Source: an uncultured Planctomycetaceae bacterium (GTDB lineage Bacteria; Planctomycetota; Planctomycetia; Planctomycetales; Planctomycetaceae). Taken from it: a stretch of 64,000 nucleotides of DNA. The first letter of the stretch is position 1. Every line of letters begins with the position of its first letter. The stretch covers positions 82,918 to 146,917 of the forward strand of contig CAWAVN010000015.1 in assembly GCA_963785505.1 (NCBI GenBank). Direction: 5' to 3'. The notes under the pieces were generated by a model that was not told the origin of the DNA, ran no database searches, and worked only from the letters and a program-made list of their open reading frames with translations. Below, one piece after another: positions 1-64,000 of the stretch. The position numbers and the translations under genes were made by a program.

Positions 1-637
1 GGTTGACGTTTTCCTGTTGGATCGCGGCGACGACATCGCCCACGCCCATGTTGAGAGTTTCGAGCTTGCCCCGATTCGAGCGCCACCTGAATTTCCCGCC
101 GAACTCCGCCCCGCAATTTCACCGCCGCCACGCCTTCAATGCGCTCCAAACGGGGAATTACGTTTCGCTCGGCGTATTGGGTGAGCTTGACGGGTTCGAG
201 TTCGCTCTCTAACGCCAAGTAAATAAAAGGAAAGTCGGCAACGTCGTAGCGTTCGAGATAGGGGGATTCCATCTGATCGGGCAAGTCTTCGCGGATGCGT
301 TCGATCCTGGCCCGCATGTCGGCCATTGCGGTATCGAGATTTGTGCCCCAGGCAAATTGGGCGCGGATGATGCTGCTGCCTTCCAAGCTGGTGCTGGTCA
401 GCCGCTCCACACCTTGCACTGCGCCCAAGGCTTGTTCGAGCGGGCGGGTGAGCACGGTTTCCACTTCTTCCGGGGAAGCCCCTTGGTAAATCGTGGTGAT
501 GCTGACCACGGGCAGCGTCACGTCGGGCATGAGGTCGATGGAGAGCTTCGTAGCGCATCGGTCCCCAAAATGGCCACGATCAGGCAGGCCATCGTGGTGG
601 TCACCGGACGATTCACAGCCAAACGAGTGAGGGACAT
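1..637 (-). CDS. Efflux RND transporter permease subunit (AcrB/CzcA family), N-terminal part; runs off the window and its frame is broken at least twice
   Basis: ATG at 637 gives MSLTRLAVNRPVTTTMACLIVAILG, a typical RND N-terminus/TM1. The conserved continuation LSIDLMPDVTLPVVSITTIYQGASPEEVE...RIEGVAAVKLRGG, then KLETLNMGVGDVVAAIQQENVN, lies in other frames (shifts near ~550 and ~70). It sits directly downstream of the adaptor gene. Confidence 0.75.
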
Positions 638-772
638 GCGAGGTTACTCTGTGATGTCAGCGGAGGCGCCAAGGTCGGAGTGCGGAGGGCCAGAAGGATT
701 TATGGTTTGCGGGAAATGTGTTTCATGCTTGGTCCGGCATGGTGGGGATCGGCCCCTTCGATGCCTTCTTGT

Positions 773-1996
773 CTATTCGCCGGTGGCGGGAATGTCTGCG
801 GGGGGGCGGGGTTTCTGTTTCGCGATTTGCACATCCGCCGGCAGCGGGTCGGTCCAAGGAATGGGAATGGGCTTGACGACTTGCCCGCTTTTCACCAAGC
901 GATTTCCCAAAGTCACCACTTGGTCGTTCGGCGTCACACCGGAGAGAATTTCCACGAACTCTCCATCGTTGATACCCGTTTTCACTTCCTGGCGCGGATT
1001 GTGGGCGGGTCGTTTTCCACGATCAAAACCGTGGGGCGGTCTTGTTGATCCGAACAACGCTGCCACCGGCAACAGCACAGCCTCACGGCGCTCGAACACC
1101 AACGACACGCGGGCGTGCATGCCGGGTTTTAGGAGTTGGTCGGAATTGGGAATTTCAATTTGCACGGCGGCGGTTCGCGTGTTGGGATTCAACAGCGGGG
1201 CTTTGCGGATGACCGTGCCGAAAAACTCGACGTGAGGAAACGCATCGACTTCAATCGTGGCATGTTGGCCGACTTTCACGCGGGGATAATCTTTCTCGAC
1301 CATGTGAACCACCGTCCGCACGGTGTCGAACGACACGATTCGCAGCAGAGGCACGTCCGGCTTGGCGAGATCGCCCACATCCACAAATCGCTCGCCCACG
1401 AAACCGGCGAGGGGCGCATGAATTTTGCTGTCGCCTAAGGCCAACATCAGGCGGTCCACTTCGGATTGAGCCTGCTTGACGTGGGCCTCTTCCAATTCGC
1501 GCTGGGCGACGGCGATGTTCCATTGGGCTTGGGCTTGATCCAAAAATTGCTTCGTTGCCGCAGAACGCTCCGCCAGGCGTTCTTGGCGGGTCAATTCGTT
1601 TTGGGCCGCTTGTTCTTGGGCCAAGGCGGCTTTGGTTTGGGCCTCGGCTACGACTAACGCGGCCCTGGCTCCGGCGACCAATTCCTGCTGTTCGCGCTCG
1701 TCGAGTTCCACAATCACTTGGCCCAATTTGATGGGATCGCCCACGTCGAACGGGAGTTTCAGGATGTAGCCATTGCGAGGGGCGAGAACCTGGACTTCGG
1801 CCCCCGCCATCAAACTGCCCACCAATTCGGCGCGGTCTTCGATGGGTCTTTTGGCGGAAACCATGACTTCCACCGCGATGGGGGCTTTGACCACGGGAGG
1901 CACGGCCTTGTCGGCGGCTTCGCTGGAATAGTTGTAAACTCCCCAGCCCAAACCCAGGGAGCTTCCCACAGCGAGTAATGCGAGAATCGTTTTCAT
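773..1996 (-). CDS. Efflux RND transporter periplasmic adaptor subunit (HlyD/AcrA membrane-fusion family)
   Basis: Lies in the 454-aa ORF 773..2137. The internal ATG at 1996 gives the membrane anchor MKTILALLAVGSSLG. A long alpha-hairpin (AEAQTKAALAQEQAAQNELTRQERL...AQWNIAVAQRELEEA) is flanked by lipoyl/beta-barrel-like segments (IHAPLAGFV, GMHARVSLV). The RND pump gene follows. Confidence 0.85.
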   Translation of the reverse strand: MKTILALLAVGSSLGLGWGVYNYSSEAADKAVPPVVKAPIAVEVMVSAKRPIEDRAELVGSLMAGAEVQVLAPRNGYILKLPFDVGDPIKLGQVIVELDEREQQELVAGARAALVVAEAQTKAALAQEQAAQNELTRQERLAERSAATKQFLDQAQAQWNIAVAQRELEEAHVKQAQSEVDRLMLALGDSKIHAPLAGFVGERFVDVGDLAKPDVPLLRIVSFDTVRTVVHMVEKDYPRVKVGQHATIEVDAFPHVEFFGTVIRKAPLLNPNTRTAAVQIEIPNSDQLLKPGMHARVSLVFERREAVLLPVAALFGSTRPPHGFDRGKRPAHNPRQEVKTGINDGEFVEILSGVTPNDQVVTLGNRLVKSGQVVKPIPIPWTDPLPADVQIAKQKPRPPADIPATGE

Positions 1997-2345
1997 AACA
2001 GCCCTTTTCGATCTGCTTTGGTTGGCATCTTCTATGATGCGGTTTTTTCTCGCGGTTGGCAAAGGCAGATTGCCTCGGGATCTGCCTTGGGCCGGAGATT
2101 TTTCCGATGGTAGGTATGTGTGGATTTTCCAAAACACCCAGGCGGATGTTTCGCATCTTTTTGGCGAGAGTCCCCCAGCCCTTGACTGGAATGGGCTGGG
2201 GGAGTTTTCCGGGTGTGATGGGGGAATGTTTGCTCAATGTGAGGAGAGAAGTTGGAGGATAGCGAGGGTAGGTACGCAAATACCAACATCTATCCTCTCT
2301 CCTCCATTCTCTATCCTCACTTTGATGGTTGTCGTGATGCCGGCT

Positions 2346-3320
2346 TTAGGCTTTCTTGCCGATGTTGACGTAGGCATGCACGTGGGGTGCGCCGCGGAAA
2401 TGCCAGACGAAGGTCGGGCCTTCCATCCGCCAGATGTCCCATTCCTGGTCTTTGTTCAAATCGCCTTCTTGATAGAAGGACATGTGCAAATCATCCAATC
2501 CGCCGCCTTCTTTCAGCGTCGCCAGGGATTCCTCGACATCATCTTTCCGATAAGGAGCGAGGATGATTTTGATGACGTTTTCGACGAGTTCTTTTTGATC
2601 GGAAGACAATTCGCCCACCGTCACGCCTTTGAAGCGGCCTTTTTTGCCTTGCAATAGCACGGAGGCTTCTTGCGGGGCTTTTTCGATCAACGCCAACTTG
2701 CGTTGGTCTTCATCAAGCGCCTGAAAGACTTCGTTGGCTTTCTTGGTTTGGTAGTGGAACAGATTTTTCTTGGGGTTGGATTGGCCGTGGCCGTAAACGA
2801 TCGGGCCGCCGAACGCGGCGTTTTTCACGCTGTCGCCATCGGCCCTAAGCGTGAGATGCCGGCCCGTGACCATGCACTCGAACTCGCCCGAACCCGGTTC
2901 GCCGAAAATCCCCACGCTGTATTTGCCAATCCCGCCATCGTCGGCTTCCATTTGTTTGAGGAAGCGTTCGTAGCCATCTTCGCTGCTCACGCCTTTGACC
3001 ACATCATGAATCAAGGCTTGTTGGTTTTTGGTGTAGAAGTCCGAGCCGATGCCCGGTTTGGTGACGTGCCAATTCGCGTTGATGGTTCGCCGGCGTTCGT
3101 GGTCGAATGGGAAGCAAATTTCTTTGCGTTGTTTTTCGGAGAGAGTTTTGAACAACTGGGCGACCGCCGTTTCCGCCGGGCTGTCCGGCTTGGAAGCCGC
3201 CGAAGCGAAGCGGGGCAACACGCCGGCTGCCAAGGCGGCTGCTCCCACGGCATGCACGAAATCGCGGCGATTCATGGAGGGTTCGCAATCGGGACAAGAA
3301 GTCTGATTCGGGGTTTGCAT
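2346..3320 (-). CDS. Tat-signal secreted protein, DUF3500-like
   Basis: Lies in the 327-aa ORF 2346..3329. AGGAG sits 8 nt before the ATG at 3320. Twin-arginine signal SMNRRDFVHAVGAAALAAG...ASA. The family assignment comes from remembered sequence character (FPFDHERRRTINANWHVT, WHFRGAPHVHAYVNIG) and has not been searched. Confidence 0.7.
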   Translation of the reverse strand: MQTPNQTSCPDCEPSMNRRDFVHAVGAAALAAGVLPRFASAASKPDSPAETAVAQLFKTLSEKQRKEICFPFDHERRRTINANWHVTKPGIGSDFYTKNQQALIHDVVKGVSSEDGYERFLKQMEADDGGIGKYSVGIFGEPGSGEFECMVTGRHLTLRADGDSVKNAAFGGPIVYGHGQSNPKKNLFHYQTKKANEVFQALDEDQRKLALIEKAPQEASVLLQGKKGRFKGVTVGELSSDQKELVENVIKIILAPYRKDDVEESLATLKEGGGLDDLHMSFYQEGDLNKDQEWDIWRMEGPTFVWHFRGAPHVHAYVNIGKKA

Positions 3321-3787
3321 CAAATGCACTCCTAGAAAAGAAGAAACGGAAACGATGGGCCGTTCGGCTTCATCGGGAATTGTTCCCGCCGCGAGTCAAC
3401 GACTCCCCTCCCGCGACGTGGAAAACAAATCCATCAACAAACACTTATTTTGCACGTTCTGCACGCAAATGAAAAGCCTGCCGACCGGGAAAGTTTTGCA
3501 AACGGCGGGTTTGGTTCGAGCGGAAAAGGGATCGCCTTGACCGACGGCGGCCACGGTTCGCCCGAATGCCCCTCGGATGCGCTGCCGGGCCGGAGGGAAG
3601 AACTGGCCTGCATTCTGGGCTTCGATCACACCACGAACCAGGCTGTGGAATTCGTCAAAGCGGCGCAAACGGCGCAAGCAGACTGATGGCCTCACACGCT
3701 CAAATGCGAAGGCGGCGCGGCCTTGGTTTTTTAAAAAAAACGGCCGGCAATTCAGTTCGCGCGAGAGGGAATCCCCCTGCCAAAGCG

Positions 3788-3822
3788 AGCTGGCCCGGCG
3801 TTTGAAAGACGCCGGGCCAGCT
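3788..3822. terminator. 13-bp GC-rich hairpin in the DUF3500/MarR intergenic region (possible marR terminator)
   Basis: AGCTGGCCCGGCG-TTTGAAAGA-CGCCGGGCCAGCT is a perfect 13-bp stem, about 45 nt beyond the MarR stop. No clear U-tract follows. Confidence 0.4.
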
Positions 3823-3868
3823 AATACGAGCTACTTTCTTGGCAGACCCACTAACCCATCCTTCCAAA

Positions 3869-4531
3869 TCAGGCGGCGGGTTTTTGTTGTGTGCTGAAGG
3901 GGAAACTGAAGGGGGTGGCTTCCAGATCTTCGATTTCCGTAGGCAATGCAATGCGGGCGGCCTCGGCGGGAAGCCGGGTGAGTTCATCGACCCAGACCTT
4001 CAGCATCCGCGAAAACGTGCCGCGTTCGCCCGCGTTGAAGCAGGTCAATAACGAGGCCATGCGCCGGCTGTGAAATTCCTCGGCGCGGGCCAGGGTTTCG
4101 CGGCCCATTTCGGAGAGCAACAACACTTTTCGCCGGCGATCCACCGTGGAAGGCAGCCGATACAAAAGCCCGCTTTGCCGCATGCGTTCGATCAACGTGC
4201 TGATGCTGGATTCCGTTTGGTTCAAGCGGTTGGACAAATCTTTCTGCGAACACCCGTTGGAAGCCGTTTCGCGAATCGCTTGCAGCACCGCGTACCGGAT
4301 GTCGGTCAATTCAAACTGACCGAGGTGCGAATTGAGAATCGCCCGCAACCGATGGGCGACCCGCATCACGTTTTCCACGATTTCCACGGAAGTCTCGTCC
4401 GCGTTCTTTGGCGGGACGGAAGACATCGGCTCCAGCGGAGAGGGAGCGGAAACCGCCTCGGAATCTACCGCGGACGGGGAGGGATTTTCTGCAGGAGGAA
4501 CATAACGAAACATCACAAGCCCCTTAGGCAT
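3869..4531 (-). CDS. MarR family transcriptional regulator
   Basis: 220-aa ORF. Winged-helix core: YAVLQAIRETASNGCSQKDLSNRLNQTESSISTLIERMRQSGLLYRLPSTVDRRRKVLLLSEMGRETL. Confidence 0.85.
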   Translation of the reverse strand: MPKGLVMFRYVPPAENPSPSAVDSEAVSAPSPLEPMSSVPPKNADETSVEIVENVMRVAHRLRAILNSHLGQFELTDIRYAVLQAIRETASNGCSQKDLSNRLNQTESSISTLIERMRQSGLLYRLPSTVDRRRKVLLLSEMGRETLARAEEFHSRRMASLLTCFNAGERGTFSRMLKVWVDELTRLPAEAARIALPTEIEDLEATPFSFPFSTQQKPAA

Positions 4532-5071
4532 GGCCCGTTGAAACGATTTGACGGAAAAGGCGGAATCAACGCCCCCCGCGGGGCCTTACAACCCGCAGCG
4601 TCGGGAAATGGTTAATTCCATTAGTAAAGTTTTCGGCCATTAAGGGTTCGCGCCTGAAGGGAAATTGTCAAAAACTCCCCTTGACGCCCATTGCAAATCC
4701 CCCAGCTTGAAGCCGGCTGCTTTCGCGATTGATCTTTTTACAGTTTGCCGGGCAAACGAGAATCCTGGATTCCCCATTTACCCGATTCTTCCCATCGCTG
4801 GATTCGGCGCGGATGCCGGCCCTTGGGGGAAAACCCGCCGGAAGCTCGAAAGCCCGGTTGAGGAAAGGTCGAAAGTAAGCTAACGCTGAACAATCCTCAT
4901 AAATCCCGATCCTTCAAAATGGGGTTCTTCGCGAAGAGACCTTCGCGCGCAAAGCCCCTCGTCCACGGGAATCGCGTGCTATGCTTGCAGGATTCAGGGT
5001 TTCATTTGATGAATTTCTCGCATCGGGGGGGGCAGCATTCCCCGTGATGAGCAGGCTGGGGAGGCGAAACG

Positions 5072-6067
5072 GTGGCAGGGACGGTGGTAGCGATTCTCTT
5101 GGCCGGCTTGGTTTTGGATCTCGCTTTGCGGTATCCGGCGGCTCGGTTGATTCTTCCCGTGTTTGAACGCAAGCCGCCCTTCGGCAATCCGCCGGAGTGT
5201 CCACAAGACTGCGGAGAGATCGTTTCCTTCCCCACCACAAATGGTCTGCAATTGCGGGGGCGGATTTATCGGCAACCGCACCAACCCGCACGCGGCGTGA
5301 TTGTCTTCTGCCCGGAAATGGAAGGCAATTCCAGCTCGGCCCCGTTTTACTGCGAGAGCCTTTGGAACGCCGGGTACGATGTGTTCGGATTTGACTTTCG
5401 CAACCAAGGCGAGAGCGATTTTCAGCCCGGGTACGAACCGCTGCATTGGCTGACCGAATACGAAGCCGAGGATGCGTTGGCCGCCGTGCGCTTTGCGCGG
5501 AAGCAAGAAAATTGGCGGGGGCTTCCCCTGGGGATGGTGGGAATCAGCCGGGGAGGCGGAGCCGCTTTGACCGCTGCAAGCCGCTGCGACTCCATTCGAG
5601 CGGTCGCCGTGGAAGGGGCTTTCACGACCGATCTTTTGATGGAACACTACACGATCCGCTGGGCGGCCGTTTATATTCCCCAATGGCTGATGAATCTCTT
5701 CCCGCTCTGGCACGTGCGCGGCACGTTGGCGTTGGTGAGGCTCATCAGTCAGTTTCGCCGAAAATGCCGTTACGTTCGTTTGGAACGCGAACTGCCCGCA
5801 TTGCGGCGCAAACCCGTCTTGCAGATTCAAGGGGCCTGCGACAATTACGTTCCCCAAGAGACCGCCCGGCGGTTGGCCCGCCGGTTGCCGGCCTCGCATG
5901 AGTTTTGGCTGGTTCCCGAGGCCAACCACAACAAGGCCCGCAAAGTGGATCGGGAGGAATACGACCGCCGCCTCGTCGAGTTTTTCGAGCAAATGCAGAA
6001 CCGGGCATCGGAGTGCCTCTTGGCAGAAAGTTCAGCTTTTTACCACTCAACATCACCAGGGGGCTGA
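5072..6067 (+). CDS. Alpha/beta hydrolase family protein
   Basis: 331-aa ORF with an N-terminal TM segment (VVAILLAGLVLDLAL) and nucleophile elbow GISRGG. The C-terminal acid/His region is QGACDNYVP...EANHN. Confidence 0.75.
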   Translation: MAGTVVAILLAGLVLDLALRYPAARLILPVFERKPPFGNPPECPQDCGEIVSFPTTNGLQLRGRIYRQPHQPARGVIVFCPEMEGNSSSAPFYCESLWNAGYDVFGFDFRNQGESDFQPGYEPLHWLTEYEAEDALAAVRFARKQENWRGLPLGMVGISRGGGAALTAASRCDSIRAVAVEGAFTTDLLMEHYTIRWAAVYIPQWLMNLFPLWHVRGTLALVRLISQFRRKCRYVRLERELPALRRKPVLQIQGACDNYVPQETARRLARRLPASHEFWLVPEANHNKARKVDREEYDRRLVEFFEQMQNRASECLLAESSAFYHSTSPGG

Positions 6068-6269
6068 CACTCCCCGCTCGCCTTTTCCCCACTGTAGAAG
6101 TAATTTTCTCGGTGATTTCTTCCGCCCTCTGCCTTCCGCCCTCTGCTTACCGTCGACCGTTTTCTCTCGGAATGGCACGTTCGTTTGAGATCCTCTAGGA
6201 TTGCCGCCGCGTTTCACTCTTCAGTTGATCGGTGGTTTTCCGTGCGTTTGGTGAATAGCGAATTCGTCC

Positions 6270-8153
6270 ATGCCCGCTTCCAATGATCCCCTCTATCGGA
6301 TTTCCACGCAAAACACGCTCTATCCGTTGGCGGTGCGCCGGCTGAAATGGGTGGAGGTTTTCTTTCAAGTGATGGGCGTGGCCGGAACCATCGTGCAACA
6401 TGGGCTGCGAAACCTCACCCAAACCGTGCAGTCGGAACTGGGAATCTCGGTTTTTTTCTGCATGCTGGCTCTCTGTGCGATCCTTGGGCTCCGCTATCAT
6501 TGGAGTCTCGCCAAGCCTTCGTTTTATCGCCGACACCGCTCGCGGGTGCTGATCGGCGTGGTTTGGGGGCTGGGCATCATCGGGGTGCTGATCTTCGGAT
6601 CGCTGCTGCCCAATCTGAACGGAAAGCAAATTAGCCGCCCTTATGCCGTGTTGCTGCTCTCCGAATTGTGCCTGGTGCTGCGGGCGATTTTTACGTCCAT
6701 CTTGTTCACTCGGAAATCGACCGCCCGCATGGGAACCAATCCGGCTTTGCTGTTGGTCGGGTCTTTTGCGGTCTTGATTGCCACGGGCACGATTTTGTTG
6801 ATGTTGCCCAAAGCCTACGCCGAACCCGCAGTGCTGCAAGAACCCTTTTTGTTTCGGCTTCGCGTGGCGTTGTTTACTTCGACCAGCGCGAGTTGCGTGA
6901 CGGGCTTGATCGTGGTGGACACCGGTGCATTTTGGAGCCGAACGGGGCAAACCATCATCATGGGGCTGTTCCAAATCGGGGGGTTGGGCATCATGACCTG
7001 CGGGGCGTTTTTCGCGGTCATCTCCGGGCGGGCCATGAAAATTCGTGAAAGCGCCACCTTGCACGAAGTCCTCGAAGCCGACGGCTTAGACAAAGTCCGC
7101 CGGCTGGTTTTGGGCATTTTCGGGTTTACCTTGGCGACGGAACTTTTGGGGGCCGTGCTGCTCTCCGGAGTATGGGCGGACGACATGCCTTTGGGCCAAC
7201 GGGCTTTCTACAGCGTGTTTCATTCCATCAGCGCGTTCTGCAACGCGGGGTTCTCGCTCACGCCCAATAGTTTCGTCGGCATGGACACCCGCTGGCAAAT
7301 CTGGGGCGTCGTGCCCGCACTCATCATCATCGGCGGCTTGGGTTTCGCGGTGCTTTACAACTTGGCCATCGTGTTGTTCTCTCAAGTGCGTTCCCTGCGA
7401 AATCGTCCGCTGTTCAATTTGTCCCGCGTGCGCACGCATCTTTCCATCTCCTCGCGGATTGTGCTGGTGACGACGGCATCCCTCTTGGTCGTCGGAGCCG
7501 TGAGCTACTATTTGCTGGAATCGACCACGGCTCCCGGTTCCGTCTCGGCATCGGTCGAAGGAGACGAACAGCCCGCGGAAGTTCCGGGAGTGGGCGAACG
7601 GATCGCCCATGCTTGGTTTCAATCGGTCACGTTTCGCACGGCAGGGTTTAATACTGTCGATCATGCGAAACTCAAACCCGCCACCAAACTGCTGGCGGTG
7701 TTCTTGATGTTCATCGGAGCCGCGCCGGGTTCCACGGGCGGCGGGGTGAAAGTCATGGTGTTCGCCTTGGCGTTGATGAGGTTGTCCAGCATCATGCAAG
7801 GCCGCCGGCGGATTGAAATTGAGAACCGCGTGATCGCCGAGGATGTGGTCAACCGCGCCCTCATCGTCTTGGCCTTGGGCGTGATCGTCACGATGTCTAC
7901 CACGATGTTATTGGTGATCTTCGAAAACAACCAGGCCAAATTTCTCGATCATTTGTTCGAGGCGACCAGCGCGTTTGCAACTGTGGGCGTGTCTTCGGTG
8001 ACGACTTGGACGCTCAAACCGCCGTCGCAAATTGTGATTATCGTCACGATGTTCCTGGGCCGCGTTGGCCCGTTGACCATGCTTTTGGGCCTGGCGGGGC
8101 AATCGAAAGAACCCAATTACGAATACCCCGTGGAGCGCGTGACGTTGGGTTAA
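6270..8153 (+). CDS. TrkH family potassium uptake protein (Trk/Ktr membrane subunit)
   Basis: 627-aa polytopic ORF with repeated M-P-M selectivity-filter-like motifs (SASCVTGL, CNAGFS, RTAGFNTV, ATVGVSS) and GSTGGGVKV, typical of the TrkH/KtrB family. A TrkA-like gene follows. Confidence 0.9.
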   Translation: MPASNDPLYRISTQNTLYPLAVRRLKWVEVFFQVMGVAGTIVQHGLRNLTQTVQSELGISVFFCMLALCAILGLRYHWSLAKPSFYRRHRSRVLIGVVWGLGIIGVLIFGSLLPNLNGKQISRPYAVLLLSELCLVLRAIFTSILFTRKSTARMGTNPALLLVGSFAVLIATGTILLMLPKAYAEPAVLQEPFLFRLRVALFTSTSASCVTGLIVVDTGAFWSRTGQTIIMGLFQIGGLGIMTCGAFFAVISGRAMKIRESATLHEVLEADGLDKVRRLVLGIFGFTLATELLGAVLLSGVWADDMPLGQRAFYSVFHSISAFCNAGFSLTPNSFVGMDTRWQIWGVVPALIIIGGLGFAVLYNLAIVLFSQVRSLRNRPLFNLSRVRTHLSISSRIVLVTTASLLVVGAVSYYLLESTTAPGSVSASVEGDEQPAEVPGVGERIAHAWFQSVTFRTAGFNTVDHAKLKPATKLLAVFLMFIGAAPGSTGGGVKVMVFALALMRLSSIMQGRRRIEIENRVIAEDVVNRALIVLALGVIVTMSTTMLLVIFENNQAKFLDHLFEATSAFATVGVSSVTTWTLKPPSQIVIIVTMFLGRVGPLTMLLGLAGQSKEPNYEYPVERVTLG

Positions 8154-8405
8154 AAAACTGAAACTGTCAATCATGTATCGTCATTCATTCCGAATAAACC
8201 CGCTTTCCCCACGGATTTGAGGGGCAAAGGGGCATGGGACAAAGGGGGCAAGAATTGTTCTGGTTTTCAAACTTTGCCCCTCTGCCCCTACAAACATGCC
8301 GCGAAGCCATTCGGCCGTCTGGAAATCTGTTGGCATCATTTCCAGCTTGATTAAAAAGAAACGCTCTTGCGGTTTTGCATCTCGATTCACACGAAAGGAA
8401 GACCC

Positions 8406-9092
8406 GTGCAAAAAGTGGCTGTGATTGGACTCGGTCGGTTTGGGACCGCGTTGGCCAAACAGTTGACGGCCAGCGGAGCCGAGGTGATTGCCGTCGATCA
8501 CGACATGTTGTTGGTCAACGAAATTCGCGATTCGGTTGCGATTGCGGTGAAGCTGGACAGCACCGACCCCGCGGCTTTAAGGGGGCAAGAAATCGATCTG
8601 GTCGATGTGGCGGTGGTGGCCATCGGAGAGAATTTTGAAGCCGCGCTCTTGACCACGGTGATCCTCAAAAAATTGGGCGTTCCCAAAATCATCTGCCGGG
8701 CGCAGTCTTCGTTTCACTCGGAGATCTTCAAGCAGATTGGAGCGCACGAAGTCATTCAGCCGGAAATCCAAGCCGGCGAGCGATTGGGGCACAGCCTTGC
8801 CAATCCGCAATTGGAAGATCTGATTACGCTTGCCGAAGGTTATACCTTGATCGAACTCTATGCCCCCCAAGCGTTTCAGGGCAAATCGCTGCAAGTGTTG
8901 GAACTGAGGAAGAAATACGATGTCAACCTAGTGGCGATCAAACGTCCCGTGGAAGAAATCGGCCCGGAGGGAACCCCCATCAAAAAGCAGAACATCATCG
9001 GTGTGCCCCGTGCCGCGGACGTGATCGAACCCGGCGACGTGCTGGTGGTGGTCGGTTCTAACGAATCCCTCGCCCGTTTGCCCAAGGAATAG
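8406..9092 (+). CDS. TrkA family potassium uptake protein (KtrA-like; RCK N- and C-domains)
   Basis: The GTG at 8406 gives VQKVAVIGLGRFGTALAKQL, a Rossmann GxGxxG. The C-terminal TrkA-C-like segment is LIELYAPQAFQGKSL...GDVLVVVGSNESL. The track ORF begins at 8367. Confidence 0.85.
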   Translation: MQKVAVIGLGRFGTALAKQLTASGAEVIAVDHDMLLVNEIRDSVAIAVKLDSTDPAALRGQEIDLVDVAVVAIGENFEAALLTTVILKKLGVPKIICRAQSSFHSEIFKQIGAHEVIQPEIQAGERLGHSLANPQLEDLITLAEGYTLIELYAPQAFQGKSLQVLELRKKYDVNLVAIKRPVEEIGPEGTPIKKQNIIGVPRAADVIEPGDVLVVVGSNESLARLPKE

Positions 9093-9298
9093 TCTTCTTA
9101 GGACGATGCCCTTGGCTACGATGAAGATGGTCTTCGGCCAAACATTGCAATGATGAGTTCACTTGGCTAACGAGTTGCCTTTTTGCGGGTTCTCCAACTT
9201 GCCTGGAGGGATGAGGAGGATTCTGCTAGATTTTGCCCATGCGGCGTATCGGCGGATGGTGTCGCGCGGAAACCAGATTACGCAGGAGAAAATCGACG

Positions 9299-9931
9299 AT
9301 GCTCGGAGCACACTTAAACCCCTTGGATTACCTAAAACGCTGCACGGAAGAATTCGCCAAACTCGATTTAACCCAAACCGAAGGCTTGGCAAACGACATC
9401 TTCCGGGCCTACGAACAAGGGCGGTTCGTGTTTATCTGCGGCAACGGGGGTAGCGGTTCCAATGCCTCGCACTTCTGCGAAGACCTGGGCAAAAGCACGT
9501 TGGACCCCAAAGATTTCACCAACGACGACGTCAAACGACTGAAAGTCCTCAGCCTCACTGACAATACGCCTTACATTCTTGCCTGGGGAAACGATGAAGG
9601 CTTCGACCGCGTGTTTGTCGAGCAGCTCAAAAATCTCGCCTCGCCGGAAGATGTGCTCATCGCCATCAGCGGCAGCGGCAACAGCCCGAACATCTTAAAT
9701 GCGGTCGAATGGGGCAACAAGCACAACCTGCAAACGTGGGGCATCACCGGCTACGGCGGCGGAAAACTGCAATCGCTAGCCAAGCGGAATCTGCACGTCC
9801 CCTTGGATGACATGGGCATCGTGGAATCTATTCACCTGTTGTTGTTCCATTGGATTTTGAACGATGTTTACGCCCGCGTGAACAAAGTCGGTCGGCACGC
9901 CGAAGACAAAAAAGACTTCGAAGCGGCCTAA
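9299..9931 (+). CDS. gmhA: SIS domain protein, D-sedoheptulose-7-phosphate isomerase (GmhA)-like
   Basis: The ATG at 9299 lies within ORF 9233..9931. GmhA-like motifs: [57 protein letters not shown]. Confidence 0.75.
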
Positions 9932-10153
9932 ACTGTTCCCGCGCGACGAAAACCGTGTGGATCGGGTTTAACCGCACAATTATAGGGATTGTGCGGGCGG
10001 GATTCACGCGGTTTTGGGGCGGGGAGGCCGATTCAAGCAATTTTCCCGTCTCGGTTGGTTCGATAGATTCTTTGAAAACGGGTCCGTTTTCATTCCTCGG
10101 AGGCGGAAACACGGACCTTTCGGAATCATTCCAACCGACAGGGAGGTCAAATC

Positions 10154-10780
10154 GTGCCACGCGGACGAATCATTCTCGCGGGATTCGGCGGATGGATGCT
10201 GTTGCTGTTCACCACCCAACATCTCGCGGCACAATCGGCAAACGAGATCTGCCCGCCCCAAACCAATCCCCAGCAAGGCTATTCCCCCCAAACCTATTCG
10301 CAGCCGGGCTATGCCCAACCGGGTTCTCCGGGGGGAGAATTGCATTACGAATCGGGATACGGTTACCCAGCCGAACCCCCGCCGCCCACGGGCATGGATC
10401 AGATTCGACAATATCCCAACCCCGGCCCACCCCACGCTCCGACGCACGGCTTTCCGAATTTCGATTTCCCAGATCGTTTTTTCGGCGTTTGGTTTCGTTC
10501 CAATGCTTGGGGAGCGACGAAAAGAGAACGCTGTGCGATTCCGCATCCGTTTCGGCCGCGGGGTTTCGGCGACTTGTTCGTTCGTCCTCAAACTTCCCAC
10601 CGCATGGATTACAGCCGTCCGTATTTGGTGGATACCACCACGGAGTACGGTCCTTCGTATTACGTCAGGCAGCCCGATCCCAATTGCGGATGCCGGAATT
10701 GTCGGACCTATCCGTATCTGATTCAGAGGTGTTGTCTCAACCCCGCAAACGCTGATCGAGCAGCAGAATGCCGCCGATAA
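10154..10780 (+). CDS. Hypothetical secreted Q/P/Y/G-rich protein
   Basis: GGGAGG sits 7 nt before the GTG at 10154. Clear signal peptide: MPRGRIILAGFGGWMLLLFTTQHLAAQS. Several alternative ORFs overlap here on both strands, and this frame is preferred because of the RBS and signal peptide. No family recognised. Confidence 0.55.
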   Translation: MPRGRIILAGFGGWMLLLFTTQHLAAQSANEICPPQTNPQQGYSPQTYSQPGYAQPGSPGGELHYESGYGYPAEPPPPTGMDQIRQYPNPGPPHAPTHGFPNFDFPDRFFGVWFRSNAWGATKRERCAIPHPFRPRGFGDLFVRPQTSHRMDYSRPYLVDTTTEYGPSYYVRQPDPNCGCRNCRTYPYLIQRCCLNPANADRAAECRR

Positions 10781-12392
10781 TCGCGAAAGCCGCGAGAAAA
10801 CGGAAGGTTGTGGATTCCCAAAACATCGGTTGGGATGGGTGTCCGTTCGTCGCGAAGTGCGCCGGTTCGGCATGCGAGACGAAGGGCGAACCGTGTCCCG
10901 CCTCTTCGGTTGAGGATTGGTTTTGCTGTTCGGGAAGAGGATCGAGTTCGCTGCCGTTGCTTTCTTCGGTGGCGAGAATTTCCTGAGCCAAGACGGGTTT
11001 GCCGGAGAGTTCCGAAGCAATCATGCGGATCATCAACTGATTGAGCGGTTCGACTTCGTACTTGGGAGCGTGCGGTTTCGCGTGGGGGTTGCCCACGCCG
11101 GAATGATCGGTCAGAAACAGGTATTGCCCCCGCGTGAGGAATGCCATCGCCCGCATCAGAAATTCGCATTCTTGCATCGGACCGCTGCCCGCGAGCGGAT
11201 AAACCGCCACGCCCTTTCGCCTTAACTCTTCTACGGCGTTCATCGCACGTTGGTAGTGCGGCGGATGCGGCGAGGCATCGGCCACTAAAAACAGCACGCG
11301 GGCGGTGTTCTTCTTTCGCCAACTCAGTTTGTTGGCATTCTCCAAAGCCAAGTGCATGGCTTCGGGCAAATCCCCGCCGCCTCTTGCCGATTGCTCGGCG
11401 AGCCGGGCGCGAAAATCGGGCAGGGACGCGGTGAAATCAATCGCGTTTCGCACCACGTATTCATCGCCTTCATCGCGGTAGACGATTAAGGCATAACGCT
11501 GCTCGACATCCGGGAACATACGATGCACCCTGGCCGCGATGTTGTCGAGTTCCACCTTCAAGTAATTCAGTTCATCAGCCATGCTCTGCGTGGTATCTAC
11601 GAGGAATGCCAGATCGAGTTTTTGCGGGAGCTGCCGGGTCGCATCCGGAAGGTCCACAACCCAAGGCGATTGCGAAACCGAGACTTGCCGAGTGATGGCT
11701 TTTTTGCCCTGCGGATGGATCGTCAATTCGAAGGATTTTTCGTTCCCGGCGGTTGGGGCATCCCACCCGGAGGCGAAAAAAGTTTTGCCATCCGCCCTCG
11801 TGTAAGTGTCCAACAATACGCCTTTATTCGCAGCGGCGTTTTGCCCGATCTCGCGGATGGTAATTTGCGCATCCGCAACCCCGTTGCCTTGGGCGTCGCG
11901 AACTTCAATCATTACCCGTTCGCCTAATGTGAAAGGCGGCAAATTGCGACCGGCAGCAGATTGCTGGGCTTGGGAAAGATACTCGCGGTAATCGTCCAGG
12001 TTTTGTTGATCGTTCAAACTGCCCGCCGTCAGCGTGCCCGCTTGAATTTGCGGCTGAACTTGCTGGCGTTTCGGTTCCCGATGTTTCTCGGCGGCGGGTT
12101 TGGCTTTGGCGGGGATGAGAAGATCGGCGGGTTTGTCACTGCGGGGCGGTTCGGCCTTGGCAAAATCTCGTGTGTAACCGTCCGTGGCTTCCGGAGCGGG
12201 GCTGCTGCTGGGCAATGTGGCGACCCCTTCCGCCGGTGCCGCGGCCTTTTCTCCGGCATCCGAGCTTGCCATATCCGAAAAACGAGTTTCGGCCTTGGTT
12301 TCTGCGGCTTGTTTGGCTTGCTGGACTTTTCCACAACCAGAGATCAGAAACGCCGCCATCAAGGCCAAGAGGGGGAGTTGAAAGCAGCGCAT
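10737..12392 (-). CDS. von Willebrand factor A (vWA) domain lipoprotein
   Basis: The ATG at 12392 gives the lipobox MRCFQLPLLALMAAFLISGC. vWA/MIDAS core: DLAFLVDTTQSMADEL...LFLVADASPH. C-terminal TM segment FLAAFAIIGGILLL. The track ORF extends to 12605. Confidence 0.85.
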   Translation of the reverse strand: MRCFQLPLLALMAAFLISGCGKVQQAKQAAETKAETRFSDMASSDAGEKAAAPAEGVATLPSSSPAPEATDGYTRDFAKAEPPRSDKPADLLIPAKAKPAAEKHREPKRQQVQPQIQAGTLTAGSLNDQQNLDDYREYLSQAQQSAAGRNLPPFTLGERVMIEVRDAQGNGVADAQITIREIGQNAAANKGVLLDTYTRADGKTFFASGWDAPTAGNEKSFELTIHPQGKKAITRQVSVSQSPWVVDLPDATRQLPQKLDLAFLVDTTQSMADELNYLKVELDNIAARVHRMFPDVEQRYALIVYRDEGDEYVVRNAIDFTASLPDFRARLAEQSARGGGDLPEAMHLALENANKLSWRKKNTARVLFLVADASPHPPHYQRAMNAVEELRRKGVAVYPLAGSGPMQECEFLMRAMAFLTRGQYLFLTDHSGVGNPHAKPHAPKYEVEPLNQLMIRMIASELSGKPVLAQEILATEESNGSELDPLPEQQNQSSTEEAGHGSPFVSHAEPAHFATNGHPSQPMFWESTTFRFLAAFAIIGGILLLDQRLRG

Positions 12393-12688
12393 GATGTGTT
12401 CCTTCTGCTGAAACCCGGAAACGGCCGAGATTTGGCCCGCGAAGTGTTTGTGTGCTCCACAAGGGAAGACGCATTTTGCGATTCGATAATTCCCCCAAAA
12501 TCTTGGGTTTCCGTTCAGAATCGCCAATTCCCGGCGGAACAGCTCGTCTGCCAAATTGGGAAACCAGCCTTGGGAAAGCGGCAGAATCCGCGCGTAGACT
12601 GCCAACTTGGCAGGTTGGCGTTGAGGCGAGATTTCAACAATTCACCTCAAGTCATTGAAGGAATGAAACTTAGAGAAATTGGCCCGTG

Positions 12689-12704
12689 TTGGCACGGGCC
12701 TTGC
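12689..12704 (+). promoter_or_regulatory. Candidate sigma-54 (-24/-12) promoter upstream of groEL-1
   Basis: TGGCAC-GGGCC-TTGCT matches the consensus TGGCAC-N5-TTGCW exactly, 130 nt upstream of the groEL-1 start on the same strand. The same bases belong to the palindrome GGCCCGTG-TTGG-CACGGGCC, so this could equally be a simple hairpin. Confidence 0.35.
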
Positions 12705-12824
12705 TGACACAGGAGGGGATCGCGTTGTATTGTCAAAACCGGCGTGAGACCGAATGACCCGACGTCCCATTGCGGTTGCGGGTTGTCGTTCACGCATTTT
12801 ATTCGGCCCAATCGAAATGGTTGA

Positions 12825-14530
<1,706 letters not shown>

Positions 14531-14638
14531 GGCCGTTCCAACCCCGTTTTCTAGTTATTGCGTCTCAAACGAATCTTCTTCTTTCAATTTCACATAGACC
14601 CTGTTGGCCTGCCAACAATTGCGAATGGAGCCTGAAAC

Positions 14639-14930
14639 ATGGAACTGACCCCCCTCGATGACCGCGTTGTTGTGGAACCGCTCTCCGCCGAAGAAACCAC
14701 CGCCGGCGGAATTGTGCTGCCCGGATGCCGCCCAAGAAAAACCCCAACGCGGAACCGTCAAAGCCGTCGGCCCCGGCCGCCTGCTCGATTCCGGCGAACG
14801 CTGCCCGGTTTCCGTAGTCATCGGCGACCAAGTGTTGTTCGGCAAATACGGCGGCAACGACATCGAAATCGAAGGCGTCGAAGTCAAAATCCTCCGCGAA
14901 AGCGACATCCTGGCGAAAATTGTCAGTTGA
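14639..14930 (+). CDS. groES: Co-chaperonin GroES; one frame break near 14722
   Basis: The ATG at 14639 gives MELTPLDDRVVVEPLSAEETTAGGIVLP. After an apparent extra G (CTGCCCGGATGCC) the protein continues in ORF 14658..14930 as DAAQEKPQRGTVKAVGPGRLLDSGERCPVSVVIGDQVLFGKYGG...ILAKIV. Confidence 0.9.
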
Positions 14931-15052
14931 ACTTGGTTCTTGGAAATTTGTCCTTGAAAATGTGAAATAAATGACAAATCTCAACCAAAACCTAAACCGC
15001 GTCCGATTCTAAAAAAACCTCTCCCGTATTTACCCGCCAGGAGTTTCCTATC

Positions 15053-16669
15053 GTGGCAAAACAACTCTTATTTGAAGACCGTGCCCGGCTCAAGCTGAAG
15101 CACGGCGTGGACATCCTCGCCGATGCCGTCGCCTCGACGATGGGGCCGACGGGTCGCAACGTAATCATCGACAAAAGTTTCGGCAACCCGGTCGTCACCA
15201 AAGACGGCGTGACCGTCAGCAAGGAAGTCGAACTGGAAGACCCTTACGAAAACATGGGGGCCAAGCTCGTCAACGAAGTCGCCCAGAAAACCAGCGACAT
15301 GGCCGGCGATGGAACCACCACCGCCACCGTGCTGGCCCGGGCGATTTACGAAGAAGGTCTTCGCAGCCTGACCTTGGGAGCCAACCCGATGGTTGTTCGG
15401 CGGGGGATTGATAAAGCCGTCGAAGCCGCCGTCGAAACCCTCGTCGGTTTGGCGAAGCCCGTCGATTCCAAGCAGCAAATCGCCCAAGTCGGCGCGATCT
15501 CCGCCAACAACGACAAGAAGATCGGCGACTTGATTGCCGAGGCAATGGAAAAAGTCGGCCGCGACGGCGTGATTACCGTTGAAGAAGGCAAAGGCAACGA
15601 AACCACGCTCGAACTCGCGGATGGTTTGCAGTTCGACAAAGGCTTTCTCTCGCCTTACTTCGTGACCGATCCCGAAACCATGTCGGCGGTTTTGGAAGAC
15701 TGCTTCATCCTGATCTACGAAAAGAAGGTTTCCTCGCTCAGGGATCTGATTCCGATTTTGGAAAAAGTCGCCCACTCCGGCAAACCGTTGATGATTATCT
15801 CCGAAGACGTGGAAGGCGAAGCCCTCACCGCGTTGGTGGTCAATAAACTTCGCGGCGTGTTGAACGTGTGCGCCGTTAAGGCTCCCGGTTTTGGCGACCG
15901 CCGCAAAGCCATGCTCGGCGACATCGCGGTGCAAACCGGCGGCACGCTGCTGTCGGAAGACTTGGGCATCAAGCTCGAAAGCGTGGAACTTTCGCATTTA
16001 GGCCAAGCCCGCAAAATCGAAGTCACCAAAGATAGCTGCACGATTATCGAAGGCAAAGGCGATGCGGATAAGATCAAAGCCCGCGTCGATCAGATCCGCA
16101 ATCACATCAAAGCCACCGACAGCGAATACGACCGCGAGAAGTTCCAAGAACGCCTCGCGAAAATGACCGGCGGCGTGGCGATTATCTCAGTCGGGGCTTC
16201 CACCGAAGCCGAGATGAAGCAAACCAAAGCCCGCATGGAAGATGCCCTGCACGCAACGCGGGCCGCCGTCGAAGAAGGCATTCTGCCCGGCGGCGGCGTG
16301 GCCTTGTTGCGTTGCATCGAAGCCGCCAAAGACGTGAAAGCCAAAGGCGACGAGAAAATTGGCGTTCACATCATCGCCAAAGCCTTGGAAGCTCCGATTC
16401 GTCAAATCGCGGGCAACTGCGGCCAAGATGGTTCGGTGATCGCCGACGAAGTTCGGCAACTCGCAGGCAACATGGGTTTCGATGCCAACACCGGCGAATA
16501 CGTGGACATGCTGGAAGCCGGGATCATCGACCCCGCCAAAGTCGTGAAAAATGCCCTCGCGAACGCAGCCTCCATCGCCGGTTTGATGTTGACCACGCAA
16601 GTCCTCGTAACCCGCACCGATGAACTCGACGGCGGCCACAAATCCAAAGTCGAAGGAGCCGTCCGCTAA
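15053..16669 (+). CDS. groL: Chaperonin GroEL (paralogue 2, no GGM tail)
   Basis: Intact 538-aa ORF: [73 protein letters not shown]...[11 protein letters not shown]. Confidence 0.97.
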
Positions 16670-16697
16670 CCGACGGTACTCATTGAATAAAACCCCC

Positions 16698-16746
16698 AAA
16701 CCCCGGTTTCGCCGAATCCCCTTCGGCACCGGGGTTTCTTTTTTTC
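16698..16746 (+). terminator. Rho-independent terminator after groEL-2
   Basis: AAACCCCGGT...(inner GCCGAA-TCCCC-TTCGGC)...ACCGGGGTTT is followed by CTTTTTTTT. Confidence 0.8.
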
Positions 16747-16834
16747 AGTTGTGAAAAGTGATAGACCTTTGGGATGCGCTTTGGGGTCTATTAAGTGTTT
16801 GCCAATCAAACCAAGAAACAGGAGGATCATACGA

Positions 16835-17329
16835 ATGAACCGAGAGATCTTCTGGGCGATTATCGACGATGCCCGCAAGATCGTCGATGATGTGTACGAC
16901 GTCGCTCCCGCCACAACCGAGATACTCAAAGGATTCTCTCCCGAGGAGATCATTTCTTTCAAACAGCATCAATACGAATTGCTCAACGAATCCTATCGTT
17001 GGGATCTATGGGCTGTCGGGTATATCGTTAACGGGGGATGTTCGGATGATGGGTTCGAGTATTTCCGCGCATGGCTCATGGCAAATGGCCGCGAACGATG
17101 GGAAACGGCAATGAAGAACCCAGAAGCTATCGGCGACTGGGCGGAACCGGATGAAGCGGACTACGAAGACATGCTTTACGTTGCGGTTGAAGCCTATAAA
17201 GCGAAAACTGGTGAAGACTTTCCCTACGATCAGGTAACGACCAATCGCTCATCCGATCCCGCCGGTGAACCCTGGGAAGATGATGAACTTGAAACAATGT
17301 ATCCGAAGCTGTATGAGAAGTTCTTCTGA
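16835..17329 (+). CDS. DUF4240 domain-containing protein
   Basis: An AGGAGG RBS precedes the ATG at 16835. MNREIFWAIIDDARK...FSPEEIISFKQHQYELLNESYRWDLWAVGYIVNGGCSDDGFEYFRAWLMANGRERWE matches my memory of DUF4240. Confidence 0.75.
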   Translation: MNREIFWAIIDDARKIVDDVYDVAPATTEILKGFSPEEIISFKQHQYELLNESYRWDLWAVGYIVNGGCSDDGFEYFRAWLMANGRERWETAMKNPEAIGDWAEPDEADYEDMLYVAVEAYKAKTGEDFPYDQVTTNRSSDPAGEPWEDDELETMYPKLYEKFF

Positions 17330-17368
17330 TAATCCGGTAACTGACGACTACGATGGAGTTCCATCCGT

Positions 17369-17800
17369 TTGGAAGATTTTACAGACCTGATTGAAGAGCA
17401 TCCTGAGGGGCCGGAACAAGCACACCGGGAAACATCGCAACCGTTCGGTTTGGATCCCGATGCAAACAGAATCGGGCTGGCGGTTATGTTGGGAGTGGTG
17501 TTTTTGCCGGTCGGTTTAATGGTGGGCACAATGCGGTGGTGCATCACCCCCACTTTGGATGCGGATCTGAAATGGATTCTCACCAAGTTTTGCGATACCG
17601 TTTTATTCTTTTGCATCGCGTTGCCCATCAGCCCGTTATTGCCCGGTGATTGGGGCATCTGGTTATCGCAGAAAGCTTGCAAAAGTTTATGGCGATTGTT
17701 GATGGTCGCCAAATGGATCGGAATTTTCACCATGACTGCCGCCACCATCGCCTCCCTCGGTTATTGCTTCTGGATGCTCTGGAAAGTCGTGAGTGGCTAA
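17369..17800 (+). CDS. Hypothetical membrane protein
   Basis: 143-aa ORF with a TTG start and 3-4 predicted TM segments (IGLAVMLGVVFLPVGLMVG; VLFFCIALPISPLL; IGIFTMTAATIASLGYCFWMLW). No family recognised. Confidence 0.5.
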   Translation: MEDFTDLIEEHPEGPEQAHRETSQPFGLDPDANRIGLAVMLGVVFLPVGLMVGTMRWCITPTLDADLKWILTKFCDTVLFFCIALPISPLLPGDWGIWLSQKACKSLWRLLMVAKWIGIFTMTAATIASLGYCFWMLWKVVSG

Positions 17801-17910
17801 TTCGTTGGGCGTTTACAGCACAGCAAAACATCAAAGCAACCTTCGCTAGTCGCGATCGCCCACGATACAACTATTACGAGTTCCGCCCACCGGATGTCAA
17901 AGTGAGATGC

Positions 17911-18129
17911 TTATTCGGGGCCGAGGTATTGGAAGCGGGGGACGAGTTCGCCTTGGATTTCTACGGATTCCAGGAACATGGTTTTCGGGCGGACCCAGAG
18001 ATCGCGGTCGCCGTAATCGGGCCGATAGACGACGAGTTCTTCTTCGGTCTCGCTGTGCCGAGCCACGCCGATCACGATGTACTCGCTGCCTTTGTAATGC
18101 CGATAACGTCCGCTTTGCATGGTGTCCAT
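17911..18129 (-). CDS. DUF1653 domain-containing protein
   Basis: The ATG at 18129 lies inside ORF 17911..18405. MDTMQSGRYRHYKGSEYIVIGVARHSETEEELVVYRPDYGDRDLWVRPKTMFLESV is the characteristic DUF1653 sequence. Confidence 0.8.
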   Translation of the reverse strand: MDTMQSGRYRHYKGSEYIVIGVARHSETEEELVVYRPDYGDRDLWVRPKTMFLESVEIQGELVPRFQYLGPE

Positions 18130-18261
18130 TGGGGCGGCTGGGGAGGATTGGGAACCATTGTCTTTCCCGTAATCTATCAACCGAATTGGCGGCAGGCTAT
18201 GATGGGTGCTTTGCAAAAGTATCTTTGATTTAATCGAACGCACAGCGGAAGTAGGAACGCA

Positions 18262-19119
18262 ATGAACCACGCGGAGGCGGAACCCGGCGGAGTGGAAGTG
18301 GCGGTGCTGGCCAGCGGGAGTTCGGGGAACGCCTGTTTGCTGAGGGTGGATGGGTTTGGGCTTTTGATCGATGCCGGGCTGGGACCGCAAAAACTCATCA
18401 CCCAACTTAAGAAGGTCGGGGCGGGTTGGCCTTCCATCAAAGCGATGATTTTAACCCACACCCACGGGGACCATTGGAACGACCGCACCTTATCGCGTTT
18501 GTCGCGATTGGGGATTCCCTTTTATTGCCACCGCGAACATCAACCCCGGCTCTCGAAGATCGGCAATGGGTTCGCGCAGTTGCGGGCGGCGAAATTGGTG
18601 CGGTATTTCCGCGAGGAAGACGCTTTGCAATTCGCGGGAGGGCTTTGCTGCCGGGCTGTTCCGGTCAAACACGATAGCGGGCCGACGTTCGGCTTTCGCT
18701 TCGAGCGTTCGCAATCTCTGTTTGCTGCGGCCTGGGCGATGGGCTACGCTTCGGATTTGGGAACTTGGGATGAAACCGTGGCCGCTGCCTTCGCCAACGT
18801 GGATGTGCTGGCCTTGGAGTTCAATCACGATGAAGAACTGCAAAAAAACAGCCGGCGATCTTGGCAGTTGATCGAACGAGTTCTCGGCGATGAGGGCCAT
18901 CTCTCCAACAACCAAGCCGCGAATCTCACGGTGGAGATCGTCAACCGTTCGATTCCTCATCGGTTAAAGGCATTGGTGCAACTGCATCTCAGCCGGGATT
19001 GCAATCGCCCGCATTTGGCCCAAGAAAGCGCGGCCTCGGCACTCGCCGAGATTTCTCCCGCGTGCGAAATCCACACCGCAAACCAGCACGACCCGTTGAC
19101 TGTATGCGGTAGGCGGTAG
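18262..19119 (+). CDS. MBL-fold metallo-hydrolase
   Basis: 285-aa ORF. VAVLASGSSGNACLL...LLIDAGLG...ILTHTHGDHW is the HxHxDH motif. Confidence 0.85.
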   Translation: MNHAEAEPGGVEVAVLASGSSGNACLLRVDGFGLLIDAGLGPQKLITQLKKVGAGWPSIKAMILTHTHGDHWNDRTLSRLSRLGIPFYCHREHQPRLSKIGNGFAQLRAAKLVRYFREEDALQFAGGLCCRAVPVKHDSGPTFGFRFERSQSLFAAAWAMGYASDLGTWDETVAAAFANVDVLALEFNHDEELQKNSRRSWQLIERVLGDEGHLSNNQAANLTVEIVNRSIPHRLKALVQLHLSRDCNRPHLAQESAASALAEISPACEIHTANQHDPLTVCGRR

Positions 19120-19137
19120 GCAGAACCGAAAACTAAC

Positions 19138-19545
19138 ATGAAAATACAAAACTCGCATCTTTATGAATTGGGGAAAGTGACCGTGTTTCACGTGCCTTCC
19201 CATAAGCTGGATGATCCGCGATATTTTCCGCAAGATCCCGCTGTGGAAGTGGAAGATGGTCCCCGCAAGGTGAGCGCACAAACGGCACGGTCTACGATTC
19301 ACGAGTTTCTGATCCATCATTTCCGCGCCTACACGCAAACGCCCACGCCGGTGAAAGGCTGCTGGGTCGATCCTTCGGGCCAACTGGTGCATGATGTGAT
19401 GGAACGCTTTGAAGTCTCGTTCGAGACCGAAGGCGAGTTCGAACAGTTAATCGCCTTTCTGGTCGAGACCTGCGACCGCCTGAAAGAAGAAGCGATTTAC
19501 GTCACGCGAGGCGACCGCAGTTTCTTGGTCCATCGCGGAACGTGA
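19138..19545 (+). CDS. Hypothetical protein
   Basis: 135-aa ORF starting 19 nt after the MBL gene on the same strand. Composition looks coding; no family recognised. Confidence 0.5.
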   Translation: MKIQNSHLYELGKVTVFHVPSHKLDDPRYFPQDPAVEVEDGPRKVSAQTARSTIHEFLIHHFRAYTQTPTPVKGCWVDPSGQLVHDVMERFEVSFETEGEFEQLIAFLVETCDRLKEEAIYVTRGDRSFLVHRGT

Positions 19546-19562
19546 ACGGGTGAACTTGTCGG

Positions 19563-20915
19563 TTACAAATCGATTCCCAGTTCTTCGATTTTGCGGTAGA
19601 GGCTGGAGAGGCCGAGTTTTAAGCGTTTGGCGGCTTCGCGTTTGTCGGGGCATTGCCTTAACACGCGGGTGATGTGCAGCCGTTCGTAATGCCTTAAGGC
19701 CGAACGCAGTTCATCGTTGTTGGGCAAAGGGCCGGCTAATCCCACGAGTTCCGGGGGCAGATCTTTGGGGCCGATGCGTTCGCCGTCGCACATCATCACG
19801 GCCCGTTCGATGGCGTTGTCCAACTGCCGCACGTTGCCTTTCCACTCCGCCGACATCAACAGCCGAATCGTTTCGCTGGTGGCTCCGATCACGCGCTTGC
19901 CCATCGAGATTGAATGCTTGCCGATAAAGAACTCGACCAATTCGGGGATGTCGTCCAAGCGTTCGCGGAGCGGCGGGATGTGAATTCGCATGCCGTTTAA
20001 GCGGTAGAACAAATCTTCTTGAAACCCGCCCTCTGCCACATCTTGCACCAGATCGTGCGTGGTCGAGGCGATAATGCGGGCCTTCACTCGTGCGGTTTCC
20101 GAACCGCCCACCGGCATGATTTCCTGATATTCCATCGCCCGCAACAACTCCGCTTGAATGCCCGCCGGCAACAGCGTGACTTCATCGAAATACACCGTGC
20201 CCTCGCCCGCGTGCCGGAAGAGTCCCGGTTTTTCGTTGCTGCCGGTGGGGGCGTGCGAACCGAAGAGTTGGCTTTCCAAAAGTTCCACGGGGCGGTTCCC
20301 GCAATTGACGGCGAAGAATTTTTCCTCCCGCTTGGGGCCGGCGGCGTGAATCGCCCGCGCGAACAATTCCTTGCCCGTTCCGGTCTCGCCGACCAACAGC
20401 ACGTTCGCATTCGTGGCGGCGACTTTGCGAATTGTTTCTTGCAGTTCATTAAGCACCCGGCTGCTGCCGATGATCCGGTCGAACCCGCCGTGCCTCGCCA
20501 ACTCGCGGCGGAGGTGTTGGTTTTCCAAATGCAGTTCGCGGTAGCGAAACAGCCGTTCCAACTTGTTGTGCAGATCCTGGAAGATCACCGGCTTGACCAG
20601 ATAATCGAAGGCCCCCGCTTTGAAGGCTTCGACCGCGCTTTCCACGGTGGCGTATGCGGTGATGATCAGCACGAAGGTGTCCATGTGCAACTGTTGCAGC
20701 CGGCGGAGAACCGCGATGCCATCGCCATCGGGTAGTTGCACATCGCAGATGGCGACGTCGAAATCGCGTTCGCGGGCTTGATGAAACGCCTCTTCCGCCG
20801 TCGCCGCCGTCTTGACGTAAAAACCCTGGTGCGTCAAGAACTCTTGCAAGCTCTGCCGAATGATGTCTTCGTCTTCGACAATTAAAATGGAACGGGAAGT
20901 TCTCATGGGATTCAT
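19563..20915 (-). CDS. NtrC-family response regulator (REC + AAA+ + Fis-type HTH) with a degenerate GAFTGA loop
   Basis: The ATG at 20915 lies in ORF 19563..21188. REC domain: ILIVEDEDIIRQ...DVAICDVQLPDGDG. Walker A LLVGETGTGKELFARAIH, Walker B GTVYFDEV. C-terminal HTH REAAKRLKLGLSSLYRKIEELGI. The sigma-54-contact loop reads LFGSHAPTGSNEKP rather than GAFTGA. Confidence 0.88.
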   Translation of the reverse strand: MNPMRTSRSILIVEDEDIIRQSLQEFLTHQGFYVKTAATAEEAFHQARERDFDVAICDVQLPDGDGIAVLRRLQQLHMDTFVLIITAYATVESAVEAFKAGAFDYLVKPVIFQDLHNKLERLFRYRELHLENQHLRRELARHGGFDRIIGSSRVLNELQETIRKVAATNANVLLVGETGTGKELFARAIHAAGPKREEKFFAVNCGNRPVELLESQLFGSHAPTGSNEKPGLFRHAGEGTVYFDEVTLLPAGIQAELLRAMEYQEIMPVGGSETARVKARIIASTTHDLVQDVAEGGFQEDLFYRLNGMRIHIPPLRERLDDIPELVEFFIGKHSISMGKRVIGATSETIRLLMSAEWKGNVRQLDNAIERAVMMCDGERIGPKDLPPELVGLAGPLPNNDELRSALRHYERLHITRVLRQCPDKREAAKRLKLGLSSLYRKIEELGIDL

Positions 20916-21001
20916 TTTGGTTCCGTAGTCTGTAGAGCGGGGCGTGATCCATCGCGATCCACCACGGTTTCGACAATTCGTTTCTGCGGCCTGTGATCGG
21001 T

Positions 21002-21421
21002 TCAGAGATCGCGTCCTTGCCACAATGCCATCAGCGAACCGGCAATGATCGGCCCTCCGAGTGCGATGGAGATGAGCCAGTCTCCCAATCCCTGCTTGAT
21101 GCCGGCGAATGTGACCACGAGCAGGGGAGTCGCCATGATATACACTCCGATCAGCACACAAAGCAGCAGCGAAGCGCGTTTCGTCCATTGCATGAAGCCC
21201 GAGCCGTGGACTCCCAATTCAACAAACAGCTCCCGCAAACTCACAATGGCGAATGTGATCGCCAACACCCAAATCCACATGGCAATCCCAAACGGAGCCG
21301 TCGTGCGGATGCGGAGCAAAAACGTTCCGAGAGCGGCGAGTAAACCGGCTCCTAAAACGATCACATTGACCACATGATGTCGATTCTTTTCCGACCGGTC
21401 ATTCATAATTAAGCCGCTCAC
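21002..21421 (-). CDS. Hypothetical membrane protein (4 predicted TM segments) between the kinase and the regulator
   Basis: 139-aa ORF with hydrophobic segments VVNVIVLGAGLLAALGTFLL, GIAMWIWVLAITFAIV, LLLCVLIGVYIMATPLLVV and WLISIALGGPIIAGSLMAL. Confidence 0.6.
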   Translation of the reverse strand: MSGLIMNDRSEKNRHHVVNVIVLGAGLLAALGTFLLRIRTTAPFGIAMWIWVLAITFAIVSLRELFVELGVHGSGFMQWTKRASLLLCVLIGVYIMATPLLVVTFAGIKQGLGDWLISIALGGPIIAGSLMALWQGRDL

Positions 21422-21492
21422 GCGATATGTTCCAGCTAGGGGATGGCAAAGTTCCTCTTAGAGATTTGGAATTTCACTCAGGAATCAGGAAT

Positions 21493-22902
21493 TTATGAAG
21501 AGACGGGCAGCGATTGAGGCTCAGTCATCTCCCGTCCGGGTAAATCAATATCGGGATGATCCTGGATTTCTTCGCTGGTGAAGCAGACGGTGATTGTTGT
21601 GCCTTGGGAAGAGGTTTTTGTGAGTTCGATGCGTCCACTGCCGGCTTGCTCTAGGATGTGCCGGCAGACGAACAACCCCAAACCCGTGCCCGCCGGCTTG
21701 GTGGTGTAATAGGGTTGGAAAATCCGCTCGCGGGCGGAGTCGGGAATGCCGCAACCATCATCGGCCACCGCCACGCGGAGTTCGCCGGCTTTCAGGCTGG
21801 TGGAAATCTCCACACGGCCGCCTTCTTCGGTGGCGTCCAAGGCGTTCAAGATCAAATTCAAAAAGACCTGCACCCATTGATCCCTTAGCCCGCACAACTT
21901 GGGCAGAGGCTTGGCATAACGGGTCGCGATCCGCCGGCCTTTTTTGCGTTTGTAGTATTTGGCGATGCTCAGCGCGGCTTCGATGACGGACTCCACGTCG
22001 CAGCGGGTTTTCTCGGTGTTCGCGGGCCGGCTGAAATCCACCAACTCGTGCAGCGTGCGTTGAATCCGCCGGAGTTGGTCATCCACCATGTTCAATCGGC
22101 TGCGCGTATATTCATCTTCGTGGCGAAGATTGAGAAGCTGCATCAACGAACTGATCGAAGCCAAAGGGTTGCCCACTTCATGCGCGATCCCCGCCGCCAG
22201 CAAACCGAAGGCCGCCTGCTTTTCCTGCTGCACGATTAAGGCTTGCGATTCTTGCAATTCCTGCGTGCGTTCGGCGATGCGTTCTTCCAGCAAGGTTTGA
22301 TTTTTTTGGAGTTCCGCGTTTACATCCGCGAGTTTTCGCTCGGCAGTTTTGCTCAAGCCCGCCAACGCCACGCTGGCCCACGTCACCCAGCCCATCAGCA
22401 CCAACAGCATGAGTTGGTTGGTCAGCAAATCCCCGCTGCGAAGCGATTCGCCCGTGGCCATCAGCGTGACGTAACTCGCGGCGTGCAGGCAAAACGTGGA
22501 GTAAGTCATCTGCGGCGAATGCCGAATCGCGCAGACCAACAGCGAAAGAAAATAATAAAACCGAAACGGGCTATTCGGCCCGGTGTCGAAGTAGCACAAC
22601 AGCCCGATGAAGACCGCTTCCATCAGGGAAATCAACAGCGGCACATCGCTTAAGAACACCCGGCGGCGGTAGCTGTACCAGGTGTCCATGATGGCATAAA
22701 CCGCCCCCAGCATCAGAATCGCATTGAGCTGAAACTGATGCGTGCCCGGGCCGGCGAGATCGACCAGCACGAACCCCACGCAGAGGCCGAACCAGCGAAT
22801 GCGCACGGTAATCGCTTCGGCGGCAAGATCCCAAGGAAATGTTTTGCGAGAGACGGACGATAGCACAACGGGCCATTCAAACGGGGCGAAAACAAGAAAC
22901 AT
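21493..22902 (-). CDS. Sensor histidine kinase (polytopic N-terminus, HisKA + HATPase_c)
   Basis: 469-aa ORF. H-box FGLLAAGIAHEVGNPLASI, N-box VFLNLILNALDA, G-boxes DDGCGIP and GTGLGL. About 5-6 TM segments lie N-terminally. Confidence 0.9.
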   Translation of the reverse strand: MFLVFAPFEWPVVLSSVSRKTFPWDLAAEAITVRIRWFGLCVGFVLVDLAGPGTHQFQLNAILMLGAVYAIMDTWYSYRRRVFLSDVPLLISLMEAVFIGLLCYFDTGPNSPFRFYYFLSLLVCAIRHSPQMTYSTFCLHAASYVTLMATGESLRSGDLLTNQLMLLVLMGWVTWASVALAGLSKTAERKLADVNAELQKNQTLLEERIAERTQELQESQALIVQQEKQAAFGLLAAGIAHEVGNPLASISSLMQLLNLRHEDEYTRSRLNMVDDQLRRIQRTLHELVDFSRPANTEKTRCDVESVIEAALSIAKYYKRKKGRRIATRYAKPLPKLCGLRDQWVQVFLNLILNALDATEEGGRVEISTSLKAGELRVAVADDGCGIPDSARERIFQPYYTTKPAGTGLGLFVCRHILEQAGSGRIELTKTSSQGTTITVCFTSEEIQDHPDIDLPGREMTEPQSLPVSS

Positions 22903-23145
22903 CCTGCCCCATTATAGAAACCTGCTCCCGCAAAACCACCAATCCGCCGCGAGTTGAATCAGCGAGTGAAACCCTTGTTTTCGACAACGGGGTCAACTCG
23001 CGGTCGAAAACGTACACTTTCGGCGCTGAATTTCATGCTAGGTTGAAAAAGGCCCGTAGTCTCTTCCTGGATTTCCGCCTCTTCGGGCCGAAAAGGGATT
23101 GGCGTCTCGAGATCAACCCGAAATCGCAATTGAGCCACTCCTCCC

Positions 23146-23406
23146 TTAGCGTTCGGAGGGGTCGGAGAAGAGGTCGTCCAATTCTTCGTTCGCTTGTTTG
23201 CGGTGCAAACGGTACAGCCCAACGCTGAACCCAGTGAAGAGGATCGCGGGCATCGACATCATAAAGAGAATGCTATACATGTACGCTTTAGGGCGGTTCT
23301 CATCGGTTTGGTTGGCTTCTTTGCACATCGGGCAGGCTTGGGCGGTATTCAAAATCGGCCCAAACGTGACCACAGCCAAGAGGAACGCGAACAAGAGTTT
23401 TCGCAT
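23146..23406 (-). CDS. Small membrane-anchored protein with an exported CPMC motif (last gene of the respiratory cluster)
   Basis: 86-aa ORF. Signal peptide MRKLLFAFLLAVVTFGPILNTAQA is followed by CPMCKEAN and then the TM segment YMYSILFMMSMPAILFTGFSVGLY. No family recognised. Confidence 0.6.
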   Translation of the reverse strand: MRKLLFAFLLAVVTFGPILNTAQACPMCKEANQTDENRPKAYMYSILFMMSMPAILFTGFSVGLYRLHRKQANEELDDLFSDPSER

Positions 23407-23449
23407 GATAGAAAATCCTTTGAAACAGTTGCTCTTTTGATTTTGGAAT

Positions 23450-23875
23450 CTAAACCGCCCAATGATAGAGCATGCCGTAAATCATAACTCCCGTGACCGA
23501 AACGTAAAGCCAAATCGGCAAAGTCACGCGGGCGATTTTGCGGTGTTTGTCCCACTGCTCGTTTAATCCGCGATAAATCGTAATCCCCGCCAGCACGGGA
23601 ACTAAAGCAGCTAGGAGAATGTGGCTGATCAAAATGCTGAAATACACCGGCCTGACCCAACCCGTGCCGGGGAAGGGTTTGGAACCCGCGTAGCCGTGAT
23701 AGACAAGATAACAGACCAAAAACACCACCGAAACCCCAAACGCGGAGAGCATCACCCGTTTGTGAGCCTTCGCTCGTTTTCGACGAATCAGCGAGTAGCC
23801 CATTACCAACAACACCGTGGCCAATCCGTTCAAACTTGCGTTGATGGCGGGAAGATGTTCCACCCATTCCGGCAT
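23450..23875 (-). CDS. DUF420 domain-containing membrane protein (CtaM-like oxidase accessory family)
   Basis: 141-aa ORF. LPAINASLNGLATVLLVMGYSLIRRKRAKAHKRVMLSAFGVSVVFLVCYLVYH matches the DUF420 pattern. Confidence 0.8.
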   Translation of the reverse strand: MPEWVEHLPAINASLNGLATVLLVMGYSLIRRKRAKAHKRVMLSAFGVSVVFLVCYLVYHGYAGSKPFPGTGWVRPVYFSILISHILLAALVPVLAGITIYRGLNEQWDKHRKIARVTLPIWLYVSVTGVMIYGMLYHWAV

Positions 23876-23877
23876 GG

Positions 23878-24771
23878 TTATTTTTCGCTTCCGGTTGTGG
23901 GCTTTTCGGCGATGGCGGGCGGGGAAGTTTCTTCGGCGGGTTTGGTTGCTGAAGCATTCTCGGCCAGTTGTTCAGCCTCCGCGAGCAAGGCCATCCGCAG
24001 GCGAACCATGTCCTCATCATTCGTGCCGTGATAGCGTTTGACGATCCGGCCTTGGGCATCAACGTGTAGGATGTCATCCGAGTGGAAGACTTCAAAACCT
24101 TTTGAGCGATCTTTGCCCGTCATCTCCTGCGCGAGTTGCAGAAACTGCTTCCGCAGCAGGGGGTAAACGTAGTCGGCTTCGCCCGTCAAGAACAGCCATC
24201 GCTCGGGGTCGGCTCCGAAATTGTCGGCGTAGTTTTTGAGGACTTCGGGTGTATCGTATTTGGGATCGACCGTAATCGTGACCAAACGAACGGGCGAACC
24301 TTTCAGTTCTTTTTGCAGCATCATCATTTTCGAACTGATCTTCAAACACGGCCCCCAACAGCGCGTAAACACAAAACACACAGCCCACGGTTGGCCCGAG
24401 AGATCCTTCTGGGTGATTTTCTTGCCGCTGCGTTCGGTCAGTTCAAACTCGCCGACTTGGGGCAGGTACTTGGGATCGATTCGATCCTCGCCGGGCACGG
24501 TCTCCACTTTGTCGAGTTTGCCCGTTTTGGGGTCTACTCGGTAAGGCGTGAGCGAGGATTTTTCTCCCGCCTGGGCGGCTTCGCGTTCGTTTTGAAATTC
24601 GGCTCGCAGCGCCTCTCGAAACTCGGCGGTCTGGGCCGCTTCCCGCTTTTTGAAAACCTTCCAAGTTCCGTACCCGACACCCGCGAGCAGCCCCAAAGCC
24701 ACAAACGTGATAAAGGCCGCTGCCACGGGAGAGGATTGTTGGAGATTGTCGGGGGAGAAATCGTCGTTCAT
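23878..24771 (-). CDS. SCO1/SenC family copper chaperone (thioredoxin fold)
   Basis: 297-aa ORF with an N-terminal TM anchor. The CxxxC motif is FVFTRCWGPC. The downstream conserved His is FEVFHSDDILHVD. Confidence 0.85.
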   Translation of the reverse strand: MNDDFSPDNLQQSSPVAAAFITFVALGLLAGVGYGTWKVFKKREAAQTAEFREALRAEFQNEREAAQAGEKSSLTPYRVDPKTGKLDKVETVPGEDRIDPKYLPQVGEFELTERSGKKITQKDLSGQPWAVCFVFTRCWGPCLKISSKMMMLQKELKGSPVRLVTITVDPKYDTPEVLKNYADNFGADPERWLFLTGEADYVYPLLRKQFLQLAQEMTGKDRSKGFEVFHSDDILHVDAQGRIVKRYHGTNDEDMVRLRMALLAEAEQLAENASATKPAEETSPPAIAEKPTTGSEK

Positions 24772-24812
24772 GGGAAATCACTCTAAAGAAAACCGTCGAA
24801 TTGTGTTTGTCG

Positions 24813-25622
24813 TCAGGTCGCATTGGCGGCGGTTTGCCGGCGAGCCAGCAAGACCGAACCGAACACGCACGCCGCACAAAATCCAGAGGTCACCAACAGG
24901 CAGAGCCAAAACGGAGGCAACCCCGTTCCAAATTCGATCTGGGGATACATCAACCGCCTTAAACCCGCCACGCCATAGGTTAGTGGGTTCAAACTGACGA
25001 TCAGCCCCAGCCAACCGGATTCCTCGGCGGGAAACGTGGCCCCGGAAAGCAGCCACATCGGCAACAGAAACACGCTCATGATCGCGTGGAACCCTTGCGT
25101 GGAATCCAGCGGCCAGGCAATCAGAAAACCCAAGGCCGTTAAAGTGTACCCCAGCAAAATCAAAAAGCCCAACGTGCAGACCGCGCCGGCGGGCGTCCAA
25201 TGTATTTGTATTGTAGGCGAGAGGCCCACGATTGTCAGCAGCGGGCCGATGGCTAAAAACACCACGGCTTGCACGACCGCCAAGACCATTCCGCCGGACA
25301 GCTTTCCCCAAACCAACGCCAACCGCGACACCGGAGCCACCAGCACGCCTTGCAGAAAGCCTTCCCGGCGGTCTTCGATAATGGAAATCGTGGAAAAAAT
25401 CGCCGTGAACAGCAAAATCAACACCGCAATGCCGGGGAAGAAAAATTCCTGAAAGCTCATCGACACTTCTTCGGGAACGTAGCCGGGCTGCTTGAACGAA
25501 CCTTGAAACCCCGCCCCGATCAAGACCCATAAAATCAAGGGTTGGCCCAAGGCTCCCACCACGCGGGTGCGCTGGCGGAAGAAGCGAATCAACTCTCGCC
25601 AAGTCAACGTCCCCACCGCCAA
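24813..25622 (-). CDS. ABC-2 type transporter permease
   Basis: 269-aa ORF, six TM segments, N-terminus LTWRELIRFFRQRTRVVGALGQPLI. A possible N-terminal extension from the ATG at 25693 (MTDSSPSPSHKPRF...) would need another 1-nt shift near 25640. Confidence 0.8.
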   Translation of the reverse strand: MAVGTLTWRELIRFFRQRTRVVGALGQPLILWVLIGAGFQGSFKQPGYVPEEVSMSFQEFFFPGIAVLILLFTAIFSTISIIEDRREGFLQGVLVAPVSRLALVWGKLSGGMVLAVVQAVVFLAIGPLLTIVGLSPTIQIHWTPAGAVCTLGFLILLGYTLTALGFLIAWPLDSTQGFHAIMSVFLLPMWLLSGATFPAEESGWLGLIVSLNPLTYGVAGLRRLMYPQIEFGTGLPPFWLCLLVTSGFCAACVFGSVLLARRQTAANAT

Positions 25623-25860
25623 CCAAAACCCGCCGGCACGCGAGACCGGCGGAATCGTGGTTTGTGGCTGGGTGAGGGGGAAGAATCGGTCATGGGTCGG
25701 AGGGATTAAGATGAAGGAAACGGGAAATGCTCACCGGCAACATGGTTCGGAAGTCATTCGACTAAGGCGAAACTTACGGGCAAGGCCGTATGCGAAAAGT
25801 GATAGCATTTCCACTATAAAACAGCGAATAGCTAACCGCGAAATGCCAATCGCTCTTAGA

Positions 25861-26809
25861 TTATGAACTAATGGTGGTGGTCCAGAATTGGTGGCCGGTT
25901 TCTTTGATGAAGACATCCTCCAAAGTCGGTTTGCCCAGCGAGATTTCGGTGATCTCTTCAGGAAAGGCATTCACCAAATCTCGCAACAATTCGTGCCCTT
26001 GTTCGCGTTCGATTCTGAGCGATTCCCCCACCTGCTGAACGGCGATGCCGAACTGCGATTGAATTTTCTCGGCCAGTTCAAGCGGGGATTGCTCGCAAGC
26101 AATCGTCAGACAATCGCCTCCCACCGATGCCCGCAACTTCTCCGGCGAGTCCAAAGCCACCAGGCGGCCCCGGTCCAAAATGCCCAGGCAATCGCAGCGT
26201 TCGGCTTCATCCATTAAATGGGTGGTAACCAGAATCGTCATTCCGCCCCGCGATTTCAATTGGGCAAGATATTCCCAAAGGTCGATTCTGCGCGCCGGGG
26301 TCCAGACCCGTGCTGGGTTCATCCAGCAACAACATTTTCGGATCGTGCAAAAGTCCCTTGGCGATTTCCACCCGGCGTTTTAAGCCGCCGGAGAGCGTTC
26401 CCGCCAAATCGTTCGCCCGGCTTGTTAGGTTCAAATGTTCGAGCAGTTCCGCAATTCGCCGCCGCAACAGTTGGCCGGACAACCCGTACAAATGCCCGTG
26501 ATGCCGAAGGTTTTCCCGCACGGTCAATCGCGTATCGAGGCTGGGCGATTGAAAAGTCACCCCGATTTGCCGACGAACTTCTTCCGGCTGGTTGCGAACG
26601 TCGAATCCCAGCAAATGCACGGTTCCGGTTTGCACGGGCAGCAACGTGCTGAGGATGCGGAACAGCGTCGTTTTTCCGCCGCCGTTGGGTCCGAGCAAAC
26701 CGAAGATGGAATCGGGCGAAACCTCGAAGGCCAGATCGTCCAATGCCAAGTGGTCTCCGTACCGATGCGAGAGTCCTTGGACTTGGATGGCCGGGGCATT
26801 CGCGTTCAT
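25861..26809 (-). CDS. ABC transporter ATP-binding protein; one frame break near 26297
   Basis: The ATG at 26809 gives MNANAPAIQVQGLSHRYGDHLALDDL...GLLGPNGGGKTT (Walker A) ...LSGGLKRRVEIAKGLLHDPKMLLLDEPSTGLDP. The protein continues in ORF 25861..26322 as ARRIDLWEYLAQLKSRGGMTILVTTHLMDEAE. Confidence 0.88.
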
Positions 26810-27165
26810 TGGGCCAAGTCGATGGTCACATCGGGAACTTCTTCTTCGGTGGTCGCGTGGAATTTGTTCTGCGGCACATCCGTGGGATAGTAATGCAGCC
26901 CGATGTCCGGCAGCAAAGCGGTCATCAGGCCCATCGCCAAAATCGCGGTGGGGGCGAGGATCACGAATTTCCAGGCTCCCTCGAATTTGAGGTGCATGAA
27001 AAACGACAGCACGAACAACGCCTTGGCCGTCGCAATGGCGAGCACGATGCCGGCCAGCACGAATCTGTTGTCGAGATGGACCAAATCCGCCGCCACCGAA
27101 AGCGCCGTGCAAATGCAAAGGGCAATGAAAATCAACCAGTAATTGGTGTGATGACTATCAGCCAT
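26806..27165 (-). CDS. Cytochrome c oxidase subunit IV (prokaryotic type)
   Basis: 119-aa ORF, three TM segments. IATAKALFVLSFFMHLKFE is the family signature. It lies directly downstream of coxIII. Confidence 0.8.
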   Translation of the reverse strand: MADSHHTNYWLIFIALCICTALSVAADLVHLDNRFVLAGIVLAIATAKALFVLSFFMHLKFEGAWKFVILAPTAILAMGLMTALLPDIGLHYYPTDVPQNKFHATTEEEVPDVTIDLAQ

Positions 27166-27230
27166 GAGGGCTTTTCCTCTTTGAATTTGTATGGTCCGCG
27201 ATGCGGACCATACAGTTTATGTTGGATCCG

Positions 27231-28662
27231 CTAAATAATGTAAATCAGCGGGAACAGGAAGATCCACACCAAGTCCACGAAGTGCCAATACAGGCCGCTG
27301 TTCTCGACCCAATCGGTCCAAGTTTGGTTGAGTTTGCTGCCTTGAAGCAAAGCGAGGGCAAACAAAATCATGCCCACAATCACATGCAAGGCGTGAAAGC
27401 CGGTCATCAGAAAATACACGGAAGCGAACAGGTTTCCGTAAACGATCACCGTGGGATGATGCACGGCGGCCATCAGATCTTTGTAGAGGTAATCGGGTTG
27501 GCCCGCCAGGTCTTTGCGGTCGATTTTGACAGGGGTTCCATCTTCTAGGCGAACGACAAGCGTTTTGTCATCGCTAACGGGTTCTTCGGCTTCCTCGTGC
27601 TCGACTTGGGCCGTTTCTTTTTCGTGCTTCACATCGGCGTGCTGGGCATGTTCTTCCTCGACCAACACCACGCCCTCGATGGTTTGCTCATCCGTGGTGG
27701 TGATGCGGGCCATGTGTTTCAGATCGTAAATTTTTTCTTGGACTTCTTCGAGCGTGAGATGGGACGGGCCTTGGATCGACTTGACATCAGCCGGTTTAAC
27801 CGCGACTTCTGCAACTTTGCTCTCGGTCAAGGTAATGAGCTTCAGCGACTTTTTATCGCCCGCCTCCGGCACCAAAATCCCGGACTGCTTTTTGCCATCG
27901 GCGGTGGTGATGGTCGTATAGTTGTTCGCAGGGTTTGCTTTCAGAGACACGTTTTGGGTGATGTGCTTTTGGAGGAGCACAAACTGATCGTTCAGTTTCA
28001 GGAACCGCTCGATTTCGGTTTTGCGTTCGGCGGACGTGTCTTCCGAGTCGCGCTGCTTTTCCAATTCCTGGATTTTTTCTTTCTGGATGAAACGCGGGAT
28101 TCTTGGCGAGGTCTTCCGGCGTCAGTTCTCGTTTTTCTTCCTCGGCATCTTTTTCCAACTCTGCCTTCACTTGGCTGTCGGGGCGGAGTTTAGCCAACCC
28201 GGCATCGACGGCAGCTTGCATTTCCCTGAGCGTTTTATTGATGGCTTGCTCATCGCTCTCGGCGATGTGGCCGGGGATGATGTCGTGCTCGAATTTCCCG
28301 TAATACTCAAAGCCTTTAATCAGTAAGAACAGGCAGGCGCATCCGAAGACCGCAAATAGCAATGCACGGGCTTTCCCATAATTCTTTTGGGTCATGGCTT
28401 CGAAGGCCACTACGACCATATAGCTGGAGGCGATTAAGACGAAGGTATTGATCCCGCCAGCCAGCACGTTGATGTGCGTTTGCTCGACCGTGGGCCAAGG
28501 CTGCGATCCCACGCGAAGCACGATGTACGTCCCGATGAACGCCGTGAAAAACATGATCTCCGTTCCCAGGAACAGCCACATCCCCAATTTGGAATTGGGA
28601 ATGGGAATGCCCATTTTCACGGGGGAAGGCGATTGTGGATGGTCCAAAGTCGAGTGTGACAT
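27231..28662 (-). CDS. ctaE: Cytochrome c oxidase subunit III with a large hydrophilic insertion; one frame break near 28097
   Basis: N-terminal part (ORF 27853..28662): [24 protein letters not shown] and two further TM segments. C-terminal part (ORF 27231..28064): [25 protein letters not shown]...[19 protein letters not shown]. The two join as ...[27 protein letters not shown]... across a 1-nt shift. About 300 charged residues lie between the TM blocks. Confidence 0.85.
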
Positions 28663-28710
28663 GGCGATTGTGTTCTTAGTAAGTCGGATGATGGCCCCGG
28701 TTCGGGCCGA

Positions 28711-29680
28711 TTATTGCAACAACCGAAAATGGTCCCAGGTCAAAGCGAATAACAACAACGGCAAATACAACAGCGAGGCGAGCAGCAAACCCCGCGCGGT
28801 CTTTTCGGATTCCTGCCGCATGAACCGAACCGCGCACAGACAGTAGCCGATCCCTAAAATCAACGCGGTAAGGAAAAACGCATCTCCCGCCAAGCCGTGG
28901 CGACTGGGCAGCAAACTGATGGGCAACAAGGCCACGGCATAACCCGTCGCCAAAAACCCCGTCACACCCAACCGCTTTGAAGGCAACATTTTGAGATGGG
29001 CCTTTGCGTATTGTTCGCGATACAACCAGGCGATGGCCAGAAAATGCGGGAACTGCCATAGAAACAACGTAGCGAACAGACAAAAAGCCCCCGCGTTCAA
29101 TTCACCGCCCGCCGCCGTCCATCCCAACACGGGAGGCAGCAGCGCCGGGAACCGCGCCCACAGCGGTGCAAATTGCCGTCGTTCGTTTGAGGGGCGTATA
29201 GGCCAAGACGTAGATTAGCAGCGTCAACCCGGTCAGCAAGGCCGTGGTCAGATTGACGAAACTCGCCAGATAAAGCACCCCCGCCATGCCCGAAGTGATG
29301 CCGAACGCTAAGACTTCTCTCGGCAACAGACGATTGGCAGGCAAAGGCCGCCGGGCGGTGCGGGGCATCAGGCGGTCGGTTTCGCGTTCGCGGTATTGGT
29401 TGAGGGCGCTGGAACCCGCCGCAACCAACGCGATGCCGAACAACGCATGTGCCAACAGCGGGAATTGCACCGCGCCTTGGCTTGCCAAAGCAAACCCGAC
29501 ACACACGCTGATAAGCACCATTACCGCGATGCGGGGTTTGGTCAGTTCGAGATAATCTGCCAACCGCCCGGCAATCGCGGCGGACCACGGAAGGGGCACG
29601 GAGGCTTCGGCCAACACGCCCAGGTTGCCCCCATTGTCGGTTCGAGAAACTGTCGATGCAGGCGTTTGCACGTTGCTCAC
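28711..29680 (-). CDS. ctaB: Protoheme IX farnesyltransferase (heme O synthase); one frame break near 29137
   Basis: ORF 29102..29680 reads YLELTKPRIAVMVL...NQYRERETDRLMPRTARRPLP...TAVGAVPGAA. After an apparent extra G, ORF 28711..29130 continues PPVLGWTAAGGEL...LFLWQFPHFLAIAW. Confidence 0.9.
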
Positions 29681-29681
29681 C

Positions 29682-30662
29682 TTATAGCCCTCCTTCCCAG
29701 GTCAAGCCGGCTTCGGAGAGCGTCGGCAGGGGATTTCCGGCTACAGTTGAAGAGGAAGACACCGAACCCCAATGGGCCAGCTTCAATTTCAAAGCGACGG
29801 CGGAAGCCAACAGCAACATTCCGCTCACGGTATGGGCGCTGCGGATTACGATGTGCGGGATGGAATTGACCACGCCGACGTAACCCAAGGGGCCGAACCC
29901 AAACTTCATCACCCAAGCCCCCAGCCCCAAACCCACCTGCAACAATAAAAACCCGCACATCAACCAACCCGCGCGTTTCACGGTGGGAATTTTCGAGCGA
30001 TGGGCGGCGATGGTTGTGGCGATGACCAACATTGTCACCAAAATCGCCCCGCCGAGATGCTCGTGCAAGGCCATGCCCAAATGCCGGACAAAGCCGCCCA
30101 ATAAAAATTGCAGGAAGATCGCCAGACAAGCCAAGGCAGTCAACACGGAAAGCGAGGGCGAAACTTTCTGCGGGGTTTGTGCTTTCACGGAACCTTCAAG
30201 CCAAGATCGGCTGGTAATCACAGAAACCGAAGCCATGAGACAAAATACCAAGGCGGCGAAACTGCCGTGTATCATTGCCAATGCCCGTTTATCCAAGCGA
30301 ACCCGTCCGCCGCCCAATCCCCCTTGGATAATCACCGCCAACAGCACGCCGTAACAGGCCCAGCGCACGCTTTTGCGGGGTTCGGTTTTCCAGGCAATTG
30401 CCGCGAGGCCGATGGCGACGAATCCGATCAGAGCACCCGCCAAGCGGTGGCCGTGCTCGATAAACTTATCCCCCGCCGATTTCAGCCAAGGGTAAAAGAA
30501 CAGGTTGTAGCCGTCGGATGAGGGCCAATCGCGAAAAGCCATGCCGGCGTTTAACGTGGTCACCAGCGCCCCCACGATGATGGGCAAAAGTGCCAACAAC
30601 ATCGTCAGAACCGCAAAGCGGTGCAGCAGCGGATTGTATTTCACGTTGTTCATCGAACTCAA
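29682..30662 (-). CDS. ctaA: Heme A synthase (COX15/CtaA family)
   Basis: Polytopic 326-aa ORF with conserved His pairs (FIEHGHRLAG; HLGMALHEHLGG) and AFRDWPSSDG. Confidence 0.88.
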   Translation of the reverse strand: MSSMNNVKYNPLLHRFAVLTMLLALLPIIVGALVTTLNAGMAFRDWPSSDGYNLFFYPWLKSAGDKFIEHGHRLAGALIGFVAIGLAAIAWKTEPRKSVRWACYGVLLAVIIQGGLGGGRVRLDKRALAMIHGSFAALVFCLMASVSVITSRSWLEGSVKAQTPQKVSPSLSVLTALACLAIFLQFLLGGFVRHLGMALHEHLGGAILVTMLVIATTIAAHRSKIPTVKRAGWLMCGFLLLQVGLGLGAWVMKFGFGPLGYVGVVNSIPHIVIRSAHTVSGMLLLASAVALKLKLAHWGSVSSSSTVAGNPLPTLSEAGLTWEGGL

Positions 30663-30744
30663 TTCGTGGGCGATGCAGCGAGTGTTTCGTTAAGTTGTGG
30701 AGGGCTTAGCAAGCGCTTCGCCCTCATGGATCAACCCCGCAAAT

Positions 30745-32571
<1,827 letters not shown>

Positions 32572-32579
32572 GGTTTACC

Positions 32580-33437
32580 TCAGTTGTTTTCGGCGTTGGA
32601 TGCGGATGCTTTAGTTACGCCGTCTTCGTTTTGCTCGGCCTTCAGTTTATTCAAATAGGCCAGAAAGTCTTCCCTTGTCTGGGCTTGGATGCGTGCCCCC
32701 ATTTTGTAGTGGCCCCAGCCGCAAAGCTCGGCACACAAGAGTTCGTACTCACCGGCTTTGGTGACTTCAAAAAAGATGGGAATGACCAAGCCCGGCACGG
32801 CATCTTGCTTCACGCGCAGCCGGGGTGCAAAAAACGCATGCTGCACGTCGGCGGATCTTAAATGGATGACTGTCGGCTCGTTGGAAATCACGTGCAAATC
32901 GTTCACGGTGTAAAGGTCATCCGCTTTCGGGTTTTCCAGCCAGTCTTTTACCTCGGCATCGTTCTTGAAATGGCGGCCGGGGTCGGGGTAGCGAATCCGC
33001 CACTCGAACTGCCGGGCCGTGACTTCAGCGATTGGGGCAATCACGGCTTTTTCGGGGTACGTGCTTTTCACGCGGTAATCGGCCCAGGTATCCATCTGAT
33101 AGAGCGAGATGAACAACAACACGCCGGACGGCACGATGGTCCAAATCACTTCCAGGTTATGGCTGCCGTGACTGTACCAGGCGTTGTTCTCGTCCCGCCC
33201 GCTCGCCCCGCGGAAGAGGACGTACCCTAGGCCGATTTGCGTTCCGATAAACACCACGGTGGTGATAATCAGAATCAGGTAGAACAGATTGTCGATCCGC
33301 TCGCCGATGGGAGAGAAGGCTCCATCGTAGCCGGTGGCATCTTTGGGGAACCACCAATTCGCTTCGGGCGCGTACATACAGGCCGCGACCGCTAGAATGG
33401 GCCAAAAGATAAAGAAGAAACACCAGAACTTTTTCAC
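32580..33437 (-). CDS. coxB: Cytochrome c oxidase subunit II (CuA)
   Basis: 285-aa ORF with two N-terminal TM segments. CuA ligands: SADVQHAFFAP...CAELCGWGHYKM. Confidence 0.92.
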   Translation of the reverse strand: MKKFWCFFFIFWPILAVAACMYAPEANWWFPKDATGYDGAFSPIGERIDNLFYLILIITTVVFIGTQIGLGYVLFRGASGRDENNAWYSHGSHNLEVIWTIVPSGVLLFISLYQMDTWADYRVKSTYPEKAVIAPIAEVTARQFEWRIRYPDPGRHFKNDAEVKDWLENPKADDLYTVNDLHVISNEPTVIHLRSADVQHAFFAPRLRVKQDAVPGLVIPIFFEVTKAGEYELLCAELCGWGHYKMGARIQAQTREDFLAYLNKLKAEQNEDGVTKASASNAENN

Positions 33438-33512
33438 TTGGGCATCTCCTAAATTCCCCCGCCAAATCGACCGGGCGGAATGAAGACCTGAAAAGGGTTT
33501 TGTCGTAGGTTT

Positions 33513-35267
33513 TTACTCGGCGTTTTTGGCGGAGTCATTTTCCGTCTGAGCCAGCTTCGGTTTATCCGGTTTGGAAGCCTTCGCCATTTGCGAGAGCTTG
33601 GTGGTTTGCTTGGGAACCGGGCCATCAATCGGAATCGACATTACGTAATCGACTAGATCCCAAATCTCCCCATCCTTGAAGGTCGGCGAAGCCGGCATCG
33701 GCGTGCCGGGAATGCCGCCGTGAATTCTCCGATAAATGTCCAGCGGGCGACGGCCTCCGCGATAAATTCCCGTGTTCAAATTGCGGGGCGAAATCGGTTG
33801 GCCCCACGCATCGAAGAAGCCCGGCTCCGAAAAAAATCCGCCATTGATGGGATCTTGTTGATAGGCTCGCGTGTTGGCTCCGTTCCCCTCGGCGGTCTCA
33901 CCGTGGCAGACCGCGCACTTGCCCAAGAATAGCTGTCGGCCCCGCGCAACAGATTCCTCGCTCGCGGGAGGTTTAGGAAGCTTGGGATAAATGACGCTGG
34001 CCGCTAAGTCGGCCTCTCGCCAAGTTCTCACAAACGTATCCGTGCTGCCGTCGAGGCTTTCGGGAAGTTCTTCTTCAATTAAAGTTTTAAGATCCTTGTC
34101 AATCTCGGCTCGCACCGAATCCGCCGTGACAGGCGTTTCGTCCTCGTTGATCCTCTTGGCTTTGAGGTCATCTTGATAAGTCCGCACCTGTCGGCGGATT
34201 TCCTCGGCCACGCGCTTTGTTGTGGAACTCATTCAAAATGACGTTCAACTGAATTTCGTACTCGCCCCGCATACTCAGCCAGCGGACGTATTCAATAATG
34301 TTTTTGACTTCGTGATCTTTCAGCATCGCGAAGGAGGGCATGTACGTTCCGGGGATGCCGAGCCTGAGAGTGCGGGTCAGGTCGTCCCGCGAGGGGCGTT
34401 TTACGGCGTCCGTGGTCGAGATGAACTTGAAAATCCCCTGCCGATAATCCCTGGGCAGCGGGCTGAGGTATTTTGCCGTGGGGCCGTTGCCATCGCCGGT
34501 CACGCCGTGGCAGTGCATGCAGTGGTGCATGTAAAGTTCTCGGCCCGAACGCATCGTGCGTCCGAAGTCCAGCATGACGCGGTTGTTGACCAAATCGACA
34601 GGGCTTTCTTCGTCCTTATCCTCGAAGGTGATGTGAAGCGGGTTGATGGTCACCCAACCCGTTTCCGCATCGAGATTCGTGATCTTGGCCGAGACCTGCT
34701 GCTCCCCCAACCGTCCACTGATGAAGATGAGCTCTTTGCCGATCAGTTCTTGGGCCGTCTCTTGATCCACTGGGGAGATCGTGCCCGGATGAAAGAGCTT
34801 CACCTCATCTTCGTTGAGGTCGAGGTTGCCCAACTCAGCAGGATTCAAAAACCCGTCTTTGTCCGCATCGGCAGCCTCGAATTTTTCCCGGGTGATGGCG
34901 GCTTGCAATTCAGCGGGGAACTCCGACATCGCCAGCAGGCCGTCCATGTTGCCATCATATTCCGCGATCATAGCGGGAACTTGAAAATCCACGCGCAATG
35001 CAGTGATGTATTGATTGTCGTCGTCGGAGTATGCCACCTCTTTGACCGTTCCCGACACTCCGCCGAAGTGAATGGGCAAACGTTGCCAAGCCACCATTTT
35101 GGCGGGCGTGCCGAAGTGATCTTGAAGATAAGTTTTTGCGGTTTTTTGGGCGGCGGGCAGAAGTTCTTGGGTGCGTTCGCTCCACGAAAACTCCGCTTCC
35201 GTGCACCGCACCCGGACAACAGCAACAACAAGCCCGCAAAGGCTGCAATTCCAAAGGGGATTCTCAT
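33513..35267 (-). CDS. Dihaem c-type cytochrome lipoprotein with an EF-hand pair; probably one gene with two frame breaks (~35205, ~34225)
   Basis: The ATG at 35267 gives the lipobox MRIPFGIAAFAGLLLLLSGC, then shifts into ORF 34168..35211 (haem site CMHCH). That ORF overlaps ORF 33513..34232 (haem site CAVCH) by 65 nt. The reading ...QLNVILNEF/TTKRVAEEIRRQV... is continuous after a 1-nt correction. Confidence 0.75.
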
Positions 35268-35280
35268 CGAGATTCCTCTA

Positions 35281-36231
35281 CTAATTCTTATTAAGTTGAT
35301 TTAAACGAATTGTGATCTCACCCAAATCCTTGGTCTCATCGGCTACGACATCGACCTTGTAGCCCCGAATTTTATTCCCTTTTTCGTGCCAAATTGTGAA
35401 CTCGTGCTTTCCGGAAGGCAGGTCCGAAATTGTGAAGTTGCCGTCCGCATCGGTCACGGCGGCATAAGGGTGGTCCAAAGGCAACTGATAGCCCGACATC
35501 CAACCGTGCGTGGCGCAGGATATGGGCACGGGGTATTTTTCCGGGGATTTGAACGGCATGACTTCAACCGGTTCCCCTTCTCCGCCCGGAGGAGCCGGAG
35601 GAATTTGCTCGTTGAAGCTTCCGCTTTTCAGCGAAGTGCCCTTGTAGCTATGCACGACAGCATCCTGGCTTTGGGCCAAGAATTTCTGCCCCGCCTTAAC
35701 AATCATTGCATGTGGGACATAAGTACAATTCTTCTGATCCAAGGCTAAGGCCAGCTTCTCGCCGGTTTTGTCGGCGGTCGGCCAGGAGGTGGATTGGCTG
35801 GCGATCTCGGCTTTTCCACCATCGGGTTTCTTCTCCAGGTAGAAGAACACGTTTTTCAAACCCAACCCTTGAGGGTTGACGATTAACGATTCATTGAAAA
35901 TCGGGGTGGACCTGGCACAAACTGTGGGATCGACCGGCGCTTTACCCACGTCGAATTTCACGACGGTTGGCGGAGGCACGTTGGATTTATCAGCCGGGTC
36001 GATCACGATTCGCCCTTTGATACTCCCAAACCCGGCTTTAGCGGTGGGCTGATTTCCGCCGGCTGGCGCATTTGCAACGACCGAATTGCTCCCGCCGCTT
36101 TTGGAGGCTTCTTTGCTGGGCTTCAAAGTCACCTTCGTGGGGTCATCTTTCCCACCGCCGCATCCGGCAACGAACAACAATCCGGTGATGACGGCAATCA
36201 ACGGTGATTGCCTCAATCGGTATTTCTTCAT
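35281..36231 (-). CDS. Cupredoxin-like (type-1 copper) lipoprotein with a C-terminal beta-sandwich
   Basis: Lipobox LLFVAGC. Candidate T1Cu ligands are VVHSY...SCATHGWM, with C-x2-H-x2-M spacing as in amicyanin. The C-terminus DADGNFTISDLPSGKHEFTIWHE resembles a carboxypeptidase-regulatory-like fold. Confidence 0.75.
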   Translation of the reverse strand: MKKYRLRQSPLIAVITGLLFVAGCGGGKDDPTKVTLKPSKEASKSGGSNSVVANAPAGGNQPTAKAGFGSIKGRIVIDPADKSNVPPPTVVKFDVGKAPVDPTVCARSTPIFNESLIVNPQGLGLKNVFFYLEKKPDGGKAEIASQSTSWPTADKTGEKLALALDQKNCTYVPHAMIVKAGQKFLAQSQDAVVHSYKGTSLKSGSFNEQIPPAPPGGEGEPVEVMPFKSPEKYPVPISCATHGWMSGYQLPLDHPYAAVTDADGNFTISDLPSGKHEFTIWHEKGNKIRGYKVDVVADETKDLGEITIRLNQLNKN

Positions 36232-36249
36232 CGGTGTTTCTCTCCTGAG

Positions 36250-39200
36250 TTATTCTTGTTTCGCAGCCGCTGTGGGTTCGGCGGCGGGCGGTGGTGGGGC
36301 TTCGATTTTGCCTTGGCTTTGCAGTAGCTGATTGTAGTTCAACATTGCATCTCGCAAAGCACGCACTTGGGTGTCGGCGTCTTCCTGCTTGCCTATCTTG
36401 AAATAGCCCTTCAAGGGATCGCCGGTCGGCCCGATCATCGCTGTGTACGGCAGAACCCATCGCGGGCTTTGCAACCAGGCTTCCAAAAACTCGGGACGAA
36501 ACCGGTCGGCCAGGCGCGTGGTCAGATCGGGACCATGCGTGACCTGCTTGGGATCTTGCACCTTGAACTCATCCCCCGCGACGGAATGGCATTTCCGGCA
36601 AGCGGCGAATTTTCCCAGCAACTTCCAAGAGTGGGCCAGATAGTCCGGTTGCGCTTTGGCCTCTTCCGGGAACTTCTCGCGATATTCGCGGTTTTCCTTC
36701 GCGATGTAGGTGGGCTTGGTTTGCGGAATGTCTTGGTACGGATATTCCGCTTGCTTCACGGCGGCGAAATAATTGGCGAGCGAAAGCGCCTCCGCATCAC
36801 TCATGTTGAAGCGGGGCATGCGAAGCACGGTTTCGTGGCGAATTCGCTCTGGGTTTTTGAGAAATTGGTAGAGCCAAGGCGTTTGGACTTTCAAGCCTTC
36901 CATGTCCAACGGCGGCGGCGAGGATTGCCTGGCTTTGTTAATTTGATCGAGCTTTCCACCGGATAGCCTTTCGACAAGCCATTCGGTGAACACGCCGCCG
37001 CGACCCCGGTTCATTTCCACAACGTCCGCGGGGCTAAACAGCATTCTGCTGGTAGGCAGCAAAATCCGCCCGCCCACGCTCAAAGTGTCCCACAGGTCGT
37101 AAGCGTATTGTTCTGCATCTTCGCTATAAATGCCCATTCCATGAAAATGAAGTACGGGATCGCCATTCTTCGCGACTTGTTTGGTTTCCCCGCTTTGCGG
37201 CGGTTTGACTTTGAACAAGGCCAAAACCCCGCCGGGCAACATTCCCGACTTAGGATTTTTGAGGGGGGCCACATCGACCAATAAGGTTTCAGGGTGGTTG
37301 CCGAACCATTTTTGCAGATTCGCCCGATAACGGTTTTCGGTTTCGATTTTGGACAGCTTGCGTTGGGAATTGGTTGCAGTCACGCTGGCGAGGTTCGCGA
37401 TCCCCCGCACATCGATATCCTCTTTGAACACCACGCACAACTCTTGGATTTTCGTGATCTCGTCGGGATAGGCCGTTAAACTGCCGTCGATCAGTTTTTC
37501 GTGGTTCTCTACGAACCACTCGATGATTTGATCGAGCGTCATCTCGACGCCTGACACGTCTGCGTAGGTGGCCGCGAGTGTTTTGGGATGCTCGTCGAAC
37601 CACCCGTTGAGATAGCTTTTCAAGTCAGCTTTTTCGGTTCCCGCTGCTTTCGTCGCTTGTTTTGCCAAGCCTTGCAGACTGGTTCCCGCGTGCTTGAGCA
37701 GTTGATCGTCGAGCTGCCGATAGTAGGGTTCGTAAGCAGCCCGCCTGAGCTTGCCTCCGCAAGTTTATCCCGGTTCTCGATCAACCAGTCCACAACATCT
37801 TCACGTGATTCGCGGGGTTTGACGGTTTGGTAAACCTCCGGTAGTTCGACCATGTGGCAACTGGTGCAATTGTATTTGTGCAGCAGAGCTTCGCCTTCGT
37901 AACGGGCTTGGGTTGGGCCTTGGGGATGGAATAGATATTTCTCGGCGGGCGGCTCGGCGGTGAGGCCCAACACAAACGTGGCCACGGCTTCGATTTGATC
38001 GCTCTGGAACGGGAATCGCGGCATTTTGAGCCGTTCATCGTAGCGTTTGGTGTCGATCTTTTCGTAATCGTAGCTTCGCGGTTGACGAAGTTTTTGCCAG
38101 AGAAAACCGGGGCGACCATGATGCAGAATGCTGTCGTAAAAGAACGCCTTGGTCATGCCCGCTTCGGCTTCTTCCTCGGTCTTGAACTCCTCGGAGTTTC
38201 CGCGTTTCATCGCCTGATCGACTTGCTCGGTCAGAGGCGTGTCCGCATCGGGCGTGTTGTGGTGGCTCAAAAATTCGGTGATGTGCTCGTAAGCCAACCG
38301 GCTGGTGTCTTTGCGGCCCCAATCTTGCAAAGCCACGCCGATGGGTTTGGCGGCTTCAAAGCCGGGAATGTCGTGGCAACCGTAGCAACCGTATTGCGAA
38401 ATCGTGCGACGGCCTAAGTAGTTCAACTTCATCGCCTGCCATTCGGCATCGCTGGGCGTAGCGCCTTCCTTGTGGGTCAACTCGATTTCATCGCCTTTAA
38501 TCTGATCCGGCTTGTAGGGATAAACCCGCGTTTCTGCCAACTCTTTGCGTTGGGGGGCCGTCAAAACCTGAGCGAGATTGAGTTCGACCAGCCTGTCCAA
38601 ATTGCTGGTGACAGTCGCCTCGCTCCCGGCGTTTTCCAGGCGAGTTTTCAAGGCTTCGGCTTCTTCATGGGACAAATCGGCCCGAATGGCGCGGGGAAGA
38701 TGATCGAGCATCTCCCCGACTTCACCCGCGTTCAAGCCGGTCGCCTTTTGAACCACGGCTTGGACCGCATCGCGGTCTTCGCCCACTTTGTCGAGAACCA
38801 CATCAAATTTATCGAGAGCGAAAGTTTTGTAGTCCGCGGGGTTCTTGTCGCGTTCTTGCAGCAAAAACGCGGCGATGTCGGCGGCAGGATCAATCGCTTC
38901 CTTGCCTTTTTCGGCGGGTTCAGGGTCGATGAACAAGTTCGGCATCTTGGTGCGTTTGCTGTAGCGATGCGGATCGCGAATCCAGGAATACACCCACTGG
39001 AAGCCCTCGGCTCCGGGCTTCACTTTGGCGAAGACCTTGTCCAAATTCGGGCCGAAATCCATCTTCGATTTGGGAAAATCCTTGTGGGAATGGCACGCCA
39101 AGCAACCGCGTTCTGCGAACAGTTTTTGGCCGCGTTCGGCATCGGGCTTGTAATCTTTGGGGGGAGAAAGCAATTCCAGCGGCTGGGATTTCTCTAACAG

Positions 39201-40400
39201 GAAGTGGCTAATTGCCGCCACTTGCACGGGCTGGTAAGCCTTGGCCAATTCATCTTCTTGGTTGGTCAGATGGAAAAACTGCGGCATGCGGGTTGTGGGC
39301 CGAAAGTTCTTTGGCTTGTTGATCCAATCTTCCAACCAGCCCGCGGTGGTTTTCTTATCCACGTAGCGAAGAGCCGGGCCGACTTTGCGGTATTTGCCGG
39401 GGTTTTCCACATCCTTCAATTCACCAGCCAAGGCGTGAACCCGCGAGTCAAACAAGGGTTTTGCCAGCCCTTTGTCTGCAAGCACCAATTGTTCCAACTC
39501 TTGCCGTTCTTCCGGTGTATCGGCAGGGTCATCCGCCACCCGATCGGCCAAGGCTTGAATTTGCTTGAGCCTGTCCGCTCCATCGGGAGATTTCTCTTTG
39601 GCTTCGACAGCAGCGGCGGCAATCGCCTGGGCAACGGCGAAGTGGTTGGGCTCCAAACGCAAATCCGGCCCCAGTGATTTCTGGCCATCTTTGCCGTGCA
39701 TTTCGTGGCAGCCGAAGCAACCGTATTGTTGAATCGTATGAAATCCTTTGACCACTTTCGGCGCACTGTTGCCGAACTTGGGGCTGGTTTCCAATTCCAC
39801 CACATCGTGATGGCATTTCAGGCAGGTGGATTCCCGGAAGCGTTCCGGCTGCATCGCGTATTCCCAAAAGTGATTGGGATGGTAATGGTATTTCTCCGCC
39901 CAATGCTCGTTTTCGATGGGATCGTTCGGCGTGTGCGAGGCATTGCCGAACGATGTGCCGGAGCCTTGCCCATCGTGGCAAATCGTGCAGCCAAAGTTCC
40001 CCGTGGGATGCGGACTGGTCGAAGTCAGGTACAAATCGGGATTGGGGTGCGTCGAATACGGGTGCGGGTATTTGCTCTCTTTCACCCATTTCTTAACTTC
40101 CGTTTCACTCGGATCATCATCCGGCACCAGCGCGGCATCGTGCGGAAAGGTAGGGATGTTGCCCGCTTCCACGCGGTCGATGCCCAAATGGCAGGTTTTG
40201 CAGCGGTCGAAGCGGGCGGTCGAGGCCATGCCCAGCGTAATCTTCAAATCGGGCAGCCAAATCTGATCGACTTTATGCGGAGAATTGAAGCCATCAATAA
40301 TCGGCAACTGCATAAAGTCGCGTTTGAAGTAGGCCAGAGTTCCCGGCTCCGGGGCGATTTTATCCTTGGCTTTGTTCAGCCGCTCGACTTCTTTTTCCAC
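36250..40400 (-). CDS. Multihaem (8 x CxxCH) c-type cytochrome; one frame break near 37750
   Basis: ORF 37620..40400 carries CKTCH, CTICH, CLKCH, CFGCH, CLACH, CYGCH and CTSCH. ORF 36250..37668 carries CRKCH. The two overlap by 49 nt, and a 1-nt correction gives the continuous reading ...DWLIENRDKLAEA/LRRAAYEPYYRQLDDQLLKHAGTSLQGLAKQATKAAG... Confidence 0.85.
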
Positions 40401-40543
40401 CGCCGCCAGTTCCGTTTGAATGGCGATGCACTCGATCCTTCATCTCCTGTTGTTTTTGCTTGGCCTGATTGAGTTGCGTGGTCAGTGTCTGAACTTTCAG
40501 TTCTTGCTCATCGACGGCAGCCTGTCTCTTTTCGAAACTCTAG

Positions 40544-40966
40544 TCAACCTGCTTTAGCCAATTCGGATTTTTCATCGCGGATGGCAAGATCGTAGTCGGC
40601 CCGTGCTTTGTCGCGGTACGCCCTCTTCGTGCGCAAGTCCCGAGAGGCTTTGTCGAATTGCAGTTGGGCTTCCTTAATGTCATCTTCGACATCGCCTTTA
40701 TTGTCTTCGTATTTGGCGGTCGCTTCCTTAAGTTGTTTCTTTAACTCTTTTTTCTTGTCTTCATAGGCGGAGTTGGCGTCCAATTCGATCAGCCGACGAA
40801 TACGCAGGTCTTCAATCTTGTCGAACGTACTCTGGTATTCATGCCATTCGCCGGCATGGTCTTTCCACATCATCCACAACGTCACGGCAAGCAATCCGAT
40901 CGCGCTCAAGACGAACACGACGTGCATTTTTTTCAGGTTTCGCCAGTAGCTGTCGTTTGCCGGCAT
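40544..40966 (-). CDS. TM-anchored coiled-coil protein, probably the N-terminus of the multihaem cytochrome
   Basis: 140-aa ORF with TM segment MHVVFVLSAIGLLAVTLWMMW followed by heptad-like charged sequence. The 143-nt gap to ORF 37620..40400 still encodes coiled coil in other frames (SFEKRQAAVDEQELKVQTLTTQLNQAKQKQQEMKD; IECIAIQTELAAVEKEVERL). Confidence 0.65.
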   Translation of the reverse strand: MPANDSYWRNLKKMHVVFVLSAIGLLAVTLWMMWKDHAGEWHEYQSTFDKIEDLRIRRLIELDANSAYEDKKKELKKQLKEATAKYEDNKGDVEDDIKEAQLQFDKASRDLRTKRAYRDKARADYDLAIRDEKSELAKAG

Positions 40967-41051
40967 GGCTTATCGAATCCTGTCCTGGAGTGGGATAATC
41001 AACGAGGGACGAATCGGCCCCGAGCGGGCCACGCTTCCGAGAATCCCGTTC

Positions 41052-42431
41052 TCAGATGTTAAAAAAGTATTCTGGAATGGCCACGATATATTTGAGGTTC
41101 AGCGACCAACGCAGCACCATTTTGATGGGCAACGCCGCCATCAACAAAACCAAATTGACGAAGACCATGTATCTAATGAACCCCATGTGTTGGAACATCT
41201 TGCGGAAGATCGTCGCGGCCAACAACGGCGGCAACACGAGCAAATACAGCAAGACGGCGATGAAGCCTGGCGCTTCGCGAATAAAGATGTTGGCAGGCAA
41301 AGGCTTATCCAAGAGGTTCAACCACACGAGTTCCGAGAGATTGACGTTGTTGAGCACTTCCAGCTTGTGAACGTCCCAAAACTCGAACAGCCCGAAGATG
41401 TTCCAGTTCGGGCCCCGCAGAAACGTGCCCAGCACAATCATCGCGCACCACAAGGGCAAGAAGCCGAACAAAAACACAGAGACCGCAAACCAGCGCTCTT
41501 TGAAGGTGTAATATCCGTTGCCTTTTTTGTTGAAATCGATGTAGGGAATCGCCATCAATCCCACGAGAATCACGCTGGGAAACACGACCCCCGCCAACCA
41601 GGGATCGTAATACACCAGCATTTCTTGCAACCCCAAGAAATACCACGGGGCTTTGGAGGGGTTCGGCGTTTTCACGGCAGAGGCGGGTTCTTCCAAGGGG
41701 GCTTGCAGCGCGATTCCCCAGGCCACCAGAATCACCGTCAACACGATCATGCAGATCAGTTCGGTGTAGACCAAGTCCGGCCAAACGAGAATTTTCTCGT
41801 CCCCGCCGTTGTCTTTTTCGCGAAGAGGCAGCGATCTTGCGGTGCGGCGGTCATTGTCTCCCGCCCGCGTGAAGTAGATCCAAGTGAAGAACGCCACGAT
41901 GAACAACATTGAGACAATCGGCACGTTGTCCGGCTTACCCACGATTTGACGGAAGTCCCAATCGGTCATCGCCAAGGCCATGAAGACCAGCGAGATGTTG
42001 AGCAGAATCCAAGAAACATCCGGCTTGGTCCACCAATCGCGGAGCCAAATCATCAGTGAAAACAGCACCAGGGACAGCACGAAATACGAAACCGGGTTGG
42101 CCACCACGCCGTCCGCCGCCAACTTGAACCATTCGGGCAAGCGAAGCACGAAAGTATCGGGACTGCCCGCCCCAGTGAAGTGGGCCAACGAAATCATGCT
42201 GAGCAAAGCGGCATAGAGCGCCCAGAATCCGGCGGTGGGCACATCCTGGCCCTCATCACCCAACATCCCGCCGAGCCGCACGCGCACGTGTTCGTGCAGG
42301 CTGTAGCTTCGCCAAGCCCAGGCGGCGTTCATCAAAAACAACAAGAGATAAAGCCATCCCAAGCCGAGAATGGTTTCCCGAGTCAGATCCGGATGTGCTT
42401 CCAACATAAGCGTTACCCGTCCTAGGATCAC
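41052..42431 (-). CDS. Cytochrome bc-complex membrane subunit (extended cytochrome b C-terminal / subunit IV-like)
   Basis: Polytopic 459-aa ORF containing PSKAPWYFLGLQEMLVYYDPWLAGVVFP, the PEWYF-type motif of the cyt b C-terminal / PetD family. It lies directly downstream of the cyt b N-terminal gene. Confidence 0.8.
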   Translation of the reverse strand: MILGRVTLMLEAHPDLTRETILGLGWLYLLLFLMNAAWAWRSYSLHEHVRVRLGGMLGDEGQDVPTAGFWALYAALLSMISLAHFTGAGSPDTFVLRLPEWFKLAADGVVANPVSYFVLSLVLFSLMIWLRDWWTKPDVSWILLNISLVFMALAMTDWDFRQIVGKPDNVPIVSMLFIVAFFTWIYFTRAGDNDRRTARSLPLREKDNGGDEKILVWPDLVYTELICMIVLTVILVAWGIALQAPLEEPASAVKTPNPSKAPWYFLGLQEMLVYYDPWLAGVVFPSVILVGLMAIPYIDFNKKGNGYYTFKERWFAVSVFLFGFLPLWCAMIVLGTFLRGPNWNIFGLFEFWDVHKLEVLNNVNLSELVWLNLLDKPLPANIFIREAPGFIAVLLYLLVLPPLLAATIFRKMFQHMGFIRYMVFVNLVLLMAALPIKMVLRWSLNLKYIVAIPEYFFNI

Positions 42432-42479
42432 GAATGACCAATGAGACCAAGCACTAATGATCGAGTTTTATTGATAGAC

Positions 42480-43253
42480 TTATAAAGGCTGGCTGATGCC
42501 GCCGTCTTTGCGGACCCGCCAGAAGTGTATTGCGATCAACCCCGCGACCACCAAGGGAATCGCGACGCAGTGCAGAATGTAAAACCGATTGAGCGTGGCT
42601 TCGCCGACGAAGCGTCCGCCCAGTAAAATAAAGCGGGCATCGCTGGCCGAGGTGATTAAATCGAACCCGCCCACGTTCAAAAGCTGCGCTCCTGGCCCTT
42701 CATTGCCGAGAAAAGGCGTGGCGCGGGCCATGTTCGACCCCACCGTGATCGCCCAAATCGCCAATTGATCCCAAGGCAATAAATAGCCGGTAAACGATAA
42801 AAGCAAAGTCAGCACCAACAGCAAAACCCCCACAACCCAGTTAAACTCGCGGGGCGGTTTGTAGCTTCCGGTAAGAAACACCCGGTACATGTGCAGCCAG
42901 ACAGTAATCACCATCGCGTGGGCTCCCCAGCGGTGAATCTCCCGCATGATGCCCAGCGTTTGCACGTCTCTAAGAGCCAGAATATCGTTGAAAGCCCATT
43001 CCAGCGTGGGCCGGTAATAGAACATCAACAACACGCCCGTCAGCGTTTCCACCAGAAACAAAAAGAACGTAATCCCGCCCATGCACCAGGTGTAGGAGAG
43101 CGCGATGCCTTCCTTTTTGATGGAGACGGGATGCAGATGCAGAAAGAAGTTCGTCAGCATCACGATGGAGCGGTTTCGCCGATCCACCGGTGCGGGATGC
43201 CGAAAGATACTCTTCCAAATCTGAGAATTTCGAATGTAATCGCCAACCGCCAT
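42480..43253 (-). CDS. Cytochrome b (b6-like N-terminal four-helix subunit)
   Basis: 257-aa ORF. Haem-ligand helices: FFLHLHP...REIHRWGAHAMVITVWLHMYRVFLTGSYKPPREFNWVVGV...LPWDQLAIWA...RFYILHCVAIP. Confidence 0.92.
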   Translation of the reverse strand: MAVGDYIRNSQIWKSIFRHPAPVDRRNRSIVMLTNFFLHLHPVSIKKEGIALSYTWCMGGITFFLFLVETLTGVLLMFYYRPTLEWAFNDILALRDVQTLGIMREIHRWGAHAMVITVWLHMYRVFLTGSYKPPREFNWVVGVLLLVLTLLLSFTGYLLPWDQLAIWAITVGSNMARATPFLGNEGPGAQLLNVGGFDLITSASDARFILLGGRFVGEATLNRFYILHCVAIPLVVAGLIAIHFWRVRKDGGISQPL

Positions 43254-43361
43254 GGGCCGTTCCTATCCCGCCGAGGTTTCTCAAACTCACTCAACCGTGA
43301 ATACGTTTTATTCGGGAGGGGCGAAGCTCCTGTAGAGCCGCAAGCCACCCGCAATCTTTTG

Positions 43362-44315
43362 TCATCCAATTTTATAGAACGAGGCCGGGTCTTCCCATTG
43401 GCCCATTTCTTGCTGGAACGTCATGCTTTTATCCACTTCCAACAAGCCGTCGGGAGCCAACGAAATCGCCACCCGTTCCAAAGGGCGCGGGGCCGGGCCT
43501 TCAAAATTGACCCCATCAATGTAAAACCCGGAACCGTGGCACGGGCATTTGAATTTCTGTTCGCCTTCCAACCAACTCGGCGTACACCCCAGATGCGTGC
43601 AAACCGAACGCAAGGCGAAGATAATTTGATTGCCTTGGTAGACGGTGTTCACAATCCAAACGCCGTACTCGGCTTTGTATTTGGTGGCCACGGAACCGGC
43701 AGAAAATTCGCTGGGGCCGCCGACTTTGAATTTACTGGGCGGTTCGACCAGCACGTTGGGCATCATAAAGCGAGCCAACCCCAACAAAAACGCACCCGAA
43801 GCCGTGGACAGCAACACCCACGCCGCGATGAACGGCGAATACAGCCAAGCCAGCAAAAACACCCGGCGATCTTGATCTTCTTGCGCCGCTTTATTCTTGG
43901 CTGCCCGAATCGCACCGGCCGCAACGGGTTTTTTCGGCGTCGGCTGGGCGGCTTTGTCTTCGACCGGCTTGCCTTCCCGGGCGGCTTTCAGCATCTCTTG
44001 CAGAGATGGTTTTTCGCCCTCAGCTTGAGTGACCGGTTTTTTGACGGCGGCTTTTTTGGCCGCCGGCTTGGAACCGGCATCCGCAGTTTTCGCTCCGCCG
44101 CTGGCTCCTTGAGCGCGAAGGGCGGCCATGATGTCTTTGGTCGATTTGGGAGCCGGCCCAGTTTTCGCAGCAGGGGCCTTTGGGGCAGCGGATTCTTCAC
44201 CGGCGGAACTGCTTTCGGAAGATTCCGTTTCCGCCGGGTCATCTCCGCCAGCCTTCGCCGCTGCTTGTGCGCGTAATGCGGCCATGATGTCCTTGGTCGA
44301 CTTTTTCTTGGCCAT
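43362..44315 (-). CDS. Rieske [2Fe-2S] subunit with a long low-complexity N-terminal extension
   Basis: Cluster boxes CTHLGC and CPCHGS. TM anchor VFLLAWLYSPFIAAWVLLSTASGAFLLGL. The ATG at 44315 lies within ORF 43362..44342. The N-terminal ~160 aa are A/K/P/G-rich. Confidence 0.9.
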   Translation of the reverse strand: MAKKKSTKDIMAALRAQAAAKAGGDDPAETESSESSSAGEESAAPKAPAAKTGPAPKSTKDIMAALRAQGASGGAKTADAGSKPAAKKAAVKKPVTQAEGEKPSLQEMLKAAREGKPVEDKAAQPTPKKPVAAGAIRAAKNKAAQEDQDRRVFLLAWLYSPFIAAWVLLSTASGAFLLGLARFMMPNVLVEPPSKFKVGGPSEFSAGSVATKYKAEYGVWIVNTVYQGNQIIFALRSVCTHLGCTPSWLEGEQKFKCPCHGSGFYIDGVNFEGPAPRPLERVAISLAPDGLLEVDKSMTFQQEMGQWEDPASFYKIG

Positions 44316-44614
44316 GTCATCCTCGATGAAAAGTCTGGTCACAAACCGATCAACTGCGGAATTCTGTCAGGAACTCATCCAAGTGGCAACCACAAAAGCG
44401 GCTTCCCGTCATTTTTCTCAGAAGCTAGAGAACCGTAAGAAATGATTTCTCAGAGTTGAGAAGGCAGGCGTTTGGGAAACGTCCTCCGCGCTTTCCCGCA
44501 AATCTCACGCATTGTTGGAAACTCCCGCGAAATTCGCAACCCTCCGCCTGGGAAATCCCAATCGCCAAATCCCAAAGGCCGATTTTTCTCATCGATTTGC
44601 TGAGATTTATCTGC

Positions 44615-45493
44615 TTACGCTCCCGGATCGAACAGCAGCGGATGGAATTGGCCTTTCAAGGGTTCGCCGACGGGGATGATTTCCGTGCCTTGCAGCAAGG
44701 CGGCGGAGGAGTCGGAACGAACGCCGTCTTTCACCGCGTTGATGACGGTAGCCCGGCGGGATTGGCTGCTTTGGTTGGCGAAGGAACCGTGGACCATCAG
44801 CGGATGATGAAACGACGCTTCACCCGCTTTAAGTTCCACCGCGACCGGGTTTTGGAACTGTTCCCATTGCTCTTCGGTTAGGACTTCGCGAATGGCCTGC
44901 ATGTCGCCCGCCAATCCGGTGATGGGCAGCAAGTTCCAACGATGGCTGCCGGGGACGTAATGCACGCAGCCGTTGTTCAAGGTGGAATTGTCCAGGCCGA
45001 TCCAGCAGGTCAGGTGGGCCATCGGTTGGGTGCGGGTCCAATAGGAATAATCTTGATGCCAAGCCACCACTCCGCCGTGCCGGGCGGGTTTGCAGAACAA
45101 TTGATCGTGCCAGAACCGCACGGCTCCGCCCAAAAGTTGGCTCGCCGGAACCGTAAACGCCGGATGCCAAAGCAAATCGTGAAACCCCGGCGAAATCCGC
45201 CAGGCTCCCAAAGCGTGAAACAGCACTTGGTTGGGGTCCGCCGATTCGTTGGCGTGGTATTCGTGCCAGAGTTCCCGCCCCGCATGATCGGGCTGAAAAA
45301 ACGCGGCCAATTCTTCCCGCAAAATCGCGATTTGGGCCTCATCCAAAATCCGCACGCCCGCCAAGTAACCCCGTTCGCGATAAAACGCCACCTGTTCTTC
45401 ACTCAGCCGATAGCGCGCCTGATCCGCAAAGGGCGAAGTTTCTTCAACAAATCTCCCCAGGGGTTGATGGACTTGAGAAAGATCCGCCGCCAT
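44615..45493 (-). CDS. Phytanoyl-CoA dioxygenase (PhyH) family Fe(II)/2-oxoglutarate oxygenase
   Basis: The ATG at 45493 lies in ORF 44615..45532. Motifs: [31 protein letters not shown]. Confidence 0.82.
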
Positions 45494-45637
45494 GTTGGTT
45501 GTCCTCGTGATTTTATCGGGTCGGAATCGCATCCCGCAGAATTGCTTATCTTATCAGACCGCGGCTTTGCCTGAGATGCCTTTGATTGTATTCTGGGGAG
45601 ATTCCCCGGAACATCATTCTTTCGCTTGGAGACTCCC

Positions 45638-45925
45638 ATGATTTACGGCAACATCGTCCTGACTGTCAACGAGGAACAAGACATCCCCGCCATTCGCGAA
45701 CTTTTGGCCGAGCAAGGTCGGCTGTCCCGCGAGGAACCGGGCTGCGAACGCTTTGAAGTCTATCATTCCCAATCCGACCCCAAAACCTTCCTCTTGATCG
45801 AACGCTGGGCCAGCCAAGAAGCCTTGGACGAACACCGCAAAGCCAAAGCCTACACGACCATTTATCAACCCCAAGTCCTCCCCCGCGTCAGCAGAATTCC
45901 ACACGTCTCGGATCTGGTCGAGTAG
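45638..45925 (+). CDS. Antibiotic biosynthesis monooxygenase (ABM) family protein
   Basis: The ATG at 45638 gives MIYGNIVLTV...EPGCERFEVYHSQSDPKTFLLIERWASQEALDEHRKAKAY, typical of the ABM/YgiN-like family. Confidence 0.8.
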   Translation: MIYGNIVLTVNEEQDIPAIRELLAEQGRLSREEPGCERFEVYHSQSDPKTFLLIERWASQEALDEHRKAKAYTTIYQPQVLPRVSRIPHVSDLVE

Positions 45926-46100
45926 ACTTTAGACTGTAGGCTGTAGGCTGTAGCCAAACTAAAATCTGAAAACCAAGTTACTTGATTGTCCCATCAACGA
46001 GATGCGAAGCGGGGCTTCGCGAGAGTGTGTTCCCAAGCAGAGCTTGGGAACGAGATTGAACTGAAAACTGAAAACCATCTGACAAAGGACCACAAACAAC

Positions 46101-47776
46101 ATGCAACTCAACCGTTATAGTGCCCGCGTGACTCAACCGCGTTCTCAGGGGGCTTCGCAAGCCATGCTCTACGGCACGGGCATGACCGAAGAAGACATGA
46201 ACAAGCCCCAAATCGGCATCGCCAGCATGTGGTACGAAGGCAACACCTGCAACATGCACCTCAACGACTTGGCCGCCGGGGTTCATGCGGGCGTGAAGTC
46301 GGCGGGCATGGTCGGCATGCGATTTAACACCATCGGCGTCAGCGATGGAATTTCGATGGGAACCGACGGCATGTCGTACTCGCTGCAATCGCGGGACTTA
46401 ATCGCAGACTCCATCGAAACCGTGATGGCCGCCCAATGGTACGATGCCCTTATCACGCTGCCCGGCTGCGACAAAAACATGCCCGGCTGTTTAATGGCAA
46501 TGGGCCGCCTCAATCGCCCCGCGATCATGGTCTATGGAGGAACCATCAAAGCCGGCTGCAATTCCTTCCGCGAGAAGTTGGACATCGTTTCCGCGTTTCA
46601 ATCCTACGGCGAATATCTTTCCGAATCCATCAGCGATGCCGAGCGAAAAGAAATCGTCCAAAAAAGCTGCCCGGCGCGGGAGCCTGCGGCGGAATGTATA
46701 CCGCCAACACGATGGCCTCCGCCATTGAAGCTCTGGGCATGAGCCTGCCTTATAGTTCTTCCATTCCCGCCGAAGATCCCGCCAAGCAGGAGGAATGCCG
46801 GCGGGCAGGCGAAGCGATTTTGCATCTCTTGGAACGCAACCTTTGCCCGCGCGAAATCATGACCCGCGAAGCCTTCGAGAACGCCATGGTCATCATCATG
46901 GCTTTGGGCGGTTCCACGAATGCCGTGCTGCACTTGATCGCCATGTCGCGGGCGGTGGACGTGAATTTGACGCTCGACGACTTCCAAAAAGTCAGCGACC
47001 GCGTGCCTTACGTGGCCGACCTCAAACCCAGCGGCAAGTACGTGATGGAAGATCTGCACCACATCGGCGGCACGCCGGCGGTCATCAAATACCTGCTGGA
47101 TGCCGGCCTAATGAACGGCGAATGCCTAACCGTCACCGGCAAGACGCTCGCCGAGAACGTGGTCGATTTGCCGGGCCTTTCCGCGGGCCAGGAAATCATC
47201 CGCCCCATCGACCAACCCATCAAACCCAGCGGGCACTTGCAGATTCTGCGGGGCAACGTGGCCCCGGAAGGTTCGGTCGCCAAGATCACCGGCAAGGAAG
47301 GCTTGAAATTCACCGGCCCCGCCCGCGTGTTCGATTCCGAAGAAGACATGCTCAAAGGCTTGGAAGACAAGAAGATTCAAAAAGGGGACGTGGTGGTGAT
47401 TCGCTATGAAGGCCCCAAAGGCGGGCCGGGCATGCCGGAGATGCTCACGCCCACTTCCGCCATCATGGGGGCCGGGCTTGGCTCGGACGTGGCCCTGCTG
47501 ACCGATGGCCGATTTTCCGGCGGTTCGCACGGCTTCATCGTGGGCCACATCACGCCCGAAGCCCAAGAAGGCGGCCCGCTGGCCCTGTTGGAAGATGGCG
47601 ACATCATCACCATCGATGCCGACCGCAAACGCATCGATGCGGCTCTCGCCGATGAAGTCCTCGCCGACCGCGCCGCCCGCTGGAAGAAGCCCCCCTACAA
47701 AGCCAACCGGGGCACACTCTATAAATACATCAAAACCGTAAAAACCGCCTCCGAAGGCTGCGTCACAGATGAGTGA
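46101..47776 (+). CDS. ilvD: Dihydroxy-acid dehydratase; one frame break near 46671
   Basis: ORF 46101..46742 reads ...[19 protein letters not shown]...[10 protein letters not shown]...IVQKSCP. After a 1-nt deletion in a C-run, ORF 46436..47776 continues [22 protein letters not shown]...[23 protein letters not shown]. Confidence 0.95.
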
Positions 47777-47929
47777 ATGTAAGTTGAAATAGAGTGGGCC
47801 GTCCACCAAATCGGTCTGATGTTAAGCCCGTTTACCTCATGTCAAAACATGCGTCTCCACTACAAATGCTGGGGAACGAGGGTATGATTGCTCCCTTCCA
47901 CTCGATCACAATTCCAGAGTAATTACGAT

Positions 47930-50284
47930 ATGAGTGTGCCCTACCACCAGTTGAATCAACTCGTAGCAATGGGCGTTCTCTCCGAAGAGGATCTCAGTAT
48001 TATTAAGGACTGGGCTGTTCCCTTTGAGCACCTTATCGATCTTCTTTTCGATAAAGGGCGGATGACCAAATATCAGGCCGACCTAATTTGCAACCGCCGG
48101 GCGGAATGTTAGTCATCGGCGAATACATCATCCTCGACAAGTTGGGGGCCGGCGGAATGGGCGTGGTCTATAAAGCCCGGTACCGCCGATGCACCGTGAA
48201 GTGGCGATCAAGATGCTGCTGGAATCCGGGCAGCAATCGGAAGAAAAGATCGAGCGGTTTCGGCGAGTAGCCATCGCCGCCGTCCGCATGAATCACCCGA
48301 ACATCGTCACCGCGTATGCCGGCAACGAGCACGAAGGCATCCCTACTTGGTGATGGAGTACGTCAAAGGCCGGGATTTGGCTTCGCTGGTTAAAGAGGGC
48401 GACAAACTGCCAATCCCCGAAGCGGTGAATTACGTTCTGCAAACCGCTGTCGGCATGGCTTACGCGCACAGCCGGCACATCATTCACCGCGACTTGAAGC
48501 CGTCCAATCTGCTTTTGGCCACGCCGGACGATGCGGACATTCGAGCCGGACAATATTCTCGCGTGAAGATTCTTGATATAGGTCTGGCTCGGCTGACGCA
48601 CCCGGAAGGTGAAGTGGTCTCGCCCGCCTTGGAAGGCAGCGATCATTCCGCGGCCCAGGCTTTGATGGGAATTGTGGCCTATATGGCCCCGGAGCAAATC
48701 TTGGACACTAAGCGGGCCGACCACCGCACAGACATTTACAGCCTGGGTTGCACCCTTTATTTCCTTTTGACGAAAAAACCCGTTTATACCAGCATTAACC
48801 CGTTGCAACAGATTTCCGCTATTCTGACCGATAACGTGCCCTCGCTCAAGGCGGCACGTCCCGATGCTCCCGAAGAGTTGGAAGCCGTCTTCCAAAAAAT
48901 GGTGGCTAAGAACCCCAAGGACCGTTGCCAGTCTATGATGGAAGTCGTCGAGACCTTGGGAAAAATCGATCGGCAGCTCAGCGGCCTCGATTCCTCACCT
49001 TCCCACTGGTCCGGCAGCAGTCCCGACGCTTGTGTCGAGTTTGCACAACCGGGATCTCCCTATGGAACGAAATCGAAATCGGGGTCGGGGTCGCAAGGCT
49101 CGGCTCCCACGATTGCTTCCGGGTCCGGTCCGGTTCCAGGTGTCGTTGGTTCCTCCTATGGCAGCACATCTTACGGAGAAGATTTACCCATCGATTGCAC
49201 GCTGAGGAGCAATGATCGCCCGCTGTTGAGTAACCGCAAATCGGTCATTTCCTTCCTGAAAGATGTCATAAAGTCGAGTTGGGTCTATGGAGGAAAGCAG
49301 AAAAAGCGATCCAACGAGGGGAAAGCGAGTAAGCGAACAAGCCCTAAACAAACTTCCTCAATTGTTCCAATCGACTTAGGCGAACCGACTTTAGAGAGAG
49401 GACATTTTGAGGATTCCGATTGGCAGAAAAAAGATGCGGTCGATTGTTCGGTGTTTGCCCCGCCGACCGTTGTTCTGCAAGACATGGTTCTCGTGCAAGT
49501 TTTTGTTCACAACCCAGCGGAATATCAAGCCGCTTCTGAGACGGCAAAACGATTCGATGATGATGCCAAGCCGCGGGGAACGACCTCTTTGGGGACTTTG
49601 ATCAAACGGGGCGAAAGGCTTGCTTTCGAGTTGTGTATTCCAAACTTTGAAGTGGAGGAGACCCGTCAGCAATTGATCTGGTCCGGCAGAACGGCATCTG
49701 TCCAATTTGTAGTGCGGGTAGGAACGCAAGTTAGTTTGGGAACGTCAATAGGAGCCGTTGTCGTCTCCCAAGGTTCCATTCCAATTGGAAAAATCCAATT
49801 CAAGATCTCGATTGTCGGCACTGGTCAAACCTCACCCCTTGAACTCGTTCATGGAGAAGTGTCTCGCTACAAGCAGGCATTTATCTCCTATGCTTCTCAA
49901 GATCGATCAGAAGTTCTTCGACGAGTCCAAATGTTAAAGGCTGTTGGAATCCGATTCTTTCAAGACATCTTTGATTTAAACCCAGGGGATCGCTGGAAGA
50001 CGAAGCTCTACGAGAAAATAAATGAATGCGATGTCCTATTTTTGTTTTGGTCCACGGCAGCGAAACAGTCCGAGTGGGTCGAAAAGGAGTGGAAGTTCGG
50101 CCTTGAATGGCGAGGCGACCAATTTATACGACCGATAGTCATCGAAGGCCCTCCCATTCCAAGCCCGCCGCCCGAACTCGCTCATTTGCATTTTGGCGAT
50201 CCTGTGTTGTATTTCCTTACGAAGACATGGTTTCAAAGGCTGGTTTTTTTGCTGAGTCGGTTTTCACTCCGATCTAGATCTTGA
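47930..50284 (+). CDS. Ser/Thr protein kinase - beta-sandwich-like module - TIR domain fusion; three frame breaks in the kinase N-lobe (~48095, ~48185, ~48343)
   Basis: The N-terminus MSVPYHQ...LTKYQADLI, G-loop LGAGGMGVVYKA and MHREVAIKML lie in three short frames. ORF 48347..50284 then carries HRDLKPSNLL, DIGLA and YMAPEQ, an S/G-rich linker, and the TIR domain (AFISYASQDRSEVL...CDVLFLFWSTAAKQSEWVEKEW). Confidence 0.8.
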
Positions 50285-50454
50285 TGTTGAAACTGCGGCT
50301 AATAACAACAGGCTCGCTGGGGTCAGGTTGTCGCGGTTGGGTCTGAATCTATAATTACCGTGATCGACAATCTTCCCCCAGGGTTTCGCTCGCCCATGTT
50401 CTCGCAAGAGGGGCAGACATCGGAAATCATGGCATGAATCGAAGGTGACCCACT

Positions 50455-51312
50455 ATGGCCAACATCGCCAAAAAAGTTCCTGAAAATGTTCCCGGTGATT
50501 TCTTTGTGGATTCGACCTGCATCGATTGTGATGCCTGCCGGCAAATTGCTCCCCAGGTTTTTGCCGAGGCCAAAGAGACATCTTTTGTGAAAGTGCAACC
50601 TCAAAGTTCCTCCGACCGCAGGCAAGCCATCTTTGCCTTGCTGTCCTGTCCAACCGGTTCGATTGGTTGTTTAGGGAACGATGATGTTAAAACCGCTCTG
50701 GGTGATTTTCCTTTGCTTGTCGAAGACCCCGTGTTCTACTGCGGCTTCAACTCTCCCAAATCCTTTGGAGGCAACAGCTACTTTGTCGAACATCCCCAAG
50801 GGAATTGGCTGATCGATGCTCCAAAATTTCAGAAAACTTTGGTCAAACGGTTGGAGGAACGGGGCGGAATCACCCACATTTTCTTGACCCATCGGGACGA
50901 TGTGGCAGAAGCGGAGCGGTTCGCCGAGCACTTTGCAGCCCGGCGAATGATTGATCGGCGGGAACTGCACTCTCAACCGGATGCCGAGATGATTCTGGAG
51001 GGAAATGAACCCACCCCACTCGCTGCCGATTTTCTGGCGATCCCCACGCCGGGTCATACGGAAGGCCACTGTTGCCTGCTATTCCGCAATCGGTTTCTCT
51101 TTACAGGAGACCACCTGTCTTGGGGCCGACGTGAAAAACAACTTCGGGCCTCGCACAGTTATTGCTGGTATTCCTGGGAAGACCAAAAAACGTCCATGAG
51201 TCGGCTGGCCGATTACGAATTCGAGTGGGTGCTGCCAGGACATGGCCAACGAGTGAAGTTGCCAAAGGAGAAAATGTCCGCAGAAGTTCGTGAACTTGTG
51301 GGAAGGATGTAA
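50455..51312 (+). CDS. Ferredoxin-like (single 4Fe-4S type) domain fused to an MBL-fold metallo-hydrolase
   Basis: 285-aa ORF. The N-terminus FFVDSTCIDCDACRQIAPQVF...SCPTGSI is ferredoxin-like. The MBL motif is FLTHRDDVAE (HxxDD variant), followed by TPGHTEGH and LPGHG. Confidence 0.8.
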   Translation: MANIAKKVPENVPGDFFVDSTCIDCDACRQIAPQVFAEAKETSFVKVQPQSSSDRRQAIFALLSCPTGSIGCLGNDDVKTALGDFPLLVEDPVFYCGFNSPKSFGGNSYFVEHPQGNWLIDAPKFQKTLVKRLEERGGITHIFLTHRDDVAEAERFAEHFAARRMIDRRELHSQPDAEMILEGNEPTPLAADFLAIPTPGHTEGHCCLLFRNRFLFTGDHLSWGRREKQLRASHSYCWYSWEDQKTSMSRLADYEFEWVLPGHGQRVKLPKEKMSAEVRELVGRM

Positions 51313-51333
51313 CTGCTTCAATCCGACAATTTC

Positions 51334-51362
51334 ACTTACTGCGACAGCCTGTCGCAGTAAGT
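51334..51362. terminator. Perfect 13-bp hairpin between convergent genes (candidate bidirectional terminator)
   Basis: ACTTACTGCGACA-GCC-TGTCGCAGTAAGT lies 22 nt after the stop of the Fer4-MBL gene. Confidence 0.5.
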
Positions 51363-51505
51363 ATAGGGCCGGCGAAGATAGGGGTCAGGAAGTTCGGTTG
51401 TGCCGAACCCCCTTCCCTCCGAACCGTGTGTGCAACTCCCGCACACGGCTCTCCGGTTAAGGGTTCACCTCAGTGAGGATTGGCAGGGCGAAGTCTGGGC
51501 AGTTT

Positions 51506-51778
51506 TCAGACTGAACAACCCATGTTCATCGAGGCAACGACAACTCCCAAGTCAGTGCATCTCCTTCGGGAATGCCCTCGACACCCAGTCGTCTCATCAT
51601 AAACAACAATTGCGTTCGATGGTGCATTCCAGATGATGTGTGCGAAGGTTCGACGCACGGTTCGGTGGCCGATGTCGAACTCCTGATCCAGTTGGTTGTC
51701 GCTTAGGGTTCCTGCCAGATCGAGCAATTGGCGGGTCGTCCAAGAATCATGCCCCAACAGACGGTCAAGCAGGTCCAT
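51506..51778 (-). pseudogene. DinB-family remnant (internally deleted and/or frameshifted)
   Basis: The ATG at 51778 gives MDLLDRLLGHDSWTTRQLLDLAGTLSDNQLDQEFDIGHRTVRRTFAHIIWN, a DinB helix 1-2. A DinB-like C-terminus (MHHRTQLLFMMRRLGVEG) follows immediately in another frame. The central part of a normal ~160-aa DinB is missing. Confidence 0.4.
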
Positions 51779-51809
51779 CACGGTTCCTCGGATTGTCAAA
51801 TGGGAGTAT

Positions 51810-52760
51810 TTAGAGAGCCACTTGGTCCAGACGTTTTCCCATGCTGAGGCGATCTTCGACCGAATAGCCCAGACTTTCGTAAAATGCCACGACACCCGTA
51901 TTCGTTGCCCGCACTTGAAGATTGACCTTCATGCAGCCGATCTCTCGTAGCCGCCGCTCTGCTTCGAGCATCATCGCTCGTCCGATTCCTTGCCTTTGAT
52001 TGTTGGGGTGAACTGCCACCAGATGCAACCAGCCCCGGTGTCCGTCAAAACCGGCCATCGTGGTTCCCACGACCCGCCCATCAATCACGCCGACAAGAAA
52101 CAATTCCCGCTGCACCGACAGCTTACGGCGGATGTCTTCACCGGGCACGTTCCACGACGGGGGATTCGGAAAGACTGTTGCCCACAGCCGGACAACCTCG
52201 GCTTCGTCTTCTTCCCGATACGGGCGAACGAGCAGCCCTGTCGTCTGAGCATCCTGCAAGATGGGATTCGTTTTCGAGTAGCAGATGACCTCGATCCCTT
52301 CGTGTTGAAAGCTCCGCTCAAACGCCATCCCTAGTTTCTCCATGATGCGGAGGGACGTCTTGTTCTCAGGCTGGGCCACGGAGATCAGGTGGGGAAAGTT
52401 CCATCGTCGGAAACCATACTCCATGACCGCATTGGCCGCTTCGGTGGCGAGTCCCTGTCCCCAATACTCCGGGAGCAGACGCCAACCGATCTCCACATCG
52501 GGTGCAAAGCCGTCCCAGAACCCGCAGAAGCCGATCAGTTCGGCATCTTCTCGGTGGATGACAGGCCAGAGAATCCAACCCCGCTGCCGACCAACTTCAA
52601 TAAAGTTCTCGATCCGAGCCTTGATTTGCTCGTCGGACCACGGCTTCCCGTGGCCGATGTACCGCAGCACCCGAGGATCGGTCGCCAACGGGCGGAAGCG
52701 TTTCCAGTCATCGGGAACCCACTCTCGCATAAAGAGCCGCTCGGTCTCGCAAATAATCAT
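51810..52760 (-). CDS. Tandem GNAT N-acetyltransferase fusion (RimJ/RimL-like + second GNAT)
   Basis: A GGAGG RBS precedes the ATG at 52760 (track ORF runs to 52778). First GNAT: IGWRLLPEYWGQGLATEAANAVMEYGF. Second GNAT: LVAVHPNNQRQGIGRAMMLEAERRLREIG. Confidence 0.82.
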   Translation of the reverse strand: MIICETERLFMREWVPDDWKRFRPLATDPRVLRYIGHGKPWSDEQIKARIENFIEVGRQRGWILWPVIHREDAELIGFCGFWDGFAPDVEIGWRLLPEYWGQGLATEAANAVMEYGFRRWNFPHLISVAQPENKTSLRIMEKLGMAFERSFQHEGIEVICYSKTNPILQDAQTTGLLVRPYREEDEAEVVRLWATVFPNPPSWNVPGEDIRRKLSVQRELFLVGVIDGRVVGTTMAGFDGHRGWLHLVAVHPNNQRQGIGRAMMLEAERRLREIGCMKVNLQVRATNTGVVAFYESLGYSVEDRLSMGKRLDQVAL

Positions 52761-52902
52761 CTCACCTCCGGGTTTCACGACTCCGCATCATCACCATGCA
52801 CTTTTCATATCCGGGGAACTTTGCCTTCATGAATTGTGGGCTGGCTGTGGAATTCCGTTTCCCCAACGACAATTAGCCTATCGATGCTCAGCCCCCACAA
52901 CA

Positions 52903-53523
52903 TTAACCTCGGCCAATCCGTGGCAAGAATCGTGCTGTCCTCGCCATGTAGTCTCGGTACTCGTCGCCGAATCGCTCGATCAGCTTGGCTTCCTCGATTC
53001 TGGTCCGAGCAACGAGAAAGGCGAATGGCAGGCATCCCATCAGGAAGATAAACCAATTGGCTGCCACGAGACTTCCGCCCACGAGGGCAATGGCGAAGGC
53101 CAAGTAGAACGGATGGCGGACGAACCGATAGGGGCCGGAGGTGACAAGGGTGTGTTCCTTGCGAGTGACCACCGTATCCGTCAGATTCTTCCCCAGATGG
53201 TGGAAGGTCCACACAAGCAGCAGGCCCCACAAGCATACGATCCCAAGCCCGATCCAACGAACCCAATCGGGAAGCGGCAATGACGACCATGCCATCCACT
53301 CTGGGTTAATCAGCCATGCAAGGCTGGCGACAAACCACGGCATGCCGCTCAGCCGAAGTCCAAACAGGATGAACGTTCCCTCCTGCCAACGATCCAGTTT
53401 CTCGCCGCTGATGGAACGAATGCGATAGTACAGTCCGAATGGACCAAACAAACCAACAACGATCACAATGGCGGTGCGAAAATAGTCGTCGATCATAATT
53501 CTTCGGAAATCTTCTAAAGTCAT
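52903..53523 (-). CDS. Isoprenylcysteine carboxyl methyltransferase (ICMT)-like membrane methyltransferase
   Basis: 206-aa polytopic ORF. LVTSGPYRFVRHPFYLAFAIALVG...RTRIEEAKLIERFGDEYRDYMARTARFLP is the ICMT/PEMT-type signature. It overlaps the upstream gene by 4 nt (ATGA). Confidence 0.8.
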   Translation of the reverse strand: MTLEDFRRIMIDDYFRTAIVIVVGLFGPFGLYYRIRSISGEKLDRWQEGTFILFGLRLSGMPWFVASLAWLINPEWMAWSSLPLPDWVRWIGLGIVCLWGLLLVWTFHHLGKNLTDTVVTRKEHTLVTSGPYRFVRHPFYLAFAIALVGGSLVAANWFIFLMGCLPFAFLVARTRIEEAKLIERFGDEYRDYMARTARFLPRIGRG

Positions 53524-54899
53524 TTTGCTTTTGTGGCAACAAATCCCGCACGTTGGGGAAGGAGTGCTGCCCCCCCGAATTGGCGCACCACTTGGACATG
53601 AAAACCAATGCCCTTTAGCATCTCGGCCACACGTTTGGGGTCGTAAAGTTGAATAGCGTGTTGTTCTTGCGACCGACGATAGAGCGTGTCCACTTGGCGA
53701 AATGTTGTGATCTGGCGGTGCAGCCGATTCTTGGTCTCGTCATACTCGTACTTAACAAGACAGGACCAGTCGTTGCCTTCAGCGAACGTGCGATTTCGTC
53801 CTTGGTCAAGTCCGATCTCCGCCACGTCGAAAATGAACAGCCCACCCGGCTCAAGGGCCTTGAAGATATTCTCGAAAAACAATTTTGGATTTGGGTCATC
53901 CTCTTCGCCTCTGCGATAACATAGCACTTCGCTCAGGGCGGTTACGACATGGCAGCGAGGAAATGAATAATCCCAGATCGAGCCGACATCAAAAGTTGCA
54001 GAAGAAACTCGCTGTTGGGACCGCTCAATCATTGCCGCAGAGACATCGACGCCGATCGCTTGGTATCCCGATTCGACCAACTTCTTAACCCATCCGCCAC
54101 CACCACAGCCAAGATCGACGACCGTCCCTGTGTGAATCCCTGCCTCTCGAAAAAGTTCCAAAAGTCCCGGTGTCCAGCTTTCGGACAGGCTGCTATAACC
54201 CACATCATGAATGTAAGCGAGGTCTTCGTCATAGATCGAATTGCCAGCTTTCGATTGAGAAGACTTTTCTTCCTCATTCGTCTCAGGCATCTCGACGGAG
54301 GAATTCTTTAACATCAACTGCATCACATGCACGTCGAGGCGGCGACCGAACTTGAACCCAACCTCTTTCATCGTGCCAATGAGACGAAAGCCGCACGACT
54401 CGTTGAGATGGATCGACGCAAGACTATCTTCTGCGGCTCGGGCCAACAGCGTGTGGAAACCGAAGCGACGTGCTTCATCGATCAATCGCCTTTTGAGGGC
54501 ACGTCCGATCCCACGGCCTCGGAAGGATTCGGCAACGTAAAACGAGGTTTCCGCAGTCTCGTTGTATGCGGGACGGTCGGACCATGAACTCAGCGCTCCC
54601 CACCCGACAACTTTTCCATCGGCTTCTGCGACAAATACCGGATGGCGTTCGTCGTGGCTATTCAGCCATTCCAGCCGATTTTCAACCGACTTTGCTTCAG
54701 TATCAAACGTGGCTGTCGTGATGCGGATCGCCTCGTTATAAATCTCGGCGATTGCCTCAGCATCACAAGCTTCGGCCAGTCGAATAGAAAATAGTGACTC
54801 ACTCATTGACGACGTTTCTCCTTCGACTCGGTGAGAGATGTCGTTCATCCGGGCGAGATATGCCTCGGGGTGTTCGGGCTTAGTCCATTCATTCGTCAT
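53520..54899 (-). CDS. GNAT acetyltransferase (phosphinothricin-acetyltransferase-like) fused to a class I SAM-dependent methyltransferase
   Basis: 459-aa ORF. GNAT: VAESFRGRGIGRALKRRLIDEARRFGFHTL. Methyltransferase motif I: VVDLGCGGGGW. It shares an ATGA overlap with the phzF-family stop. Confidence 0.82.
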   Translation of the reverse strand: MTNEWTKPEHPEAYLARMNDISHRVEGETSSMSESLFSIRLAEACDAEAIAEIYNEAIRITTATFDTEAKSVENRLEWLNSHDERHPVFVAEADGKVVGWGALSSWSDRPAYNETAETSFYVAESFRGRGIGRALKRRLIDEARRFGFHTLLARAAEDSLASIHLNESCGFRLIGTMKEVGFKFGRRLDVHVMQLMLKNSSVEMPETNEEEKSSQSKAGNSIYDEDLAYIHDVGYSSLSESWTPGLLELFREAGIHTGTVVDLGCGGGGWVKKLVESGYQAIGVDVSAAMIERSQQRVSSATFDVGSIWDYSFPRCHVVTALSEVLCYRRGEEDDPNPKLFFENIFKALEPGGLFIFDVAEIGLDQGRNRTFAEGNDWSCLVKYEYDETKNRLHRQITTFRQVDTLYRRSQEQHAIQLYDPKRVAEMLKGIGFHVQVVRQFGGAALLPQRAGFVATKAK

Positions 54900-55189
54900 G
54901 GTGAAACGAGTTCCCCTCTCAGCACTGTGACCGCTTGCCCACCGAGGAGAACACGATCACCGTTGACTCGAACACGCACAATGCCACCACGAGGTGACGC
55001 TTGGCACGCCGTCATCTCGGTCTTGCCGAGTCGCTCATTCCAAAAGGGACCAAGGCAGCAATGGGCTGAGCCGCAAACGGGGTCTTCATTCACACCAATA
55101 GCCGGTGCGAAGAAGCGAGAAACGAAATCAAACTGCGAATCGTATGCGAGGCTGGTAACAATCACGCCTCGCATTGGAATCTGCCTTAG
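54896..55189 (-). pseudogene. PhzF-family isomerase, C-terminal fragment (gene split by the IS element)
   Basis: MRGVIVTSLAYDSQFDFVSRFFAPAIGVNEDPVCGSAHCCLGPFWNERLGK...RGG is the C-terminal half of the PhzF family. It abuts the left end of the IS. Confidence 0.85.
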
Positions 55190-56887
55190 CCCGGATTATT
55201 CGTGAAGGTTTGAAAGATTGAGCCCCCTCATACGTCTAAAGTTTGTGTTGTTCTGAACTTTGGACGTGACGCGGAGGCTCCTCATGAGTTTACAAACTGT
55301 TGAGACGAATCGCTTCTCTTTTTTCTCGAAAAAGCCCGTGGTGGTGGAGACAACACCACTCCGATTGACCAGTGATGCGGGTCTGTTGCCCTTTCGAGAA
55401 CTGGATCATCAGTTGGGATTCACGGCGGGGTTCAACCAGGCGCTGCGGGATTCCCGGCGGTCCGCATCTATCACACATTCCACTTTGGAAATGGTGCGCT
55501 CGCGCGTGTTCGGCATCTTGGCGGGCTATCCCGATCAAAATGATCATGACACCTTACGCTTCGATCCCGTGTTTCAATTGATCGCGGACCGCGTCCCCGG
55601 CGAAGACCCGTTGGCCAGCCAGCCCACGCTCTCCCGCTTTGAAAATGCGATCACGCCGGGCGATTTGTTTCGACTGAGAAGCACGTTGATCGATCAGTTC
55701 ATCGCCTCGTTCGAGGAACCGCCGAGTCGATTGCTCTTCGATCTGGATGCCTTTGATGATCCGGCCCACGGGCAACAACAACTCTCGTTGTTTCATGGAT
55801 TTTATCGGCAGTCTCAATACTTGCCGTTGGCGATCACTTCGGCGGAGACCGACTTGGTCGTCTCGATCAGCCTGCGGCATGGCACGGCGAAAGCGTGTTT
55901 GGGGGCGGATGCGGACCTCAAGTTTTTGGTGCATCGCCTGCGCGGCGTGGCCGGATGTGGTCATCGAAGTCCGAGCCGATAGCGGGTTCGGCCAACCGGA
56001 AATGTACGCGGTGTGCGAGGAGTTGAGATTGATCTACACCTTGGGCTATCAAATGAACTCGGTGATCAAACAACGCACCGCAGACCTCTTGGAACAAGCG
56101 GTTTCGCAGCACGAAGCGCAGGTGGCGGCACTCCAAGAACGCGGCGAGTTGGTCACGCACGAGAACACCAAGGTGCGATGGTTTACGGGGTTTTGGTATC
56201 GCGCGGGAACGTGGGACCGAGCGCGTTATGTGGTGGTCAAAGTCGAAGCGCACCTGCAAGGAACCAACCGCCGAGCGGTGGTCACGAACCGAGCGGGCGC
56301 GGAAGTTTTGCCGCAGGGAGTTTATGACGAATACGTGCAGCGCGGGGAAAGCGAGAACCGTCACAAGGAATTGAAAGTCTCGTTGGACGCCGACCGTTTG
56401 AGCGACCACCGCGTGCTGGCCAATGCCTTTCGATTGTGTTTGCATGTGCTGGCTTACCACCTGTTGGTGCGGATGCGGCAGCGCGTGGCCGACCCTCCCG
56501 AAGTGCCCGGCGGGTTGGATCGCGAGGCGATGCCGAAGCCGGACCGAAAGCGTTACGACAACCAGCGTCGCCGCAGTGATCCCTTGGGGGAAGGCCACGC
56601 GGAAACTTGGCGGACCCGCGTGATCAAAGTCGCCGCGGAGGTGGTGATCCGCGCTCGACACATTCGCATCCGTCTTCCCGCACACTGGCCGCACCTGCCG
56701 CATTTCTTGAACGTGATGCAGACCGTTCTCGCCACTGCTCCTGGCTGATGTCCTAAGTTCCGTCCCGCTGCCAGAACCCGTCCGCCGCACAAAAAAATCT
56801 GGGAGGGGACCGGTCTGGACCTCGCTCAACCAATCGCTCGAAAAGCCAACCGACGATCGAAATCGAAACACTCACGAATAATGCGGG
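55190..56887 (+). mobile_element. IS1380-family-like insertion sequence (1698 bp) with imperfect terminal inverted repeats and a 4-bp TTAG target-site duplication
   Basis: IRL is CCCGGATTATTCGTGAAGGTTTG. The reverse complement of the right end is CCCGCATTATTCGTGAGTGTTTC. TTAG occurs at 55186-55189 and 56888-56891. One DDE transposase gene lies inside. Confidence 0.85.
55284..56748 (+). CDS. IS1380-family DDE transposase; one frame break near 55944
   Basis: A GGAGG RBS precedes the ATG at 55284. LTSDAGLLPFRELDHQLGF...GYPDQNDHDTLRFDP...LVHRLR is followed, after an apparent extra G, by AWPDVVIEVRADSGFGQPEMYAVCEELRLIYTLGY...YVQRGESENRHKELK (ORF 55747..56748). Confidence 0.85.
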
Positions 56888-57386
56888 TTAGTTGGGCGAA
56901 ATTTGGTTGCATCAAGCGAACGACCTCCTCCGATTCGACCTGAACGATCTTGTCGAACTTCGATTTACCAACGAACGTGGGCAGAACGCCGAGTGCCTCC
57001 AGCAGTCCATCGGGCGGCTGTGATTCTTCGGCTGGGGTTGCCGGAAAATTAAGTTCAATTAGAGTGCCGTCCCGTTGACATGCCAGAATCCCGCTTCTCG
57101 TATGGAAGCGGATTGGAGAGTCGCCAGCGACGACGCCTTCGGTCCACAAAGCGTGTGCCGTGGCCAACGTCGCATGACCGCAGAGATCAACCTCGATTGC
57201 GGGTGTGAACCAGCGAAGTTCAAAGTCCACGTCGAGAGGTCGAACGAACGCCGTCTCCGACAAATTCATCTCGGCAGCGACAGCCTGCATCCATACAGCG
57301 TCTTGCTCTTTTTCGAGCAAACAAACAGCGGCAGGATTGCCTGCGAAGGGCCGATCCGTGAAGGCGTCAACAATCAGAAGTTTCAT
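56888..57386 (-). pseudogene. PhzF-family isomerase, N-terminal fragment (gene split by the IS element)
   Basis: MKLLIVDAFTDRPFAGNPAAVCLLE...LSETAFV...ELRWFTPAIEVDLCGHATLATAHAL is the PhzF N-terminal half. It abuts the right end of the IS. Confidence 0.85.
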
Positions 57387-57456
57387 GTGAGTTTCACCCT
57401 ATCAGAAAACAGAATAACGTTCCTTTTGTTTGGGGTTGAGAAGTTGAAGACACAAC

Positions 57457-58350
57457 TCAACTTCGATTTCGAGTCCAGCCCAGTGGTTCTCGGTATTGTT
57501 TCCATTCGGATGGAATACCGTCAGAGCCAACATTCAGAGCGACGATCCCACCGATAATTGCACATGTCGTATCAATGTCACCGCCAACACGGGCGGCAGT
57601 CCACATCGCCTCGCAGTAATCATTCAGGTGAGCCGCAGCCATCCAAATGCAGAATGGCACCGTGTCCTGAGCGCTGATCTCGTGCCCACAACCAACTTGT
57701 GACGCAATCGTGAAGGCCCATGTATCGAGGGGATATGTCGCCGCCCATTCCAATCGTCTCCGAACTTCGCTTTGATCTATTTTTGAGATCACCCACGGGA
57801 TCAACTCTTCCGCTCGCTGGGACTCGCATCGCCACGCCCAACCCGCTGCCAGGGCAATTGCGATGGTTCCAATCTGAGCTTCTGGGTGAGTATGTGTGAC
57901 CTCCGCTGAAAGTGCGGCCTGCTTGATTGTTAGTTCAACGTCATTGGCAAACCATGCGCCGAGCGGAGAAACCCGCATGGCCGCACCGTTTCCGTGCGAG
58001 CCGCATCCACCAAACATCTGGTGGCTCAGGGTTCTCCAACATCCGCCCGCTGCAATGTCATCAAGTAGCCTTTTAGCACCAGCCCCATACCCACGGGAAG
58101 GCTTTGCTTGATATCGTTCCACAAGTCGCTGGGCGAGAAAGTCTTGGTCAACAGATTCACAGTCACGGAGTGTTTGCGTCAATGCGATAGCCATTTCCGT
58201 GTCGTCGGTGTAGTTCCAAGGAGGTGGCGGTGGGTTATTGCGATTTGCTTCTGCGGCAACATGCGGAGAGAAAAACTGCTGGCCAAATGCGTCTCCAATC
58301 GAAAGGCCGTCCAGCGACAAACACGCTCTTTCCAATCGATCTTCAGACAT
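57457..58350 (-). CDS. ADP-ribosylglycohydrolase family protein
   Basis: The ATG at 58350 lies in ORF 57457..58356. Motifs: LDGLSIGDAFG, YTDDTEMAIAL, GNGAAMRVSPLG, GGDIDTTCAIIGGI. Confidence 0.85.
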   Translation of the reverse strand: MSEDRLERACLSLDGLSIGDAFGQQFFSPHVAAEANRNNPPPPPWNYTDDTEMAIALTQTLRDCESVDQDFLAQRLVERYQAKPSRGYGAGAKRLLDDIAAGGCWRTLSHQMFGGCGSHGNGAAMRVSPLGAWFANDVELTIKQAALSAEVTHTHPEAQIGTIAIALAAGWAWRCESQRAEELIPWVISKIDQSEVRRRLEWAATYPLDTWAFTIASQVGCGHEISAQDTVPFCIWMAAAHLNDYCEAMWTAARVGGDIDTTCAIIGGIVALNVGSDGIPSEWKQYREPLGWTRNRS

Positions 58351-58473
58351 TTTCAAATCCTCACTTCAGCAATGGTGATGCTCACTCATTATAGAAAAAG
58401 CCCGCTCGGTTCGATGCAACCGAGCGGGTTTTGGATGTTCAGTCCCTAAAAGTAGTGATCCCGGTTCACGCCA

Positions 58474-58641
58474 TCAAAAGCAGCCCTTCGAGAGACAGCA
58501 CTTCTTGAAGCGATGGCCGGAACCGCAGGGGCAGAGATCGTTCCGCCCGAGCTTTTCCTCCAGCAGTTTATCGCCGTGGACGACCCGCATTCCACGTTTG
58601 ACCTGCGTTTCGGATGGGAATCCTCGACGACGCTTGCTCAT
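58474..58641 (-). CDS. Small SEC-C metal-binding motif protein (55 aa; below the ORF-track cutoff)
   Basis: Hand translation gives [55 protein letters not shown]. CPCGSGxxFKKCC is the SecA-C-terminal-type zinc motif. Confidence 0.65.
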
Positions 58642-58863
58642 CGTCTCGAAAAAAATGGCTGTTCTTCAAATTGTTCGTGATTTTGGTTTGGCATGGCGCA
58701 CCTCCTCCCTTGGAATGGCTTTCCTGTCAGACACGGATGGCGGGGAAAGGTTCGGTTATTGGGAAGGATGGAACAGTGAAGGCGCAGGAACTCGGGGCAG
58801 CGGCGAGTTCTTCGTCGCTGGCGGGATTTGCCGGAGAGCCCTTTGGTCAAATCTCACTACCCG

Positions 58864-59100
58864 CTAATGAGGATGCCCACCTTCCGTCGTCATGGGAATC
58901 CAGGCAGGAGGATCGCTGGCGGGAAAAGATTCCTCCGAAGCCTCTTGGACGACATCGACACCACTGTGACTCTGGTTTTGACACTCTCGCTCGGCCTTCA
59001 ACCAGAACACCACACCGTCACCATTGGGTTTCCCGGCACGTTCCCAGCAGTAGTACGCTGCTTCTCGAATGATTTGTTGCTCTTGCTCCGTGGATGGCAT
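58864..59100 (-). CDS. DUF2934 domain-containing protein
   Basis: 78-aa ORF. IREAAYYCWERAGKPNGDGVVFWLKAERE matches the DUF2934 pattern. Confidence 0.7.
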   Translation of the reverse strand: MPSTEQEQQIIREAAYYCWERAGKPNGDGVVFWLKAERECQNQSHSGVDVVQEASEESFPASDPPAWIPMTTEGGHPH

Positions 59101-59158
59101 TGGGCTTTCCTTTCGCAGAGAAGATTTTGGATTCGGCGACGTGTCTCTCGTCAGTCGC

Positions 59159-59752
59159 TCACTGCAACTCCTTCAAGAATCCCAACAACTCCCGATGAAA
59201 GGTTGCCGGGTCGCTCATGTACGGGGCATGGCTCCCACCGGGAATGATGATCTTTCGCCCGTTCCCGGCCCCCAAAACAAGCACGTCGGCATGCTCAACG
59301 GGAATGGTCGTGTCATTCTCACCCCACACGGCCAAAACCGGACAGGTGATCTGTCCCAACTTCTTTTCATATTTGGTGATTTCCACGGGAGCGACGGCCA
59401 CAAAGCCGCTCACCTGATCGGGATGTTCGGTCACGAAGGGCAAACTGAAGCGGCCACTCATCGAAGGCGAGAGAATCACAGATTTCTCAAGGCTCAGTTC
59501 CTCATAGAGCTTCGTCATCCAAAGTCCTGGTTCCATGTCGGAGGATTCGGATTGGCCGTAGCCTGGCAGATCGACGGCATAAACACAAAATCCTGCCTCG
59601 GCAAGCACATCAATCGTGCCGATCTCCCTCCAGGTTTCGGAAGAAAAACTGGCTCCGTGAAGCAGCAGGATGGGACGTGCCTCTTCGGAACCAGCAACAA
59701 GGCCGTGGACTTTGCTTCCATCAATGGTCAGCGTGTGGGGTTGGATATTCAT
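59159..59752 (-). CDS. Alpha/beta hydrolase
   Basis: The ATG at 59752 lies in ORF 59159..59821. Motifs: ILLLHGASFSSETW, nucleophile region ILSPSMSGRF, and C-terminal GGSHAPYM. Confidence 0.78.
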   Translation of the reverse strand: MNIQPHTLTIDGSKVHGLVAGSEEARPILLLHGASFSSETWREIGTIDVLAEAGFCVYAVDLPGYGQSESSDMEPGLWMTKLYEELSLEKSVILSPSMSGRFSLPFVTEHPDQVSGFVAVAPVEITKYEKKLGQITCPVLAVWGENDTTIPVEHADVLVLGAGNGRKIIIPGGSHAPYMSDPATFHRELLGFLKELQ

Positions 59753-59838
59753 TGGGGCAACTCCTACATGAATTGAACCTGATTCATCCTCTCCCGACAA
59801 TGGGGATTGTTCATGACCCAAACACCAAAGGAATCCCC

Positions 59839-60231
59839 ATGCCTCTCGAATCCGTCCTCACCCAAATCCACACCGCCCGGCTCTACACGAAAGGTCTCCT
59901 CAACCATAATGACCCAGAAGACTGGTTCCGCCAACCCACCGAGGGCGTTACCCATATCGCTTGGCAGGTTGGGCATTTGGCCGTGGCCCAATACAGTTTG
60001 GGGCTGAAGCGAATCCGAGGTGAGAAACCCAAAGATGCCGGCTTGATCCCAGCCGACTTCCGCCGATTATTCGGCAAAGGCTCAACGCCAACAGCAAATC
60101 CCGCTGATTATCCAACACCGGAGGCGATTCTTGCGGTTTTCGATCGGGTGCATGAGCAAGTTTTCAAAGTGGCGGGAGCCTTGCCGGAAGAAACTTTGCA
60201 GGAACCCGCGTACTTGAAAGCCCAATCCTAA
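59839..60231 (+). CDS. DinB family protein (possibly C-terminally truncated or frameshifted)
   Basis: The ATG at 59839 lies in ORF 59677..60231. HIAWQVGHLAVAQY is DinB-like. The usual C-terminal HxxxH helix is absent from this frame, and a weak candidate (HAAKLGHMML) lies in another frame near 60270-60300. Confidence 0.55.
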   Translation: MPLESVLTQIHTARLYTKGLLNHNDPEDWFRQPTEGVTHIAWQVGHLAVAQYSLGLKRIRGEKPKDAGLIPADFRRLFGKGSTPTANPADYPTPEAILAVFDRVHEQVFKVAGALPEETLQEPAYLKAQS

Positions 60232-60461
60232 AAGAAGTGTAAAGCTGGGAAAATGCTCGCAAAATGGTGGGCATGCGGCAAAACTCGGTCACATGATGTT
60301 ACCGAGCAACCCCCCCCGCCATCCTAAAAGCCTAAAATCCAAACTGCAAACCGTCTGTCCCCTTCCGCTTTTAATCGCCGATGGCTTTCGCGGTGAGCAT
60401 GCAATTGAATTCGAACGTATTCCGCCCGGTCTGCAATGTTGCCAAAGGAGGGTCAAGCAAG

Positions 60462-60794
60462 CTATGGGAAAAGGTCGTGTTTCACCTTCTCCACTGTTTC
60501 GTCGAATAGTGTTTTCGGTAACGTACCCAAGCGACGTTGAAACACTGACGACGCAATCGTCATTGGTTTTGTCCATTTAATGGAGGACTCTTGCCGGAGT
60601 CCAGCCTGCGAAAAATGGGGGTTTCCAATAAAGACAGCAAATTCATCATTAGGGTCGGGGCGCGAACTAATAGGCAATACAACAACATCGGCGTTGTTGT
60701 ATCGCCTATTCGAGATCACAAGAACGGGCCTTAATTTGGCGGCGGTTCCGTCTGTGAATGGGAACCTAGCCAAATAGATTTCCCCTGAGTTCAT
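60462..60794 (-). CDS. Type II toxin, PemK/MazF family endoribonuclease
   Basis: 110-aa ORF. GEIYLARFPFTDGTAAKLRPVLVIS...VVVLPISS is the MazF/PemK N-terminal signature. Confidence 0.8.
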   Translation of the reverse strand: MNSGEIYLARFPFTDGTAAKLRPVLVISNRRYNNADVVVLPISSRPDPNDEFAVFIGNPHFSQAGLRQESSIKWTKPMTIASSVFQRRLGTLPKTLFDETVEKVKHDLFP

Positions 60795-61045
60795 AGTGGA
60801 GAGCCGTCTGCCTCGGTGTAAATGTCTTCATCATCATGCGACCACAATTCATGGACTGACGATGTTTCTTGAAGCCGCATCCATTGCGGTACAGTTGGAT
60901 CTTCAGGCGGAACCGGCCATCTCTTTACTACCGATCCACCGTCCGATTCCACTTCATTCTCATCAACTACCTTTTCTGTTTGCTTGCTGGAGTAAGAGTG
61001 CAAGAGGGATTTGAAGCCGTTAATCTCCATTGTTGTTGTTTTCAT
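60791..61045 (-). CDS. Putative cognate antitoxin (family not recognised)
   Basis: The ATG at 61045 (or 61030) lies inside ORF 60791..61162. The stop overlaps the MazF start by 4 nt (ATGA). Acidic 84-aa product. Confidence 0.5.
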   Translation of the reverse strand: MKTTTMEINGFKSLLHSYSSKQTEKVVDENEVESDGGSVVKRWPVPPEDPTVPQWMRLQETSSVHELWSHDDEDIYTEADGSPL

Positions 61046-61472
61046 CGTCTTCCACCTTTTTTTTAGAGTTCTTTTCCAACAATTCAAAAGGTCGCTGCAA
61101 AAGAAGTTTCTTATTCCCGAAAAGCCGAACGTAATAGGTTCCAGGCTCACCAAAAGGAACATTTTTTAATTCAAAAACCATATCAAAAATAGTTGATGGA
61201 TTAACCCCATCCATATCAACCGGCCCCTCGGCTTTAAAAACTGGCTCATCCGTTTCGCCGTGTACAATGTCTATGCCACAGGTTGCGCCTGGGTATATTT
61301 CAGTTATGGACACATAAACACAAATTTTTAACTTCATAACCGGAATTTTTGGAACGACAAGGCGATTAAAAATCCCAATTATCGCCAACTTTCCAGATGA
61401 ATCCGTGTAGATGTCGTCACAAGGAACAATAGCTAGTCCTTCTGGTTCTTTGCCTGTCAGTTTTTCAGCCAT
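61020..61472 (-). CDS. Hypothetical protein, first gene of the MazF module
   Basis: 150-aa ORF in AT-rich DNA that overlaps the next gene's start. Predicted mostly beta with an acidic/Asn-rich tail (KKKVEDDENNNNGD). It faintly resembles DUF6941-type proteins from memory; not verified. Confidence 0.5.
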   Translation of the reverse strand: MAEKLTGKEPEGLAIVPCDDIYTDSSGKLAIIGIFNRLVVPKIPVMKLKICVYVSITEIYPGATCGIDIVHGETDEPVFKAEGPVDMDGVNPSTIFDMVFELKNVPFGEPGTYYVRLFGNKKLLLQRPFELLEKNSKKKVEDDENNNNGD

Positions 61473-61926
61473 TTCTTGGGAAGCCTGAATGCCAAAAGTT
61501 TGCGGGAGAACAATCTTATAGACTGTGTCAATAGAAGATCTTCATCCCGAACCAGGAATTATTACGCACACCACTCCTTAAGTCAATACGTTATTTGTGT
61601 TTAAGTTTTTTTCCTAAGAATGAGAATAATAACGCAACCTTTACGGTAGAAATAGTTTGTCTCAATAATAATCTTCAAATCGGTCCAAATCAACTCGATA
61701 CTTGCAGCTTTTCCCCTCTAAATTATATAAACATGTGTTTATTTCATGTGGTACAGTTTGAAATAGACCACTCGTGTTCTGGCGAGGCCATCGAATGCAA
61801 TGCCGCCACCTAGAGTATTTGTTGCGTCTCTTGATACGATTCGGTGATACGATATTCCGCTTTTTTGGTATCAAAAGTGGCAACTATTGGAATTTTGACC
61901 AGTATAAAAGCTGATTAAAAATGCCT

Positions 61927-61961
61927 AGAAAAACAGCCTTAAACCACTATGGTTTAAGGCT
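61927..61961 (-). terminator. Rho-independent terminator of tRNA-Lys
   Basis: On the minus strand, AGCCTTAAACCA-TAG-TGGTTTAAGGCT is followed by GTTTTTCT, beginning 9 nt after the tRNA 3' end. Confidence 0.7.
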
Positions 61962-61970
61962 TTAAGAAAA

Positions 61971-62044
<74 letters not shown>

Positions 62045-62430
62045 GTTGTTGTTTCACAAGTGTTTGCGTTGTTTTTCTTGCGTTGCGAGCTTGGTTTTTG
62101 AGGCTAATTCCGGCAAGGGAATTGGGTATGATGTTCGCAACGGCTCGCGATGGTGTGGCAAATCGTAGCACAACTTTCCCAAAACACAACCGACTTGGAA
62201 AACCGTGATTGAGGGTTTCGCCAAATTCCCCTTTCGCTCTCAACACGGAGAGGGAATTTTCGTTTTGGTTCGGGAAAATCGCGAGGGGTTCGCATTGCCG
62301 GTGGATGCGTTGGAGCAGGACAACGGGGAAAACGCAGAAAGTTTTCGGGGCCGGGGTGGTCTGATGGGGCGGGATTCGTTAGAAGTTCAGGGACGTTTTT
62401 TTGACTTCTTTTCCCCCAATTGAATCCAGA

Positions 62431-64000
62431 ATGTCTGCCTCGAACGAAATGGGAGACCCCGCCGCCGAATGCGAGCGCCGGCTGGCCGAGCGTCAGCAGA
62501 CGGTTTCGCGATGCGCGCTGGCCGATCAACAATTCTCGCAAGCGCGGGGGCTGGTGTTTCTACTCGGGTTGGCCTTGGTATTCGCGATTTGGAATACCCA
62601 ACTTTCGCCTGCGTGGCTGGTCGGGCCTTTCGTGGTGTTTGTGGGTTTGGTGGTTTTTCACGGCAAGGCGGTGCGGCAATTGGTGCTGGCCCGGCGAGCG
62701 GTGAATTACTACGCGACCACGCAGCGGCGAATCCGAGACCGCTGGATCGATGATGGCCAAACCGGCGAACGCTACCTGGATCCCAATCACCCCTACGCCG
62801 GCGATTTGGATTTGTTCGGACGCGGTTCGTTGTTTCAATTGATCTGCCAAGCCCGCACCCGCTTGGGCGAAAATACGATTGCAGATTGGCTAAAGTCGCC
62901 GGCGGATTGCGATGTCGTTCGGCAAAGACAGCAAGCGATTGAGGAACTAAGGCCCAAACTTGATCTCCGCGAACGCTTGGGCTTGCTCGATGCGAAAGTT
63001 CAAGAGGAATTAGACCAAAGGCAATTGCTGCTCTGGGCCGATGAGCCGGCACATCCCATCAGCCCGGAACGCCGCATCACGGCGGCGGTGGTCTCGGCGT
63101 TGATGCTCTGCGGAATCGCCGGTTGGTTGGTTACGGACAGGCTTTGGATGATTCTCGCGCCATTGTTGCTGCTGATGAGCTTTACCGCGTTCTTCGTGCA
63201 ATCCATCCGGCGGGTGGCGAAAACGATGGATGCCGCCGGTTCCGGGCTGGCGATTCTGTCGCAAGTTCTGAAAGTGATCGAGCAGGAACAGTTTCAAACG
63301 CCCAGGCTTATGGAAATCCGCCGCCGGTTGGACACCGAAGGCCACCCGCCTTCTTTGGAAATCGCGAAGCTGCATCGCTTGATCGAAAGCCTAAGAAACA
63401 GCCTGCAAAATCAGTTTTTCGCGTTGTTCGCATTCATTCTTTGCCTGGAAGTGCATCTGGTGCATGCGATTGAAGTTTGGCGGGAACGCGTGGGGCCTCG
63501 CATTGCGGGTTGGCTCGATGCGGTGGGCGAATTTGAAGCCTTGTCTTCGCTGGCCGGTTATGCCTACGAACACCCCCGCGATCCGTTCCCGGAACTCGTG
63601 CGGGAATTCCCGCTCTTGGACGCTCGGCAATTGGGGCATCCGCTGTTGGCGAACTCCGCGTGCGTGCGAAACGACGTAACGCTCGATCGGGACTTGCGGC
63701 TCATCTTGGTCAGCGGGTCGAACATGTCTGGCAAAAGCACGCTGTTGCGGACCATCGGCACGAATGTTGTTTTGGCGTTATGCGGATGCCCGTGCGGGCC
63801 GAATCGTTTCGGCTCTCGCCCATGCAAGTCGGCACGGCGATGCGAATTTCCGATTCCCTGCAAGATGGCAAGTCCCTGTTTTATTCGGTGGTCAGCCGGC
63901 TGAAAATGGTGGTCGATCTGGCCGATGGGCAGCGCCCGTTGTTGTTCCTGCTGGATGAAATTTTGCAGGGGACCAATTCGCACGACCGCCGCGTAGGAGC
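62431..64000 (+). CDS. MutS-related protein (membrane-associated N-terminus, MutS domain V ATPase); partial, one frame break near 63785
   Basis: The ATG at 62431 lies in ORF 62401..63903. Walker A is LILVSGSNMSGKSTLLRTIG. After a 1-nt shift the conserved GMPVRAESFRLSPMQVGTAMRISDSLQDGKSLFYSVVSRL...LLFLLDEILQGTNSHDRRVG continues to the window edge. Confidence 0.85.

Follow-up and report, generated by a model that had tools for sequence, protein, structure and literature searches.

The gene at positions 47930-50284 (+ strand) of the window, the whole 64,000-nucleotide stretch of an uncultured Planctomycetaceae contig that was analysed, carried a Hanks-type Ser/Thr kinase, a Ser/Gly linker, a beta-sandwich and a TIR_2 domain in that order on a single gene. 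The sandwich and the TIR together were one conserved cassette of approximately 265 aa, and at least 400 relatives of it were found in metagenome contigs. The explanation that we favour, with moderate confidence, is that a kinase unit was joined to this widespread cassette, which would serve as a sensor-regulated, NAD+-cleaving TIR effector with a role in conflict, and that the frame breaks in the window copy are likely assembly errors.

Layout of the gene

In an alignment, the ATG at 47930 coincided with the first residue of P0122, an intact relative; the deposited annotation held solely a 643-aa product (P0121) from approximately 48353 on. The open reading frame 48347-50284 (645 aa) was continuous between the kinase C-lobe and the stop codon, and the existence of the fusion therefore did not hinge on frame repair. 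Both the linker and the basic stretch described in the sequence-only reading were present. A scan for promoters and terminators returned hits at chance level only. The features were as follows.

47930..50284, + strand: whole gene, 785 codons plus stop after restoring three missing bases
47930..48097, + strand: N-terminal region of about 56 residues, common to kinase-FGE relatives; alignment with P0122 from residue 1
48098..48105, + strand: frame break 1, a single base lost in CGGGCGGA; frame index 2 to 1
48127..48946, + strand: Hanks-type protein kinase domain, residues 67-340 (Pfam)
48210 (K95), 48485 (H187-R-D189), N194 and 48575 (D217-I-G), + strand: kinase key residues
48187..48190, + strand: frame break 2, a single base lost in CGCCGATG
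48267..48269, + strand: Val114 codon GTA at the alpha-C helix position (alignment of relatives)
48341..48344, + strand: frame break 3, a single base lost in ATCCCT
48962..49183, + strand: Ser/Gly-rich linker (…GSQGSAPTIASGSGPVPGV.GSSYGSTSYG), conserved with kinase-FGE relatives and the last stretch homologous to them
49184..49190, + strand: module junction, where protein and DNA similarity to kinase-FGE relatives ended; GC3 0.63 to 0.49
49190..49429, + strand: about 80 residues, basic and largely disordered, including one predicted helix (SVISFLKDVIKSSWVY)
49430..49816, + strand: beta-sandwich half of the cassette, with the conserved opening strand D-x-V-D-C-[ST]-V-F-A-P-P
49853..50218, + strand: TIR half of the cassette, with motifs FISYAS, FQD..L.PGDRW, LFLFWS and SEWVEKE and the conserved tail EGPP…PPELAHLHF
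50087..50089, + strand: Glu721 codon GAG (E300 in the modelled segment)
50204..50284, + strand: hydrophobic, basic C-terminal tail (LTKTWFQRLVFLLSRFSLRSRS) and stop codon; helix predicted with low confidence

A W-F-x-R-L ending like that of this tail was also seen in L078 and P0030.

The sandwich-TIR cassette

The sandwich and the TIR had first been taken for two independent modules. However, similarity was continuous across both, with relatives 45-57% identical over approximately 90% of the query, and the two are one conserved unit. The motifs that open and close the family (D-x-V-D-C-[ST]-V-F-A-P-P and EGPP…PPEL.HLHF) were present in the window cassette, and the start motif was shared by the cassette-only proteins P0015 and P0030. 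When the cassette segment was modelled with AlphaFold2, pLDDT was >90 over residues ~80-330 and pTM was 0.71, which suggests one packed unit. The sandwich alone was modelled with a pLDDT of 95.1 and a pTM of 0.89 as ten strands and one helix, bearing out the earlier proposal of an Ig-like sandwich. Its nearest folds were the UPA domains of UNC5b, ankyrin-B and NLRP1 (TM 0.54-0.66, E ~1e-4 to 1e-5), with scores of 0.66 for 3g5b, 0.64 for 4d8o and 0.54-0.56 for 7crv/7crw; other Ig-like folds (MSP, CARDB, PapD) scored 0.42-0.47. Homology to UPA was not established, because sequence identity to these neighbors was 8-16% and the generic Ig-like folds scored only slightly lower. A viral fold library gave nothing but generic Ig-like matches. 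In the animal UPA modules (FIIND of NLRP1/CARD8; ZU5-UPA-death domain of UNC5, PIDD and ankyrin) the sandwich likewise lies directly upstream of an assembly-dependent effector. By contrast, the window protein lacked both ZU5 and the HF/SF-S autoproteolysis motif and had a TIR downstream instead of a death fold. Pfam returned no ZU5 match, and the region before the sandwich was disordered and unique.

The C-terminal TIR_2 assignment was confirmed by Pfam (PF13676, residues 652-758, E=2.7e-18, 67.1 bits against a cut-off of 28) and by the TIR fold of the AlphaFold2 model, which matched the TIR of MyD88 (rmsd 2.5 Å), Hydra TRR-2 and the SPARTA TIR-APAZ chain 8qlp_E; sequence similarity to PDB chains was generic only (E ~3e-4). 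The second Glu of WVEKE (E300/Glu721) was invariant across 62 aligned relatives, as were the FWS strand, the F..Y motif and the PGxxW motif (G266, W269). WVEKE aligned column by column with WTNYE of AbTIR, WPQKE of PdTIR and WVKKE of 9m0n (W-x-x-x-E motif). The Glu therefore occupies the position claimed for it, that of the motif Glu in AbTIR (8g83) and PdTIR (3h16), which we take to be the catalytic residue of these enzymes. Judged by these sequence matches, the TIR probably cleaves NAD+. The activity of bacterial TIR NADases depends on TIR self-association.

The kinase half and the condition of this copy

The frame-repaired protein matched Pfam Pkinase (PF00069) over residues 67-340 (E=1e-48, 166.5 bits, cut-off 31.7). 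The nearest relatives of the kinase half, P0122-P0129, were 64-73% identical over residues 1 to ~430, with the Ser/Gly linker included. When the full catalytic set was defined as the beta3 Lys, the alpha-C Glu, the HRD Asp, the catalytic-loop Asn and the DFG Asp, the window kinase kept K95, D189, N194 and D217 and failed at the alpha-C position, where Val114 replaced the Glu. That Glu was found in 10 of 10 close relatives (RFRRE) and in 27 of the 37 other kinase-cassette fusions that aligned there. The P+1 Thr was Ile, the activation and P+1 loops were remodelled with 8 private changes in that segment, and private substitutions gathered on the substrate-binding surface of the C-lobe. The motif set, called complete in the sequence-only reading, was thus incomplete; the missing Glu and the altered loops fit relaxed constraint.

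The three frame breaks were packed into approximately 245 nt of the kinase N-lobe. All three were one-base losses within short G/C runs, and the repaired 785-aa protein aligned with P0122 at 72% identity, gap-free at every break. Four other features of the window, ilvD, COX3, a UbiA-family gene and a transposase, were likewise split by frame breaks, and those in ilvD, COX3 and the UbiA-family gene were of the same single-base kind in G/C runs. Because these genes were also broken, assembly error is the likely cause, and we consider indel errors of the assembly a distinctly better account of the three breaks than real lesions. The caveat attached to the breaks in the sequence-only reading held insofar as the breaks are present in the given sequence, but they are weaker as a sign of a pseudogene since ilvD, COX3 and the UbiA-family gene share the defect. 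The MAGs of the nearest relatives (Planctomycetaceae) have very long contigs, an observation that was counted toward the breaks being errors. A methylation motif was also tried as the cause of the clustering. Three of 5 breaks lay within 3 nt of CCGG, which was rare when breaks were placed uniformly (129/20,000) but ordinary when placement was limited to all-G/C stretches (4,923/20,000), and the methylation motif was rejected.

A less probable account, though one with a substantial share of our belief, is that the gene is dead or dying: a recent recombination would have put the TIR cassette behind the kinase, and the chimera was then not maintained, so that the N-lobe gained three real frameshifts and lost key residues and at most a truncated product would be made from an internal start. 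The density of breaks here was approximately 19 times that of the rest of the window, with at least 4 breaks in the remaining ~61.6 kb versus three in this 2.36-kb gene; a Poisson estimate for three breaks here was ~6e-4 (for one gene, uncorrected for gene number). The loss of the alpha-C Glu against all ten close relatives, the 8 private changes across the activation and P+1 segment, the occurrence of the exact fusion as a database singleton (one cluster, one contig) and the restriction of the deposited annotation to the 643-aa product point the same way. However, the housekeeping genes ilvD and COX3, together with the UbiA-family gene, carried identical single-base breaks in G/C runs, and the N-lobe was otherwise nearly unaltered, differing at just 3 of 60 otherwise-invariant sites with no in-frame stops. 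The 645-aa C-terminal frame was whole, its cassette retained all family-invariant residues, and loss of the alpha-C Glu by itself recurred in the otherwise intact fusions P0286, P0325 and P0354. The window gene is a poor choice for experiments, and the intact relatives P0245, P0260 and L054 are preferable.

Partners and neighborhoods of the cassette

The N-terminal partners of the cassette included kinase, TPR, WD40, ankyrin, FHA, REC, MshEN, cNMP-binding and nucleotide cyclase domains, among others, and some relatives were labelled sigma-70 family or NarL/FixJ by their source. The REC, FHA, cNMP-binding, cyclase and MshEN partners are classic housekeeping signalling domains and would suit a role in physiological signalling equally well.

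The neighbors of the window gene were ordinary metabolic genes (a ferredoxin-MBL protein, GNATs, methyltransferases), and neither a defence gene nor a partner gene was found among them, so its neighborhood is not a defence island. Around relatives, the neighbors included TIR-WD40, MshEN-T2SSE-TIR, MalT-type TPR and PIN genes; a DUF4062-STAND NTPase and a ParE toxin-antitoxin pair each lay near a cassette relative, NUDIX and a second TIR gene were found near others, and P0245 was adjoined by a TPR-S-cyclase gene and IS630. NUDIX was considered as a conserved partner and rejected: it lay directly upstream in N. punctiforme, L019 and L026, that is in 3 of approximately 70 distinct loci, and was absent from the window.

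These data bear on a further alternative, to which we give about one chance in four, that the cassette is an output of physiological signalling and not of immunity, comparable to GGDEF or HD-GYP, and would make or destroy a nucleotide messenger when phosphorylation, cyclic nucleotides or c-di-GMP are sensed N-terminally. The REC, FHA, cNMP-binding, guanylate cyclase and MshEN partners and the proteins source-named sigma-70 family or NarL/FixJ are consistent with it, as are the distribution of the family, whose hundreds of proteins belong to free-living cyanobacteria and planctomycetes with large signalling repertoires, the absence of a fixed partner gene across the examined loci, the near absence of the cassette from viral contigs and the metabolic context in the window. 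Against it, several neighborhoods resembled conflict loci (other TIRs, STAND NTPase, PIN, ParE, IS elements), the N-terminal partners turned over fast, and the cassette was compositionally foreign within this gene. The TPR, WD40 and ankyrin partners, moreover, are typical of the sensor arms of conflict systems (PMC7159879, PMC8195603).

Recurrence of kinase-cassette fusions

Pkinase was the commonest N-terminal partner, found in 9 of 68 cassette ORFs. Besides the deposited copy of this gene, 41 kinase-cassette fusions (approximately 40 distinct proteins) were retrieved from public metagenomes. P0245 (773 aa) matched the window protein in a single stretch at 41% identity, and all 10 sampled representatives that matched in two stretches were Pkinase plus TIR_2. 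The kinase-TIR architecture was therefore not rare but fairly common among environmental bacteria. The literature yielded no paper describing or testing a bacterial chain of this kind, nor were enzymatic or phenotypic results found for any member of the cassette family.

All catalytic residues were kept in 22 of the 41 fusions, which makes it probable that many of them rely on catalysis. The other 19 did not show the full five-residue set, most having at least one of these residues replaced, as in P0267 (HCN), P0284 (HSA…NFG), P0294 and P0308. Because roughly half of the fusion kinases were degenerate, gating of the TIR by phosphorylation, the regulation proposed earlier, is one option and not a general rule.

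The degenerate members could also mean that the kinase is a non-catalytic bait: it might lure invader proteins that attack host kinases, or act as a nucleotide-binding switch, and perturbation of its fold would release the TIR by analogy with the integrated decoys of plant NLRs. We regard this as unlikely. It agrees with the 19 fusions in which the full set was not seen, with the missing alpha-C Glu and P+1 Thr of the window copy, and with the gathering of private substitutions on the C-lobe surface that binds substrate. However, the 22 catalytically complete fusions argue against it, the interactor it calls for is putative, and ordinary bacterial signalling, too, has many degenerate kinases.

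Origin of the fusion

Identity to the kinase-FGE protein P0122 (72%) stopped at residue ~421, nt ~49184, and DNA similarity to L001/L002 was limited to 48026-49181. After nt ~49184 the GC content was 0.48 and GC3 was 0.49, while the kinase part had a GC content of 0.56 against a window average of 0.551. The gene had been described as visibly more AT-rich than the flanking ilvD; this applied to the part past nt ~49184 only, the kinase part being at the window average. The kinase half and the Ser/Gly linker were shared with kinase-FGE-sulfatase (FGS/CLec) proteins of planctomycetes and cyanobacteria, whereas the region past residue ~421 of those proteins, including the FGE-sulfatase, was gone and the sandwich and TIR stood in its place. 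The FGS domain has been proposed as an invader sensor in conflict systems (PMC8195603) and reported as a target of DGR diversification (PMC10907252), and the exchange thus traded a putative sensor domain for a putative effector.

No relatives or donor were detected for the 79-aa stretch after the junction (49190-49429). L078 was rejected as its donor when similarity was not significant across that stretch. Neither notable repeats nor a mobile-element scar were found at the junction. A domain swap in situ in a syntenic orthologue was also rejected: none of the neighbors in the window turned up in the 10 kb on either side of the kinase-FGE genes of L001/L002, so synteny could not be claimed. This copy is an independent fusion that arose through replacement of the C-terminal module, probably recently.

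That the fusion is instead an assembly chimera, with separate kinase and cassette genes mis-joined at the low-complexity Ser/Gly linker, is very improbable: the junction immediately follows a linker strongly conserved among paralogues, composition shifts abruptly there and the assembly is clearly error-prone, but a 645-codon reading frame crosses the junction, which bears no repeat or mobile-element scar, the linker is not a long exact repeat because, at just ~77% DNA identity, it differs from its nearest relatives at scattered sites, and some 40 independent natural fusions are known from metagenomes.

Comparison with known systems

The earlier view that no named TIR system fits was upheld: partner genes were absent, and no PADLOC or NCBIfam model scored above generic TIR or kinase similarity. 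The best PADLOC match for the TIR was the SAVED-TIR model (E=1.9e-9), over the TIR only. AbTIR, PdTIR and the Thoeris protein ThsB share with the window TIR the fold and the [FW]S…S-x-W-x-x-x-E motif; unlike them, the window TIR was permanently joined to a sandwich and here also to a kinase. ThsB/Thoeris models scored far under their cut-offs (NCBIfam, 29 bits versus 220), and no ThsA-type neighbor (SIR2, Macro/SLOG) was present. For CBASS and Pycsar, the protein had no SAVED, STING or cNMP sensor, and no cyclase neighbor occurred in the window. Some cassette relatives do carry cNMP-binding or cyclase domains. The resemblance to SPARTA was confined to the TIR fold, with no APAZ match and no Argonaute among the Pfam-scanned neighbors; ThsA, cyclase and STING/SAVED partners were likewise absent from the neighbors scanned.

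The Hanks-type kinase core is shared with Stk2 and PD-T4-6. PADLOC PD-T4-6 HMMs matched with E down to 1.7e-75 through the generic kinase domain only, and the nearest relatives were the kinase-FGE proteins. Stk2/PD-T4-6 systems work through phosphorylation of numerous host proteins and, to our knowledge, have no TIR; in contrast, the window protein had a TIR and lacked the alpha-C Glu in its kinase.

In TIR-SAVED, TIR-STING and SARM1 a regulatory or sensor domain is joined to a TIR NADase, which becomes active through induced assembly. This layout of sensor plus TIR in a single chain is shared by the window protein and was used as a working analogy, although the window protein had no SAVED, STING, ARM or SAM domain and no cyclase partner, and carried an Ig-like sandwich beside its TIR. 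By domain content alone, the protein can also be likened to the choanoflagellate 'Kinase TIRs', uncharacterised cytoplasmic chains of Pkinase plus TIR that were unique to choanoflagellates within the dataset of that study (Richter et al. 2018, PMC6040629); those proteins, however, are eukaryotic and no sandwich was reported in them.

Proposed function and significance

The effector reading that we favour describes a single-chain cytoplasmic protein whose two units differ in origin. At the N-terminus is a Hanks-type Ser/Thr kinase with its Ser/Gly linker, from a planctomycete clade that otherwise ends in an FGE-sulfatase (C-type-lectin-like) domain. From nt ~49184, a C-terminal unit takes the place of that domain, with a UPA-like sandwich packed on a minimal TIR (~265 residues). 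The cassette would be the output: upon its self-association the TIR would cleave NAD+, as other TIR NADases do, possibly with help from the sandwich, resulting in NAD+ depletion or a signal derived from ADP-ribose. Whether the TIR may act would be decided by the N-terminal domain, serving as the input. In the kinase versions this input may be phosphorylation, or the kinase fold itself may act as a sensor or bait, an option raised by the degenerate kinases of about half of the fusions. The role would be a response of the conflict or abortive-infection type, typical of planctomycetes, cyanobacteria and actinobacteria.

A bolder version, which we hold to be doubtful, makes the cassette a prokaryotic counterpart to the UPA-effector unit of animals (FIIND UPA-CARD, ZU5-UPA-death domain). 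It would be a portable, self-assembling module for death or signalling, restrained by whichever sensor stands before it, whose UPA-like sandwich would nucleate TIR oligomers and whose NADase would, in the kinase versions, be licensed directly by phosphorylation or by capture on a pseudokinase bait. Both TIR NADases and Ser/Thr kinases have established roles in bacterial immunity, and no characterised system was found that joins the two in one polypeptide. If the counterpart reading is true, the protein would be a one-protein kinase-to-NADase immune switch, used by no characterised system. If the resemblance to UPA is functional, it would add a further structural parallel between bacterial conflict systems and the death-fold/inflammasome machinery of animals.

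The family of hundreds places one sandwich-TIR unit on interchangeable signalling inputs, of which the kinase is the commonest. Since one conserved cassette stands behind varied inputs, it offers a natural domain-swap series for asking how TIR enzymes are activated. Control of the TIR by the kinase, if real, would tie phosphorylation signalling directly to NAD+ metabolism.

Gene structure and frame repair

The kinase-sandwich-TIR gene is a real feature. By the ORF listing and direct reading, it forms a single plus-strand coding unit that begins with the ATG at 47930, ends with the stop codon at 50282-50284 and is spread over four open frames. The frame changes were one base each and all in the same direction, and they were seen at three sites, as the sequence-only reading had claimed for the kinase N-lobe.

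Open frames and frame breaks of the kinase-TIR gene
47888-48112, plus strand, first open frame
48088-48270, plus strand, second open frame
48189-48353, plus strand, third open frame
48347-50284, plus strand, fourth open frame
48098-48105, plus strand, frame break 1, shift within CGGGCGGA
48187-48190, plus strand, frame break 2, shift within CGCCGATG
48341-48344, plus strand, frame break 3, shift within ATCCCT

When one base was inserted per break, the repaired product had 785 residues and was 72% identical to the intact kinase-FGE-sulfatase relative P0122 from residue 1 to ~421, ungapped at every break. The frame-corrected translation, a check proposed earlier, matched both expected Pfam domains far over the curated cut-offs (Pkinase 67-340, E=1e-48; TIR_2 652-758, E=2.7e-18). 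The kinase C-lobe, linker, middle module and TIR lay in one uninterrupted ORF, the last 645 codons, showing that the kinase-TIR fusion is independent of any frame repair.

The sandwich-TIR cassette

When the non-kinase part alone (window 49400-50281) was used as the query, 330 proteins were returned; the best shared 45-57% identity across about 90% of its length and so covered both sandwich and TIR, and the two form one cassette. The relatives carried FHA, receiver, MshEN, cNMP-binding, guanylate cyclase, ankyrin, TPR or DUF4062 domains at the N-terminus, or none; P0015 and P0030 (286 aa) had nothing N-terminal of the cassette. It started with a conserved D-x-V-D-C-[ST]-V-F-A-P-P strand and ended with EGPP…PPEL.HLHF. 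A few members only, outside the family consensus, had a short W-F-x-R-L / W-x-R-F type tail after it (TWFQRL at window 50222-50266, SWFSRL in locus L078, IWKRFSRWF in P0030).

AlphaFold2, run on a 62-sequence alignment, gave pLDDT above 90 across ~250 residues and pTM 0.71, with the sandwich at segment residues 81-209, a minimal TIR at 222-317 and then a low-confidence terminal helix. Against the PDB, Foldseek matched the TIR half to SPARTA TIR-APAZ, Hydra TRR-2 and MyD88 TIR, which together with the Pfam hit upheld the claimed C-terminal TIR_2 domain. Modelled by itself, the sandwich reached pLDDT 95.1 and pTM 0.89. Its nearest folds were UPA domains (UNC5b 3g5b, TM 0.66; ankyrin-B 4d8o, TM 0.64; NLRP1 FIIND 7crv/7crw, TM 0.54-0.56), with MSP, CARDB and PapD-like sandwiches next at 0.42-0.47. 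The confident model and the UPA/Ig-type nearest folds bore out the Ig-like sandwich proposed between linker and TIR; the middle module is predicted to be a UPA-like Ig sandwich, a likeness of fold that need not mean homology to UPA.

The second Glu of WVEKE (GAG, 50087-50089) was invariant in the 62-sequence cassette alignment, as were the FWS strand, F..Y, D259, and G266 and W269 of PGxxW. Phmmer placed W-V-E-K-E on W-T-N-Y-E of AbTIR (8g83, deposited as 'NAD(+) hydrolase AbTIR'), W-P-Q-K-E of PdTIR (3h16) and W-V-K-K-E of 9m0n, enzymes in which the motif Glu is the catalytic residue. This agreed with the earlier assignment of the Glu to the NADase catalytic position, indicating that the TIR has the sequence prerequisites for a putative NADase activity.

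Recurrence of kinase-cassette fusions

In the full-length search, only P0121, the deposited product of this very gene (643 aa, 182,672-bp contig), had both Pfam domains. The next matches, P0122-P0129, shared 64-73% identity with the query across its first ~55%, and all except P0125 (551 aa) had an FGE-sulfatase domain at the C-terminus. The uniqueness suggested by this search was overturned by two wider searches that found other fusions. A metagenome scan for the cassette gave at least 400 relatives, with 80 loci kept; five clear Hanks kinases and five further weak ones were seen among the cassette ORFs. Among 68 distinct cassette ORFs scanned with Pfam and picked without regard to the N-terminus, Pkinase was the commonest N-terminal partner (9/68); TPR_12 (6), WD40 (2) and ankyrin (2) also occurred. 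An exhaustive search of representatives with the unbroken 645-aa ORF aligned P0245 (773 aa) in a single stretch (query 1-627 to 140-755, 41% identity) and matched dozens of others, 600-780 aa long, in two stretches; each of the ten sampled from the latter had Pkinase and a C-terminal TIR_2. P0241 (1324 aa) and P0243 (1381 aa) had an extra N-terminal TIR_2, two kinase stretches and the cassette, and P0246 (1007 aa) two kinase domains and the cassette. With 41 such proteins collected, the gene's own deposited copy excluded, kinase-cassette fusion is a recurrent architecture. At L093 (3683-5939) and L095 (2752-5008), a kinase ORF runs into the start of the cassette ORF in a different frame, which could be a frame-broken fusion or two overlapping genes.

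State of the kinase and origin of this copy

The motif set described earlier as complete proved incomplete: the window kinase retains K95, H187-R-D189, N194, D217 (in DIG) and APE, but the alpha-C Glu is replaced by Val114 (GTA, 48267-48269; RFRRE in 10/10 close relatives), and the activation and P+1 segment is changed (SAT to SAA, GTVDY to GIVAY). The full five-residue catalytic set was present in 22 of the 41 fusions, and most of the remainder were substituted at one or more of the five positions. The alpha-C Glu was the sole loss in P0286 (Val), L069/P0325 (Ile) and P0354 (Ala). Many kinase-cassette proteins (P0267, P0284, P0294, P0298, P0308, P0257, P0291 and P0334) had lost HRD, DFG or Lys catalytic residues and look like pseudokinases.

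Within its clade the window kinase took the outgroup position, sharing 70-79% identity with members that are 76-96% identical to one another, and it had 24 private changes at sites invariant across the other nine members. Twenty of these were in the C-lobe, eight of them within residues 240-259. The N-lobe, which carries all three breaks, departed from the others at just 3 of its 60 invariant positions. The pattern looks like a remodelled or relaxed substrate and regulatory surface, not general decay, and suggests that the breaks arose very recently or are not real.

The kinase was 72% identical to the kinase-FGE proteins and 41% or less to other kinase-cassette proteins. Protein and DNA similarity to the kinase-FGE relatives ended at nt ~49181-49190, where GC/GC3 fell from 0.56/0.63 to 0.48/0.49 (core genes' GC3, 0.65-0.77). 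The gene had been called AT-richer than the flanking ilvD; a raised AT content held after the junction but not for the kinase part. No synteny was found between the window neighbours and L001 or L002, the loci carrying kinase-FGE genes. The simplest reading is an independent fusion: in a separate, fairly recent event, a horizontally acquired cassette took the place of the C-terminal region and its FGE domain. The Ser/Gly linker (48962-49183; P0122 residues ~350-420; …GSQGSAPTIASGSGPVPGV.GSSYGSTSYG) was more conserved in protein than the kinase itself, and its DNA was only ~77% identical to the kinase-FGE relatives, suggesting that it is functional in this clade.

Frame breaks: artefact or lesion

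Other split genes in the window
46083-47776, plus strand, ilvD (dihydroxy-acid dehydratase), break ~46671-46675, one-base gap in TGCCCGGCG within a conserved motif
27231-28710, minus strand, COX3 (cytochrome oxidase subunit III) in two frames, profile 77-179 and 188-255
28711-29701, minus strand, UbiA-family prenyltransferase in two frames, profile 1-127 and 125-243, adjoining the COX15/CtaA gene
55257-56748, plus strand, DDE_Tnp_1_4 transposase, break ~55944-55949, exactly at profile position 210

In ilvD, one frame covered ILVD_EDD_N profile positions 1-155, and another covered 151-316 together with the C-domain. Since three housekeeping-type genes (ilvD, COX3 and the UbiA-family gene) are split alike, the assembly contains indel errors; the transposase split could be an assembly error or a genuine disruption. 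The COX3 halves are apparently separated by a long insertion. The nearest relatives came from MAGs with 0.6-1.1 Mb contigs, which we consider consistent with long-read assembly. The breaks in the kinase-TIR gene are probably an assembly artefact. That they are real lesions is possible but somewhat doubtful: their density (three in 2.36 kb, compared with four or more across the remaining ~61.6 kb) is an excess of about 19-fold (Poisson p ~6e-4, a single-gene value before multiple-testing correction), yet ilvD, COX3, the UbiA-family gene and the transposase are split the same way. A CCGG motif as the cause of the clustering failed against a fair null. This particular copy is a questionable representative of its family.

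Neighbourhoods

Upstream of the gene lies ilvD; downstream are a ferredoxin-MBL protein, two GNAT proteins, an ICMT-type methyltransferase, a GNAT-methyltransferase, the broken transposase and an ADP-ribosylglycohydrolase. The 64-kb window contained no other TIR or cassette and no NUDIX, and the neighbourhood is not a defence island. The ADP-ribosylglycohydrolase (57457-58356, minus strand), about 7 kb downstream, may be of interest for ADP-ribose metabolism; no evidence linking it to the TIR gene was found. Elsewhere, 61000-62000 was sharply AT-rich (GC 0.38-0.40, window 0.55) with just short ORFs listed, and a ~940-aa multi-haem cytochrome c protein (37620-40439, minus strand) also matched the Ribosomal_L12 C-terminal domain (E=1e-10), an odd pairing. 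Cassette relatives were more often in conflict-like settings than the window copy; only two viral contigs carried the cassette.

Neighbours of cassette relatives
L069 (kinase-cassette), TIR-WD40
L034 (kinase-cassette), MshEN-T2SSE-TIR and MalT-type TPR protein
L089 (kinase-cassette), PIN domain
P0245 (kinase-cassette), TPR-S-cyclase gene 76 nt upstream, IS630 downstream
P0015 (cassette only), DUF4062-STAND NTPase
P0068 (FHA-cassette), ParE and antitoxin
L019 (REC-cassette), NUDIX and second TIR gene
L021 (N. punctiforme), NUDIX

A NUDIX hydrolase gene lay directly upstream of the cassette gene, on the same strand, at three distinct loci including Nostoc punctiforme (L021 5513-5983, L019 1553-1972, L026 3997-4548), and was not general among ~70 loci. 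Near the L021 locus there were also genes for nucleoside hydrolase, deaminase and PNP, as well as a Tn7-like element.

Proposed role and novelty

Beyond the observed gene anatomy, conservation pattern and family modularity, the cassette would act as the output, cleaving NAD+ upon self-association, with the sandwich possibly helping, and the N-terminal domain would act as the input. In the kinase versions this input may be phosphorylation, or the kinase fold may be used bait-like. Given the fast partner turnover, foreign composition and neighbourhoods, we favour a conflict or abortive-infection role, at roughly even chances, over a physiological signalling role, which the signalling-type N-terminal partners would fit but which we consider unlikely.

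The literature searched describes TIR and S/T/Y kinases as effector modules that stand in for one another in the conflict systems of multicellular bacteria, and the FGS (FGE-sulfatase) domain as a putative sensor of invaders and a DGR target (PMC8195603, PMC7159879, PMC10907252). Choanoflagellate 'Kinase TIRs' are a precedent for the same domain pair, but a eukaryotic one (PMC6040629). Judged by defining partners, none of the named TIR systems fits the gene, and PADLOC and NCBIfam models gave generic matches only, in line with the sequence-only reading that it stands outside them. The architecture might have proved both common and already characterised; it is common, but the searchable literature, which cannot prove absence, yielded neither an account of nor an experiment on a bacterial kinase-sandwich-TIR protein or the cassette as a whole. 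The gene falls among the sensor-coupled TIR effectors and belongs to a sizeable family.
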